64,000 nt of DNA. Source: Clostridia bacterium. GTDB taxonomy: Bacteria; Bacillota; Clostridia; Christensenellales; CAG-138. Under the pieces are notes generated by a model. That model did not search any database. It saw nothing but the letters and a program-made list of their open reading frames with translations, and was not told where the DNA came from. The stretch covers positions 154-64,153 of the forward strand of contig JAFXSG010000013.1 in NCBI GenBank assembly GCA_017525875.1, read 5' to 3'. A program made the translations under genes and the position numbers. Each line of letters starts with the position of its first letter. The stretch's first letter is position 1. Shown here one piece after another: positions 1-64,000 of the stretch.

Positions 1-1307
1 GTCTCGGCGGCGACGATTTCGACGAGAGGCTGATGAACTACATCGCCGATGAGTTCAAGAAGACCAACGGCGTCGACCTCAGGAACGACCGTATGGCAAA
101 GCAGAGGCTGAAGGAGGCCGCAGAGAAGGCGAAGATCGAGCTTTCCGGCATGGTCACCTCCAACGTCAACCTGCCCTTCATCACGATGGATCCCGCGACC
201 TCCACGCCGATGCACCTCGATATGACCATCACCCGTGCGAAGTTCAACGAGCTGATCTCCGACCTGCTCGATAAGACCAGGGTCTGCGTTGAGCAGGCGC
301 TCCGCGATGCAAAGCTCAAGACCAGCCAGATCGACAAGGTCATCCTCGTCGGCGGTTCTACCCGTGTTCCCGCCGTTCAGGAGCTCGTCAAGAACCTGAC
401 CGGCAAAGAACCCTTCAAGGGCATCAACCCCGATGAGTGCGTTGCAGCCGGCGCTGCGATCCAGGGCGGCGTTCTCGGCGGCGAAGTCAAGGACGTTCTG
501 CTTCTGGACGTCACGCCCCTCAGCCTCGGCATCGAGACCCTCGGCGGCGTGTTCACCAAGCTGATCGACCGCAACACCACCATCCCGACCAAGAAGAGCC
601 AGGTATTCTCCACCGCGGCGGACGGCCAGACCAGCGTTGAGATCCACGTGCTCCAGGGTGAGCGCGAGATGGCGCAGTATAACCACTCCCTCGGCAAGTT
701 CCAGCTCACCGGCATCGCTCCCGCACCCCGCGGCGTACCTCAGATCGAAGTCAGCTTCGATATCGACGCCAACGGCATCGTGCACGTAAGCGCGAAGGAC
801 CTCGGCACCGGCAACCAGCAGAACATCACCATCACCGCATCGAGCAATCTGAGCGAGGCCGATATCGAGCGCGCTGTCAAGGAAGCGGAGCGCTTCGCAT
901 CCGAGGACAAGAAGCGCAAGGAAGAGGTCGAGACCCGCAACCATGCCGACACCCTCGTCTACGAGACCGAGAAGACCATGAAAGAGCTTGGCGACAAGAT
1001 CGCGGACAGCGACAAGGCGAAGATCAACGCCGAGATCGAGAACCTCAAGAACACGTTGAACGGCACCGACAGCGAGGCCATCAAGACCCAGACCGAGAAG
1101 CTGACCGAGGTTTCCTACGAGGTCTTCGGCAAGATCTATCAGCAGGCGCAGCAGACTCAGCAGCAGAGCGGCCAGGGCTTTGACCCGAACATGGCCGGCA
1201 ACTACGGCCCGCAGAGCGGCAGCGAGAGCAAGCATGACGACGGCGTTGTGGATGCCGATTACGAAGTCGTGAACGACGACAACAACAATAACGGCAGCAA
1301 CAACTGA
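1..1307 (+). CDS. dnaK: Molecular chaperone DnaK (Hsp70), 5'-truncated by the window edge (frame begins at nt 3)
   Basis: From nt 3 the frame reads [10 protein letters not shown]. The substrate-binding domain follows ([31 protein letters not shown]), then a Q/N/D-rich tail. TGA stop at 1305-1307; dnaJ follows. Confidence 0.97.
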
Positions 1308-1351
1308 TCCGGATAAGCGGTACTCCCGCAAATGACCCGAACAACACCTAT

Positions 1352-1375
1352 GGGGTGCGGCGCTGACCGCACCCC
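1352..1375 (+). terminator. GC-rich intercistronic hairpin between dnaK and dnaJ (possible partial terminator/attenuator)
   Basis: ggggtgcgg / ccgcacccc forms a 9-bp stem with a 6-nt loop. Only a short T run (ttt at 1381-1383) follows. Confidence 0.35.
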
Positions 1376-1435
1376 GGCGGTTTGATTGAACCGGTTTTCA
1401 TATGAAATACCGGGAACCGACATGGGGGGATTTCC

Positions 1436-2629
1436 ATGGCAGATAAGAAAGACTATTACGAGGTGCTGGGCGTCAGCAAAACGGCGAGCGACGACGAGAT
1501 AAAGTCCGCCTACCGGAAACTGGCGAAAAAGTACCATCCCGATATGAATCCCGGCGACAAGAACGCGGAAGAGCGGTTCAAGGAAGTGAACGAAGCATAC
1601 GAAGTGCTTGCCGATAAGGACAAGCGCGCCAAGTACGATCAGTTCGGTCACGCCGCGTTCGATCCTTCCGCCGGCGGCGGCTACGGCTACGGCGCGAGCG
1701 GCTTCGGCGGCTTCTCAGGCTTCTCGAGCGGCGGTTTTTCCGGTTCGTTTACCGGGTTTGAAGACATCCTCGGATCCATGTTCGGCGGCGGCTTCGGAGG
1801 CGGTTTCTCCGGCGCGTCATCATCCCGCGCAAACGCCGCGATGCAGGGCGAAGACCTTCGCTACAATATGACGATCACCTTCGAGGAGGCGGCCTTCGGC
1901 TGCAAGAAGGAGATCTCGTACAGGCGAGAAGAAAAATGTTCTGTCTGCGGCGGCACCGGCGCAAAAGCCGGATCGAACGTCAAGACCTGTACGAAGTGCA
2001 AGGGCACCGGCACGATCCGTGTTCAGCAGAACACCGTATTCGGCGCGATGATGAGCACCGCGACCTGTGACGCATGCGGCGGCACGGGCAAGATCATCGA
2101 GCAGCCCTGCGAAACCTGCCACGGCTCGGGCCGCGTCAGCAACGTGATCAAGGTCTCGGTGACGATCCCCGCCGGCATTGACGACGGGCAGACCATCCGC
2201 ATCGGCGGCAAAGGCGGCGCAGGCTATAACGGCGGCCCGGACGGCGACCTGCTCGTTTCGATCCGCGTCAAGAGCCATAAGCAATTCATCCGTGAAGGCT
2301 ACGACCTTTATATCAATATGACCATACCGATCACCACCGCGGTGCTCGGCGGTGAGGTCAAGGTCCCCACGCTGAACGGCGAAGTCAAATACAACATCCC
2401 CGCAGGCACCCAGAGCGGAACGACCTTCCGGCTGCGTGAGCAGGGCATCCAGAGGCTGCACCAGAGCACCAAGGGCGATTTGTACGTCAACGTCACCGTC
2501 GAGATACCCAAACGCCTTACCGATGAACAGCGCAGGCTGTTTGAAGAGCTTGCCGTCACTTTCGGCACGACTCATCCGGACGGCGGCTCGATCTTCTCAA
2601 AGATCAAAAAAGGTAAGAAAAAAAGCTGA
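1436..2629 (+). CDS. dnaJ: Co-chaperone DnaJ
   Basis: J domain with the HPD motif (KKYHPDMNP), a G/F-rich linker and four CxxCxGxG zinc-finger repeats ([32 protein letters not shown]). Confidence 0.97.
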
Positions 2630-2634
2630 TTTTT

Positions 2635-2660
2635 AAGGGAACGGACGAACACGTTCCCTT
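2635..2660 (+). terminator. Putative terminator hairpin after dnaJ
   Basis: aagggaacg / cgttccctt forms a 9-bp stem directly after the dnaJ stop. The T tract is weak. Confidence 0.45.
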
Positions 2661-2708
2661 CTGTTATCTCATGAAAGGGGGCTGTCGGACGACCGTCCGA
2701 CTGAAATT

Positions 2709-3404
2709 ATGGAGACCAAAAGACCTAAGATCGGCATGGTCGTCGCCGTCGAGATAGGCGCGGTCGTAAGCAAATACGGCGGCGCGCTCGAGGTCGTTCC
2801 CGCAAGGGGCTTCGACGTGCGAAAGCACAGCGCCGAAAAGTACGATCTTTATATCATCAACAGCGGAGCGGGTGAGATCGCCTCTGCCTCCGCCGCGCAG
2901 TATCTCATCTCCGCGATCGGCGTCGATATGATCGTCAACTTCGGCGTCGTCGGCGGTCTGACGCCGGAGATGACCGTAGCGAAGCTCGCCGTCGTTACAA
3001 GCGTCGTGCATTATGATTACGATATCTCGGAGTATCTCGGCTATCCCAAGGCGCAGTACGCTCAGTATGGCAGCATGTTCATTCCCGCTACGAAAGCGCT
3101 TTATGAAGCCGCTATGCGTGCGGAACCGGAGCTCAAGCCCGTAGTCTGCGCCTCGGGCGATAAGTTCATCGGCGATCCCGCCCGCAAGTCGGCGCTCCAC
3201 GATGAGTTCGGCGCCGATATCTGCGAAATGGAAGCCGCCGGCATCGTACTTACGGCTAACCGCAGCGGCGTTCCGTGCCTGCTTATTAAAGCCGTTTCGG
3301 ATTCCATGGGAGGCGGTGCAGAGGAGTTTGCCAGGGAGTTCGAGCGCTGCGCCGAGATCTGCCTTGAGACCGTTGCCAAGGTCATAAATGCCGGTATCGA
3401 ATAG
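2709..3404 (+). CDS. PNP_UDP_1 family nucleosidase, MTA/SAH nucleosidase (MtnN)-like
   Basis: Layout resembles MtnN/Pfs: IGMVVAVEIG, NSGAGEIASA, ASGDKFIGDP, ICEMEAAGI, KAVSDS. There is no clear SD at the 2709 ATG, so the start is uncertain. TAG stop. Confidence 0.7.
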   Translation: METKRPKIGMVVAVEIGAVVSKYGGALEVVPARGFDVRKHSAEKYDLYIINSGAGEIASASAAQYLISAIGVDMIVNFGVVGGLTPEMTVAKLAVVTSVVHYDYDISEYLGYPKAQYAQYGSMFIPATKALYEAAMRAEPELKPVVCASGDKFIGDPARKSALHDEFGADICEMEAAGIVLTANRSGVPCLLIKAVSDSMGGGAEEFAREFERCAEICLETVAKVINAGIE

Positions 3405-3472
3405 TTTTTGTTCATTTTTTATCGGATCCGTTCTCTTTTCGGGAGCGGGTCTTCTTTTTTTCACAAAAGGTA

Positions 3473-3501
3473 TTGACAAATCCGGGAGGCAGTATTACAA
3501 T
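3473..3501 (+). promoter_or_regulatory. Sigma-A type promoter of the metal-resistance operon
   Basis: ttgaca (3473-3478), 17-nt spacer, tacaat (3496-3501). Confidence 0.6.
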
Positions 3502-3527
3502 AACAATTGAACAATCGTTCAATTGTT
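3502..3527. promoter_or_regulatory. Perfect 11-4-11 inverted repeat, candidate ArsR/SmtB operator
   Basis: aacaattgaac-aatc-gttcaattgtt lies immediately downstream of the -10 box and upstream of the ArsR-family gene. Confidence 0.6.
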
Positions 3528-3544
3528 TGCAAAGGAGTTGTGTT

Positions 3545-3901
3545 ATGGGTATAACAGTACCGCATTGCGATAATATCGAGGCTCACGAGGAAATAGTCGA
3601 AAAGGTGAAGGATCAGCTTCCCGACGAGGAGCTTCTCTATGACCTTGCGGAGCTTTTTAAGGTCTTCGGCGACAGCACGAGGATCAAGATACTGTACCTG
3701 CTGTTTGAAAGCGAGATGTGCGTGTGCGATATCGCTCAGCTTCTCAATATGACGATCTCGGCGATCTCACATCAGCTCAGAGTGCTCAAGCAGTCCCAGC
3801 TCGTTCGTTTCCGCAGGGAAGGGAAGACGGTCTATTACTCCCTTGCCGACGATCACGTCCGTTCGATCCTCGCACAGGGCATGGATCACGTCTGCGAATA
3901 A
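3545..3901 (+). CDS. ArsR/SmtB family metal-sensing transcriptional repressor (CadC/CzrA-like)
   Basis: Winged-helix core LFKVFGDSTRIKILYLL...CVCDIAQLLNMTISAISHQLRVLKQSQLV...GKTVYYSL. ATG 3545 is preceded by aaggag; the track start 3473 lies inside the promoter. Confidence 0.9.
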   Translation: MGITVPHCDNIEAHEEIVEKVKDQLPDEELLYDLAELFKVFGDSTRIKILYLLFESEMCVCDIAQLLNMTISAISHQLRVLKQSQLVRFRREGKTVYYSLADDHVRSILAQGMDHVCE

Positions 3902-4001
3902 ATGCGGAAGCAGGGTCTCGCACGCACTTTTGTGCACTTGGCGCGTACTGCGCGTCAACGCTGCATGCAAAACCGGCAAAACTGCCAGAAAGGTCAAGAC
4001 T

Positions 4002-4220
4002 ATGAAGAAGACTTATAAAATTACCGGCGTCGACTGCGCGAACTGCGCCGCCAAGATGGAACAGCAGATCTCAAAGATCGACGGCGTCAACTCCTGCAGT
4101 CTGAGCTTCGTGCTTCAAAAGCTCACTCTCGACTGCGAGCCGGAAAAACTGGGCGACGTCCTCGGAGCGGCTTCATCCATCGTCAAAAAGATCGATCGGG
4201 GCGCAAAGATCCTCTACTGA
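4002..4220 (+). CDS. Stand-alone heavy-metal-associated (HMA) domain protein
   Basis: MKKTYKITGVDCANCAAKMEQ carries the CxxC metal-binding motif in a ferredoxin-like HMA layout. It ends at TGA 4218-4220, in frame with the ATPase that starts 3 nt later. Confidence 0.8.
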   Translation: MKKTYKITGVDCANCAAKMEQQISKIDGVNSCSLSFVLQKLTLDCEPEKLGDVLGAASSIVKKIDRGAKILY

Positions 4221-4223
4221 GCT

Positions 4224-6089
4224 ATGAGCGAGCGTAAAAGAGAACTGATCGCAATAATAATCGGGGCCGTCCTGCTTGCCGGAGCGGCGCTTGCCGTGCA
4301 TCTTTTGCCCGATCTGCCGTGGTACGCAAAGCTTCTGATCTACGCCGTGCCTTATCTCGTGCTCGGGATCCCGATCATCATCGACGCGGTGCACGGTCTG
4401 ATCGGCGGCGAGTTCCTGGACGAAAACTTCCTCATGACCGTCGCATCGATCGGTGCGCTTGCGATCGGCGAGGGCTTCGAGGGAGTGCTCGTAATGCTGC
4501 TCTACCGCATCGGTGAGCTTTTGCAGCAGATCTCCGTGGGAAAAAGCAGGGATGCGGTCGCTTCGCTCATGGATATCTGCCCCGATACTGTCAACCTTGA
4601 AACAGAGAACGGCGTCGTTGAGACCGATCCCGAAAGCGTACACACAGGCGACGTCTTCATCGTCCGTCCCGGCGAGCGTATCCCGATAGACGGCGTGATC
4701 ATCGAAGGCAGCTCCGGCCTCAATACAGCTGCGCTGACCGGAGAATCGCTTCCCGTTGACGTTTCCGCAGGTGACTGCGTGTCCTCCGGCTGTATATCTA
4801 CGAACGGCATGCTCAGGATCAAAGCCACCTGCGAATACGGGGATTCGACCGTCGCAAGGATGCTCGAGCTTATCGAAGGCGCCGCTGCGAACAAGGCAAA
4901 AAGTGAGAAATTCATTACCAAATTCGCACGCGTATATACGCCCGTGGTCTGCACTCTCGCCTTGATCCTCGCGATCATACCTCCGCTCTTTTTCGGCGGG
5001 GAATGGAAGGACTGGATCTACCGCGCGCTGAACTTTCTCGTCATTTCCTGCCCCTGTGCGCTCGTGATCTCCGTTCCGCTGACCTTTTTCGGCGGCATCG
5101 GCGGCGCGAGCAAAAAGGGCGTCCTCGTCAAGGGCTCGAACTGCCTGGAAAGCCTTGCTAAATGCGGCACGGTCGTTTTCGATAAGACCGGCACGCTCAC
5201 TCTCGGCAGCTTCCGGCTGACCGGCATCGCAGCGGAAGGCGGAATGACCGGGGACGAGCTCCTTCGCGCAGCGTCGGCAGCCGAGAGCCTTTCGACGCAC
5301 CCGATCGCGCTCTGCATCACAAAGGCGTTCCGCGACAGATTCAGCGAAGAGATCCCCGCTCCGGAGTCCGTCCGCGAGATCGCGGGGCAGGGTATAAGCG
5401 CAGTGCTGTCCGGCCGTGAGATCTCCGCCGGTAACATCCGGCTTATGAACTCGCTCGGCATCGTTCTCGACGATCCGCAGTTTCCCGGCACTGTCGTCCA
5501 CGTTGCGGTCAACAAAAAATACTGCGGTTATCTGATGATAGAGGACGAGATCAAGGAAGGCACAGCTGGTACGATCAGTTCGCTCCGCAGCGAGTTCGGC
5601 GTTCGCAGCGTGATGCTGACCGGCGATCGCGAGAGCATCGGAAGGCACATTGCCAATGAGATCGGGCTCGACGAAGTCCACGCGGATCTTCTTCCCGAGA
5701 ACAAGGTCGAACTGCTTGAAAGCATAATAAACGACTGTCAGAAAGGCAAAACCACCGCTTACGTCGGCGACGGCATAAACGACGCGCCGGTCATCGCCCG
5801 GGCGGACGTCGGCTTCGCGATGGGCGGGCTCGGCAGCGACGCCGCGATCGAGGCTGCGGATATCGTGCTGATGGACGACCGCATCGAAAAGGTCCCGCTC
5901 GCGATCCGTATCGCAAAGCGCACCGTCCGCATAGCGACGGAGAACATCGTTTTCGCGCTCGCGGTAAAGCTCATCGTGCTCATTCTCGGCGCGCTCGGCT
6001 ATGCGGAGATGTGGATGGCGATAATCGCGGACGTTGGCGTGTGCCTCGTTGCAGTGCTAAACGCGATGCGGGCCATGAGGATCATATAA
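4224..6089 (+). CDS. Heavy-metal translocating P1B-type ATPase (Cd/Zn/Co type, CadA/ZntA-like), lacking its own N-terminal HMA domain
   Basis: Motifs TGES (LTGESLP), the CPC transmembrane motif (ISCPCALVIS), DKTGTLT, HP (STHPIA) and GDGINDAP. Confidence 0.95.
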   Translation: MSERKRELIAIIIGAVLLAGAALAVHLLPDLPWYAKLLIYAVPYLVLGIPIIIDAVHGLIGGEFLDENFLMTVASIGALAIGEGFEGVLVMLLYRIGELLQQISVGKSRDAVASLMDICPDTVNLETENGVVETDPESVHTGDVFIVRPGERIPIDGVIIEGSSGLNTAALTGESLPVDVSAGDCVSSGCISTNGMLRIKATCEYGDSTVARMLELIEGAAANKAKSEKFITKFARVYTPVVCTLALILAIIPPLFFGGEWKDWIYRALNFLVISCPCALVISVPLTFFGGIGGASKKGVLVKGSNCLESLAKCGTVVFDKTGTLTLGSFRLTGIAAEGGMTGDELLRAASAAESLSTHPIALCITKAFRDRFSEEIPAPESVREIAGQGISAVLSGREISAGNIRLMNSLGIVLDDPQFPGTVVHVAVNKKYCGYLMIEDEIKEGTAGTISSLRSEFGVRSVMLTGDRESIGRHIANEIGLDEVHADLLPENKVELLESIINDCQKGKTTAYVGDGINDAPVIARADVGFAMGGLGSDAAIEAADIVLMDDRIEKVPLAIRIAKRTVRIATENIVFALAVKLIVLILGALGYAEMWMAIIADVGVCLVAVLNAMRAMRII

Positions 6090-6103
6090 CTTCATAACTT
6101 AAC

Positions 6104-6131
6104 CGGAGGGACGTGCGCATCCCTCCGTTTT
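6104..6131 (+). terminator. Rho-independent terminator after the ATPase gene
   Basis: cggaggga / tccctccg stem followed by tttt. Confidence 0.6.
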
Positions 6132-6170
6132 CATATATTCGCACAATGCTCCGAAATGTATCAAAAAGGT

Positions 6171-6199
6171 TTGCAAAACAGGTGTATTGATGATATAAT
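6171..6199 (+). promoter_or_regulatory. Putative promoter of the acyl-CoA dehydrogenase/etf operon
   Basis: ttgcaa, 17-nt spacer, tataat, with an extended -10 TGn (tga tataat). Confidence 0.5.
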
Positions 6200-6261
6200 A
6201 ATGATGCTTGCATATACTCAAAAACTATGCTTGAATTGCAGCATGATCGAAAGGAGTAAAT

Positions 6262-7401
6262 ATGGATTTCAAACTTTCCGCGCAGCAGGAGCTCATGCAG
6301 CAGCTCATGCGCAGCTTCGCAGAAACCGAAGTCAAACCCCTCGCGGCAGAGATCGATGAGACCGAGCAGTATCCCCGCGCGACCGTCAACAAGATGGCCA
6401 AAAACGGCATGCTCGGCATCAACATCCCCGCCGAGTACGGCGGAGCAGGCGCAGATTCACTGAGCTACGTCATCGCTATCGAGGAGCTTGCAAAGGTTTG
6501 CGCAACCACCGCTATCATCATGAGCGCTCACACTTCGCTCGCCTGCGGTCCTCTCCTTGCATTCGGCACCGAAGAACAGAAGCAGAAATACCTCGTTCCC
6601 CTCGCAAAGGGAGAAAAGATCGGCGCTTTCGGTCTCACCGAGCCCAACGCCGGCACCGACTCCGCCGCGCAGCAGACCACCGCTGTGCTCGAGGGCGACC
6701 ACTTCGTTCTGAACGGCAGCAAGTGCTTCATCACCAACGGCGGTCAGGCAGACGTTTACATTATCTTCGCCATGACGGACAAGTCCAAGGGCAACAGGGG
6801 CATCTCCGCTTTCATCGTTGAAAAGGATTTCCCCGGCTTCTCCATCGGCAAGATCGAGCACAAGCTCGGCATCCGCGCAAGCGCCACCACCGAGCTGATC
6901 TTCGAAGACTGCATCGTTCCCAAGGAGAACCTCCTCGGCGAGATGAACAAAGGCTTCAAGATCGCGATGCACACCCTTGACGGCGGCCGTGTCGGCGTTG
7001 CCGCTCAGGCGCTCGGCATCGCGGAAGGCGCGTTCAACGAGACCATCAAATACATGAAGGAGCGTGCTCAGTTCGGTAAGCCTCTCGCGCAGTTCCAGGG
7101 CCTCCAGTGGATGGTCGCGGATATGAAGTGCGATATCGAATCCGCAAAGCTGCTGCTGTACCGCGCCGCGATGGCGAAAGACAGCGGCAAGCCCTTCTCA
7201 ATGGATGCCGCAATGGCCAAGCTCCGCTGCGCGGAGACCGCGATGAGCGTCACCACCAAGTGCGTCCAGCTCCACGGCGGCTACGGTTACAGCCGTGAGT
7301 ATCCCCTTGAGCGCATGATGCGCGACGCAAAGATCACCGAGATCTACGAAGGCACCTCTCAGGTCCAGAAGATGGTCATCTCGGGCCAGATTTTCAAATA
7401 A
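6262..7401 (+). CDS. bcd: Short-chain acyl-CoA dehydrogenase (butyryl-CoA dehydrogenase-like)
   Basis: Full-length ACAD: GAFGLTEPNAGTDS, the YPLERMMRDAKITEIYEGTSQVQ C-terminal signature with the catalytic Glu. etfB/etfA follow. Confidence 0.93.
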   Translation: MDFKLSAQQELMQQLMRSFAETEVKPLAAEIDETEQYPRATVNKMAKNGMLGINIPAEYGGAGADSLSYVIAIEELAKVCATTAIIMSAHTSLACGPLLAFGTEEQKQKYLVPLAKGEKIGAFGLTEPNAGTDSAAQQTTAVLEGDHFVLNGSKCFITNGGQADVYIIFAMTDKSKGNRGISAFIVEKDFPGFSIGKIEHKLGIRASATTELIFEDCIVPKENLLGEMNKGFKIAMHTLDGGRVGVAAQALGIAEGAFNETIKYMKERAQFGKPLAQFQGLQWMVADMKCDIESAKLLLYRAAMAKDSGKPFSMDAAMAKLRCAETAMSVTTKCVQLHGGYGYSREYPLERMMRDAKITEIYEGTSQVQKMVISGQIFK

Positions 7402-7416
7402 TCGGAGGAACTCACA

Positions 7417-8202
7417 ATGAAGATTATCGTTTGCATAAAGCAGGTTCCGGATACCACAGAAGTCAAGCTCGACCCCAAGACCGGCCGCCTCATCCGCGAC
7501 GGCGTTCCATCCATCATCAATCCCGATGACAAGAACGCCCTCGAGGAAGCGCTCCGCATCAGGGACGAGCATGAAGGCACCACCGTCACCGTCGTTTCCA
7601 TGGGTCCTCCGCAGGCTGACGTCGCCATGCGCGAAGCGCTCGCCATGGGCGCCGATGAAGCTATCCTCATCAGCGGCAGGGAGTTCGGCGGCAGCGACAC
7701 CTGGGCCACCAGCTACATCATCGCGACCGCGCTCAAAAAGATCGGTGATTTCGACATCATCCTCTGCGGCCGCCAGGCGATTGACGGCGATACCGCCCAG
7801 GTCGGTCCCCAGATTGCGGAGCAGCTCGGCATTCCCCAGATCACCTACGTACAGAAGCTCACCATCGACGGCAATAAGGTCATCTGCGAGCGTGCGCTCG
7901 AGGACGGCTACACCGTTGTTGAGGCGAATATGCCCGTGCTGCTGACCGCTATCAAGGAGCTCAACACTCCGCGTTATATGACCCCGAAGGGCATCTACGA
8001 CGCGTATAAGCAGACCGTCCGGGTCTGGGGCTTCAAGGACGTTCCCGTCGACGAAGCAAAGATCGGCCTCAAGGGTTCGCCCACCAACGTCAACAAGACC
8101 TTCAGCCCCGCTCCCAAGGGCCAGGGCGAAATACTTGAAGGTGCGGATAAGAACACCGTCAAGACCCTTGTTGATAAACTCGTAGAAAAGCATCTGCTGT
8201 AA
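7417..8202 (+). CDS. etfB: Electron transfer flavoprotein beta subunit
   Basis: MKIIVCIKQVPDTTEVKLDP, and GADEAILISG...GSDTWATS, typical of EtfB. Confidence 0.95.
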   Translation: MKIIVCIKQVPDTTEVKLDPKTGRLIRDGVPSIINPDDKNALEEALRIRDEHEGTTVTVVSMGPPQADVAMREALAMGADEAILISGREFGGSDTWATSYIIATALKKIGDFDIILCGRQAIDGDTAQVGPQIAEQLGIPQITYVQKLTIDGNKVICERALEDGYTVVEANMPVLLTAIKELNTPRYMTPKGIYDAYKQTVRVWGFKDVPVDEAKIGLKGSPTNVNKTFSPAPKGQGEILEGADKNTVKTLVDKLVEKHLL

Positions 8203-8214
8203 GGGGAGGTAAAT

Positions 8215-9399
8215 ATGGTTAAGGTTAACAGCGAAAAATGTATCGGCTGCGGCGTATGCGAAGCCTCCTGCCCGGTTGGTGCGATCACGGTTTCCGGCAC
8301 TGCCAAGATAGATTATGATACCTGCATCGGCTGCGGCGCTTGCGCGGGCAACTGCCCCTGCGAAGCCATCGATGCTGACGCCGTTGAAAAGGACGAGCCC
8401 GATATCACCGATTACAAAGGTGTTTGGGTGTTCGCGGAACAGCGCGAAGGCAAGCTTATGCCCACCGTTTTCGAGCTCCTCGGCGAAGGCCGCAAGCTTG
8501 CTAACGATCTCGGCGTTGAGCTTTCCGCTCTGCTCCTCGGCGACAACGTAGAAAACCTTTGCGATGAGCTCGGCGCATACGGCGCGGACCGCGTCGTGCT
8601 GGCCGAGAGCGCACTCCTCAAGGACTACAACACCGAGGCGTATGCCAAGGTAATCTGCGACCTCGTTCACGAGCGCCGTCCCGAGATCATCCTTATCGGC
8701 GCAACGAATATCGGCCGTGACCTCGCTCCGCGTCTCTCCGCAAGGCTTTACACTGGCCTGACTGCGGACTGCACCGGTCTTGCGATCGATCCCGAGACCC
8801 GAGGCATCCTCCAGACCCGTCCCGCGTTCGGCGGCAACGTCATGGCGACCATCGTCACCCCGAATCATCGCCCGCAGATGAGCACCGTCCGTCCCGGCGT
8901 CATGAAGAAGGCTGCATACGATCCCGCGCATAAGGCGATCGTCGATCACGCAAAGTTCGATCTTGCTGAGAGCGATATCCACACCAGAGTCATCGAGACC
9001 GTCAAGGCAATGAAGCAGGTCGTCAACCTCGTTGAGGCGGACGTCATCGTTTCCGGCGGCCGCGGCGTTGGCAGCAAGGAAGGCTTCAAGCTCATCGAGG
9101 AGCTGGCCGAGGTCATGGGCGGCGTCGTCGGCGCAAGCCGTGCGGCAGTCGAAGCCGGTTATATCGACGCCGATCATCAGGTCGGTCAGACCGGTAAGAC
9201 CGTTCGCCCGAAGATCTACGTCGCGTGCGGCATCTCCGGCGCCATCCAGCACCGCGCAGGCATGGAGAAGAGCGAATGCATCATCGCGATCAACAAGAAT
9301 CCCGATGCTCCGATCTTCACCGTTGCCGACTACGGCATCGTAGGCGACCTGCACAAGGTCATCCCGATGCTGATCGAAGAGCTCAAATCCCGCGCATGA
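8215..9399 (+). CDS. etfA: Electron transfer flavoprotein alpha subunit with an N-terminal 2x[4Fe-4S] ferredoxin domain
   Basis: The N-terminal ~60 aa carry two CxxCxxCxxxCP motifs ([24 protein letters not shown]). A canonical EtfA follows ([54 protein letters not shown]). Confidence 0.93.
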
Positions 9400-9412
9400 T
9401 TTGACCCATCCG

Positions 9413-9448
9413 GACCGCTCAGGGTATTTGCCTTTGAGCGGTCTTTTT
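9413..9448 (+). terminator. Rho-independent terminator after etfA
   Basis: gaccgctca / tgagcggtc forms a 9-bp stem followed by ttttt. Confidence 0.7.
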
Positions 9449-9490
9449 GTTGCCAAAGTTTTTTTCATGCGTTATAATTATTGAAGGAAT

Positions 9491-10477
9491 ATGATTAAGG
9501 CGGGACAGATGGCAGGAAAATCGGCGAGATCCGAAAAGGAAAGGAAAAAGCGCAGGTTCAAACGGGTCCTGAGCGCGGCTGTGTCGCTCGTTTTCATCGT
9601 GCTCGCCGTGCTTGCGATCCGCCTGCATTGGTTCGATAACGTCTTTTCCTCCTGTGTTGACGGCGAGCTCGACCCGATCCCGCTGCCGAAGGAGGGCTGC
9701 CTGAGCATCTACGTGCTCGACGTCGGTCAGGGCGATTGTTCGCTCCTTGTCTCTCCAAACGGCAGGACCATGCTTATCGATGCGGGCGACGCGGCCTATT
9801 CGCCGAAGGTCATCTCCACGCTCGAAGGTCTTGGCGTGTACTCGCTTGACGTCGCCGTCGGCACGCATCCTCATTTCGATCATATCGGAGGTATGCCCGC
9901 CGTACTTAACGCAATGCCCGTAGGCGAGTACTGGATGCCGGAAGTGCCTTTTGAGGCGTACACGCAGAGCTTCACCGATCGCGCTCTCGAAGAAAACGGC
10001 GTCAAAACAAACATCGCGTGGAACGGCAAAACTATCGATTGGGATAAGGACTGCGTCGTAACCGTGCTGTCACCCGCGCGCGGAGTCGAGTATTCGGACG
10101 TCGACGCGAACGATTACAGCATCATCCTGCGCGTTGAATATGGCGAAAACGCGATGCTGTTCACCGGCGACGCGACCGTTCACGCGGAACAGCTTGCAAT
10201 GTATCAAAACGAAAAAGCGTTGTTCGACGCCGACGTGCTGAAGGTCGCGCATCACGGCTCGACCACGGGCTCGAGCTACGGCTTTCTCGAAGCCGTAAGC
10301 GCAAAGACCGCCGTGATCTCAGTCGGCAGGAACAACGATTACGGTCATCCGGATTTCGACATTTTGAACCGGCTCCGTGCCACAGGTTCCGATATCTTCC
10401 GGACGGATAAGAACGGAACGGTCTCTGTCTTTATGGACGGAAGTAACATTTCCGTCGAAGTGCAAAAGCATAAATAG
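9491..10477 (+). CDS. Membrane-anchored MBL-fold metallo-hydrolase (ComEC C-terminal domain-like)
   Basis: N-terminal TM helix, then SIYVLDVGQGDCSLLVSPNGRTMLIDAGD and GTHPHFDHIGG (HxHxDH), and VAHHGS. TAG stop. Confidence 0.85.
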   Translation: MIKAGQMAGKSARSEKERKKRRFKRVLSAAVSLVFIVLAVLAIRLHWFDNVFSSCVDGELDPIPLPKEGCLSIYVLDVGQGDCSLLVSPNGRTMLIDAGDAAYSPKVISTLEGLGVYSLDVAVGTHPHFDHIGGMPAVLNAMPVGEYWMPEVPFEAYTQSFTDRALEENGVKTNIAWNGKTIDWDKDCVVTVLSPARGVEYSDVDANDYSIILRVEYGENAMLFTGDATVHAEQLAMYQNEKALFDADVLKVAHHGSTTGSSYGFLEAVSAKTAVISVGRNNDYGHPDFDILNRLRATGSDIFRTDKNGTVSVFMDGSNISVEVQKHK

Positions 10478-10494
10478 AGGAAGGAGGGAGCAAA

Positions 10495-11379
10495 GTGTAC
10501 TGCAGCTACTGCAAGGTCAGGATCGACACGGGCAATTACTGCCCGATCTGCGGGCGCAGGCTAAGCCCGAACGAGTTCAACGCGGGCGCGATCGTCGATG
10601 AAAGCGTGATCGAAGACCGGCGCAGCGTTCGGAGCAGGGGACCGCGTTTCAACTTCAGCAAGCCGCTCTGCCTCTTCTTCGCTTTGCTGCTCGTCGCTTT
10701 GATGATCCTTCCGTGGTTCTCCGTTTCCGTATCGGTCTCCGGCGTTCGGCTGTTGAACGAAAAAAAGCTCGGCATATTCGAGCTCAGAGCTTTCGTCAAA
10801 AGCTGCTATGAGGCAACAAACAAGCTTATCGGCTCCGAATTCGTATTGACCGAGCAGGGGGAAAGGATCGTCTGGCTCGTGAACGGCGCGCTCATCGCAG
10901 TCACGCTTTATTTCGGCCTTGCCGCAGTGAATATCATCCTGTTCGGCATCATCGGGCTCTTTACCAAGGGCCGCTTGCGTTATTTCTTCGCAAGGGTCGG
11001 GAGCACCGCGCTCTTTATCGGAACGCTCGTTATGATCGCGTCCGTGTTTACAGGCGGACACTTCCTTGCAAGGTTCCTCGCGGATCCGCCTGCCGATCTC
11101 GCCGTTCAGCTCGGCGGAGCTGTTGACCCTGTCGTGTGGCTGTTTGTTTGCGCACTCGCGGCGATACTCTTTCGCACGCTCGGCATCCGGCTGCTTCGAT
11201 ACCTGAACGGCGTCAGCAGCATGAACAGAGGCGATTACAGAACTGCGGAACGCGAGTTTACCATAATCAACGCTGCCGACAAGCTCCCGAGGACATTTTC
11301 AAAAGCAAAACACAGGCGGGGCGCAAGGCATAATACCTACGGCTCGCGCGAAGACTACGGAGACCACGTAGTTGGTTGA
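10495..11379 (+). CDS. Hypothetical polytopic membrane protein with an N-terminal zinc ribbon
   Basis: GTG start after gaaggaggg. CSYC...CPICG zinc ribbon, then several hydrophobic helices. I recognise no family. Confidence 0.6.
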   Translation: MYCSYCKVRIDTGNYCPICGRRLSPNEFNAGAIVDESVIEDRRSVRSRGPRFNFSKPLCLFFALLLVALMILPWFSVSVSVSGVRLLNEKKLGIFELRAFVKSCYEATNKLIGSEFVLTEQGERIVWLVNGALIAVTLYFGLAAVNIILFGIIGLFTKGRLRYFFARVGSTALFIGTLVMIASVFTGGHFLARFLADPPADLAVQLGGAVDPVVWLFVCALAAILFRTLGIRLLRYLNGVSSMNRGDYRTAEREFTIINAADKLPRTFSKAKHRRGARHNTYGSREDYGDHVVG

Positions 11380-11393
11380 CAGAAAGGCATCAA

Positions 11394-12563
11394 ATGGATA
11401 AGAATACCAAAGTCAATGAACGCCGGAATAAGGATCCCGAATACAAATACACCTGGAAGCATCAGCTCAGGCGTTTGCCGTGGCTGCTGCTGATCCCGCT
11501 CGGGATATTCCTCCCGCAGCTCGTGCAGAAATACCCGGATAAGGTGGAGCGTATATACGCCCGCGGGATCTTTCCCGTGCTTTCGCGCATCGTCGGCTGG
11601 ATCAGTTCGCTCGTGCCGGTTTCGCTTGCGGAACTGATTATAGTGATCGTCGGCGCGGCGATCGTGCTCGTGCTCGTCATCCGTCTGCTCCGCGTTCCGT
11701 TCGGGAAGCTCGCAAACCGCAGGAAGAATCGCGTCCGGCTGTTCAGTTTCATCATCTCGATCTGCATCTTCGCGGGAGTACTTCTGAACCTGTTCTACGT
11801 GATGTGGGGGTTCAATCACTACCGCATGCCGCTTCCGAACCTTCTGGGTCTCGAAATCAAACAGCATACTACCGACGACCTTGCCGATCTCACTGAACGG
11901 CTTGCGATAGAAGCTGCGGAACTCAGAGCGCAGGTCGCCGAGGACGAAAACGGCATCTACACGATAGGCGACAAGCAGCTTGCGATGAACAGCGTAGTGA
12001 ACGCCTACAACCGGCTCGGTCAGGGCAACGAGCTGTTCTCAAACAAATGCTATCCCGCAAAAATGCCGCTCTTCTCCAAAATGCTTTCAAAGCTCGATAT
12101 TGCCGGCATCTACATACCCTATACTGCGGAGGAGAACGTCAACGTCGAGCAGCCCGATCTTTACGTGCTGTCCGGAGCGGCGCATGAGACGGCGCATTAT
12201 TTCGGTTTTGCGCGTGAGGACGAAGCGAACTTCCTCGCGTTCTATGCCTCACGCTGGTCCGCGGACGCATCGCTTAGGTATTCGTCAACGATGCTCGCGC
12301 TTATCAACTGTGCCAACAAACTGTATGAGGACGACCGGGATCGCTACTTTGCCATTCGCAGCGCTTATTATACCGAGGGCATGGAACGCGACCTTGCGGA
12401 CTACCGCGTGTATTACGAAAAATACGAGAACGATCCTGCGGGGCAGATCAACGACCAGATCAACGACGCCTATCTCGTCTATCACGGCCAGCAGGACGGC
12501 ATAAAGAGCTACGGAAGAATGGTCGATCTGCTGCTTGATTTCTATTCAAAGAATCCGTTCTGA
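11394..12563 (+). CDS. DUF3810-like membrane protein with an HExxH motif
   Basis: TM helices, then GAAHETAHYFGFAREDEANFLAF. ATG 11394 has GAAAGG upstream; the alternative TTG 11376 overlaps the previous stop. Confidence 0.75.
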   Translation: MDKNTKVNERRNKDPEYKYTWKHQLRRLPWLLLIPLGIFLPQLVQKYPDKVERIYARGIFPVLSRIVGWISSLVPVSLAELIIVIVGAAIVLVLVIRLLRVPFGKLANRRKNRVRLFSFIISICIFAGVLLNLFYVMWGFNHYRMPLPNLLGLEIKQHTTDDLADLTERLAIEAAELRAQVAEDENGIYTIGDKQLAMNSVVNAYNRLGQGNELFSNKCYPAKMPLFSKMLSKLDIAGIYIPYTAEENVNVEQPDLYVLSGAAHETAHYFGFAREDEANFLAFYASRWSADASLRYSSTMLALINCANKLYEDDRDRYFAIRSAYYTEGMERDLADYRVYYEKYENDPAGQINDQINDAYLVYHGQQDGIKSYGRMVDLLLDFYSKNPF

Positions 12564-12629
12564 TACTTCTGAATATAAAGGAAGCGGGCTTTCGGAAACG
12601 CCTTGCGGTTTCGTCCGCTGATAAAACTG

Positions 12630-12672
12630 AGGACCCCGAGAACACAAGAGTATTCCCGGGATCCTTGCTTTT
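12630..12672 (+). terminator. Possible imperfect terminator hairpin after the DUF3810 gene
   Basis: aggaccccg...cccgggatcct forms an interrupted stem followed by a T-rich tract. Confidence 0.3.
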
Positions 12673-12690
12673 CTGTATTCGGTCAGCTGA

Positions 12691-12718
12691 CGAAAACCTG
12701 TATCCGCTTATGCGGATA
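12691..12718 (-). terminator. Possible terminator of ilvE
   Basis: tatccgc-ttat-gcggata hairpin. On the minus strand it is followed by caggTTTTc. Confidence 0.4.
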
Positions 12719-12753
12719 AGCCGTTCGCAACCCCGAACCGTTTTTGGAGCTTA

Positions 12754-13842
12754 TCAGTCCTTGTCGATATCGGTGACCCAGCCGTGGGTGTCTTTGATGC
12801 GGCCCCACTGCAGACCGGTCAGAGTGTTGTAGAGCTTCATGGTCAGCTCGCCGATGCCGTTGTTGACGGACTTGTCGCCGATGTAGATATGCTTGTCGCG
12901 ATATGCCAGCTCGCCAACGGGGGAGACGACCGCCGCGGTACCGGTACCGAAAGCTTCCTGCAGCCTGCCGGTCTCGCCTGCTTCAAACAGCTCTTCGACG
13001 GAGAGGGGACGCTCCTCGACCTCGATGCCCATCTCGCGGGCAAGGGTCATGACGCTGCGGCGAGTGATGCCGGGGAGGATGGTGTCCTCGAGGGGAGCGG
13101 TAACGAGCTTGCCGTCGATGAGGAACATCATGTTCATCGCGCCGACTTCCTGGACGTACTTCATGTGCTCGCCGTCGAGCCAGAGGACCTGGCTGTAGCC
13201 TTCCTTCTCGGCCTCTGCGCCGGCAAGGATGGAGCAGGCGTAGTTGCCGCCGGTCTTTGCAAAGCCGGTGCCGCCGCGGACAGCGCGGACGTATTTGTCC
13301 TCAACGCGGATGCGGATCGGGGCAAGACCTGCCTTGTAGTAAGCGCCGGAGGGAGCGCAGATGATGTAGTAGATGTAGTTCTTAGCAGCGTGTACGCCGA
13401 GCGCCTCGTCGTTCGCGATCATGGTCGGGCGGAGGTAAAGGCTGGTGCCGGGGTTATGGGGGACCCAGTCGCGCTCGACCTGAACGAGCTTACGCATTGC
13501 CTCATAGTTGAAGTCAACGTCAACACGGGGCATGCAGAGACGGTCCGCGGAATCGTTAAGACGCCTTGCGTTATCCTTTGCGCGGAACATCAGGATGCGG
13601 TCATCTTCGGTGCGGTATGCTTTGAGGCCCTCAAAGATCTCCTGTGCATAGTGGAAAACGGAGCTTGCGGGGTCCATGGAGAATCTGTGATAAGGAACGA
13701 TACGTGCGTCATGCCATTCACCGTCAGAATATTCCATGATGAACATATGATCGGTGAAACGTTTGCCGAAGCCGAGAGAAGCTTCTTCTTCCCTTGTGGG
13801 CTTCTGCTTGAGTTCTGTTGCCTTGGTGATCTTGATATCCAT
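12754..13842 (-). CDS. ilvE: Branched-chain amino acid aminotransferase (class IV PLP enzyme)
   Basis: IFEGLKAYRTEDDRILMFR, LYLRPTMI, GGTGFAKTGGNYA and ILPGITRRSV. ATG 13842 is preceded by aggagg; the track start 13902 lies upstream of that SD. Confidence 0.93.
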   Translation of the reverse strand: MDIKITKATELKQKPTREEEASLGFGKRFTDHMFIMEYSDGEWHDARIVPYHRFSMDPASSVFHYAQEIFEGLKAYRTEDDRILMFRAKDNARRLNDSADRLCMPRVDVDFNYEAMRKLVQVERDWVPHNPGTSLYLRPTMIANDEALGVHAAKNYIYYIICAPSGAYYKAGLAPIRIRVEDKYVRAVRGGTGFAKTGGNYACSILAGAEAEKEGYSQVLWLDGEHMKYVQEVGAMNMMFLIDGKLVTAPLEDTILPGITRRSVMTLAREMGIEVEERPLSVEELFEAGETGRLQEAFGTGTAAVVSPVGELAYRDKHIYIGDKSVNNGIGELTMKLYNTLTGLQWGRIKDTHGWVTDIDKD

Positions 13843-13916
13843 GATTTTACCTCCTGAGGATTTGGTAATTCGTTTATAATTCTGCGCTCTGAGCAATGCC
13901 AAAGCGGGAAAATCGT

Positions 13917-14537
13917 TTACATCGGCAGGAATTCTTCGCCGGTCACAACGGGTCTGCTCCTGCCGTCCGTCCGTTCGATAACGTCCGCTGTGAATGCGTC
14001 TGCCCGCTCAGTCGGAACGAGGCAGATAAAGCGGATGCTGTCGGTGAACTCGGTGCCGCGAACGACGGAGTTCGCTCTCACAAAGCCCTCAAGCGCGCCG
14101 TAGCGCGTGTAGTCCACCGAAAACTCGATGACCGAGCATGGAGTCATCACACCGATTCCGGCTTCATTCAGCGCGTCGGAAGCGGAGCGCGAGTATGCGC
14201 GCACGAGCCCGCCGCTGCCGAGAAGGATACCGCCGAAATAGCGGGTTACGACGATCAGCGCGTTCTCTGTCTCCGTGCGGATCAGCGTGTCCATAATGGG
14301 CATACCCGCCGTGCCGCCCGGCTCACCGTCGTCCGAAAACCTGCGTATGCCGCCCAAAAGGCTGTAAGCGTAGCAGTTATGCGTTGCGTCGTAATGGAGC
14401 TTTCGGATCTCCTCAAGCCTGGTTATTGCTTCTTCCTCAGACGTGACGGGGAAGCACCGCCCGATAAAACGGGACCTGTTCACAACAAATTCCGTCTCGG
14501 AAGCTTTCAGAGGAGTTTTATAGGGCTTTAACGCCAT
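13917..14537 (-). CDS. YigZ/IMPACT family protein
   Basis: SETEFVVNRSRFIGRCFPV...HYDATHNCYAY...RFSDDGEPGGTAGMP, followed by a DUF1949-like C-terminus. Start re-picked at MALKPYK. Confidence 0.85.
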   Translation of the reverse strand: MALKPYKTPLKASETEFVVNRSRFIGRCFPVTSEEEAITRLEEIRKLHYDATHNCYAYSLLGGIRRFSDDGEPGGTAGMPIMDTLIRTETENALIVVTRYFGGILLGSGGLVRAYSRSASDALNEAGIGVMTPCSVIEFSVDYTRYGALEGFVRANSVVRGTEFTDSIRFICLVPTERADAFTADVIERTDGRSRPVVTGEEFLPM

Positions 14538-14548
14538 CCGCTGCTCCG

Positions 14549-15736
14549 TTACTTCTCTGCCGCCATCTCGCGGATGAGCTCGCCAAGGCGCTTGATGCCT
14601 TCGCGGATGCGCTCTTCGGGTTCTGCCGAGAAATTGAGGCGGAAGGTATTCTTGCCGGCGCCTTCGTTGGTGTGGAAGGGTGCGCCGGGAACGAACGCGA
14701 CTTTGCGCTCTACCGCGCGGCGGAACAGGTCCTCCGCATCCCATCCTTCGGGGAGGGTGCACCAGATAAACAGACCGCCGACGGGTGCCTGATATTTAAC
14801 GAATTCGGGGAAGTATTCGTTCATCGCGTCGATCATGACGCCTGCGGACTTTGCGTACACGCCGGAGATGAACTCGATATGCTTATCCATCATACCGCGG
14901 TTTATGAACTCCGCAACGATCGCCTGGTTGAGGTTGGGGGAGTGGGTATCGCTGCCCTGTTTGGCGATGGTCATCTTGCGGATGAGCTCCTTGTTGCCGT
15001 AGCAAAGCGCAACGCGCAGGCCGGGGGAGATGGTCTTGGAGAAGCTGGTCAGAACGATCACGTTGTCGCTCGTGTCAAAGCTCTTGATGGTGGGCAGTTT
15101 TTCGCCGGTGAAGCGGAGCGAAGCATAGGGATCGTCTTCGATCACGAGCATATCGTACTCGGCAGCAAGCCTTGCGATCGCCTTGCGCGCCTCCACGCCG
15201 GTAACGTAACCGGAGGGGTTCTGGAAGGTGGGGATCGTGTAGAACATCACGGGATGGTGTTCCTTTACGATCGCCTCAAGCTCGTCAACGTGAAGGCCGT
15301 CCTCATGCAGCGGAACGGTCACGAGCTTAGCCTGCGCAACGTGGAAGGTCTGCAGAGCGCCGAGGAAGCTGGGCTCCTCAACGAGCACCACGTCGCCGGG
15401 GTTGATGACGGCCTTGCAGAGCAGGTCGAGGCCCTGCATGGAACCGGTCAGCGCAAGCACGTTTTCAAGCTCGCCGTGCAGTCCGTTTGAAGGAAGGATA
15501 TAGTCGAGATATGCGCGGCGGAGCGGCATATAACCTTCTGTGGCGCCGTACTGCAGGAGAATATCGGATTTTTCACGAAGAAGATCATCGGTGATCTGAC
15601 GGATCTCTTCCTTGGGGAAACAGGCCTTGGAGGGGTTGCCGCCGCCGAAGGAAATGATCGCGGGGTCGCCAAGCAGCTTAAACAGCTCCCTGATTGCGCT
15701 TCCGGAAACACCTTTCATACGTTCTGCGATCTGCAT
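14549..15736 (-). CDS. Class I/II PLP-dependent aminotransferase (2-aminoadipate/aromatic aminotransferase-like)
   Basis: ISFGGGNPS, TPTFQNPSG, and SFSKTISPGLRV carrying the PLP lysine. Confidence 0.88.
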   Translation of the reverse strand: MQIAERMKGVSGSAIRELFKLLGDPAIISFGGGNPSKACFPKEEIRQITDDLLREKSDILLQYGATEGYMPLRRAYLDYILPSNGLHGELENVLALTGSMQGLDLLCKAVINPGDVVLVEEPSFLGALQTFHVAQAKLVTVPLHEDGLHVDELEAIVKEHHPVMFYTIPTFQNPSGYVTGVEARKAIARLAAEYDMLVIEDDPYASLRFTGEKLPTIKSFDTSDNVIVLTSFSKTISPGLRVALCYGNKELIRKMTIAKQGSDTHSPNLNQAIVAEFINRGMMDKHIEFISGVYAKSAGVMIDAMNEYFPEFVKYQAPVGGLFIWCTLPEGWDAEDLFRRAVERKVAFVPGAPFHTNEGAGKNTFRLNFSAEPEERIREGIKRLGELIREMAAEK

Positions 15737-15881
15737 AGTATAAACCTCCTCAATAATGAAATCGGATCTTATGGTTCTATTGTAGACCCTTAAAGCCGTT
15801 CTTGCAAATATATTTAATCAATAATTATAAGAAACAAAAACAGGCGGAGAAAAAACCGTTTTGCGGGAATAAAGCTTCTTA

Positions 15882-16499
15882 TTACTGCCCGTTCTCGTCC
15901 ATCATGCGTTTAAGGAATTCCCGCTGCAGAAGCGCGTAATGCTTTTGGCTGCGCCATTGGCGCCGCCCTCCTACGCGGGTATAGACGCTTGACTTCGTCT
16001 CGCCCTCAAATCGCATCCCGAGCCTTTTCATTACGGCCTCCGAAGCGGTGTTTTTGCTGTCGCATCTTGCGGTTATGCGGTGAAGGTCGAGCTGAAGAAA
16101 GCCGAATTCAAGCATCTTCGCGGCCGCCTCCGTGCAGTAGCCAAAGCCCCAAAAGCGCTTGTTCAGGATGTAGCCGAGATCTGCCTGCATTCGGTCCTTC
16201 GTCAAATACAGGCCTGCGGATCCGATAAGCTCGCCCGTCTCCTTCAGGCATACCGCAAAGTCATACACGAGGCGGTTTTCGGTTATTTGATGCGCAAGTC
16301 GGGAATGGATGAAGTTCTCAGCTCCTTCACGCGTTTCCGGCCCCCAATCCATAAAATAAGTATTTTCGGCGTCGCCGGAATACTCGAACTTCGCGTCAGC
16401 GTCGTCGATATTGAATTCGCGGATAAAAAGCCGGTCTGTCTCCGCGATAATGAGATCGATCGCGGTCTCTCCGTCTTTGACGATCGTTTCGTTTTCCAT
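15882..16499 (-). CDS. GNAT family N-acetyltransferase (RimJ/RimL-like)
   Basis: LIGSAGLY...GYILNKRFWGFGYCTEAA...HRITARCDSKNTASEAVMKRLGM. ATG 16499 is preceded by ggagg. Confidence 0.85.
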   Translation of the reverse strand: MENETIVKDGETAIDLIIAETDRLFIREFNIDDADAKFEYSGDAENTYFMDWGPETREGAENFIHSRLAHQITENRLVYDFAVCLKETGELIGSAGLYLTKDRMQADLGYILNKRFWGFGYCTEAAAKMLEFGFLQLDLHRITARCDSKNTASEAVMKRLGMRFEGETKSSVYTRVGGRRQWRSQKHYALLQREFLKRMMDENGQ

Positions 16500-16545
16500 C
16501 TTTCCTCCGAAAAAACAAAAAGCCGCCCGAAGAAGCGGCATGGGT

Positions 16546-17682
16546 TCACATGAAGTTGAGCAGTATCTCGTTCTGAAAATCGAGCCCGCGCTTTGTAAGA
16601 TAGAATCGGTCCTTTTCAACGACTATGGTCTCATCGAGCAGAGCGGCGCTTATCGCGGCAGCGTACTGCTCCACGGGATCTATGCCGAACCTTGCTTCAA
16701 ACGCTTTGCGGTCGACGCCGTCCGTCTTGCGAAGACCCATCATGACGCACTCGAACATCTCTTCTTCGCGCTCGATCTCCTGTGTTTCCGCAACGGGGAG
16801 CCTGCCGCTTCCGAGGTCTGTCAAGTATTCCTCGATCGTCGCCTTGTTCGCGAAGCGCACCCATTTGCCGCCCGTATGCAGCGCGGAATGCGAATTGACT
16901 CCAAGTCCGAGATAATCGCCGTTGTTCCAATAGTTCAGGTTATGCCTGCAGCGGAAACCCGGCTTCGCGAAATTGCTTATCTCGTAACGCTCGTAGCCAA
17001 GCTCGGAAAGCAGCTCGAAGCCCGCGTCCTCCATGTCGGCAGTGTCATCCTCGTCCGGCAAGACCGTCTGTCCCGCCGTCACGGAATCATAGAGCGGCGT
17101 GGCTTCTTCGAGTATGAGCGCGTAGGAGGAGATATGCGCCGCGCCGAGCTTGGCCGCAAGGCGGATGGAATCAAGATATGATCCCATGGTCTGGCCCGGC
17201 AGCCCGTGCATTACGTCGACGTTGATATTGTCAAAACCGGCATTCTGCGCGGCGCGGAACGCAAGCACGAATTCATCCGCGGTATGGATCCTGCCGATCA
17301 ATGAAAGCACTTTGTCGTCCGCGCTCTGCATGCCGATCGAAATGCGGTTTATACCGGCGGCGCGGTATTGTTCGGCCTTTGCTTCGGTCAGGGATTCCGG
17401 ATTGCACTCGATCGTGATCTCCGCGCCCTTTGCAATCGAAAAGCAGCTGCGCGCCTCGGAGAGCAGCCTGCCGATCAGCTCCGCGGGCAGCAGGGAAGGG
17501 GTCCCTCCGCCGATAAAGACCGTGTCGAACTCACGCCCCTTCATCAGCGGCGCATACAGCCTCATCTCGGTGATCAGCGCGGCGGAATACGCAAGATGAT
17601 CGTTCCGTCCTGCGAAGCTCACGAAATCGCAGTAGCGGCATTTCTTTTTGCAGTATGGGATATGTATGTAGAGTCCGGCCAT
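16546..17682 (-). CDS. hemW: Radical SAM heme chaperone HemW (oxygen-independent coproporphyrinogen oxidase-like)
   Basis: LYIHIPYCKKKCRYCDF (CxxxCxxC), an HemN_C-like C-terminus, and the classic position directly downstream of lepA (TGATG overlap). Confidence 0.92.
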   Translation of the reverse strand: MAGLYIHIPYCKKKCRYCDFVSFAGRNDHLAYSAALITEMRLYAPLMKGREFDTVFIGGGTPSLLPAELIGRLLSEARSCFSIAKGAEITIECNPESLTEAKAEQYRAAGINRISIGMQSADDKVLSLIGRIHTADEFVLAFRAAQNAGFDNINVDVMHGLPGQTMGSYLDSIRLAAKLGAAHISSYALILEEATPLYDSVTAGQTVLPDEDDTADMEDAGFELLSELGYERYEISNFAKPGFRCRHNLNYWNNGDYLGLGVNSHSALHTGGKWVRFANKATIEEYLTDLGSGRLPVAETQEIEREEEMFECVMMGLRKTDGVDRKAFEARFGIDPVEQYAAAISAALLDETIVVEKDRFYLTKRGLDFQNEILLNFM

Positions 17683-17921
17683 CAGTTGATTCTGAGAACA
17701 CTCATGAACGCTTCGCTCGGCAGTTCGACGGAGCCGATCTGCCTCATGCGCTTTTTGCCCTCTTTCTGCTTTTCAAGCAGCTTTTTCTTTCGGGTGATAT
17801 CGCCGCCGTAGCACTTCGCGAGCACGTCCTTTCTGAGCGCTCGCACGGTCTCCCTCGCGATGATCTTGCCGCCGATCGCGGCCTGGATCGGGATCTCGAA
17901 CTGCTGGCGAGGTATGACCTC
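17682..17921 (-). pseudogene. lepA: 3' segment of lepA (79 codons plus TGA), in frame immediately after the internal TAG; encodes the conserved LepA C-terminal domain
   Basis: Manual translation gives [79 protein letters not shown]. The TGA stop overlaps the hemW ATG. Confidence 0.85.
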
Positions 17922-19484
17922 CTACAGCTTTTCAGCGACTGCGCGCCCCTTGGCATAGGCCTTGTCGCGGTGAACGATCGTGGAGAGCGCGTCGCACATG
18001 TCGCCGTTCAGAAGGAAATCGAGCTTCACAAGGTCGCTTTGGACGTAGTCGCTGATCTCATAGTCGAACGAAGCGTAGCCCCTCGAGCGGCTCTTCAGGC
18101 TGTCGAAGAAATCGAAGATGATCTCGTTCAGCGGGATCTGATAGGTCAGTTTGACCCTCGTCTGCTCGAGATACGTCATGTCGACGAACACGCCGCGCTT
18201 CTCCTGGCTGAGCTCCATTATGGTGCCGACGTATTCCGGAGGCGTCATGATATGCGCCTCGCACATCGGTTCCTCCATGTGCTCTATCTCGGTCACGGGC
18301 GGGAGGTTCGCAGGGTTATCGATCATAACGATCCTGCCGTCGGTCATGACGAGCCGGTAGATGACGCTCGGCGCAGTGGTGACGAGGTCAAGGTCGAACT
18401 CCCTTTCGAGCCTTTCCTGAGCGATCTCCATGTGCAGAAGGCCGAGGAAGCCGCAGCGGAAGCCGTATCCCAATGCCTGACTGGTCTCGGGCTCATAGCT
18501 GATCGAAGCGTCATTCAGGATCAGCTTTTCAAGAGCGTCGCGCAGGTTCTCGTAGTCCGCGCCGTCGGCCGGATAGATGCCGCAGAAGACCATCGGGCTG
18601 GCCTGCTTGTAGCCGTGCAGAGGCTCCTTCGCGGGGTTGAGCGCGAGCGTGATCGTGTCGCCGACCTTGGTCTCGGCAACGGATTTTATAGAAGCGGAAA
18701 TATAGCCGACCTCGCCCGTGGAAAGCTCGCCGACGGGCTTTAGGGTGGGGGAGAACACGCCCACTTCCGTGACGTCGAACTCATTGCCTGTATGCATGAA
18801 ACGGATGCGGTCTCCGGGGCGCACGACGCCGTCCATGATGCGGACGTAGCTGAGCGCTCCCTTATAATTATCGTAGAAGCTGTCGAATATCAGCGCACGC
18901 AGCGGCGCATCGTCCTCGCCCTTCGGCGCCGGGAAATCGGTAACGATCCTCGCAAGCACCTGCTCAACGTTCAGGCCGGTCTTTGCCGATACCTGCGGCG
19001 CGTCCTCGGCGGGCAGGCCGATGATGTCCTCGATCTCGCGGATCGCGTTCTCGGCGTCGGCGGAAGGCAGGTCGATCTTGTTTATGACGGGCAGTATCTC
19101 AAGGCCGTTATCGACCGCAAGATAGACGTTTGCGAGCGTCTGCGCTTCGATGCCCTGCGTCGCGTCGATGATCAGCACCGCTCCGTCGCACGCCGCGAGC
19201 GCACGGCTGACCTCGTAGGTGAAGTCGACGTGGCCAGGAGTGTCGATAAGGTTGAGCATGTATTTCTTCCCGTCGGTATGGGTATAGAACATCTGAACGG
19301 CGGTGGACTTGATCGTGATGCCGCGTTCGCGCTCGATGTCCATGGAGTCAAGCAGCTGATCCTCCATATCGCGCTGAGCAACAGTCTCCGTGATCTCCAT
19401 AAGCCGGTCCGCAAGGGTGGACTTGCCGTGATCGATGTGGGCGATTATGCAAAAGTTTCTTATCAGTTCACGCGGGTATGCCAT
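17922..19484 (-). CDS. lepA: Translation elongation factor 4 (LepA), reading frame terminated early by an in-frame TAG at 17922-17924
   Basis: [29 protein letters not shown] and NKIDL GTPase motifs, then EF4 domains II-V. ATG 19484 is preceded by ggagga. The ORF ends ...AVAEKL-TAG, before the conserved C-terminal domain. Confidence 0.95.
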
Positions 19485-19599
19485 GTATCCTCCGATGATC
19501 GGAACGCCGCAGCGTCCGGGATGCATATTTAATTTATTATACCTTAAAAGCCGATGGTTTGCAACCGAAATGAAATGAAAGAGCGGGGGATACGATAAA

Positions 19600-19619
19600 G
19601 GGACGGCCTGAGCCGTCCC
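19600..19619 (-). terminator. Terminator hairpin downstream of rpsU
   Basis: gggacggc-ctga-gccgtccc forms an 8-bp GC-rich stem. A T-containing tract follows on the minus strand. Confidence 0.55.
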
Positions 19620-19647
19620 AATATGTTTTGTGTTTCTGCCGAAAGGA

Positions 19648-19818
19648 TCAATACTTGCGCTTCCTTGCAGCTTCAGCCTTCTTTTTGCGCTTCACGCTGG
19701 GCTTTTCATAATGCTCACGCTTTCTCGCATCAGCAAGGATACCGGAACGGGCACACTTGCGCTTCCAACGCTTGATGGCGCTTTCCAAGGACTCATTTTC
19801 GCCAACTCGAATTTCCAT
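19648..19818 (-). CDS. rpsU: 30S ribosomal protein S21
   Basis: [47 protein letters not shown]. Start re-picked after the gagaggggg SD. Confidence 0.93.
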
Positions 19819-19893
19819 TAACAGTTTCCCCCCTCTCTCATGTGGGAATATCACGAGCGTTATTTCATTCGAGATAACAGCTGTCAACAAATG

Positions 19894-19922
19894 ATTATAA
19901 CTTATTCCGCCAGCTAAGTCAA
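19894..19922 (-). promoter_or_regulatory. Putative rpsU promoter
   Basis: On the minus strand: ttgact, 17-nt spacer, tataat. Confidence 0.5.
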
Positions 19923-19966
19923 CACCATTTTCTTTGCAAATAAAATATACTTATTGAAAAATATGC

Positions 19967-19995
19967 TTGAAACAGTATTTCAAATGTGATATAAT
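19967..19995 (+). promoter_or_regulatory. Putative deoD promoter
   Basis: ttgaaa, 17-nt spacer, tataat, with an extended -10 TGn. Confidence 0.5.
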
Positions 19996-20030
19996 CTTAA
20001 TGGAAAAATATAAATTGAGAGGTATTATTC

Positions 20031-20741
20031 ATGAGCAATATCCCCACTCCTCATATTTCCGCAAAGCTCGGCGACTTCGCCGAGACCGTGCTTATGCCCG
20101 GCGATCCGAAAAGGGCAAAGTTCATTGCAAACACCTATCTGACCGACGCAGTGCTCATCAACGACGTACGCGGCGTCCAGGGCTATACCGGCTACTACAA
20201 GGGCAAGCGCGTTTCCGTTATGGCAAGCGGCATGGGCATCCCGTCCATCGGCATTTACTCATACGAACTCTTCAATTTCTACAACGTCAAGAATATCATC
20301 CGCATCGGTTCCGCCGGTGCGATAGATCCGGAGCTCAAGATCCGCGACGTCGTCATCGCGCAGGGCGCCTGCACGAATTCGAACTTCGTCAGCCAGTATG
20401 AGCTTCCCGGCACTTATGCGCCGATCGCAAGCTATGATCTGCTCAAGAAAGCGGTCGACGAGGCGGAGCGCATCGGCGTTCGCTTCAAGGTCGGCAACAT
20501 CCTTTCGTCAGACACTTTCTACGACGATTCGGCAAGCCTCGGCAAGTGGCAGAAGATGGGCGTGCTCGCCGTTGAGATGGAGTCCGCGGGACTTTACTGC
20601 AACGCGGCGCGCGCCGGCAAGAACGCGCTGTGCATCTGCACCATTTCCGACTGCCCGTTCAGCCCCGGCCAGGACTGCACGGCAGAAGAACGCCAGGAAA
20701 GCTTCACAAAGATGATGGAGATCGCTCTCGAGATCGCCTGA
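20031..20741 (+). CDS. deoD: Purine nucleoside phosphorylase, DeoD type
   Basis: [39 protein letters not shown] and VEMESAGLY, at a typical length of 236 aa. Confidence 0.93.
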
Positions 20742-20773
20742 AAATAAAATGTTCCGCAGTTTAGGAGGGTAAT

Positions 20774-21265
20774 ATGTTTTCAATAGGGGATACCGTTTGC
20801 TACCCGCTTCACGGTGTCGGCAGAATTGAATCTATAGAAGATCGTCAGGTTTTGGAGAAGAAGGCGACCTACTATGTCATTGCCCTCAACAACACGCGGA
20901 TGACGGCGATGCTTCCCGTCGCTACCGCGGAGGAAGTCGGTCTTCGCCATATCATCTCGCCGTCCGAATGCAACAAGGTGATAGACTATATCAAGACCGC
21001 CGAAGTCGGCATCGGCGATTCCAACTGGAACCAGCGTTATCGCGACAATATGGAAAAGCTTCGCCGCGGCGATCCGTTCAACGTGATAGACGTCATCCTC
21101 TGCCTCACCAAGCGCAACAGGATGCGCACGCTCAGCTCCGGCGAACGGAAAATGCTTTCCAACGCAAAGAGCATCCTCGTTTCGGAGATCTCGGCTGTCA
21201 CCGGAAGATCGATCGAAGACTGTGAAAAATGGGTGTTTGAAGGTCTCCCCGAAGCGCGGATCTGA
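20774..21265 (+). CDS. CarD/CdnL family transcriptional regulator
   Basis: MFSIGDTVCYPLHGVGRIESIE (RNAP-interacting Tudor-like domain), then a helical C-terminal domain. Confidence 0.88.
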   Translation: MFSIGDTVCYPLHGVGRIESIEDRQVLEKKATYYVIALNNTRMTAMLPVATAEEVGLRHIISPSECNKVIDYIKTAEVGIGDSNWNQRYRDNMEKLRRGDPFNVIDVILCLTKRNRMRTLSSGERKMLSNAKSILVSEISAVTGRSIEDCEKWVFEGLPEARI

Positions 21266-21281
21266 CCGCCCCCGATCTGAA

Positions 21282-22367
21282 TTGAAGTCCAAGATAGCAA
21301 AACTCATTTCCGCGCTGCTCTTCGCGGCGCTCGGGACCAGCATAGCAAAGTTCATTCTGGACAGCAAGCTCCTGTCCGCCTTGGGCGAAAGCACTATGCT
21401 GTGGCTTCCCGCTGTGCTTTATATCTCGTGTGCGCTCGTTTTCGGCGTGATCGGCTTCCTGCTCGCTCCGTCATTGATGAAGGCCTACCATTTCCTGATC
21501 TCTTCGCTGATGCGCCGTTTCAGCGATATGCCTCTTTCAAAGATCTTCGTCGGTGTGATCGGTCTGATCATAGCGCTCGTGCTCGCATATCTGCTCAGCT
21601 TTCTGCCGCTTCGCATCCAGCCGCAGTTTATCGGTACTGCGCTCTGCGTCCTGATGTACATCATCTTCGCAACGCTCGGCTGGATGATCCCGACGAAGCG
21701 CTTTAAGGAGCTTTCGCTCCCGTCGTGGCTGCGCAGCTCCGAAAAGGGGGAACGCGGCAAGCGCTCGACCGCCTCCGCAAAGGTGATCGATACCTCGTCG
21801 ATCATCGACGGCAGGTTCTTCGACGTGCTCAAGACCGGCATTATTGAAGGCACGATCATCGTCCCCCAGTTCGTACTCGACGAGCTTCGCTACATTGCCG
21901 ACAGCTCCGACCCTCTTAAAAGAGCGCGGGGCAGGAGAGGACTCGATATTCTGAACGATATCCGCAAGACCGAGGACGGGCAGAACATCATCGTTACCGA
22001 CGTCGACTATCCGGAGCTTGAAGACGTGGATTCAAAGCTCATGCGTCTCGCCTCCGAAAAGCACGCCTGCATCGTGACCAACGATTACAACCTCAATAAG
22101 GCCGCTTCCGTTCACCGCATCAAGGTATTCAACATCAACGACCTTGCAAACGCACTTCGCACCAACGTAACGGCGGGAGAGGAGATCCGCGTTTCCATCG
22201 TCAAAGAGGGTAAGGAGCTCACGCAGGGCGTCGCTTATCTTGACGACGGGACCATGGTCGTTGTGGAAGGCGCGCGCGAGCTCATCGGCAGCACGATCGA
22301 AGCGACAGTCACAAGCGTCCTGCAGACCTCCGCCGGTAAGATGATCTTTGCCAAAGTCAAGGAATGA
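21282..22367 (+). CDS. PIN/TRAM domain membrane protein (YacL-like)
   Basis: N-terminal TM helices, a PIN domain (KVIDTSSIIDGRF...ACIVTNDYNLNK) and a C-terminal TRAM domain (GEEIRVSIVKEGKELTQGVAYLDDGTMVVVEG). Follows carD as in other Firmicutes. I chose the TTG at 21282; the track start 21222 overlaps carD. Confidence 0.8.
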   Translation: MKSKIAKLISALLFAALGTSIAKFILDSKLLSALGESTMLWLPAVLYISCALVFGVIGFLLAPSLMKAYHFLISSLMRRFSDMPLSKIFVGVIGLIIALVLAYLLSFLPLRIQPQFIGTALCVLMYIIFATLGWMIPTKRFKELSLPSWLRSSEKGERGKRSTASAKVIDTSSIIDGRFFDVLKTGIIEGTIIVPQFVLDELRYIADSSDPLKRARGRRGLDILNDIRKTEDGQNIIVTDVDYPELEDVDSKLMRLASEKHACIVTNDYNLNKAASVHRIKVFNINDLANALRTNVTAGEEIRVSIVKEGKELTQGVAYLDDGTMVVVEGARELIGSTIEATVTSVLQTSAGKMIFAKVKE

Positions 22368-22387
22368 CCTGAGTATTATGCAGCGAT

Positions 22388-22415
22388 AAACGGCAGCCTT
22401 TCAGCTGCCGTTTTT
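22388..22415. terminator. Bidirectional terminator between the convergent PIN/TRAM and sirtuin genes
   Basis: aaacggcagc / gctgccgttt forms a 10-bp stem, flanked by an A run and a T run. Confidence 0.7.
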
Positions 22416-22439
22416 GTACGCGCAAAAACGTATTTTCTT

Positions 22440-23180
22440 TTACTTTGCGTCGAGCACGGCTTCCTTTAGCACCTTGCCGATCGAATCGTTTATGACAAGA
22501 TCCGCATAGCTGTCATAAGGCGTTTCGCTCTTGTTGATGAGCACGAGCCTGTTGCCGCGGTAGTAATTTATGAGTCCCGCGGCGGGGTAGACCTGCAGCG
22601 AAGTCCCGCCGACGATCAGCATATCCGCACGCATGATCGCGGTCACAGCTCCCATCAGGCAGTTTTCATCGAGCGATTCTTCATAAAGCACGACGTCCGG
22701 CTTGATCCTTCCGCCGCAGGGGCAATAGGGGACGCCTTCTGCATTGTGCACGTATTCCGCGTCAAAGAACCGCCCGCATTTTTCGCAGTGATTGCGATGG
22801 ATGGAGCCATGCAGTTCGAACACGTTTTTGCTGCCCGCCATCTGGTGCAGTCCGTCGATGTTCTGCGTCACGACCGCGGTCAGCTTGCCCTGCTTTTCAA
22901 GCTCCGCAAGCGCCAGATGTGCGTCGTTCGGTTTGGCGTCCGTGCTCATGAGCAAAGTCTTATAATATTTGAAGAACACCTCCGGTTTGCGAACGTAAAA
23001 GCTGTGTGAAAGCAGTTCCTCGGGCGAATAGCCGAATTCCTGTATCGCCTTGAAGATGCCGTTCGAGCTGCGGAAATCCGGTATGCCGCTCTCAACGGAA
23101 ACTCCCGCGCCGCCGAGGAAGACGATCTTGCCGCTCTCCGCGATCATTTTCTTAAGCTGTTCGATCTTAGTTTCGGGCAT
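22440..23180 (-). CDS. cobB: NAD-dependent protein deacylase (Sir2 family)
   Basis: GAGVSVESGIPDFRS, QNIDGLH, zinc site CEKCG...CPCGG, and GTSLQVYPA. ATG 23180 follows aggag. Confidence 0.9.
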   Translation of the reverse strand: MPETKIEQLKKMIAESGKIVFLGGAGVSVESGIPDFRSSNGIFKAIQEFGYSPEELLSHSFYVRKPEVFFKYYKTLLMSTDAKPNDAHLALAELEKQGKLTAVVTQNIDGLHQMAGSKNVFELHGSIHRNHCEKCGRFFDAEYVHNAEGVPYCPCGGRIKPDVVLYEESLDENCLMGAVTAIMRADMLIVGGTSLQVYPAAGLINYYRGNRLVLINKSETPYDSYADLVINDSIGKVLKEAVLDAK

Positions 23181-23290
23181 ATTCCATTCACTCCTTCTCA
23201 TGTTTTCGACCTTGTTGATATTATACCATTTTCCAGCACCTTTTCACACATTTTATAAGGAAAATCCGCATTGAAAAGTGAATATATAGT

Positions 23291-23319
23291 TTGACATCAT
23301 ACTTCCGCGGGACTATAAT
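23291..23319 (+). promoter_or_regulatory. Putative promoter of the aminotransferase-tdh-kbl cluster
   Basis: ttgaca, 17-nt spacer, tataat. Confidence 0.55.
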
Positions 23320-23363
23320 TGATATGTTGGAACAATCCAAAAAAGCTATTTGGGGGTATATTT

Positions 23364-24638
23364 ATGAAGCTCAACGAAATGTCCCGTCAGCAGCTCGAAA
23401 ACTTATATCAGGTCACCCTTGCCGAATACGAAAAATGCAAGGCGCAGGGTCTGCATCTCGATATGTCCCGCGGTAAGCCCGGGCAGGAGCAGTTAGACCT
23501 TTCCATGGATCTTCTTAACATGCATATCGACCCGAACGAGACCAAGATGGACGGCGTCGAAGCCCGCAACTACGGCGAGCTCATGGGCCTTCCCGCGGCG
23601 CGCAGGCTCTTTGCGGAGCTCCTCGGCGTTCGCTTTGAGCAGGTCTTCGCGGGCGGCAGTGCAAGCCTGACGCTTATGTACGACCTTATCGCAAAGGCGT
23701 ATACCCACGGTCTGCTTCACTCCGAAAAGCCCTGGTCGAAGCTCGATAAAGTCCGCTTCCTCTGCCCGGCTCCCGGCTACGACAGGCACTTCACGATCTC
23801 CTCTACCTTCGGCATGGAGCTTATCACCATTCCCATGACCGACAACGGTCCCGATATGGACCTCGTTGAGGAATACGTAAAGGATCCCGCCGTCAAGGGT
23901 ATGTGGTGCGTTCCCAAGTATTCCAATCCCGACGGCATCGTCTATTCCGATGAGACCATCGCCCGCATTGCCTCGCTCCGTCCCGCCGCTCCCGATTTCA
24001 CGCTCGTGTGGGACAACGCGTACTGCGTCCACGAGTTCGACGGGGACTTCGTTCCGTTCGTGAACATCCTCGACGCGTGCGAGAAGGCCGGCAATCCCGA
24101 TATGGTCTTTGAATTCGCATCCACTTCCAAGATCACTTTCCCCGGCGCGGGCATCGCCTGCTTTGCTTGCAGCGAAGCGAACATGGACTACATGAAAAAG
24201 CTCCTCAATGCCCAGATCATCAGCTACGACAAGATCAATCATCTCCGCCACGTGCTCTACTTCAAGAACGCACAGGGCGTGCTTGATCACATGAAGAAGC
24301 ATGCCGCCATCATGAAGCCGAAGTTCGATACCGTGCTCCGTTATCTCGACGGTGAGATCGCTCCGCTCGATATCGCGCATTGGCATCGTCCGCGCGGCGG
24401 CTATTTCGTTTCGCTCTTCGTCATGAACGGCTGCGCAAAGCGCGTCCACGCCCTCTGCAAGGAGGCGGGCGTCGTTATGACCGGCGCAGGCGCGACCTAT
24501 CCCGGCAAGAATGACCCGAACGACAGCAACCTCAGGATCGCTCCCAGCTTCCCGCCTCTCGACGAGCTTGAAAAGGCAATGCAGGTGCTCTGCGTCTGCA
24601 TCAAGCTCGCGGCCGCAGAAAAGCTGCTGAACAAATAA
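23364..24638 (+). CDS. Class I/II PLP-dependent aminotransferase (aspartate aminotransferase-like)
   Basis: LDMSRGKPGQEQLDL, PKYSNPDG, and ASTSKITFPGAG carrying the PLP lysine. Start re-picked at MKLNEM. Confidence 0.82.
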   Translation: MKLNEMSRQQLENLYQVTLAEYEKCKAQGLHLDMSRGKPGQEQLDLSMDLLNMHIDPNETKMDGVEARNYGELMGLPAARRLFAELLGVRFEQVFAGGSASLTLMYDLIAKAYTHGLLHSEKPWSKLDKVRFLCPAPGYDRHFTISSTFGMELITIPMTDNGPDMDLVEEYVKDPAVKGMWCVPKYSNPDGIVYSDETIARIASLRPAAPDFTLVWDNAYCVHEFDGDFVPFVNILDACEKAGNPDMVFEFASTSKITFPGAGIACFACSEANMDYMKKLLNAQIISYDKINHLRHVLYFKNAQGVLDHMKKHAAIMKPKFDTVLRYLDGEIAPLDIAHWHRPRGGYFVSLFVMNGCAKRVHALCKEAGVVMTGAGATYPGKNDPNDSNLRIAPSFPPLDELEKAMQVLCVCIKLAAAEKLLNK

Positions 24639-24668
24639 ACAATTTATAAAAAAGGACGGCAGACAACT

Positions 24669-25709
24669 ATGAAAAAAATGATGGACGCACTCGTCAAGAC
24701 CGAAGCGGGGAAGGGCCTTACCCTCATGCAGGTACCCGTTCCCGAGGTACACCACGGTGAAGTGCTTATCAAGGTGCATAAGACCGCTATCTGCGGCACC
24801 GACGTTCACATCTACAACTGGGATCCCTGGAGCCAGGCACACGTCAAGCCTCCCGTGACGATCGGTCATGAATACGTCGGCGAGATCGCTGCGCTTGGCG
24901 AAGGCGTTGAAGGCTACGAGATCGGCCAGCTCGTCTCCGGCGAGGGTCACATCACCTGCGGCCTCTGCCGCAACTGCCGCAGCGGCAAAAGCCACCTCTG
25001 CGCCAAAACGCAGGGCGTCGGCGTGCAGCGCGACGGCGCGTTTGCGGAATACATCTGCATCCCCGCAAGGAACGTCATCCCCGTCACCTGGGATATCCCG
25101 GAAGACATCATCTCCTTCTTCGACGCGTACGGCAACGCGACTCACACCGCGCTGATGTTCGACGTTATCGGTGAAGACGTGCTCATCACCGGCGCCGGCC
25201 CGATCGGCATGATGGCGGCCGCTATCTGCAAGCATAACGGCGCACGCAACGTCGTCGTTACCGACATCAACGATTACCGTCTCGGCCTTGCCAAGAAGAT
25301 GGGTGCGACCCGCGTTGTGAACACCACGAAGGAAAAGCTTGAGGACGTCATGGCGGAGCTCAAGATGACGGAAGGCTTCGACGTCGGTCTTGAAATGAGC
25401 GGCAGCGGCATCGCTCTCAACCAGATGATCTCCGCAATGCGCAACGCCGGCAAGGTCGCCCTGCTCGGCATCGCAAAGCCCGGCACCGCCGTCGACTGGA
25501 ACGACGTTATCTTCAAGGGCCTCACTCTGCAGGGCATCTACGGCCGTCAGATGTTCGAGACCTGGTACAAGATGGGCGCAATGGTCGAAGCCGGTCTCGA
25601 CCTCACTCCGATGATCACCCACCGCTTCAACTATCGCGACTTTGAAAAGGGCTTCGAGGCCATGAACAGCGGCGCGAGCGGCAAGGTCGTTCTCAATTGG
25701 ACCAAATAA
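24669..25709 (+). CDS. tdh: L-threonine 3-dehydrogenase (zinc-dependent MDR)
   Basis: [18 protein letters not shown], the structural zinc [15 protein letters not shown], and GAGPIGMMA. kbl follows. Confidence 0.93.
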
Positions 25710-25736
25710 TAAAATCTATATAAAGGAGACTCCATT

Positions 25737-26918
25737 ATGAAACAGGCATACGAGATCTTCCAAAAAGAGCTGGACGCGATCCGCGAGGCCGGCACCTGGA
25801 GGGAAGAGCGCATCATCACCACCGAACAGCGCGCAAGGATCGACACCACCAAGGTCAAGGGCGTTCTCAATATGTGCGCCAACAACTACCTCGGCCTTGC
25901 CAACAACCCCGAGATCATTGCCGCCGCCAAGGCAAGCTATGATAAGTGGGGCTACGGCCTTTCCTCCGTCCGCTTCATCTGCGGCACTCAGCAGATCCAC
26001 AAGGAGCTGGAGCGCAAGCTTGCTGATTTCCTCGAGATGGACGACTGCATCCTTTACACCTCCTGCTTCGACGCGAACGGCGGTCTGTTCGAGACCATCC
26101 TCGGGCCCGACGACGCTATCCTCTCCGACGAGCTGAACCCTGCCTCCCTCATCGACGGCGTCCGTCTCTGCAAGGCACACAGGTTCCGCTATAAGAACAA
26201 CAACATGGACGACCTCCGCGCACAGCTCGAAGCAGCCAAGGACTGCCGCATCAAGCTGATCGCTACCGACGGCGTTTTCTCCATGGACGGCATCATCGCA
26301 AACCTTCCCGCCATCTGCGACCTGGCCGATGAATACGGCGCTCTCGTTATGGTCGACGACAGCCATGCCGTCGGTTTCATGGGCGAGCACGGCAAGGGCA
26401 CTCACGAGGCCTGCGGCGTGATGGGTCGTGTAGACATCATCACCGGCACCCTCGGCAAGGCAATGGGCGGTGCGTCCGGCGGCTACACCTGCGCACGCCA
26501 GGAGATCGTCGACATGCTTCGCCAGAAGTCCCGTCCGTATCTCTTCTCCAACACCCTCGCTCCCGCCATCTGCGCAGCATCCATCAAGGTCATCGACATG
26601 CTGACCGAGTCCACCGCGCTGCGCGACAAGGTCCACGAGAACACCCGCTACTTCCGTGAGCAGCTGGGCAAGATCGGTTTCGACGTCATCGAGAGCACCC
26701 ATCCGATCGTTCCCGTCATGCTGTACGATCCCAAGATCGCTCAGGAGTTCGCCCGCCGCATGCTCGAAAAGGGCGTTTACGTGGTCGGCTTCTGCTATCC
26801 CGTCGTCCCGAAGGGCAAGGACAGGATCCGCACCCAGGTTTCCGCAGGCCACACCAAGGAAGACCTCGACTTCGCAGTAAAGTGCTTCAAGGAAGTCAAA
26901 GAGGAAATGGGTATCTGA
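25737..26918 (+). CDS. kbl: Glycine C-acetyltransferase (2-amino-3-ketobutyrate CoA ligase)
   Basis: [21 protein letters not shown], and [14 protein letters not shown] carrying the PLP lysine. Confidence 0.93.
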
Positions 26919-26938
26919 CGTAAAGAATAATATATTTT

Positions 26939-26967
26939 CAGAAGGGCGGCATATTGCCGTCCTTCTG
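26939..26967 (+). terminator. Terminator hairpin after kbl
   Basis: cagaagggcggc-atatt-gccgtccttctg forms a 12-bp stem with one G-U pair. Confidence 0.6.
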
Positions 26968-27009
26968 TGCTATAATCTCAATAATTATTTAAAGAAGGAG
27001 GGTCCTGGT

Positions 27010-27999
27010 ATGGACAAGAAAATCATCTTAAGCGGAATTAAACCCACCGGCATTCCCACACTCGGCAATTATATAGGGGCTCTCCGCAACTGGCGCCTCA
27101 TGCAGGAGGACGACAAGTACTGCTATTACATGGTTGCGGATCTTCACGCGCTGACCGTCCGCAACGATCCCGCCGAGCTTCGTCAGCAGACCCGCTCCAT
27201 GGCGGCGCTGCTCATCGCATGCGGCATCGACCCGAACCGTTCTCCGCTGTTTATTCAAAGCCACGTGCATCAGCACGCGGAGCTCTCGTGGATCCTCGGC
27301 TGCGTCACCTACATGGGCGAGCTCAACCGCATGACCCAGTTCAAGGATAAATCCGCCAAGCATGCGGACAATATCAACGCCGGCCTCTACACCTATCCTG
27401 TGCTGATGGCTTCCGATATCCTCATCTACGGCGCCGATCTCGTGCCCGTGGGAGACGATCAGAAGCAGCACGTTGAGCTTGCGCGCAATATCGCGATCCG
27501 CTTCAACAACGCTTTCGGCGAGACCTTCGTCGTTCCGGAGCCGGTCATGCCGAAGTTCGGCGCGAGGATAATGGGCCTGCAGGACCCCGAGCATAAGATG
27601 AGCAAGACCGACACCAACCCCAACGGCTATATCTCCATGCTCGACGAACCCGCCGTCATCACGAAAAAATTCAAAAAGGCGATCACGGACTGCGAGCCGA
27701 CCATCGCTTATGCCGAAGGCCGCTACGGCTGCAACAATCTGCTCACCATCTACTGTGCCTGCACCGGCAAGACAATGGACGAGGCCGTCAAGGAGTTCGA
27801 AGGCTTCGGCTACGGCAAGCTCAAAACAGCCGTTGCGGACGCCGTCATTGCGGAGCTTGAACCCATCCAGGCCGTTTACAGGCAGTACATGGACGACAGT
27901 GAAGAGCTTGACCGTATCATCGCACGCGGCGCACAGCAGGCCTCCGAGCGCGCGCAGATCACGCTCGACAAGGCGTATAAGGCCGTCGGCATCAGATAA
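27010..27999 (+). CDS. trpS: Tryptophan--tRNA ligase
   Basis: SGIKPTG.PTLGNYIGAL (HIGH-type region), the KMSKT loop (HKMSKTD), and a length of 329 aa. Confidence 0.95.
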   Translation: MDKKIILSGIKPTGIPTLGNYIGALRNWRLMQEDDKYCYYMVADLHALTVRNDPAELRQQTRSMAALLIACGIDPNRSPLFIQSHVHQHAELSWILGCVTYMGELNRMTQFKDKSAKHADNINAGLYTYPVLMASDILIYGADLVPVGDDQKQHVELARNIAIRFNNAFGETFVVPEPVMPKFGARIMGLQDPEHKMSKTDTNPNGYISMLDEPAVITKKFKKAITDCEPTIAYAEGRYGCNNLLTIYCACTGKTMDEAVKEFEGFGYGKLKTAVADAVIAELEPIQAVYRQYMDDSEELDRIIARGAQQASERAQITLDKAYKAVGIR

Positions 28000-28010
28000 C
28001 TCAGTCATAG

Positions 28011-28047
28011 AAAAAGACCGTTTCCAACGAAGGAAACGGTCTTTTTT
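28011..28047. terminator. Bidirectional terminator between the convergent trpS and AIRS-like genes
   Basis: aagaccgtttcc / ggaaacggtctt forms a 12-bp stem, flanked by aaaaa and tttttt. Confidence 0.75.
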
Positions 28048-28049
28048 GT

Positions 28050-33259
<5,210 letters not shown>

Positions 33260-33260
<1 letters not shown>

Positions 33261-34432
33261 TACTTTTTAAGTGCTTCGACGGCTTTTCTGAGCGCGAAGA
33301 GCGCAACTACGAGCTTGTCCTGCGGGAGTGCAAGGTTCCAGCGTTCGAAGCCGCTGCCGTTCTCTCCGAAGAGATCGCCTTCATCGAAAGCAAGGCCGAA
33401 CTTGAGCATGTGCTCCGCAAGCTGCTTGTTGTCCAGGCCGAGCGCGTTCATATCGAGCCACGCAAGGTAAGTGCCTTCGAGCGGGATCACGCGCAGCATG
33501 GGCAGATTCGCCTCCACGAAGGATCTGAGCATCCTGAAGTTGGAATACACTGCGCTGCAGAGCTCGTCGACCCATCGTCCGCATTCGTTGTATGCCGCGA
33601 TGGTCGCAGCTCGCGCGAAGTACGGCACGAGTCCGCCTCCGAGCTTGTCGCAGACCGCGTGGAATTTCTCGGCAAGTTCTTCATTCTTGATGAAGATATT
33701 GGAGCACCCGAGGCCCGCAAGGTTGAAGGTCTTGCTCGCTGCGGTGCAGATGACCGCGTGATCCGCCATCCCGGGGACGTTCGCAAACACGGTGTGCTGC
33801 GCGCCGTTCATGAGCAGGTCGTTGTGGATCTCATCAGCAACGATAACAACGTTGTTCCTGACGCAGATATCGCCCAGCCTCTTGAGCTCGTCCTCCGTCC
33901 AGACACGGCCGACGGGATTATGCGGGCTGCAGAGCAGTAAGAGCTTCACGTCATCCGGGCGCGTCTTTTCCTCGAGGTCGGCATAGTCCATCTCATAGCG
34001 GCCGTTGTGCTCGACGAGGCGGTTCTCGACGATGCGCCTGCCGTTTGAGCGGACCGCATGCGCGAACTGCATATACACGGGGGACTGGATCACCACGCCG
34101 TCGCCGGGCTGAGTAAACGCAAGCACCGCAAGAGCGAGCGCCGGAACGACGCCGTTTGTAGCGAAGAGGCGGAAACCCTCAGCGTCCCAGTTATGCCTGC
34201 GCTTCATCCATCCGAGAACAGCATCCTTATACTCCGGGTCGGCATAGGTATAGCCGAAAACCCTGCGGTCGGCAGCTTTTTTGACTGCTTCGACGATCTC
34301 CGGCGCAACGGCAAACTCCTGATCGGCGATCGTTAAGGGCACAAGACCCGAGCCCTTGACGGGCTCGGGTGCAAAATCGATTTTGATCGCGCCGGTTCCG
34401 GTGCGGTCTATTGATGTTTTGAAATCGTACAT
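33260..34432 (-). CDS. MalY/PatB-type PLP-dependent C-S lyase (cystathionine beta-lyase-like aminotransferase)
   Basis: YTYADPEYKDAVLGWMKRRHNW, SPHNPVGRVW, and AASKTFNLAGL carrying the PLP lysine. Confidence 0.85.
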
Positions 34433-34441
34433 GGCTTAGTC

Positions 34442-35017
34442 TCAGTCGTTGTAGCTGTAGCCCCTGTCGAATGCGTTGAGATTGATCTCGAGGAACTTGG
34501 GCTTGACGCACTGCTCGATGGCCTTATGCCACTCTTCAACGCTGAACGGCAGCTTCTTTGCCACAACGCCCATCAGAACAACGTTCGCCGCGCGGTAGGT
34601 GCCGCACTCGTGAGCGATCTCCACAGCATTGATCTCAACGGTCTTTGCCTCCGCCTCAACTCGGGCAAGGCAGTCCGCGGGGTAAGCGGTCGCGCCGGTG
34701 ATGACGGGCATTGGAAGGATCTCCTGAGTGTTGATAACGATCGTGCCGTCCTTCTTAAGATAGGGGAGGGCACGGAGCGCTTCGAGGTTTTCAAAAGCAA
34801 GCACGATATCAGCCTGGCCCTGTTCCACGATGGAAGAATAGAGGGGCTGATCGTTGCTGATGCGAACGTAGGTAACGACGCTGCCGCCGCGCTGGCTCAT
34901 GCCGTGGACTTCGCTCACACGGACGTCATAACCGTTGTTCATTGCGAGCTGACCGAGGATCTTGCTGGCAAGCAGAGTACCCTGACCGCCGACGCCGACA
35001 ATAACGATATTATACAT
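34442..35017 (-). CDS. iorB: Indolepyruvate:ferredoxin oxidoreductase beta subunit
   Basis: MYNIVIVGVGGQGTLLASKILG...SEVHGMSQRGGSV. ATG 35017 follows aaggagg. Confidence 0.9.
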   Translation of the reverse strand: MYNIVIVGVGGQGTLLASKILGQLAMNNGYDVRVSEVHGMSQRGGSVVTYVRISNDQPLYSSIVEQGQADIVLAFENLEALRALPYLKKDGTIVINTQEILPMPVITGATAYPADCLARVEAEAKTVEINAVEIAHECGTYRAANVVLMGVVAKKLPFSVEEWHKAIEQCVKPKFLEINLNAFDRGYSYND

Positions 35018-35030
35018 ACGAATTACCTCC

Positions 35031-36758
35031 TTATGCTTCGGTGTGGAGAGCTCCAAAGTGGCAGAGCTGCTGGCAGAGACCGCAGCCGACGCACTGGGTG
35101 GGATCGATGGCAACGCCGGTCTCCGTCTTGCGGATGGCGGGGCAGCCGATCTTCAGGCACATACCGCAGTTGCGGCACTTGTCGGGATCGCTTACGTACG
35201 GGATGCCGGGCTGCTTTACTATCAGCGCGCAGGGACGGCGGGAGATGATGACGGAGAGCTCATCGCGCTCGGTCTCTTCGCGGACGACCTTTTCAAGTTC
35301 TTTAAGATCGAACGGATCGACGATGCGGACGTGCTTGATGCCCATCGCGTCGCAGAGCTTGACGATATCGAGCGCAACGGTGGGATCGCCGTGGATGTCC
35401 TTGCCGTTTGCGGGGTTGTTCTGGTGGCCGGTCATGCCGGTGATGGAGTTATCAGCAACGATGACGGTACCGACTGCGCGGTTGTACGCCATGTTGAGCA
35501 GGCCGGTGAGGCCGCTGTGGCAGAAGGTGGAGTCGCCGAGAACGGCAACGGTCTTCTTTGCCTGTTCGTGACCGCGGGCCTTCTCCATGCCGTGAGCCAT
35601 GCCGATGGATGCGCCCATGCAGACGCAGGTGTCAACGCCGCTGAGCGGAGGAAGTGCGCCGAGGGTGTAGCAGCCGATGTCGGAGCAGACGGTCAGCTTC
35701 AGCTTGCCGAGAACGTGGTAGAGACCGCGATGCGGGCAGCCGGGGCAGAGCACGGGAGGACGGGCGGGAATGCCCTGGGTGTTCATGGGACCGACGGGCT
35801 CTTCGCCGTTGAACTTGTTGGCGATCTTGTGCATGAACAGCTCGCCCTGAACGCCGGTGAGGTCCTTGCCGCTGCACTTGATGCCCCAGGCCTTGATGGT
35901 GTCCTCATAGAAGGGCTCCATATCCTCGATGACGTAGAGGGTCTCGACCTTGGAGGCGAACTCCTCGATCAGCTTGCGGGGCATGGGGTATGCAAGACCG
36001 AGCTTCAGCACGGAAGCGGTTGGCATTGCTTCTTTAACGTAGTTGTATGCCGCGCCGGTGGTGACGACGCCGACTTTCGTATCAGCCCACTCGATCTTGT
36101 TGATGGGCAGGGTGTTCGCGGCCTCGGCCAGCTTCTTTTCACGCTCTTCAACGTAGAGATGGCGGCCGATCATATTGGCGGGCATGGAAACGTATTTCTT
36201 GATATCTCTCTTATACTCGCGAAGGGGACGCTCAACGCGGTCCTCAAGCTCCACAAGGGTCCTTGCGTGGGCGATACGGGTGGTGACGCGAAGAATGACG
36301 GGGGTGTCGTACTCTTCGCTGATATCGTATGCCATCTTGAGGAAATCTTTGCATTCCTGGCTGCTTGAGGGATCGAGGACCGGTGCATGGGAAGCGCGTG
36401 CAAGCATGCGGGTGTCCTGCTCATTCTGGGAAGAATGCATACCGGGATCGTCCGCGACGACAACTACCATACCTGCGTTCACGCCGGTGTAGGTCGCGGT
36501 GAAGAACGGGTCTGCGGCAACGTTGAGGCCAACGTGCTTCATGCAGGCGAGGCTGCGTGCGCCGCTGACGGCTGCGCCGAGTGCGACTTCAACGGCAACC
36601 TTTTCATTCGGCGCCCATTCGGAATAGATCTCGGGATAGTTTGCAACGTTTTCGTTGATCTCTGTGCTGGGAGTGCCGGGGTATGCGCTGGAAACCCTAA
36701 CGCCGGCTTCGTATGCGCCCCTTGCAATCGCTTCATTACCAAGCAAAAGCTGTTTCAA
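35031..36758 (-). CDS. iorA: Indolepyruvate:ferredoxin oxidoreductase alpha subunit
   Basis: LLLGNEAIARGA, the TPP site GDSTFCHSG, and a C-terminal 2x[4Fe-4S] region (CRNCGMCLKIGCP, CVGCGLCQQLC). I chose the TTG at 36758 after aggagg; the alternative ATG is at 36800. Confidence 0.9.
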   Translation of the reverse strand: MKQLLLGNEAIARGAYEAGVRVSSAYPGTPSTEINENVANYPEIYSEWAPNEKVAVEVALGAAVSGARSLACMKHVGLNVAADPFFTATYTGVNAGMVVVVADDPGMHSSQNEQDTRMLARASHAPVLDPSSSQECKDFLKMAYDISEEYDTPVILRVTTRIAHARTLVELEDRVERPLREYKRDIKKYVSMPANMIGRHLYVEEREKKLAEAANTLPINKIEWADTKVGVVTTGAAYNYVKEAMPTASVLKLGLAYPMPRKLIEEFASKVETLYVIEDMEPFYEDTIKAWGIKCSGKDLTGVQGELFMHKIANKFNGEEPVGPMNTQGIPARPPVLCPGCPHRGLYHVLGKLKLTVCSDIGCYTLGALPPLSGVDTCVCMGASIGMAHGMEKARGHEQAKKTVAVLGDSTFCHSGLTGLLNMAYNRAVGTVIVADNSITGMTGHQNNPANGKDIHGDPTVALDIVKLCDAMGIKHVRIVDPFDLKELEKVVREETERDELSVIISRRPCALIVKQPGIPYVSDPDKCRNCGMCLKIGCPAIRKTETGVAIDPTQCVGCGLCQQLCHFGALHTEA

Positions 36759-37048
36759 TTGATTATCCTCCTTTGGTGTTGCGAGTCCATGCAGACTCAT
36801 TATAGGCTTCCTTTCCTATTATACAGGATTTCAGTCCACAAATAAAGCCCAAAAGGCAATATATTGATAAATCGATTATATACTTTTGCATATTGGATAC
36901 GGCTGAATCGCTGCGCTGTCCGGGGCTTCCGCGGGCTCAAAAGATATTCTGTTTTGCTGTTGCGAAACGCTCCGGTTTACGGTATAATAAATGATTGGAA
37001 ACGCTGACAAAAGCCGTTTCTGTGAATATACGATCAGGAGAAATCAAA

Positions 37049-37795
37049 ATGAAGATCTTCAAGCTCACATGTCCGAATTGCGAAAAGGAATTCGACGCGC
37101 CCGAATGGGGTCAAACCGACGTAAAGTGCCCTCATTGCGGTCACGAGTTTTATGTTGAAGAAATGGCCACACGCGCTAATCCTATGCTCGGTCAGCAAAA
37201 GAAGAAAAAGAATATGACCCGCGTGATCGTCGGTCTCGGTCTTCTGACCGCCATCGTCATCGTGCTTCAGCTTCTCGGTTCCTTCATCAAGTTCGGTACC
37301 TTTTCCGTTTCACTCGTTCTGATGCCCATCGTCATAGGCGCTGCTCTGTACGGCGTCTGGGCCGGCGCATGGCTCGGCCTTGTGTTCGGCGCTGTGGTGC
37401 TTCTCAGCGGCGACGCAAGTGTATTCCTTGCAATCAATCCGTTCGGCACCGTTCTGACCGTCCTGCTCAAGGGCATCCTCGCCGGCGCCTGCGCAGGTCT
37501 TATTTACAAGCTCATTGCAAAGACAGGCAAGACATATCTCGCCGTTCTCGCAGCGGCTGCCGTCTGCCCGATCGTCAACACCGGCATCTTCCTCGTAGGC
37601 TGCAATCTCTTCTTCTGGGACACCGTCAAAGAATGGGCTTCTGCGCTCGGTTTCGAAAACGCCGGCACCTATGCGATCGTCGGTCTCGTTGGAATGAACT
37701 TCATCTTCGAGCTCGCGATCAACCTCATTCTTTCTCCCGCCATCGTTATGCTAATCAAGTACGGTGAAAAGAGCATCGCAAAGAAGCATCGATAA
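37049..37795 (+). CDS. Zinc-ribbon domain fused to an ECF-transporter S-component-like membrane domain
   Basis: The N-terminus carries CPNC...CPHCG. Five to six TM helices follow, resembling an ECF substrate-capture subunit (FGTFSVSLVLMPIVIGAALYG...). ATG 37049 follows aggag. The family call is tentative. Confidence 0.6.
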   Translation: MKIFKLTCPNCEKEFDAPEWGQTDVKCPHCGHEFYVEEMATRANPMLGQQKKKKNMTRVIVGLGLLTAIVIVLQLLGSFIKFGTFSVSLVLMPIVIGAALYGVWAGAWLGLVFGAVVLLSGDASVFLAINPFGTVLTVLLKGILAGACAGLIYKLIAKTGKTYLAVLAAAAVCPIVNTGIFLVGCNLFFWDTVKEWASALGFENAGTYAIVGLVGMNFIFELAINLILSPAIVMLIKYGEKSIAKKHR

Positions 37796-37860
37796 TTTCT
37801 TTGCCGATCACGGATACTATCCCAGCGTGATGCTCGAACCGGATATTAAGGATCTTTATT

Positions 37861-39897
37861 ATGAACGAATTCAAAGTAGTATCACCGTTTGAGCCGCAGG
37901 GAGATCAGCCGCAGGCGATCGATACGCTTGCAAACGGCGTTTTGGCCGGCGATAAGCTGCAGGTGCTGCTCGGAGTCACGGGCTCCGGCAAGACCTTCAC
38001 CATAGCCAAGGTCATCGAGCGGGTGCAGAAGCCCACGCTCGTTATCGCGCACAACAAAACACTCGCAGCTCAGCTCTGTTCCGAGTTTCGCGAGTTTTTT
38101 CCGAACAACGCCGTCGAATATTTCGTTTCTTACTACGACTATTATCAGCCGGAAGCGTACATCGCTTCTTCCGATACCTATATCGAAAAGACGGCTGATA
38201 TCAATCAGGAGATCGACAGGCTTCGCCACAGCGCGACCTGTTCGCTGAACGAGCGGAGGGACGTAATTATCGTCGCCTCCGTTTCGTGCATCTATGCGCT
38301 CGGCGATCCCGAAGAATACCTGCGCATGAGCATCTCGCTGCGCCCCGGGACGGAGTTGGAGCGCGACGCGTTCCTTCGCAAACTCGTTGAGATCCAGTAT
38401 CAGCGCAACGATATCGAGTTCACTCGCGGCAACTTCCGCGTCCGCGGAGACATCGTCGAAGTGTTCCCGATGCAGTTCTCCGACCGTGCGATCCGCGTCG
38501 AGTTCTTCGGCGACGAGATCGAAAGCATCAAGGAGATCAACGCAGTCACCGGCGTCCCGATAAACAGCCTTGCGCACGCGATCATCTTTCCGGCAACGCA
38601 TTATACGGCCGGCCGGGATAAGCTCGAAAAAGCGCTTTCCGAGATCGAGGACGACATGAACGCGAGAGTCGCCGAACTTCAGGCCGAGTATAAGCTCGTT
38701 GAAGCGCAGCGCCTTGAGCAGCGCACGCGCTACGATCTTGAGATGATCCGCGAGATCGGCTACTGCTCCGGCATCGAAAACTATTCACGGTATTTCGACG
38801 GCCGCAGGCCCGGCCAACCGCCGTACACGCTGCTCGATTTCTTCGGCGACGATTTCCTTACCATAATCGATGAGAGCCATGCTACGATCCCGCAGATACG
38901 CGCTATGTATAACGGCGACCGTGCTAGGAAAACCGAGCTCGTGGAATACGGCTTCCGCATCCCCAGCGCGTACGACAACCGTCCGCTCAAATTCGAGGAG
39001 TTCGAACAGAGGCTCAAGCAGCTGATCTGCGTCAGCGCGACGCCTGCGGAATATGAACTGACCCGCGCCGCTAATATCGCGGAGCAGATCATCCGCCCGA
39101 CCGGTCTTCTGGACCCGGAGATCTTCGTCCGCCCGGTTACCGGTCAGATAGACGACCTGATATCAGAGATCGGCAGGAACACGTCAAAGGGCTACCGTGT
39201 GCTCGTTACGACGCTCACCAAGCGGATGGCGGAAATGCTGACAGAGCATCTCGATTCGATCGGGATCCGCGTCAGATATATGCATTCCGATATCGAAACG
39301 ATCGAGCGCATGGAGATCATCCGCGATCTTCGCCTCGGTGAATTCGACGTACTCGTCGGCATCAACCTGCTGCGCGAAGGCCTCGACCTTCCCGAGGTCG
39401 GCCTTGTCGCGATCCTCGACGCCGATAAAGAGGGTTTTCTCCGATCGACCACCTCGCTTATACAGACCGTCGGCAGAGCCGCACGCAACGTGGACGGCTA
39501 CGTCATAATGTATGCGGACGAGATCACCGATTCGATGCAGCGCACTATCGACGAAACAAACCGCCGCAGGCAAAAACAGCTCAAGTTCAACGAGGAAAAC
39601 GGTATAACGCCGAAGAGCATCGAAAAAGCCGTGCACGGCATCATCGAGATCTCTACGGGCGCTCAGGATGCCGCGGAAGGCTTTACCGACGAAGAGCTTG
39701 CAGAGAAGATCGCTCTGATAACCGAGCAGATGCAGAAGGCGGCGATGGAGCTCGATTTCGAGACCGCCGCGAAGCTCAGGGACGAGCTGTTCCGTCTCAA
39801 AGGCGAGAACCCTTCGGGCAGCGGCGGAAAGAGTACCTCCATCAAGCCCGGCATGCCCGGCAGCCGCCGCAAGTCCCGCGGGAGGAACCGCAAATAG
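37861..39897 (+). CDS. uvrB: Excinuclease ABC subunit B
   Basis: [21 protein letters not shown], helicase motifs and a C-terminal UVR domain ([14 protein letters not shown]). Confidence 0.97.
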
Positions 39898-39953
39898 CGG
39901 GGGAGTGCTCAATCTATTACGTATAATAATACGATCTGTATTGGAATATCCGA

Positions 39954-42800
39954 ATGAAAAACTGTATCACAATTAAAGGCGCGAGAGAAAACAACCTCAA
40001 GGACATTACTCTCTCGATACCGAGAGATAAGCTCGTCGTTTTCACCGGGCTTTCCGGCTCCGGCAAATCCTCGCTTGCGTTTGAGACCATTTTTGCAGAG
40101 GGCCAGCGGCGCTACGTTGAGTCGCTCTCTTCGTATGCACGCCAGTTCCTCGGTCAGATGGATAAGCCCGACGTGGACTATATCGAAGGTCTTTCTCCCG
40201 CCGTCTCCATCGATCAGAAGAGCACGTCCAACAACCCCCGTTCGACCGTCGGTACCGTGACGGAGATCAACGATTATCTCCGCCTGCTGTTTGCGCGGAT
40301 CGGCGTTCCGCATTGTCCTAACTGCGGCCGCGTGATCTCCCGTCAAAGCATCGATCAGGTCGTCGATCAGATCCTTGCGCTCGGCCCCGGCACCAGACTC
40401 CAGGTCGTCGCTCCGGTCATCCGCGGTAAAAAAGGCGAACACGTCAAGCTGCTTGAGCAGATCCGCAAGGACGGCTACGTTCGCGTGAAGATCGACGGCG
40501 AAGCTTATGAGATCAATGAGCTTCCCATGCTCGACAAGAATAAAAAGCATGATATCGACGTTATAGTCGACCGCATCGTGATAAAGGACGGCGTCGAGAT
40601 GCGCCTTTCGGATTCGCTTGAAACGGCGTTCGCGCTTGGCTCCGGCCTTGCAAAAGCCGACGTCATCGGCGGCGAGGAGCTGCTGTTTTCGCAGAACTAT
40701 TCCTGCCCGGACTGCGGCGTCAGCATCGAAGAGCTCAGCCCGAGGATGTTCTCTTTCAACAATCCCTACGGTGCCTGCCCGACCTGCTCCGGCCTCGGCT
40801 ATCAGGAGAAGTTTGACCCGGATCTCGTCGTTCCCGATCCCACTAAATCCCTGCGCGAAGGCGCGATAGCCGTCAGCGGCTGGGGCAACGGGAACCCGAC
40901 GAACGATACGAGCATCCGCATGATGTATTATAAGGCGCTCGAAAAGGAATACGGGTTTTCCATAGACACTCCCTGGCAGGAGCTTTCTAACGAAGTCCGG
41001 GACGTGCTGCTTTACGGTTCGCACGGCAAAAAACTTCGTTTTGAGTACGAAAAGGATTACGGCAGCGGCAGTTTTTTGGCGCAGTTCGAGGGTATCATCC
41101 CGAGCATCGAAAGGCGCTATAACGAAACGCAGTCCGATTTTATGAAGGATGCGTACCGCGAATACATAACCATGACGCCATGCCCGGCATGCGGCGGCAA
41201 GCGGCTTCGCCGCGAAGTGCTCGCCGTCACGATCGAAGGCAGATCGATCGCCGACGTTTGCGACATGCCCATCCTTGATATAATCAGTTTTCTTAACGCG
41301 ATCAAGCTTTCGGAGTCTGAAAAGATCATCGCTTCGCGCATTTTCAAAGAGCTTACCGCAAGGCTCCGCTTCCTTGTGGACGTCGGTCTCGATTATCTGA
41401 CGCTCTCGCGCTCCGCATCTTCGCTTTCCGGCGGCGAAGCGCAGCGTATCCGCCTCGCTACGCAGATAGGCTCCGGCCTTGTCGGAGTGCTCTACATACT
41501 TGACGAGCCCAGCATAGGCCTGCATCAGCACGACAACGCAAAGCTTATAGCGACGCTCAAGGGCCTGCGTGACCTTGGGAACACGCTGATCGTCGTCGAG
41601 CACGACGAAGAGACCATGCTGAGCGCCGATCACATCGTCGACATAGGGCCCGGTCCCGGCATCCACGGCGGCCAGGTCGTTGCTCAGGGAACGGTTCAGG
41701 ATATTATGAATACGCCCGAATCGATCACCGGTCAGTTTTTGAGCGGCAAACGCTTTATCCCGATACCCGACGAACGCAGGAAGCCCGATAAGGATCGCTG
41801 GCTCCGCGTTTACGGCTGCCGTGAAAACAACCTCAGGAATATCGACGTTGCGATCCCGCTCGGAGTGTTCACCTGCGTCACTGGCGTATCAGGCTCCGGC
41901 AAATCCAGCCTTGTTAACGGGATCATCAAAAACACGCTTCTTCGCCGGCTCAACCGTGCTCGTACGGTCTCAGGTGATTTCGACAGCATGACCGGCGTTG
42001 AATACCTCGATAAGGTGATCGATATCGATCAATCGCCGATCGGACGCACGCCCAGGAGCAATCCCGCGACCTACACCGGTGTTTTCGATCTGATCCGCGA
42101 CGTGTTCGCAATGACGCCGGACGCCAAAATGCGAGGTTATTCGCAGGGCAGATTCAGCTTCAACGTCAAAGGCGGGCGTTGCGAATCCTGCCGCGGTGAT
42201 GGTATAATAAAGATAGAAATGCATTTTCTGCCGGACGTGTATGTTCCGTGCGAGGTCTGCAAGGGCAAGCGCTACAACCGCGAAACGCTCGAGGTGCATT
42301 ATCGCGGCAAGTCCATAGCGGACGTGCTCGATATGACCGTTGAGCAGGCGCTCGAGTTCTTCGCGCCGATACCGAGGATCGCGCGCAAGCTCCAGGCACT
42401 CTATGACGTCGGCCTCGGGTACATCAAGCTCGGCCAGTCATCTACGACGCTGTCCGGCGGCGAAGCGCAGCGCGTCAAGCTTGCAACCGAGCTTGCACGG
42501 CGCGATACCGGCAAAACGCTCTACATCTTAGACGAGCCAACGACCGGCCTTCACTCCGCGGACGTTGAAAAGCTGCTCGCCATACTTCAGCGGCTCGCGT
42601 CTTCCGGCAGCACGGTCGTGGTGATCGAGCATAATCTGGACGTTATCAAGACGGCGGATTACATTATCGATCTCGGTCCCGATGGCGGCGTTCGCGGCGG
42701 AACGGTCGTTGCAGCCGGCACGCCCGAGGAAGTCGCGCTCGTCAGCGGAAGTTATACGGGACAGTATCTTAAAAAAATACTTGAGAAAAAGCTCAACTGA
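39954..42800 (+). CDS. uvrA: Excinuclease ABC subunit A
   Basis: Two ABC modules ([23 protein letters not shown]), LSGGEAQR twice, and zinc fingers. Confidence 0.97.
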
Positions 42801-42818
42801 ACCAGGAGGTTTTGACAT

Positions 42819-43586
42819 ATGGCAAACAGCGTTATGCAAAAATGGTACGAAGCGGCAAAGACCAGGTCTTCTGTCCGCAATTATACCGGAAGCGTCGATA
42901 AAGATACCTTTTATGAGCTCAAAGGCGCGGCTTCAAGGCTTTGCAATGATGACGCCCGCATCGAACTGCGCGCCAAGAACGGTGTTTTGATAAAGCCCGT
43001 CCTGTCCCAGCTGCTCGGCGGCGTCGAAGGGACGAACTGTTTTGCCGCTGTCATCGTCCGCAACGGCAACAACTACATGGGCGGCTACGTCGGCGAAGCC
43101 TTCGTGCTCGAGTGCGCTTCCCGCGGGATCGGCACCTGCTGGCTCGGGGCGAGTTTCAAGCGCAGCGCCGTGCGCCAATTCATCGATATCGACGAGAACG
43201 AGTCCCTGATCGCCGTTATCGCTTTCGGAAGGACCAACGGTTTCCCGAAACCTCCCGCAAAGAAATCCGCCGAACAGCTCACCGGCCTCGAAACGGAGGT
43301 AATAAAAGCGCTTCCCGAATGGCAGCAGGAGGCTATCCGCATCGCCAAGCTTGCGCCTTCGGCAAGGAACAAGCAGCCCTGGGATATCGAAGTCAAAAAG
43401 GACATGCTCGGCATCGTCTGCAATTCCAGCAACTTCGGTTACGGCGACGTCGACTGCGGCATCGCGATGCTCCATATCGAACTCGGGGCGGGGATGAGGA
43501 ACGTTTACGGGGACTGGGATATGAAGGGTGCCACCAAATATTTCGTTCCGTATGAAAACACCGTTGCATACGACGACAAAGAGTGA
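42819..43586 (+). CDS. Nitroreductase family protein
   Basis: KTRSSVRNY, GIGTCWLG, and SARNKQPW in the second half. Confidence 0.8.
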   Translation: MANSVMQKWYEAAKTRSSVRNYTGSVDKDTFYELKGAASRLCNDDARIELRAKNGVLIKPVLSQLLGGVEGTNCFAAVIVRNGNNYMGGYVGEAFVLECASRGIGTCWLGASFKRSAVRQFIDIDENESLIAVIAFGRTNGFPKPPAKKSAEQLTGLETEVIKALPEWQQEAIRIAKLAPSARNKQPWDIEVKKDMLGIVCNSSNFGYGDVDCGIAMLHIELGAGMRNVYGDWDMKGATKYFVPYENTVAYDDKE

Positions 43587-43605
43587 TCAGATAATATAAT
43601 ATATT

Positions 43606-44091
43606 ATGAAGAGGGTAGAGGTATACACAGACGGCGCATGCTCCGGGAATCCGGGAGTCGGCGGTTGGGGCGCGATACTGATCTACGGCAGGGTCAGGAA
43701 GGAGATATCCGGTTCCGAGCAATTCACGACCAACAACCGCATGGAGATGACCGCCGCGATCGCAGCCCTCAAATGCCTGAAAATGCCTTGCGAGGTCACG
43801 CTGCACACGGACAGCAGTTACTTATTCAACGGATTCAGTCATGGCTGGATCTATAACTGGCTCCGAAACGGCTGGAAGACAGCCAATAAGAAACCCGTTG
43901 AAAATCAGGATCTCTGGCAGGAGTTGCTTGAGCTGAACGGTATCCATAAAATCAAATGGATCAAGGTCAAAGGTCACGCAGATAATGAAAACAACAATCG
44001 CTGCGATAAGCTTGCGACCGGCGCTGCGGCGGAACTGAAAAAGAAGCTTTCAGAAACAAACGATAACAACAGTACCGATACAACCGAATAA
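43606..44091 (+). CDS. rnhA: Ribonuclease HI
   Basis: [55 protein letters not shown]. Confidence 0.93.
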
Positions 44092-44174
44092 TTGCGTGAC
44101 TTTTAGCACTGACCAAACTGCGTCAAAAAATCCCACGATCCAAAGGAAAAACCTATTTCCGGAGTTTTAGCACT

Positions 44175-44208
44175 AACTATTCGCAAAACTTGTGTTTTGC
44201 GAATAGTT
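44175..44208. repeat. Perfect 15-4-15 palindrome overlapping the -35 region of the recombinase promoter
   Basis: aactattcgcaaaac-ttgt-gttttgcgaatagtt is followed by tg-t-tataat (44213-44218). It could be an operator or the rnhA terminator. Confidence 0.6.
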
Positions 44209-44254
44209 GTGTTATAATATACCTATACCACCCATTTTACCGGAGGCCCTGAAA

Positions 44255-45454
44255 ATGAGCGAAGATTACTCAACCGAACGAACCCGCAAGTATTTGCTGA
44301 AACTGCGTGAGCTCCTCACGGAACTGCCTCCCGTCTGTGGAGAGTTTTTTCGAGGCATCGAACAGACCACGAGCGCGCTCACGCGCTACGGTTACGCGCT
44401 CGACCTCAGATTGTTTCTTAAGTTTCTTATCGGGACGGAGCTCGGCGACGGGACCGCATCTATCAAAAAGATCGACTACAAGTTTCTTGACTCTGTCACG
44501 GCCGATCACATCGAGCGTTTTCTCGAATACGTTTCCCTGTACCCCGATCAAAGCGGCGATGACGACGATGCCGAGATGATCTCCAACGGCGAACGCGGCA
44601 AAGCGCGCAAGCTGTCTTCCGTCCGCGCCTTCTACAAGCATCTTTATAAGAAAGGCCGAATAAGCTCAAACCCGGCTTCGCTCGTCGATGCGCCGAAGCT
44701 GCACGAGAAAGCGATCATCAGGCTCGAACCGGATGAGGTCGTGAAGCTCCTGAACCTCATCGACAGCGGCGCAGGTCTGACCGATGCACAGAGGCGTTTT
44801 CATAACCAGACCAAAGTGCGTGACGCGGCGATCGTTACCCTGTTTCTCGGGACCGGCATGCGTATCAGCGAGCTTGTCGGCATCAACGTGGATGATATCG
44901 ACTTTGAGCAGAATGAAGTGCGTATCGTTCGCAAAGGCGGGAATCAGGACGTGCTCGTTTTCGGTCCCGAGGTCCGCGGCGCGCTGCTCAATTATATGCT
45001 CTGCCGTGAAGGAGTCGACGCGGAACCCGGTCATGAAAAGGCCCTGTTCCTCTCCCTGCAGAAAAAGAGAATAACCGTTCGTGCAGTCGAACAGCTGGTC
45101 AAAAAATACGCAAGGATCGCTGCGCCGCTCAAGAAGATCTCCCCGCATAAGCTGCGCAGCACCTACGGCACGTCCCTCTACCGCGAGACCGGCGATATCT
45201 ATCTCGTTGCGGACGTGCTCGGCCACAAGGACGTCAACACGACGCGCAAGCATTACGCAGCGCTTTCACAGGATCGTCGGCGCACCGCGGCCGAGGTCAT
45301 CAGGCTTCGCGACGAAACTCCGGCAGAATTAGATACTTTTGATGACAGCCCCGAAAGCGAGGCTTCTGCGGCTCTTCCGCATGAGTCGAGCGAAAACAAA
45401 ACGCCGCCCGCTGATGGCGATCAGCAGAACGGCGGTCAGGGCGATCAGGATTGA
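44255..45454 (+). CDS. Tyrosine recombinase / site-specific integrase (XerC/XerD-like) with a long acidic C-terminal tail
   Basis: N-terminal SAM-like domain, then catalytic residues in context (GTGMRISEL, HKLRSTYGTSL, LGHKDVNTTRKHY). ATG 44255 chosen. Confidence 0.88.
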   Translation: MSEDYSTERTRKYLLKLRELLTELPPVCGEFFRGIEQTTSALTRYGYALDLRLFLKFLIGTELGDGTASIKKIDYKFLDSVTADHIERFLEYVSLYPDQSGDDDDAEMISNGERGKARKLSSVRAFYKHLYKKGRISSNPASLVDAPKLHEKAIIRLEPDEVVKLLNLIDSGAGLTDAQRRFHNQTKVRDAAIVTLFLGTGMRISELVGINVDDIDFEQNEVRIVRKGGNQDVLVFGPEVRGALLNYMLCREGVDAEPGHEKALFLSLQKKRITVRAVEQLVKKYARIAAPLKKISPHKLRSTYGTSLYRETGDIYLVADVLGHKDVNTTRKHYAALSQDRRRTAAEVIRLRDETPAELDTFDDSPESEASAALPHESSENKTPPADGDQQNGGQGDQD

Positions 45455-45873
45455 TCTTTTTTCCTTCTCTTGCGTGTACCGTGGAGCCCGATCTCAGGCA
45501 GCTGAACGTCGGGTTCCTCTTTTTTCTTTTCTTCGGCCTCGTACTCCGCAAGTATCTTTTCCCATTTCGCCTGCAGTTCGGGATCGACTTCAATGGGATC
45601 CGGAAGATGCAGGTCGATCGGTGCGTCCAGGAATGCGCGAAGCTGCTTCTCCTCCTCGGTCAGCTCCCCGTCGTCCTCCGGCTCGTCAAAACCGAAATCG
45701 TTGTCTTTCTCCTCGGTTTCGTCTGCATGTACTACGATGCTAAGGAACTCATCATCGGTCTTTTTCAGGCATTTGCCGCAGTTGTCGCAGAGCTTGTTCG
45801 GATCCAAATCGCAGCGCATGCACTCGCCGCAGTTGTCGCAGATCTTGTCATCGTATAAAACACACTTCTTCAT
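45445..45873 (-). CDS. Hypothetical small protein with an N-terminal Cys-rich module and an acidic/Lys-rich tail
   Basis: MKKCVLYDDKICDNCGECMRCDLDPNKLCDNCGKC, then an E/D-rich region. It is the last gene of the mutS-mutL-miaA-ynbB run. I recognise no family. Confidence 0.6.
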   Translation of the reverse strand: MKKCVLYDDKICDNCGECMRCDLDPNKLCDNCGKCLKKTDDEFLSIVVHADETEEKDNDFGFDEPEDDGELTEEEKQLRAFLDAPIDLHLPDPIEVDPELQAKWEKILAEYEAEEKKKEEPDVQLPEIGLHGTRKRRKKDQS

Positions 45874-45888
45874 ATCCGTCCCCCGTTG

Positions 45889-47157
45889 TTACTCCGATTT
45901 CAAAACGCTCAGCACGCGCATGACCGCAAGCCTGCCGTGCGAATAGTTCAAAGCACCCTGCACGTAACCGGTATAAGGTTCGACGATCGGAGCGTCAGCC
46001 GAGAGCTCGATCGACGAGCCCTGAACGAACGCACCGGCAGCCATGATCACCTCGCTGCGATAACCGGGCATCGCATACGGCTCCGGAACAACGTAACCGT
46101 CCACCGGTGAGACCGACTGTATGCAGCGGCAGAATTCGATCAGTTCCTCTTTGGTTTTGAACCGGAGCGCCTGCACGATGTCACTGCGCTCCGCAGTGCT
46201 CGAAGGCATGCTCGCAAGGCCGAGGCTTTCAAACGTTTTTGCAAACAGTGCGCTCGTTTTCAGGCTTTGAGCGACGACGTGCGGAGCCGAGAACAGCCCT
46301 TGATAGAAAGGCAGATAGCTGCCGAAATATGAACCCGCTTCCCTGCCGATACCGGGAACCGTCAGCCTGTTGGCTATCCTGTCGACGATATCCTTCCTTC
46401 CGGCAAAGTAGCCGCCCGTCGGCGCCAGGCCGCCGCCGGGGTTCTTGATGAGAGAACCGACGATGATATCGGCGCCGTACTGAAGCGGCTCTTCCTTACG
46501 GGTGAATTCGCCGTAGCAGTTGTCCACAATTATAATTGTTTCCGGAGATATTTCTTTTATAATATGAAATACATCGCCCATTTTTTCAGGTAGGATAGCC
46601 TCGCGCCAGGCATAACCGCGCGAACGCTGAACGTGAACGAGCTTCGGTTTCAGGCGCCGGACTGCCTTTTCAATGGACGGGATGTCGAAATCACCGTTCA
46701 TCATCAGGTCGATCTTTTCGTATTTTATGCCGTATTCGCTGAGCGAACCCTCGGCCTCGCCCTCGATGCCGATCGCTTCCACCAAAGTGTCATAAGGCTG
46801 ACCGGATATCGCCAGCATCGTATCACCCGGCAGCAAGATTCCCGATAAAACAAGGAAAATCGCGTGCGTTCCGGAGATGATCTGCGGGCTGACGATCGCC
46901 GCCTCCGCTCCGAAGCTGTCTGCAAACACTCTGTCAAGTCCGTCCCTGCCGACGTCGTCATAGCCGTAGCCGGTCGACGGATTGAAGTGATGAGCCGCGA
47001 TCCTGTTTTTGATGAACGCCGAAAGCACCTTCGCTTCGTTTGCGCACTCGATGTCATCGATTCGGTCGAAAACGTCCGAAAGCTCGCTTTCAAGCCTGCA
47101 TACGGTATCGTACGCTTCCTTTGTTATTTGCAGTTTTTCATAGTTTTTATCATACAT
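45889..47157 (-). CDS. ynbB: YnbB family (aluminium-resistance / methionine gamma-lyase-like) PLP protein
   Basis: STGYGYDDVGRD, PQIISGTHA, QRSRGYAWR, DNCYGEF, GSLIKNPGGGLAPTGGY and SIELSADAP match B. subtilis YnbB from memory. Confidence 0.85.
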   Translation of the reverse strand: MYDKNYEKLQITKEAYDTVCRLESELSDVFDRIDDIECANEAKVLSAFIKNRIAAHHFNPSTGYGYDDVGRDGLDRVFADSFGAEAAIVSPQIISGTHAIFLVLSGILLPGDTMLAISGQPYDTLVEAIGIEGEAEGSLSEYGIKYEKIDLMMNGDFDIPSIEKAVRRLKPKLVHVQRSRGYAWREAILPEKMGDVFHIIKEISPETIIIVDNCYGEFTRKEEPLQYGADIIVGSLIKNPGGGLAPTGGYFAGRKDIVDRIANRLTVPGIGREAGSYFGSYLPFYQGLFSAPHVVAQSLKTSALFAKTFESLGLASMPSSTAERSDIVQALRFKTKEELIEFCRCIQSVSPVDGYVVPEPYAMPGYRSEVIMAAGAFVQGSSIELSADAPIVEPYTGYVQGALNYSHGRLAVMRVLSVLKSE

Positions 47158-47158
47158 T

Positions 47159-48103
47159 TCATTCACCTGCCGTGAAATATTCAAGTATCTTTTGCGGCAG
47201 TTCTTCTTTAAGTTCATCTGCCGCAAACCAGCGTATTCGTTTGTCGCGCTTGAACCAGCTTATCTGCCGCTTTGCAAAGCGCCTCGTGTCGCGTTTGATC
47301 AGTTCAACAGCTTCCTCAAAAGAGTATTCGCCGTTCCTGAATGCGATAAGCTGCTTGTAGCCAAGCCCCTGCAGCGCGGGCAGAGAAGGATCGCAGCCTC
47401 GTTTCAATATCGAATCGACCTCGTTGAGCAAGCCCTGTTCGATCATGATATCTACACGCTTTTCGATGCGTGTGTACAGAAGCGCTCTGTCCATCGTTAT
47501 GCCTGCGATAAGCGGATCAAATTCGATCTCCCCGCCCCGCTCGTTGGCGAAGTCTCCGCCGTGGCTCGTGAGCGTTTTACCTGTTTGTTCATAAACCTCT
47601 ATCGCGCGGATCAATCGCTTCGTATCGTTGGCGTGGAGCCTCGCGGCGGCTGTCGGATCTATGGAAGCAAGCATATCGCGAAGGAACCCCGGCTTTTCCC
47701 TCTCGAGCTTTGCAAGCTCTTCCCTGCGTTCGAAATCGGGTTCGGCAGCGGAAAAATTTAGCGGGAAAATCAGCGAATTGACGTACAGCCCCGTTCCGCC
47801 GACTATCAGCGGCTTCTTCCCGCGGGAAACGATCTCGCGAATGAGCTTTGCGGCCCTCTCGCGGTAGACCGCAACGTTGAAGCCCGTATCGTCTATATCC
47901 ACGCAGTCCAGCAGATGGTGCGGCACGCCGCTCATCTCCTCTTTCGTAGGCTTTGCGGAACCGATATCGAGCGTTTTATAGATCTGGATCGAGTCCGCGG
48001 AGATGATCTCTGCATTCATGCGCTTTGCGATCTCGATCGAGCACGCAGTTTTCCCACAGGCGGTCGGTCCGACGATCAGATAGATTTTCGGCTTGCCGGG
48101 CAT
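47159..48103 (-). CDS. miaA: tRNA dimethylallyltransferase
   Basis: IVGPTACGKT (P-loop), SADSIQIYK.LDIGSAKP, GGTGLY. Confidence 0.95.
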   Translation of the reverse strand: MPGKPKIYLIVGPTACGKTACSIEIAKRMNAEIISADSIQIYKTLDIGSAKPTKEEMSGVPHHLLDCVDIDDTGFNVAVYRERAAKLIREIVSRGKKPLIVGGTGLYVNSLIFPLNFSAAEPDFERREELAKLEREKPGFLRDMLASIDPTAAARLHANDTKRLIRAIEVYEQTGKTLTSHGGDFANERGGEIEFDPLIAGITMDRALLYTRIEKRVDIMIEQGLLNEVDSILKRGCDPSLPALQGLGYKQLIAFRNGEYSFEEAVELIKRDTRRFAKRQISWFKRDKRIRWFAADELKEELPQKILEYFTAGE

Positions 48104-50091
48104 CAGATTATCCTCTTGAACATCTTTTGAAGGTCGTTCTTTGAAACGCGGATAAGCACGGGCCTTCCGTGAGGGCAGGTCAGCGGTACGTCGTCGCCGG
48201 TGTACGCGTCAACAATGCTCTTGAGCTGCCTGATATCAAGGCTGTCCCCCGCTTTGACCGCGCGCTTGCAGGACATCTTAATGATCCTTGACCGCACGAC
48301 GTCAGCTTCGCGAGCGTCCTTGTTCTCTATCACCGCGTCGATAACATCCCTTAGGAACCGCTCGGCTCTTGCGTCCGGAAGGTTCGGAACGGCGTCAACT
48401 TTTAGGGTCGGTTCATTCGACACGTCGATCGAATAACCGAACTCCTCGAACCGTTCGATGTTCTCCGCAACGCAGTTGAAGGATACCGGATCAAGCGGCA
48501 TGATGATCGGCACGGCAAGCAGCTGAGAATCGAATTTCAACTTGCCGGAGATCAGTTTTTCATAGAGCATCCGTTCGTGAGCCGCATGCTGATCGATGTA
48601 GTAGATCGCTTCGCCCTGCTGAACGATTATGTAGGTATCGAACGCGGTGCCGATGATCCTGCAAGTGTCCGTATCAAGCGAAAGCTGCTCCGGTTTTTCG
48701 GCGAACTTCGGTTTTTCTTCACCGCCGACGTGGAACACCGGCACGGAGCCGAACGCTTCTTCGCGACCCCTGTCGGTCTTTGCGAAGGGATCGCTGTAAA
48801 CCGGTTTGGGCTGAGGCTTAAAATCCGGGATCGAAATCGTTCCGCTGTCACCGAGTGAAAAATCACTTGGCTTAACAGTGGGCTGAGCCTGCACGGCCGT
48901 ATCGAGAGCCTCGAACTCCTCTTTCTCCGCATGATCGGCAGGAAAACGGAAACCCGTTCCGGTCCCGCCGTTTTTGAAGATGTCGCGAACTTCTTTTTCA
49001 ACGTCCGGCTCATATTTCCGTTCGGTTTCAGAATAGAACGAGGGCTTGACCTCCGGGCGGATAGTTCCGCTGATCGCATCCATGCCGTTCATTATCGAAA
49101 CGGGGTTCCCTGCAAGTGCGTTCGTTATCGCCCGCGCTACGGTGTTTGCGATCCGCTCCTCGTCCTTGAATCGAACGGACAGCTTGTTCGGGTGCACGTT
49201 GACGTCCACTTCCCTGCTTGAAATGGTGATATTGAGCACGAGGAACGGGAAACGATGATTCATCAGCCGCGTCAGGAATGCGCGCTGAACGGCGTTGCTG
49301 ATGAGAGCGGAACGGATGTAGCGATGATTGACGAACACGCTCTGCTGCATGCGGTTGCTCCGCGCGATGCTCTCGCCGCCGACGTAGCCCGTGATGCGCA
49401 TATAGCCGTCGTCATGATCTACTCGGTAAAGCGACGTGAATACGCTGCTTCCGTATACGCTGAGGATCGTACCGGCAAGGTCTCCCCCGCCGTTCGTCTG
49501 CAGCGCGGTCCGGCCCGTATTCAGCAGTTTGATGGAGATATCGGGATTTGCAAGCATTAGCCTGCTCACGTAATCCGTGATGGCAGCGGCTTCGGTTCGG
49601 GCGTTTTTGATGAATTTCAGCCTTGCGGGAACGTTGTAGAACAGTTCGTTGACCTCGATCGTCGTTCCTGCAGGGCAAGCGCAGGGTTCAAGCGCCGTCT
49701 GTACGCCGCCTTCAACGGAAATGCGTGTGCCGCAGTCGCTTTCCTGCGTGCGAGTACGCATCACCACTTTTGAAACTGCCGCGATCGACGCCAGCGCTTC
49801 GCCGCGGAAACCGAAGCTCTCGATGTTTTCGAGATCCTCGACCGTGGTCAGCTTGCTCGTTGCGTGGCGCAGAAAAGCTGTCGGAACATCTTCCTCCGGA
49901 ATGCCGGCGCCGTTGTCGGTCACGCGGATATAGTCGACACCCCCGCCCCTTATCTCGACCGTGATCGCGGTCGCGCCGGCGTCGAGCGAGTTTTCAAGCA
50001 ATTCCTTAACGATGCTTGCCGGTCGTTCGACCACTTCGCCGGCGGCTATCTTGTTCGCAATATTCGGTTCAAGAACGTTTATATGTTTCAT
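48103..50091 (-). CDS. mutL: DNA mismatch repair protein MutL
   Basis: IAAGEVVERPASIVKELLENSLDAG (GHKL ATPase), GFRGEAL, and C-terminal QHAAHERMLYE and CPHGRP. Confidence 0.96.
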   Translation of the reverse strand: MKHINVLEPNIANKIAAGEVVERPASIVKELLENSLDAGATAITVEIRGGGVDYIRVTDNGAGIPEEDVPTAFLRHATSKLTTVEDLENIESFGFRGEALASIAAVSKVVMRTRTQESDCGTRISVEGGVQTALEPCACPAGTTIEVNELFYNVPARLKFIKNARTEAAAITDYVSRLMLANPDISIKLLNTGRTALQTNGGGDLAGTILSVYGSSVFTSLYRVDHDDGYMRITGYVGGESIARSNRMQQSVFVNHRYIRSALISNAVQRAFLTRLMNHRFPFLVLNITISSREVDVNVHPNKLSVRFKDEERIANTVARAITNALAGNPVSIMNGMDAISGTIRPEVKPSFYSETERKYEPDVEKEVRDIFKNGGTGTGFRFPADHAEKEEFEALDTAVQAQPTVKPSDFSLGDSGTISIPDFKPQPKPVYSDPFAKTDRGREEAFGSVPVFHVGGEEKPKFAEKPEQLSLDTDTCRIIGTAFDTYIIVQQGEAIYYIDQHAAHERMLYEKLISGKLKFDSQLLAVPIIMPLDPVSFNCVAENIERFEEFGYSIDVSNEPTLKVDAVPNLPDARAERFLRDVIDAVIENKDAREADVVRSRIIKMSCKRAVKAGDSLDIRQLKSIVDAYTGDDVPLTCPHGRPVLIRVSKNDLQKMFKRII

Positions 50092-52721
50092 TTCAGAAGC
50101 TTAGCCCTCGAGCTTATTTCATAGAGTTTTGCCAGCGCTTCAAGCGGCGTCATGCGTTCAACGTCCATTTTGGAAAGATCTTTTAGGATCGCATCCCCCT
50201 CCCCGCTTCCGGGTTCCGCTCCGAGCAAACTCATTTGCTCGGATATTTCGTTGGAACCTACACGCTTTGCGGCATTGTTTATGTCTGATTCTTCAAGCTC
50301 GGAAAGTATCTTTTTTGCCCTTTCAACCAGTTCGTCGGGAAGGCCGGCAAGCTTTGCTACCTGGATCCCGAAGCTCTTATCCGCTCCTCCGCGAACGATC
50401 TTGCGAAGGAAGATGATCGTGTCTCCGATCTCTTTAACGGAAATGCGGTAATTCTTAACCCCGGCAAGCTTGCCCTCAAGTTCGGTGAGCTCGTGATAAT
50501 GCGTTGCGAACAGCGCTTTAGCGCCGCACTTGTAGGTATCGGCGATGTACTCAAGCACCGCCCAAGCGATGCTGAGGCCGTCGAACGTGCTCGTTCCGCG
50601 GCCTATCTCATCGAGGATAAGTAAGCTCCTGCTCGTTGCGTTGTTGAGTATGTTGGCCATTTCGCTCATCTCGACCATGAACGTGCTTTGGCCGGTCGAT
50701 AGACTGTCCGACGCGCCGACGCGGGTGAAGATCCGGTCTGTAATGCATATATCGGCCTTCTTAGCCGGCACGAACGAGCCGATGTGCGCCATCAGTGTGA
50801 TAAGCGCCACCTGGCGCATATAGGTGCTCTTGCCGGCCATATTCGGCCCGGTGAGGATGATAAGGCGGTCGCCGGCCATATTCATCTCGGTGGAGTTCGG
50901 TATAAACGCGTCGCTCATGCTCAGCTCCACAACCGGATGCCGACCGTCGACGATGTTGATCCTGCCCTTGCTGTTGATCCTCGGGCGGCAGTACTTGTTA
51001 TCCGCAGCGACCTTCGCTAGAGAATACAGCGCGTCAAGCTCCGCTATAAGCTCAGCGTTTTGCTTGAGTCGGTCAAGGCATTCGAGCAGCTTTTCGCGGA
51101 TCTCGTTGAACAGGGTACACTCAAGCGTTGTGCAGCGATCCTTTGCGCTGAGAAGCTTTTCTTCGGTATCCTTAAGTTGAGGCGTGACGTAACGCTCCGC
51201 ATTCGCAAGCGTCTGCTTGCGCTGATATTCCATCGGAACGCTTCCGATAAATGATTTCGATACCTCGATATAGTACCCGAAAACGCGGTTGTAGCCAACC
51301 TTGAGCGTTCTTATTCCGGTGCGTTCGCGTTCCGCTGTTTCGAAATCCTCGATCCATTTCTTGCCGTTCTCCGCAAGATCGCGCAGCTCGTCCACTTCCG
51401 CATTGAAGCCCGTTCGGATAACGCCGCCGTCCCTTGCGGAGACAGGTGCATCGGGCGATATCGCCTCAAGCAGGAGCTTGCTTGTATCGTCCATCGGGTC
51501 AAGATGATCCGCGATGTACGCCGTACGCCTTCGCTCGAAGCACAGCGTTATCAAAACAAGGTTCGGAATGACCGAAAGCGTCGACCTGAGCGCTATGCAG
51601 TCCCTCGGCGTCACGGTGCCGTATGCGATTCGGCTGACGAGCCTTTCGATATCATAGACCTTTGAAAGGTTCGATGCCAGCACTTCGCGTTCGTTATTGG
51701 CAAGGAATATTGCGTCAACGGCGTCAAGTCGGTCGTTGATCTCGCTCTCGATCTGCAGCGGCTGCTCGATCCAACGGCGAAGGAGCCTTCCGCCCATCGC
51801 CGTTTCCGTCTTGTCAAGAACGTTCAAGAGTGTGTATTTTTTATTCCCATCGAAGCGTATCGGTTCCGTCAGCTCGAGATTATGCCTCGTCGTAGCATCG
51901 AGGCACATGTACTCGCTTCTAATCACCCTGACGATGCGTTTGATATGGATGAGCGCGTTCTTCTGAGTGTCTTCAAGGTAGCGCAGCAGCGCGCCGGGAG
52001 CCGCGATATCAAAGCTGTTGTCGCGGATACCGAAACCCGAGAGCGTTGCAACTTTGAAATGGCTTGTGAGCCTTTCCTGCGCCCGCGCGATGTCGAAGCT
52101 GCGCTGCTCGGCCTGTTCGGTGTAGAACTTGTTCTTGATGCGTTTAGCAAGGAGCTCATCGGAGAAAACGAGCTCATGCGCGATTATCTCGCGCGGCGAT
52201 ATGCGCACGAGTTCATTGTAAAGATCGTTTGAAGAGTTGGCTCCGTCAAGAGTAAAAGCGTAGAATTCACCCGTAGAAACGTCGCAGTACGCAACGCCGA
52301 AAGCCAGACCGCTGCCGCTCTTCTTTGCGGAGATGGCGGCAATGTAGCTGTTTTTCTTGTCATCCAGCATCTGCTCCTCTATAACGGTGCCCGGAGTTAT
52401 AACGCGGATAACGTCGCGCTCAACCAGCCCCTGCGCAAGCGCCGGGTCGGTAAGCTGCTCGCAAATCGCCACCTTATAGCCTTTTTCGATCAGTCTTGTT
52501 ATATAGCTGTTGACGGAATGATAAGGCACGCCGCACATCGGCGCGCGCTCCGAAAGACCGCAGTCCCTGCCTGTCAAGGTAAGTTCAAGCTCCTTTGAAG
52601 CGGTCTTCGCATCCTCAAAGAACATTTCATAAAAATCGCCGAGGCGGAAGAAAAGCAGGCAGTCGCTGTACTTTTCCTTCATCTCGAGATATTGCTGCAT
52701 CATCGGAGTAAGGCTCGCCAT
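50088..52721 (-). CDS. mutS: DNA mismatch repair protein MutS
   Basis: TPMMQQYLEMKEKY, FYEMFFEDA, the Walker A TGPNMAGKSTYMRQ, DEIGRGTSTFDG, THYHEL. Confidence 0.97.
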   Translation of the reverse strand: MASLTPMMQQYLEMKEKYSDCLLFFRLGDFYEMFFEDAKTASKELELTLTGRDCGLSERAPMCGVPYHSVNSYITRLIEKGYKVAICEQLTDPALAQGLVERDVIRVITPGTVIEEQMLDDKKNSYIAAISAKKSGSGLAFGVAYCDVSTGEFYAFTLDGANSSNDLYNELVRISPREIIAHELVFSDELLAKRIKNKFYTEQAEQRSFDIARAQERLTSHFKVATLSGFGIRDNSFDIAAPGALLRYLEDTQKNALIHIKRIVRVIRSEYMCLDATTRHNLELTEPIRFDGNKKYTLLNVLDKTETAMGGRLLRRWIEQPLQIESEINDRLDAVDAIFLANNEREVLASNLSKVYDIERLVSRIAYGTVTPRDCIALRSTLSVIPNLVLITLCFERRRTAYIADHLDPMDDTSKLLLEAISPDAPVSARDGGVIRTGFNAEVDELRDLAENGKKWIEDFETAERERTGIRTLKVGYNRVFGYYIEVSKSFIGSVPMEYQRKQTLANAERYVTPQLKDTEEKLLSAKDRCTTLECTLFNEIREKLLECLDRLKQNAELIAELDALYSLAKVAADNKYCRPRINSKGRINIVDGRHPVVELSMSDAFIPNSTEMNMAGDRLIILTGPNMAGKSTYMRQVALITLMAHIGSFVPAKKADICITDRIFTRVGASDSLSTGQSTFMVEMSEMANILNNATSRSLLILDEIGRGTSTFDGLSIAWAVLEYIADTYKCGAKALFATHYHELTELEGKLAGVKNYRISVKEIGDTIIFLRKIVRGGADKSFGIQVAKLAGLPDELVERAKKILSELEESDINNAAKRVGSNEISEQMSLLGAEPGSGEGDAILKDLSKMDVERMTPLEALAKLYEISSRAKLLK

Positions 52722-52722
52722 G

Positions 52723-54129
52723 TCATGCCTCCGTCTTTACGATATGTCCGTAAAGCGAATTGAAGCGAAGCCCGTCCACCTTGACCGGAACGAACGAACC
52801 TATCAGGCTCTTATCGCCTTCAACGTACACCATTTTAAAGTTTGACAGTTTGCCGAAAAGCAAAGGCTCCCCTCTGTGATCGACCCCTTCAACGAGGATG
52901 TCCCCTTCAAAGCCGATGTATTTCTCGTTATTTGCGGGGAAAGTCGAGGCCAGCACGGCATTCAGCCTGTTCAGTCTTTCCTTCTTTACCTCTTCCGGGA
53001 TCTGGTCTTCACGCGCCGCGGCGATAGTTCCTTCGCGCGGCGAATATGCAAAAGTGTATGCGTTTGCATAGCCAACGCTGCGCACAAGCTCGCAGGTCGA
53101 TTCAAAGTCTTCTTCGGTTTCTCCCGGGAAGCCGACGATGATGTCGGTCGTGAGCTCCACGTTCAGAACAGCGGCACGAAGCTTTTCAACCAGCAGCATA
53201 TAATCCGCGGTAGTATAGCGCCGGTTCATCAGCTTAAGGATCCTGTCGCTGCCGGATTGAACCGGCAGATGGATATGCTTGCATACGCGGTCGAGCTCCG
53301 CCATGGCAAGGATCAGCTCATCCGAAAGATCCTTCGGATGGGAAGTCATAAAGCGAAGACGCTTGAGTTCTGGCACCTCGTCGTGCACGAGCCTCAGAAG
53401 CTGCGGGAATGTCATGCCGTCGTAATTGTACGAATTTACGTTTTGTCCAAGGAGCGTGACCTCGGAATAACCCTCGGCGACAACTTCCCGGACTTCGCGA
53501 ACGATATCCTCGGGCTTTCTCGAGCGTTCACGCCCGCGGACGTACGGAACTATGCAGTAGGTGCAGAAATTGTTGCAGCCGTACATGATGTTTACGAACG
53601 TCGCAAACCCCGGCGCGCGCTCGACAGGCAGCCCTTCGATAACTTCACCGTCTGATTCCGTAACGCGGAAAATCCTCTCCTGCTCATCAAGCAGTTTTTC
53701 AAGCATTGACGGGAAATTTTTGAGTTCGTGCGTGCCAAAGACGAGGTCCACGAACGGGAAACGGGAAAACAGCCTCTTTGCAACTTCCTTCTGCTGCATC
53801 ATACAGCCGCATACGCCGAGTATAAGCCTCGGGTTGAGCTGCTTGAGTTCTTTTATAAACCCTACGTTGCCGAAAGTGCGTTTTTCGGCGTGTTCCCGAA
53901 CACAGCAAGTGTTGAAAATTATGATGTCCGCCTCATTCTTTGTCTCGGCTTTAGTGTAACCTGCGCGTACGAGCATCCCGGCCAGCTTTTCGGAATCGTG
54001 CTCGTTCATCTGGCAGCCATAGGTCTCGATATAGTATTTCAGGTTCATGCCATGGGTTTTCGCTTCGATCCTGTCGAGCGTTTCGAGGCAGAGCCGGAGA
54101 TCGTTTTCACCGAATTCGGTTCTTTCCAT
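52723..54129 (-). CDS. miaB: tRNA-i6A37 methylthiotransferase
   Basis: YIETYGCQMNEHDSE, the radical SAM CNNFCTYCIVP, and a C-terminal TRAM domain. ATG 54129 has gaagga upstream; the internal ATG 54048 lacks an SD. Confidence 0.93.
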   Translation of the reverse strand: MERTEFGENDLRLCLETLDRIEAKTHGMNLKYYIETYGCQMNEHDSEKLAGMLVRAGYTKAETKNEADIIIFNTCCVREHAEKRTFGNVGFIKELKQLNPRLILGVCGCMMQQKEVAKRLFSRFPFVDLVFGTHELKNFPSMLEKLLDEQERIFRVTESDGEVIEGLPVERAPGFATFVNIMYGCNNFCTYCIVPYVRGRERSRKPEDIVREVREVVAEGYSEVTLLGQNVNSYNYDGMTFPQLLRLVHDEVPELKRLRFMTSHPKDLSDELILAMAELDRVCKHIHLPVQSGSDRILKLMNRRYTTADYMLLVEKLRAAVLNVELTTDIIVGFPGETEEDFESTCELVRSVGYANAYTFAYSPREGTIAAAREDQIPEEVKKERLNRLNAVLASTFPANNEKYIGFEGDILVEGVDHRGEPLLFGKLSNFKMVYVEGDKSLIGSFVPVKVDGLRFNSLYGHIVKTEA

Positions 54130-54161
54130 ACGGTTTTCCTTCTTTATAATTTTGCACAGAG

Positions 54162-54190
54162 ATTATACACGAAACGGGGCAAATTGGCAA
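54162..54190 (-). promoter_or_regulatory. Putative miaB-mutSL operon promoter
   Basis: On the minus strand: ttgcca, 17-nt spacer, tataat, with an extended -10 TG. Confidence 0.5.
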
Positions 54191-54206
54191 CAGTTTTCGG
54201 AATCTG

Positions 54207-55589
54207 TCAACTCGTTTCATCGGGCTGAGGAGGCTTGACGCGAACCGATAAAGTATCAAATCCGGGTAGCGAAAACCGAAGAATATTGTCGGATAATTTG
54301 ACTTTCCTTATGATCGAACGGATAAAGTACTGCTGCTCGCAACGTGAAAGCTGCCCGATCACGGAAAAGTGTTCGAAATATTCGCGAATATGCTCCTCTT
54401 GGATGCCGAATTCGCGTTTCTTATAACGCAGATAATCAAGGCATATCTTTTCGAGTTCAAGCTCCGCTCTGTCCCTTTCAAGCTCGGAGAACGCTTTGCC
54501 GTATGGAAGCTCATGCCTCGAATCATACTTTCTGCGGAATGATCCCATTCGGTCGATGTAATCGGACTCGGCGGCAGTTTGCTTGGCAGAATACTTTATA
54601 TACTCATTTCTCGCTCCGGCGATACATTTCTCGATCAACACCGGCAGAACGGTCTTCAGTTTTCGGTCCATAGTGTTTATAAGCGCAGTTTCGATCTGAT
54701 CCGCGCGGAAACAAACGCCATCCTGTTCAGCGGATCGATACACGAGAAGTCTGAGACCGTTTCTTTCCCTGTACGGATATAGTTTTATGCCGTTATCATA
54801 CTCAATGAACTGAAAAAGAGGCGCGTCGGCGTCGATGTCTTTACTCCGTTTTTCGTTCAAAGCAGCGCATTTAAGCCAGACGTTCATCGGTACTATCGGC
54901 GGGTATGCGCTTTTACTTTCTGTCTGAACTCCCGCATAGACTTTGTTTTTGACCAATGAATAAAGCTGGCTGAGCGAAGGACATAGCTCAGCAGGGAATT
55001 TTTTGACTATTGCTTCCCCGATCTCTTTCAAAGTCTTCCCTTGTGAATATGCGAAGAATACGTATTTGATCATCTCCGCTGCTTCTCTTTTAATTATAAT
55101 CGTTCCGTCGACGTTCTCATATCCGAATACGGTCCTGCCTGCTGTCGGCCGTTCGTCCGACTGCTTTTGAGGTCTGAATTCGGCTTCCCATTCGCCTCCG
55201 ACGGAGTAATAATCGTTTATTGCGATTATGTAGCGCTCCGTCGCGGAAATTGCAGGCTGTTTTTTCAGGCTGATAACCGCTGCTCCCTTCAGCTCAAGCA
55301 GGTGCATCATCGCTTCGCGGGTTATTCCGTCGCTGTCAAAGCACTCCGGGCTCTGAACAAGAATCGAAGAGGCCCTGTCAAGCGCTGCCGACCTCATCAG
55401 ATTGAGTAATGAATACGGCGGCCCGTACGGTTTGTCAAATATAGCCTCGCTGATTTCAAGCCCGAGTTTTTGAGCGTGATCTCCAAGCTCCGCTTTGGCG
55501 ATTTCGCCTTCCTCAAGCGAACTGCATCGAATATACGCGATCGTTTTCTTTAACGTTGTTTCAGTTGTTTTATGTGGCTGTGCCGGCAA
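54207..55589 (-). CDS. Large serine recombinase-like protein with degenerate catalytic and zinc-ribbon motifs
   Basis: TTG start after aggaga. The N-terminus is resolvase-like (IAYIRCSSLEE). A recombinase domain (VFGYENVDGTIIIKREAAEMIKYVFFAYSQGKTLKEIGEAI) and a coiled-coil C-terminus follow. The conserved DRLxR arginines and the CxxC pairs are not seen. Confidence 0.7.
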   Translation of the reverse strand: MPAQPHKTTETTLKKTIAYIRCSSLEEGEIAKAELGDHAQKLGLEISEAIFDKPYGPPYSLLNLMRSAALDRASSILVQSPECFDSDGITREAMMHLLELKGAAVISLKKQPAISATERYIIAINDYYSVGGEWEAEFRPQKQSDERPTAGRTVFGYENVDGTIIIKREAAEMIKYVFFAYSQGKTLKEIGEAIVKKFPAELCPSLSQLYSLVKNKVYAGVQTESKSAYPPIVPMNVWLKCAALNEKRSKDIDADAPLFQFIEYDNGIKLYPYRERNGLRLLVYRSAEQDGVCFRADQIETALINTMDRKLKTVLPVLIEKCIAGARNEYIKYSAKQTAAESDYIDRMGSFRRKYDSRHELPYGKAFSELERDRAELELEKICLDYLRYKKREFGIQEEHIREYFEHFSVIGQLSRCEQQYFIRSIIRKVKLSDNILRFSLPGFDTLSVRVKPPQPDETS

Positions 55590-55613
55590 TTGCGGTCTCC
55601 TGTCAAAATGTAT

Positions 55614-56876
55614 TCATCTGCTTATACCGCGGCGGGCTGCCGCTATCTCTTTCGATAATCTGGTTTCATCAACGGAAAGTATCTTCCGGTCCTTCATCAG
55701 GATCCTTCCTCGTGACACGGTATGGATGCAGGCTCTTCCCGACGCAAAGCGTGTCAGCATATCGATGATGCTGTCAGCATCATTACAGCACTGAGCGCCC
55801 GCGTCAAGAACGATCACGTCGGCCGAAGCTCCGGGAGCCAGGCTGCCCATTCGGCAGTTGAACAGCCTGCCCGCAAATGAAGGATTCTCTTTGAGAAGTG
55901 CTTTAACACCGGCTCCGGTGCTGCAATGCCCGCGCACAGAAGAGTAAAACTCCTCATTGCGAACCGCTTCGAGCATATCGGAGGAGGCTGTGCCTGTGCC
56001 TATAAAAACGTTTACAGATTTATTGCAAAGCTCTTCGGTGCTAAGGCACGGAACTCCCACGCTAACGTCCGCAGCAGAAGCCAGCGCGATCGATGCGCCG
56101 TTTGAACGAATGAGCTCAACGTCATCCGGGGTGGTTTCCCCGCAAGCACAGATAATCGTTTTGTCATTAAGAAGTCCGAATTCCGCAAGCCTTTCGACTG
56201 CAGACTCTTTATTTACGGGATCATTTCCTGTTTTTGCATTCAGCCGCACTGTAAAACCCGAATCAGCCGGTGCGGCGGCCCTGATAAGATGAAGCGCAAA
56301 ATCGGATTGCTCCGATACCGGGCCTATGCCAAAGGACGCGGCAACGGACGGGTTCTTATAATAACCGCAGTATCTGATAAAATCCACGTTTTCATCAGAT
56401 GCGGCGCGCATTCTTGCGGAGCCGGGAAGCTCGCTGGTTTCAAAGCTCAAACAGCACCTGACGCCTGTTTCACCATATGCAGCGTACATCGTCTGAAGAG
56501 TTCCGGCCGGATCGTTTGGCACGAAAGCGGAGTCGAATACTGTTGTAACGCCGTTTCTGATACATTGAAGAGCAGCCGCGTATGCCCCATATTTTACTGT
56601 GTCGAGGTTCAGCCGCTTATCAAAAGCAAGCTGCGTGCTTCCGCGGGTCCCGGCGGGTCTCATTAGAGCTCTGCTTTGCATTCGCATATTTACGAGACCG
56701 GGCATAATGATCCCACCGTGTGCGTCAAGCAGTTCAGCGCCGCTGTACTGCATGAGGATGGTTTCGCACGGGCCGGTCGCTATGATCGACTCACCGTCGA
56801 TGGCTATCGCGCCATTAGTAAACGGCGGACAGTTTTCATCCATTGTCAGAACGGTGCCATTATGAATAACCAACAT
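55614..56876 (-). CDS. Amidohydrolase-fold protein (chlorohydrolase/deaminase-like) lacking the canonical metal ligands
   Basis: Fold markers MLVIHNGTVLTMD, AIAIDGESI, IIMPGLVN and GSLAPGASADVIVLD are present. The HxH position reads MRM and the GTD position reads GTG. Confidence 0.75.
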   Translation of the reverse strand: MLVIHNGTVLTMDENCPPFTNGAIAIDGESIIATGPCETILMQYSGAELLDAHGGIIMPGLVNMRMQSRALMRPAGTRGSTQLAFDKRLNLDTVKYGAYAAALQCIRNGVTTVFDSAFVPNDPAGTLQTMYAAYGETGVRCCLSFETSELPGSARMRAASDENVDFIRYCGYYKNPSVAASFGIGPVSEQSDFALHLIRAAAPADSGFTVRLNAKTGNDPVNKESAVERLAEFGLLNDKTIICACGETTPDDVELIRSNGASIALASAADVSVGVPCLSTEELCNKSVNVFIGTGTASSDMLEAVRNEEFYSSVRGHCSTGAGVKALLKENPSFAGRLFNCRMGSLAPGASADVIVLDAGAQCCNDADSIIDMLTRFASGRACIHTVSRGRILMKDRKILSVDETRLSKEIAAARRGISR

Positions 56877-56894
56877 ATTTCGTTTCCGTATTGA

Positions 56895-57767
56895 TCAGGT
56901 ATTGCCGAGCAGCTTATCGCGCATATGCTGTACTGAGGTCTTAATGAATTCTTTATTAGTCGGTTTGCCTCGGGAAGCGTCGATCGAGTTCCCGAAAAGG
57001 GAAAATTGCAAATATGGGCTCCCCTTCTCCCAAGCTCTTTCAATTGCATAGCGAATTGTTTTTTCAACGGCATAGGGGCTTGTTTTATACGTTTCGGCTA
57101 TGCACGAATACAATAGGTCGAGTCTGTCCGGAGCCCCGAGAAACTGCATCGTTATTATGCTCTCAAGGTACTTTGTGCCCCTGAGCGACGGGTCAAACCC
57201 GAGCGGCGTCAGGATAGCTTCAATCAGCACATTTTGGAGCGAGTTTTTGAACGCGCTGTCATAAAAATTGAAATTGTTGTCTATGAAGCTGCGAAGCGAA
57301 CGAAGTGAATTATCGGCTTTGTTACGGGCGTATTCGCTGTATTTAGTGTACACGCACATCGCGGTTTGGGCAATATCGTCGCCAAATGCGGCAGCGGCGT
57401 CAAATCCCTCCGTTTCCGTTATCCGCTCGATCGATCTGTCCATCTTCGGGCAGCATAAGAAAAACCTGATATCGGTGCTGTAACTCATCCTGCGAAGACT
57501 GTTCACAAGAGAGATCGCATTGGCGTCGGGTAAAGTCAGGCTTATCACGATAACGTCGGGTATCGCGGTTATAAGGTGCTTCCAGATATCGCAGCCGCGC
57601 CTGACGGGCTCGGGCGTGCAAAAGAACTTGCTGAGTTCCGCGCACAAAGCTTCAGCGTAATCGGAATGTTCACCCTTATAAGGAGTATCGAGAGGGACAC
57701 TTTCGCATAAAACAAGAGCGTAAGGCATAACGTTCGCAGCCTTATTTGTTCCTGATCTTTCTGCCAT
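56895..57767 (-). CDS. Spo0A C-terminal (DNA-binding) domain protein with a degenerate receiver-like N-terminus
   Basis: The C-terminus LRGTKYLESII...TSPYAVEKTIRYAIERAWEKGS...LFGNSIDASRGKPTNKEFI parallels Spo0A HIKGYLYLREAI...RVERAIRHAIEVAW...KPTNSEFI. The N-terminus PDVIVISLTLPD parallels [12 protein letters not shown], with Asp replaced by Ser. Confidence 0.8.
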   Translation of the reverse strand: MAERSGTNKAANVMPYALVLCESVPLDTPYKGEHSDYAEALCAELSKFFCTPEPVRRGCDIWKHLITAIPDVIVISLTLPDANAISLVNSLRRMSYSTDIRFFLCCPKMDRSIERITETEGFDAAAAFGDDIAQTAMCVYTKYSEYARNKADNSLRSLRSFIDNNFNFYDSAFKNSLQNVLIEAILTPLGFDPSLRGTKYLESIITMQFLGAPDRLDLLYSCIAETYKTSPYAVEKTIRYAIERAWEKGSPYLQFSLFGNSIDASRGKPTNKEFIKTSVQHMRDKLLGNT

Positions 57768-57794
57768 AAAGCGGTCCCTCCCTAAAGAGTTTGA

Positions 57795-59165
57795 TTATCT
57801 GAGACCGTATTTTTCACCGCCGTACTCATCGTTAAGCACGGTGCTTCCAAGCTGATTGAGATCGCCAATTGTGATATCTATCGTGATCGTTTCGCCGTCG
57901 CGGAAGACGGTCAGCTTGACAACGTCGCCCAAGGATTTGGTGCTTATGTAGTGGCCGAGGGATTCGCTGTCCGGAATGTCCGTATCATCGGCCTTTATAA
58001 TGATATCGTCAACGTGCAGTCCGGCAAGGTGACCCGGTCCGTCTTCAAGGATCGAATAGACGAGTGCGCCGACGGGTATATCGTATTTGGCTGCAGTGTC
58101 CTCGTCGATAACGATCGTCGAGATGCCGATACCGGGGCGAACGATACTTCCGTTTTCGATAATGGCGCGGGCGGTCTCCAGCGCAGTATTGATCGGGATG
58201 GCAAAGCCAAGCCCTTCCGCGCTGATCGCTTCTCCGTTTTCATCATAGCTTGCGATCACTGTCTTTGCGGAGTTGACGCCGATAACGCGGCCGTTCATAT
58301 CAAAAAGCGGGCCGCCGCTGTTGCCGGGGTTGATGGCGGCGTCGACCTGTATGTAGCTGTTGCGCATGCCGTCGATTATGACGCTGCGATTGACTGCACC
58401 CACCATGCCGAACGTTGCCGTGAAGCTGAGCTCGTCCCCGGTCGGATGACCGATCGCAAATACGAAATCACCGGTTTGGACCGCTGAAGAATCGCCCGTC
58501 TCAAGCACTTTCAGAAGCGATGCGTCCTTGACCTTCAGCACTGCGATATCGGTGCGCACATCTTTGCCTATAAGCGAAGCGTCCAATGTTTTGCCGTTGT
58601 ACGTTACCGCCTGATATGTGTCAGCGTCCTCAACGACGTGAGCGTTGGTTATGATACATCCGTTATCGGAAATGCAGAATCCGGTTCCCGTCCCAACAAG
58701 GTTCGAAAGCCTTGCTTTGCCATTGTAGCTTTGGACGACCACAACGCCCGTAACGTTGTTTTTATAGATCTCGGGTATGTTGTTCACGAAGGAGCCGGGT
58801 TCGCCGCCCTGATTACCGCTCGGAGTTTCCCGCGGTACCGGCGTCGGTATCGTGTCGTCAACGGGAGGCGTCGGCTGTTCCTGCTGCTGACCGCTGTTGC
58901 CGCGCAGCGCGTCGGCGATCGATCTGATCCCCGCAAACCTGGCGAAAAAGATCATGCTGGCGATCAGCGCTCCGATAAGGAGAAAAACGACAGCTGTGAG
59001 GATTATCGTCCCTGCCGCGGGAACTTTCTTCTGGATGATCGTTGTTTCGCTGTGCGTGCCGTTATCGTCGTGCCAGATAACGTTCTTTTGCATATCCCCG
59101 TCCTCGTTGTATGAGTATTTTGATTCGGAGTACATATCGACTCCGCTGCCGTTGTTAGTCTTCAT
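57795..59165 (-). CDS. htrA: Membrane-anchored S1C (HtrA/DegP family) serine protease with a PDZ domain
   Basis: A TM helix, then the catalytic triad contexts TNAHVV, DIAVLKV and GNSGGPL, and a C-terminal PDZ domain. Confidence 0.92.
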   Translation of the reverse strand: MKTNNGSGVDMYSESKYSYNEDGDMQKNVIWHDDNGTHSETTIIQKKVPAAGTIILTAVVFLLIGALIASMIFFARFAGIRSIADALRGNSGQQQEQPTPPVDDTIPTPVPRETPSGNQGGEPGSFVNNIPEIYKNNVTGVVVVQSYNGKARLSNLVGTGTGFCISDNGCIITNAHVVEDADTYQAVTYNGKTLDASLIGKDVRTDIAVLKVKDASLLKVLETGDSSAVQTGDFVFAIGHPTGDELSFTATFGMVGAVNRSVIIDGMRNSYIQVDAAINPGNSGGPLFDMNGRVIGVNSAKTVIASYDENGEAISAEGLGFAIPINTALETARAIIENGSIVRPGIGISTIVIDEDTAAKYDIPVGALVYSILEDGPGHLAGLHVDDIIIKADDTDIPDSESLGHYISTKSLGDVVKLTVFRDGETITIDITIGDLNQLGSTVLNDEYGGEKYGLR

Positions 59166-59202
59166 TTGATCCTCTGATCCTCCATATAGTCGTTTTTGTT
59201 TG

Positions 59203-59886
59203 TCAGATCACAGAAAACCTGTATCCGACCCCATACACCGTTTCGATCCTCCAAAGCTTGCTGCTGCCGAGCTTGGTTCGGAGTCTGTTTATATGAACGT
59301 CCAGCGTGCGGCTCGAACTGCTGCGGCAGTTTTCAAACAGATCGCTTAAGATCCGGTCCCTGCGTATTACGCTGTTGCGGTTCACGATAAGGTAAAGCAG
59401 CAGCTCGAACTCCTTGTCCGGAAGGGGTATGATCTCATCCCCTGTTTTGACTGTATGGCCGTTCAGGTCCAGTTCAAGGCCGCATGCCGAAACGCAGCTG
59501 ACGTGTTTTGGAAGCTGTCTTCCGCAGCGGCGGAGCACCGCTCTGATCCTTGCAACAAGCTCCTTCGGGCTGAACGGCTTTGTGATGTAATCGTCCGCTC
59601 CGCCGTCAAGTCCGCGGATACGGTCCTCCGCGGTCCCCTTTGCGCTGAGGAATATGACGGGGATATTGCTGAATCTGCGAAGCCGCTCGAGTATTTCGTA
59701 CCCGCTCATTCCGGGAAGATTTATATCGAGTATAACAAGATGCGGACTGCAGTCCGAAAAAGCGGAAAGAGCGTTGCCGCCGTTTCGGCAGCAAGTGACC
59801 TCATAGCCTTTGCTGCGGAGATACAGTGTCAGGATCTGGCAGATTTTTTCATCGTCATCTACAACGAGGATTCGTTCGCTCTCCAT
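59203..59886 (-). CDS. OmpR/PhoB family response regulator
   Basis: ILVVDDDE, LVILDINLPGMSG and KPF receiver motifs, then a winged-helix C-terminus (LDVHINRLRTKL...YGVGYRF). Confidence 0.93.
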   Translation of the reverse strand: MESERILVVDDDEKICQILTLYLRSKGYEVTCCRNGGNALSAFSDCSPHLVILDINLPGMSGYEILERLRRFSNIPVIFLSAKGTAEDRIRGLDGGADDYITKPFSPKELVARIRAVLRRCGRQLPKHVSCVSACGLELDLNGHTVKTGDEIIPLPDKEFELLLYLIVNRNSVIRRDRILSDLFENCRSSSSRTLDVHINRLRTKLGSSKLWRIETVYGVGYRFSVI

Positions 59887-59904
59887 AATCCGTATCTCCT
59901 ACAA

Positions 59905-60357
59905 TTACAGCGATCTCACTTTGATCCCGCTTTGAGAAAGCAGCGCGGCAGCAACGCCGTTGCCTTCTTTCCTGGCTCCGCTGAAAGTGCCGTCATAGAT
60001 CGTTCCGAAGCCGCATGAGGGACTGTTTGCTTTCAGTATGGCTTCATCCGCGCCAACTTCGCGGGCGATCCTCAGCGCTTCCTCTGCTCCCTTCAAAAAC
60101 GCGTCGGTAACGTCGAACCGCACTTCGCCGTCCGACGCGATAACGCGGGCTTTGCCGCAAAGCACGTCTTCTCCGCTCCCGCCTTCGATCTCCGCGGGAA
60201 CTCGCGGAGTCGGCAGTCCGCCCATGCATTCCGGGCAGACCGGCACAGCTTTTCCCGCAGCAACGAGCATAGCCGCAGTCTCGTTTGTCTGCGCTTTCCC
60301 GTCGTATCGGCATGGACCGCCTGCGAGGCAGGCGGAAACGATGATCTTCTTCTCCAT
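59905..60357 (-). CDS. DUF523 family protein (TudS-like Fe-S protein)
   Basis: IIVSACLAGGPCRYDG...PVCPECMGGLPTPR...SPSCG. The start overlaps the mutS2 stop (TAATG). Confidence 0.8.
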   Translation of the reverse strand: MEKKIIVSACLAGGPCRYDGKAQTNETAAMLVAAGKAVPVCPECMGGLPTPRVPAEIEGGSGEDVLCGKARVIASDGEVRFDVTDAFLKGAEEALRIAREVGADEAILKANSPSCGFGTIYDGTFSGARKEGNGVAAALLSQSGIKVRSL

Positions 60358-62720
60358 TACTTCAATGTGACGACCGTAACGCCGTAATCGCCTTCGCCGT
60401 AGTTTCCGTTGCGGAACGACTTAACGAGGCTGTGTTTCTTGAGGTAGGTCTGTATACCAGCGCGAAGCGCGCCGGTGCCCTTGCCGTGAATGATATTGAC
60501 CTCGGTCAATCCGTTCATGTGCGCGTCGAGAAGGTACTTGTCAACGAGCGGTATCGCCTCATCAACGAGTTTGCCGCGAATATCAAGCTCCAGCCCGACC
60601 GTGTTCTCCGGCCTGTACTCGACCTTGACGCTGACGCCCGTCTGCTTCTTTTCTCCGCTTGCGCGGATATCGCTGAGCTTTACGGACATTTTAATAATGC
60701 CGATCTGGATCTGAACGTCGCCGTTCTTATCGGGTCTTGCAAGCACCGTTGCGGGTTTTCCGAGGCTTATGACGTTCACAATGTCGCCGGGTTTAACGTC
60801 CTTCGGCGCTTTTCCGTCCGCCGTGGTGGGTTTTATGAGCTCATCCGCAAGCTCGCCCTCGGCTTTTCTCAGTGCATCGCGGTTCTTCTGAATGATCCTG
60901 TCCGCCTCACGCTGATCTATGCTCTTGATCTGTCGGATCTCAACGATGAGCTGTTCCATCTCACGGCGCGTTTCCGCAACAACTTTGCGCGCTTCCTCGC
61001 GCGCTTTCTGGCGGTACTCCGTTTTCTCTCGCTCGAGCTTTGCGCGCTCCAGGCGCAGCTCCTCAACGAGCTGATCGTGGACGAGCCTTGCCTGCTCCGC
61101 AAGCTCCATCTCTTCCTCCGCCTGCCGTTTCTTTGTTTCGGCGTCGGAGAGTATCGTCTCAAAATCGGTATTCTCTTTATCGATAAAGCCCCTCGCGGCT
61201 TCGATGATATGTTCGGAAAGCCCGAGTCTGCGGCTGATCTCAAAGGCGTTGGATTTGCCGGGGATACCGATAAACAGCCTGTAAGTCGGGCAGAGTTTAT
61301 CGATATCGAACTCCATCGAAGCGTTCTCCATGCCTTCATGCGTCAGTGCAAACGCTTTTATCTCGCTGTAATGCGTGGTCGCCGCCGTGAACGATCCCCG
61401 AGCGTGCAGATCCTCAAGGATGCTCATCGCAAGCGCGGCGCCTTCGATCGGGTCCGTACCCGCGCCGAGCTCGTCAAGCAGAACGAGCGAGCGCTCGTCC
61501 GCGCCGTCGAGAATGCCGACGATATTGCGCATATGGCTTGAAAAAGTGGAGAGTGATTGCTCGATGCTCTGCTCATCTCCGATATCGGCAAAAATGCTTT
61601 CAAATACGGAGACCTCCGAACCCACGTTTGCGGGAATAAACATACCGGACTGAGCCATCAGGGTGAAAAGGCCGGTGGTTTTGAGCGTTACAGTTTTGCC
61701 GCCCGTATTGGGACCGGTAACGATCAGCGTTCTGAAATCGGTACCGAGGCGGATATCGATCGGCACTACCTGATACGAAGGTATCAGCGGATGCCTTGCG
61801 CGGATCAGGTTGAGCCTGCCCTCGCAGTTGGTTTTCGGCATGACCGCCTTCATCTCTTTTGCAAGCTTTGCTTTGGCAAAAGCAAGATCGATCTTCCCGA
61901 GAAGGTAAAGATCTGAATAGATATCGTTCGCGGAGGGCTTTATCGCCGCCGTCAGTTCCGTGAGTATCCTTTCGACTTCCGCCTGTTCTTCGATCGTCAG
62001 CTTTTTGAATTCGTTGCCGAGTTCGACGACCGCCGCGGGTTCGATGAAAAGCGTCTGCCCGCTGCCGGACTGATCGTGGATGAGCCCCGGGATCATCTGG
62101 CGGTATTCCTGCTTTACGGGAACGACGAATCTGCCGTTGCGGATAGTGATCAAGGGATCCTGCAGGTATTTAGACTGTGTCTGCGAACGGATGATGCTGT
62201 TAAGCTTTTCCCTGACCCGCTCGTTGGCTATGCGCTTATCGCGGCGGATCCTCGCAAGCGCGGGCGAAGCGCCGTCAAAAAGATCATCCTCGCTGAGGAT
62301 GCAGCGGTTGATCTCGTCTTCAAGATAGCGGTGAGTGATCAGCCCGGAAGCCAGGTTCGCTATCACGCCCGGTTCGCCGCTTTCCACGGCCTGCGGAACG
62401 AGCTGCTCGCGCGCAACGCGTATCGCCTTAAGGCATTTTCCGATATTGAGCAGCTCCTCGCAGTTCAGGAAGAGCACCGCGTTCAAGCGCTTCAGCGCGG
62501 ATCGCATATCCGGGAAATCATCCACGGGTGTGTAGCCGGTCCGCAGGAAATAGCTCTCGGCCTCGCTCGTGAGGCGAAGATCGGCGTTTATCTCGTCAAG
62601 CTCCGTCCTGGGCTCGAGCTCATCCGCAAGCTCGCGGCTGATGCAGCAGCCCGCATGCTGGCGAAGCCGGGCAAGGATCTTGTCGTATTCAAGAGTTTTT
62701 AATACTTTTTTCGTTATCAT
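60357..62720 (-). CDS. mutS2: Endonuclease MutS2 (MutS domain V plus a C-terminal Smr domain)
   Basis: TGPNTGGKTVTLKT, LLDELGAGTDP, a long coiled-coil, and the Smr domain (LDIRGKLVDEA...IIHGKGTGALR). Confidence 0.95.
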   Translation of the reverse strand: MITKKVLKTLEYDKILARLRQHAGCCISRELADELEPRTELDEINADLRLTSEAESYFLRTGYTPVDDFPDMRSALKRLNAVLFLNCEELLNIGKCLKAIRVAREQLVPQAVESGEPGVIANLASGLITHRYLEDEINRCILSEDDLFDGASPALARIRRDKRIANERVREKLNSIIRSQTQSKYLQDPLITIRNGRFVVPVKQEYRQMIPGLIHDQSGSGQTLFIEPAAVVELGNEFKKLTIEEQAEVERILTELTAAIKPSANDIYSDLYLLGKIDLAFAKAKLAKEMKAVMPKTNCEGRLNLIRARHPLIPSYQVVPIDIRLGTDFRTLIVTGPNTGGKTVTLKTTGLFTLMAQSGMFIPANVGSEVSVFESIFADIGDEQSIEQSLSTFSSHMRNIVGILDGADERSLVLLDELGAGTDPIEGAALAMSILEDLHARGSFTAATTHYSEIKAFALTHEGMENASMEFDIDKLCPTYRLFIGIPGKSNAFEISRRLGLSEHIIEAARGFIDKENTDFETILSDAETKKRQAEEEMELAEQARLVHDQLVEELRLERAKLEREKTEYRQKAREEARKVVAETRREMEQLIVEIRQIKSIDQREADRIIQKNRDALRKAEGELADELIKPTTADGKAPKDVKPGDIVNVISLGKPATVLARPDKNGDVQIQIGIIKMSVKLSDIRASGEKKQTGVSVKVEYRPENTVGLELDIRGKLVDEAIPLVDKYLLDAHMNGLTEVNIIHGKGTGALRAGIQTYLKKHSLVKSFRNGNYGEGDYGVTVVTLK

Positions 62721-62737
62721 AAGCGTTCCTAATATTG

Positions 62738-64000
62738 TCAGTCAACCTTGCGGTTCAGATGACCGCGGGTCGAATCCGGATATTGATCGATGACGGCTCC
62801 TGCTTTCACTGCCGAAAGCGCTCTTACCCGCTCCCCTACCGCACTTTGTTTTTCGCAGGTGAAATAAAGTCTGTAACCGGCGGCAGATGGCAGCTTTGGC
62901 AGCAGATCGATAAGATCGGTAGTGCTGCAGTTAAGCAGGCGAACGAGGCAGCCGTCAGAAAACCTGATATTTGCAAGCGGGAATTGTCTGCCCGCTTCAT
63001 CGGTGACCGTTCCGGCGTCTCCGGAGCAATTCCGGCAGCCGCGGTGTTCCCTGACCGGGCAGTGAAGCAGCTGCATCAGCGGCACGCGGCCGTGTATCCA
63101 AAGTATCAGCCTGTCGCCGTACTCCGCGGCAAGCGGCGCAAGCTGAGCTCCTGTAAGCTCGACCGATGGGATAACGTAGTCGAACCCTTTTGAAAGCAGC
63201 TCGCTTATCGTATAGCTGTTCATCGCATTGAGTCCGATCCCCGCAATGCGGATATCAAGTTCTGAAACAAGATCGATCTGGCCCACATTGTTGGCTTCCG
63301 CGCCGTCAAAGAGGCCGGAATCGATAAGCGCCGCAGCTTCCGCGCGCTGCTTTTCCGTTATCAGCACGTTAGGAAGAGCAAGAAGCAGCTTTTTACCGTT
63401 TGCCCTATAGTTTTGCAGCTTGTCGGCGTGCTTTGAGGCATTGAATTCAAGCGCGACCGCATCCGCACCGGCGGTAAAGGCCGCTTCGGCGCACTCTATC
63501 GTCGGAACGACAGCGTAGGAAAAGCCGTCTTTCAGTCCCTTTTCGGCGTTTATGCGGGAGGTCTTTTGCTTCTGCAGGGAACCCTCGATCCTTGAAACGG
63601 TATTGCGAACGTGAAAGGACGAAAGCAGTTTTTCTGCGGCTTCACGGCGCAGCGCATTCAATGCCGCCGCCGACAAATAGCAGTCTTCGCTCATCCGGAT
63701 ATCGCATTGCTTGAGCTCAAGTGGAGTCCCGCCGAGTTTTGCAAGCCTGTCGATATACGTTTGGGCCTGCTGCGGTTTCTGTGCTTTTGAAACTGTTTCG
63801 CCTTCCAGCGCAGCCGTGTTCTCTCCGCATTTCGCCCAAAGCACAGCCGGCTTTCCGACTTCAAGCGAAAGCCGCATCTCTATAGGCCTCAGCCTTGTCT
63901 CGGTGTTTGCGTTCCTTTTTGCTTCAGATACGTCTTCCTGCTCCGGTTTGCTCGAACCCACCCGATCGGTCCTGACGCTGTCGCCGAAGAAGTGCGAAGT
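62738..64000 (-). CDS. U32 family peptidase-like protein, 5'-truncated by the window edge
   Basis: The frame stays open to nt 64000. The C-terminal TIM-barrel-like region carries GADAVAL, a U32-like signature IHGRVPLMQLLHCP....CRNCSG, and a beta-barrel linker. Confidence 0.7.
   Translation of the reverse strand, partial: TSHFFGDSVRTDRVGSSKPEQEDVSEAKRNANTETRLRPIEMRLSLEVGKPAVLWAKCGENTAALEGETVSKAQKPQQAQTYIDRLAKLGGTPLELKQCDIRMSEDCYLSAAALNALRREAAEKLLSSFHVRNTVSRIEGSLQKQKTSRINAEKGLKDGFSYAVVPTIECAEAAFTAGADAVALEFNASKHADKLQNYRANGKKLLLALPNVLITEKQRAEAAALIDSGLFDGAEANNVGQIDLVSELDIRIAGIGLNAMNSYTISELLSKGFDYVIPSVELTGAQLAPLAAEYGDRLILWIHGRVPLMQLLHCPVREHRGCRNCSGDAGTVTDEAGRQFPLANIRFSDGCLVRLLNCSTTDLIDLLPKLPSAAGYRLYFTCEKQSAVGERVRALSAVKAGAVIDQYPDSTRGHLNRKVD

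Follow-up and report, generated by a model that had tools for sequence, protein, structure and literature searches.

The target gene is located on the minus strand of the 64-kb window (the whole stretch of DNA that was analysed), which belongs to a Clostridia bacterium of a Christensenellales-like gut and rumen clade and forms part of contig C19 of the genome. It encodes a Spo0A-family protein, and its coordinates and those of its neighbours are listed in Table 1. Its neighbours are an htrA-type gene on one side and an amidohydrolase-like gene on the other, and it is not located directly downstream of spoIVB. When the contigs of the genome were searched with the profile, the Spo0A_C domain was located at C19:57078-57377, which corresponds to positions 56925-57224 of the window.

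Table 1. Positions of the target gene, its parts and its neighbours in the window
Feature	Position	Strand	Evidence
Whole gene, 290-aa Spo0A-family protein (pseudo-receiver, linker, Spo0A_C)	56895..57767 (including stop codon)	-	ORF list, Pfam and NCBIfam scans
Ribosome-binding site GGGAGGG	57776..57782	-	8 nt 5' of ATG, read from the sequence
Pseudo-receiver (Asp-less REC), residues ~14-150	57318..57728	-	AlphaFold, Foldseek, family profile against PDB, hhalign
AGC codon of Ser76, at the phospho-acceptor Asp position (Asp56 of B. subtilis Spo0A)	57540..57542	-	Profile alignments
Inter-domain linker, residues 151-181, partly helical, low confidence	57225..57317	-	pLDDT
Spo0A_C DNA-binding/transcription-activation domain, residues 182-281	56925..57224	-	Pfam PF08769, structural match to 1lq1_C
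Recognition-helix region, residues 231-248, SPYAVEKTIRYAIERAW	57024..57077	-	Alignment to 1fc3 and 1lq1
Upstream HtrA-type serine protease with PDZ domain	57795..59165	-	Pfam Trypsin_2 (125 bits), PDZ_2
Downstream amidohydrolase-fold gene, 420 aa	55614..56876	-	Pfam Amidohydro_1 (42.7 bits)
Recombinase-like gene, uncertain family, 460 aa	54207..55589	-	Pfam Recombinase (16 bits, cut-off 21.1)

The htrA-type gene and the target gene are probably co-transcribed. The htrA-like stop codon and the target gene are separated by 27 nt, and no dedicated promoter was detected in this gap by the promoter scan; as no strong terminator was found on the minus strand between 62720 and 54207 by the terminator scan either, co-transcription is suggested. 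The amidohydrolase-like gene, in which the expected HxH metal motif reads M-R-M, accompanies the target in seven members of the genus, and it is only 26-29% identical in genus members that show 78-84% identity for mutS, miaB and mutS2. The recombinase-like gene is syntenic in four genomes (G001, G015, G013 and G010), with an identity of 23-26%. The preliminary description of this DNA had already named a recombinase-like neighbour, but the only Pfam support for it is a Recombinase match with a score below the cut-off. The flanks of the gene string consist of housekeeping genes in conserved order.

Sequence and fold of the two domains

The C-terminal half of the target protein matched Spo0A_C (PF08769) with 78.9 bits against a cut-off of 25 (E 3e-22), covering model positions 1-103 of 104, and the C-domain structures 1fc3 and 1lq1 were matched at E 1e-12 in a sequence search. 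When the domain was compared by Foldseek, a TM score of 0.83 with an rmsd of 1.8 Å was obtained for 1lq1_C and a TM score of 0.75 for 1fc3_A, which corresponds to the six-helix, helix-turn-helix fold of Spo0A_C. The domain had been described as intact from the sequence, and the score, the near-full model coverage and the structural match bear this out. Compared with Spo0A of B. subtilis, G. stearothermophilus and C. difficile, which governs the initiation of sporulation as its master regulator, the target protein has the same two-domain architecture and length class, and its Spo0A_C is complete, the stretch between recognition helix and KPTN motif being free of indels. In B. subtilis Spo0A numbering, the residues kept are the equivalents of Glu213, Arg217, Phe236, Gly237 and Lys246-Asn249, whereas Lys stands in place of Arg214 and Tyr in place of His218. 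Glu235, Arg239, Tyr240, Gln254 and Lys268 were each found in all 29 family members, position 236 was Lys in 25 and Arg in 4, and the GKPTN motif was invariant across the family. With the Spo0A equivalog model TIGR02875 (NCBIfam), the target scored 69.9 bits, below the curated cut-off of 200. The 0A-box TGTCGAA occurred 10 times in the 64-kb window against 11.6 expected, that is, with no enrichment, and in the regions upstream of six family members, TTTGTCG-like words were seen only anecdotally.

For the N-terminal half, single-sequence Pfam and PDB searches were too weak on their own, and identification as a receiver needed the family profile together with structure models. Response_reg (PF00072) gave 12.1 bits (E 0.23), below the cut-off of 30.2, and only 4 of 22 family members reached E<1 with this model. 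The domain was modelled by AlphaFold as a (beta/alpha)5 fold, which showed TM scores of 0.81-0.85 to the receivers of PhoB, PhoP and VicR (Foldseek), with HP1043 (2pln) and 2jb9 also among the structural matches. All PDB matches of the 22-sequence family profile were receiver domains (best E 5e-5), and hhalign of the target family with 18 Spo0A receivers of the same order gave a probability of 95.3% (E 2e-8, 122 columns). Residues 158-170 of the linker had a pLDDT below 50 and the pTM of the model was 0.51-0.58, so that the arrangement of the two domains is undefined.

As shown by both profile alignments, Ser76 occupies the place of the acceptor Asp; Cys106 replaces the Thr/Ser, Phe128 the Lys and Cys21 the first acidic residue, and the beta1-alpha1 loop carries an 11-residue insertion. 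Among 29 family members, the acceptor position is Ser in 21, Glu in 5 and Asp in 3, the Thr/Ser position is Cys in 14 and Ala in 9, the receiver Lys is kept in one, and Glu22, one acidic residue of the pair, is kept in 20. In contrast to Spo0A, the target N-domain is a receiver fold without the acceptor Asp, and it has neither the Thr/Ser nor the Lys; of the acidic pair, at least one residue has been lost (the Glu22 position is partly kept). This agrees with the receiver-like domain without a phospho-acceptor pocket, with Ser at the acceptor position, that had been proposed before.

As a receiver homologue with a substituted phospho-Asp and an attached effector domain, the protein can be classed from its sequence as a predicted aspartate-less receiver (ALR) protein. 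Like HP1043, ChxR, RitR, CmrT and AmiR, it keeps the receiver fold, has the phospho-Asp replaced and carries a DNA-binding output. ALRs act without His-Asp phosphotransfer, and Ser is a common replacement; the conserved Lys is kept by 70% of them and the Thr/Tyr coupling pair by most (PMC4395418). The target family, however, has lost both the Lys and the Thr/Tyr pair, has Spo0A_C as its output, and its receiver is too divergent for recognition at the Pfam threshold. In the 2015 census, 7 ALRs were counted among 391 Response_reg~Spo0A_C proteins, none of them characterised (PMC4395418), and our search of the literature on Asp-less or pseudo-receiver Spo0A returned no characterised case beyond this census line and a general mention of paralogues.

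If the pocket were purely "dead", the strong conservation of Ser in place of the acceptor Asp would have no explanation. Ser76 might instead be a new regulatory site, at which phosphorylation by a Hanks-type Ser/Thr kinase (or another modification) would replace His-Asp phosphotransfer. The predominance of Ser in members that are otherwise only ~30-40% identical points in this direction, and the ALR census, in which Ser ranks third among the replacements, raises the possibility (PMC4395418). We nevertheless regard it as improbable, given that no example is known of modification at the former Asp site (PMC4395418), that one sub-clade has Glu and three members have Asp at this position, and that the phosphoryl-stabilising Lys and Thr/Ser are absent.

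Conservation and evolutionary rate of the gene

Intact target ORFs were present in 14 of the 16 genomes of the genus, the other two being incomplete assemblies, and 32 representative clusters matched the target at E<=1e-30. Nearly all members of the family come from a single genus of uncultured Christensenellales-like Clostridia of the gut and rumen, and members within one GTDB genus are only 28-44% identical, against 78-84% for mutS, miaB and mutS2. In the DNA-binding-domain tree, the terminal branches were 0.1-0.8 for the target family and 0.00-0.06 for the conserved copy of the same genus (see below); the target domain evolves at least 10 times faster. A regulator whose regulon is fixed would not usually have a DNA-binding domain that changes so fast.

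For the target, dN/dS was 0.125 in the comparison with a relative of 98% identity and 0.154 with one of 75% identity, compared with 0.04-0.05 for mutS2 and htrA, and the target gene is under purifying selection. A decaying spo0A duplicate without a role would also diverge very fast and lose all catalytic receiver residues, as observed here, but the dN/dS of 0.13-0.15, the persistence of intact ORFs genus-wide, the many invariant DNA-binding residues and the strong ribosome-binding site make a non-functional relic scarcely credible.

Other Spo0A-type genes and the origin of the locus

The genome contains three Spo0A_C genes, and the acceptor Asp was found in none of the three. The target had been taken for a paralogue beside an authentic, phosphorylatable Spo0A. 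It is not the only spo0A-like gene of the genome, as a second spo0A on contig C52 scores higher (137 bits on Spo0A_C), but this conserved copy also lacks the acceptor Asp, with Glu at that position and DG for the DD pair in 14 of 14 genus members read, so that the phosphorylatable partner was not borne out. The replacement of receiver residues in the laboratory mutant PhoB D10A/D53E (2jb9) leads to phosphorylation-independent output, as does the loss of receiver residues in the Spo0A-Sad67 deletion, also a laboratory mutant, and the C52 (lineage-B) gene, with DD to DG and Asp to Glu, resembles a natural equivalent of such constitutive receiver mutants. Constitutive activity is often not reached by a change from Asp to Glu by itself, Spo0A being among the examples cited (PMC4395418). 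Among Clostridiales, 10 genomes with two copies of spo0A and one with three have been reported (Galperin et al., bioRxiv 10.1101/2022.02.25.481979); the target genome likewise has more than one spo0A-type gene, whereas that survey describes no Asp-less copies, no split into spoIVB-linked and unlinked copies, and no fast-evolving copies.

The target and the conserved copy are both encoded in every genus genome read, which would fit a target that acts as an antagonist or partner of the conserved Spo0A and modulates sporulation entry, by 0A-box competition or by alpha4-beta5-alpha5 heterodimers. The atypical regulator WhiI heterodimerises with BldM in Streptomyces. The base-contacting Glu and Arg of the recognition helix are retained, and the receiver fold is retained under selection; on the other hand, the recognition-helix changes Lys236, Tyr240 and Gln254 across the family point to a site of its own and not to competition for identical boxes, and the N-domains of the two proteins are only 9% identical in the profile alignment. 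This role, which the preliminary description had suggested, is considered unlikely.

The spoIVB gene of the genome itself, on contig C15, is convergent with a RecN-like gene and is not followed by a spo0A, and the location of the target away from spoIVB, pointed out in the preliminary description, was thus confirmed. With T standing for the target family as found in the window's genus and T2 for the sister clade of T, the T+T2 clade had a support of 99/94 in the DNA-binding-domain tree, which is based on ~106 columns and contains long branches. In contrast to the target, T2 lies directly after spoIVB: in L013, L014 and L100, the order is SMC_N (RecN-like) - Peptidase_S55 (SpoIVB) - T2 - Metalloenzyme, and the Asp-bearing spoIVB-linked copies of the sister genera fill the same slot. 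According to the AU test, a single clade of T+T2 and these spoIVB-linked copies was not rejected (p 0.3), a result that permits this grouping but does not prove it. No other spoIVB-linked copy was found in genomes with T or T2, and the conserved copy falls in a separate, spoIVB-unlinked duplicate lineage of the domain tree. As T2 occupies the spoIVB slot and C52 belongs to the unlinked lineage, the target lineage is the likelier heir of the original spo0A locus. The trees and gene orders suggest that the target family is a diverged descendant of the ancestral spoIVB-linked spo0A, and that C52 represents an older unlinked duplicate lineage.

A different origin would follow if the target were a regulator that belongs to a domesticated or decaying mobile cassette, possibly from a phage and unrelated to the ancestral spo0A locus. 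The Spo0A-like, amidohydrolase-like and recombinase-like genes occur together in at least five genomes of the genus and in different contexts, the flanks change much more slowly than any of the three, and Spo0A_C-only genes are found on phage-labelled faecal contigs. Against this, an intact recombinase domain is missing, the gene string is flanked by housekeeping genes whose order is conserved, T2 sits in the chromosomal spoIVB slot, and the phage-database matches cover the C-domain only, at 31-38% identity, with no full-length relative. We regard a mobile cassette as very improbable; phage origin as the main explanation was rejected, since the phage collection gave only these C-domain matches, on unannotated faecal contigs.

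Predicted function and control of sporulation

Based on the evidence above, the target is likely a functional, fast-evolving Spo0A-family transcription factor with a pseudo-receiver of the ALR type, predicted to be independent of phosphorylation. The protein would be unable to take phosphate from a histidine kinase or a phosphorelay, and its helix-turn-helix would bind a 0A-box-like site, possibly with a specificity shifted by the changes at the positions of Arg214 and His218 described above. The isolated C-domain of Spo0A binds its legitimate targets without phosphorylation (PMC3485338). The activity of the target may be set by its expression level, probably within the gene string from mutS2 to the recombinase-like gene, and may also depend on the pseudo-receiver, as a module for constitutive dimerisation or for the binding of a partner.

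The textbook view places the decision to form endospores, and in gut Clostridia that on host-to-host transmission, at the phosphorylation of Spo0A. The genomes of the clade still carry SpoIVA, SpoIIGA, SpoIVB, SpoVAC/AEB and SpoVT; core sporulation genes are present in the target genome too, yet none of its three Spo0A-type proteins has an Asp to accept the phosphoryl group. A wider reading, which we put forward only tentatively and consider rather doubtful, is that both Spo0A lineages are Asp-less in the window's genus and in at least three neighbouring lineages, so that sporulation entry, or whatever has replaced it, would not be gated by His-Asp phosphotransfer. The target would then be the spoIVB-linked Spo0A of the ancestor, turned into a fast-evolving regulator that no longer needs phosphorylation on Asp, with the conserved Ser76 and the pseudo-receiver as a new input module that works by partner binding or by phosphorylation of Ser. 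If true, this would provide a natural system whose sporulation control has been uncoupled from two-component signalling, a first way into the function of the uncharacterised ALR-Spo0A_C proteins, and a worked example of the degeneration of the ancestral copy after duplication of a master regulator. It would also caution annotation pipelines and predictors of "sporulation potential" against taking a spo0A gene as a sign of a phosphorelay-controlled switch. In a sample made up without the Asp-type sister genera, HisKA genes numbered 3-8 in the genus genomes and 2-21 in other families.

Domain structure of the target protein

The Spo0A-type gene (the target; see the table) is preceded by a GGGAGGG ribosome-binding site 8 nt upstream of its ATG, and only 27 nt separate its start from the stop of the HtrA-type protease gene. 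Residues 182-281 of the product were matched as a complete Spo0A_C domain by Pfam (78.9 bits, cut-off 25, model positions 1-103 of 104). Spo0A C-domain structures were recovered by phmmer (1fc3, E 1e-12; 1lq1, E 1e-11), and the domain superposed on 1lq1_C in Foldseek (TM 0.83, rmsd 1.8 Å). On the Spo0A equivalog model, which has a cut-off of 200 bits, the whole protein fell well short at 69.9 bits; it is therefore a relative of Spo0A and not a standard Spo0A.

When the N-terminal half was searched as a single sequence, receiver matches were weak. A profile of the N-domain, built from 22 sequences among the collected relatives, was compared with the PDB; nearly all matches were to receiver domains (best E 5e-5), and the family Ser fell on the acceptor Asp of the matched receivers. 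Against 18 Spo0A receivers of the same order, hhalign gave a probability of 95.3% (E 2e-8, 122 columns). In this alignment Cys21 takes the place of the first acidic residue, and the beta1-alpha1 loop after it carries an insertion of 11 residues; the acceptor Asp is matched by Ser76, the Thr/Ser by Cys106 and the Lys by Phe128. Two AlphaFold models (pLDDT 72 and 77) showed a (beta/alpha)5 fold at residues ~14-148, which superposed on the VicR, PhoB and PhoP receivers with TM 0.81-0.85 (Foldseek); in both, confidence was low for the linker, and the placement of the two domains relative to each other was undefined (pTM 0.51-0.58). The preliminary description had proposed an intact Spo0A-C domain behind a receiver-like domain lacking the acceptor pocket, and all its checkable details on the target were borne out.

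The same positions were tabulated for 29 family members. The acceptor was Ser in 21, Glu in five and Asp in three, and the Thr/Ser position was mostly Cys (14) or Ala (9); Lys was present at its position in 1/29, and Glu22 was acidic in 20/29. The predominance of Ser bears on a rival reading in which modification of Ser76 would serve as a switch. Within the DNA-binding domain, Glu235, Arg239, Tyr240, Gln254 and Lys268 were invariant, and position 236 was Lys (25) or Arg (4). Target positions 235, 236, 239 and 240 are taken by us to be Glu213, Arg214, Arg217 and His218 of the B. subtilis Spo0A recognition helix. On this numbering, the DNA-reading surface of the family appears to be fixed, yet to differ from that of canonical Spo0A.

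Coordinates of the Spo0A-type genes and of neighbours of the target
Feature	Location	Strand	Remarks
Target ORF	window, 56895-57767	-	290 aa
Amidohydrolase-fold and recombinase-like genes	window, 54207-56876	-	downstream of target
OmpR-type response regulator	window, 59203-59886	-	intact receiver, Response_reg 107 bits; heads htrA-target string
C52 Spo0A gene	contig C52, locus L001, 1447-2250	-	267 aa; Spo0A_C 135-137 bits, Response_reg 72 bits; lineage B
C15 third Spo0A_C gene	contig C15, locus L003, 1405-1833	+	142 aa, no receiver, KPTN degenerate, 34 bits

Selection, distribution and gene neighbourhood

The dN/dS of the target was 0.125 against a 98%-identical relative (L104) and 0.154 against a 75%-identical one (L105), and an intact orthologue was found in 14 of 16 genomes of its GTDB genus. 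The gene thus evolves under purifying selection, a result to be set against the rival view that it is a relic. Against L104, mutS2 and htrA gave 0.04-0.05, and the downstream amidohydrolase-fold and recombinase-like genes 0.28-0.46. Divergence was fast: genus orthologues were only 28-44% identical to the target protein, against 78-84% for the MutS, MiaB and MutS2 encoded on these contigs, and terminal branches of the family in the Spo0A_C tree were 0.1-0.8 long versus 0.00-0.06 for the conserved copy of Spo0A in these genomes. The target combines a selected, intact Spo0A-type DNA-binding domain with a receiver fold that is not phosphorylatable on Asp; a flexible linker connects the two.

When 1.8 billion representative proteins were searched with the profile, 32 clusters of the family were obtained at E<=1e-30, and all named contigs with relatives were rumen/gut MAGs labelled Christensenellaceae, Clostridia or Bacillota. 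Of 300 genomes sampled evenly across the order, only 3 others had a match to the N-domain profile at E<=1e-8. Open frames of 513-519 aa, with putative starts and ~230 additional N-terminal residues, were seen for three family members (L096, L097 and L098, in genomes G005, G008 and G009); the extension in G009 opens with a hydrophobic, membrane-anchor-like stretch.

The target lies in a minus-strand string of mutS2, a DUF523-like gene, the OmpR-type regulator, htrA, the target, and the amidohydrolase-fold and recombinase-like genes, then miaB and mutS. The top promoter-like sites on this strand were 5' of mutS2 and 5' of miaB, with no clear terminator between them, and no histidine kinase gene was seen within 52000-62720. 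The same order was found in G001 and G015, and the target with one or both downstream genes in G003, G004, G010 and G013; in other genus members it occurs in unrelated contexts. These varied contexts bear on another rival, an origin of the target in a mobile cassette, as do the two downstream genes. The recombinase-like product scored 16 bits on Pfam Recombinase, under the cut-off, and the amidohydrolase-fold product carries M-R-M in place of the HxH motif; both were 23-29% identical in genus genomes in which the flanking mutS/miaB were ~80% identical.

Spo0A lineages and loss of the acceptor aspartate

The window's genome contains three Spo0A_C genes, of which the C52 gene scored highest. It also encodes SpoIVA, two SpoVAC/AEB proteins, SpoIVB, SpoIIGA and SpoVT, and so carries core sporulation genes. 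The C15 gene adjoins the SpoVT gene (SpoVT_C 136 bits) in divergent orientation, and short receiver-less copies of its kind (33-53 bits) were found in most genus genomes. The preliminary description supposed that the target might compete with or mimic authentic Spo0A. The best-scoring copy, on C52, does not fit the role of a phosphorylatable Spo0A: it reads ADGN...DVLVTELVMP, with Glu at the acceptor and Asp-Gly replacing Asp-Asp. A role of the target as competitor or heterodimer partner is a less favoured rival reading.

Glu with Asp-Gly was found in the conserved Spo0A of 14/14 genus genomes read and of G021, and in later reads of G018 and G041. Outside the genus, two genera of the same family and 11 further families of the order kept DD...LD, and G020, G022, G023 and G024, read later, also proved to be of the Asp type.

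According to the loci read, the order holds two Spo0A lineages: A, directly 3' of spoIVB (in several genomes as spoIVB, A, phosphopentomutase-type metalloenzyme gene), and B, never adjoining spoIVB. In the Spo0A_C tree, B formed a clade with 100/100 support nested among A sequences. The target family was sister (99/94) to a second clade (P0005, P0024 and G021), which occupies the A slot at three loci by Pfam: SMC_N (RecN-like), Peptidase_S55 (SpoIVB), sister-clade gene, Metalloenzyme. Genomes with a member of either clade had no other A-type copy, and the AU test did not reject a single clade of both with the A copies of the taxonomic family (p 0.3). The genome's own spoIVB lies on C15 (L107; 427 aa, Peptidase_S55 253 bits). 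It faces a RecN-like gene in convergent orientation and no spo0A follows it; the classical recN-spoIVB-spo0A order is broken here. Judging from synteny and a short, long-branched alignment, the most economical reading, which we favour with moderate confidence, is that the target family and its sister clade are diverged descendants of the ancestral spoIVB-linked spo0A, and that in the window's genus the gene moved away from spoIVB. In some related genomes (loci L024, L038 and L124, G027), a putative spoIVB, recognised by its GxSGSP motif only, is directly followed by a gene for a protein of 109-117 aa that has Spo0A_C alone and no receiver.

In every genome read with a Glu-type B copy (14 genus genomes, G021, G018 and G041), the A-lineage gene was scored as lacking the Asp: the target family had Ser, Glu or, rarely, Asp at the acceptor, the sister clade, as read by eye, Glu, Met, Asn or Pro, and the G018 copy Asn. 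In the genomes with an Asp-type B copy (G017, G019, G020, G022, G023 and G024), Asp was kept in A without exception. The sequences suggest that phosphorylation input to Spo0A was given up wholesale in the Glu-type clade; because the genomes are kin, the joint loss may represent a single event.

Possible action and related architectures

The target protein would bind a 0A-like site without phosphorylation; in Bacillus and C. difficile, the C-domain of Spo0A, when isolated, binds in this way (PMC3485338). Its pseudo-receiver may act in dimerisation or partner binding, the role described for other Asp-less receivers (PMC4395418). In the 2015 census of aspartate-less receivers, the Asp-less Response_reg~Spo0A_C architecture occupies one line (7/391; PMC4395418), and spo0A paralogues are already known (bioRxiv 10.1101/2022.02.25.481979). 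No description was found in the literature of a Spo0A-type family with a receiver too degenerate for Pfam, of such fast divergence alongside fixed DNA-reading residues, of the probable origin of such a family at the spoIVB-linked locus, or of Asp co-loss in both Spo0A lineages of genomes with core sporulation genes.

Two other architectures were encountered. Three proteins of the representative library (P0023, P0025 and P0031; 428-454 aa) carry three or four tandem Spo0A_C domains and no receiver. A separate, widespread Spo0A-like family of ~250 aa in rumen/gut MAGs (L017, L018, L021, L025, L028, L030, L031, L035, L036, L039-L042, L044 and L046-L051) has the N-terminus MLTPWRLYIASPDA... and the C-domain motif AVE(K/R)AIRTAVE.TWL; it keeps Asp at the acceptor, lacks the acidic pair and forms its own clade (support 100/95).
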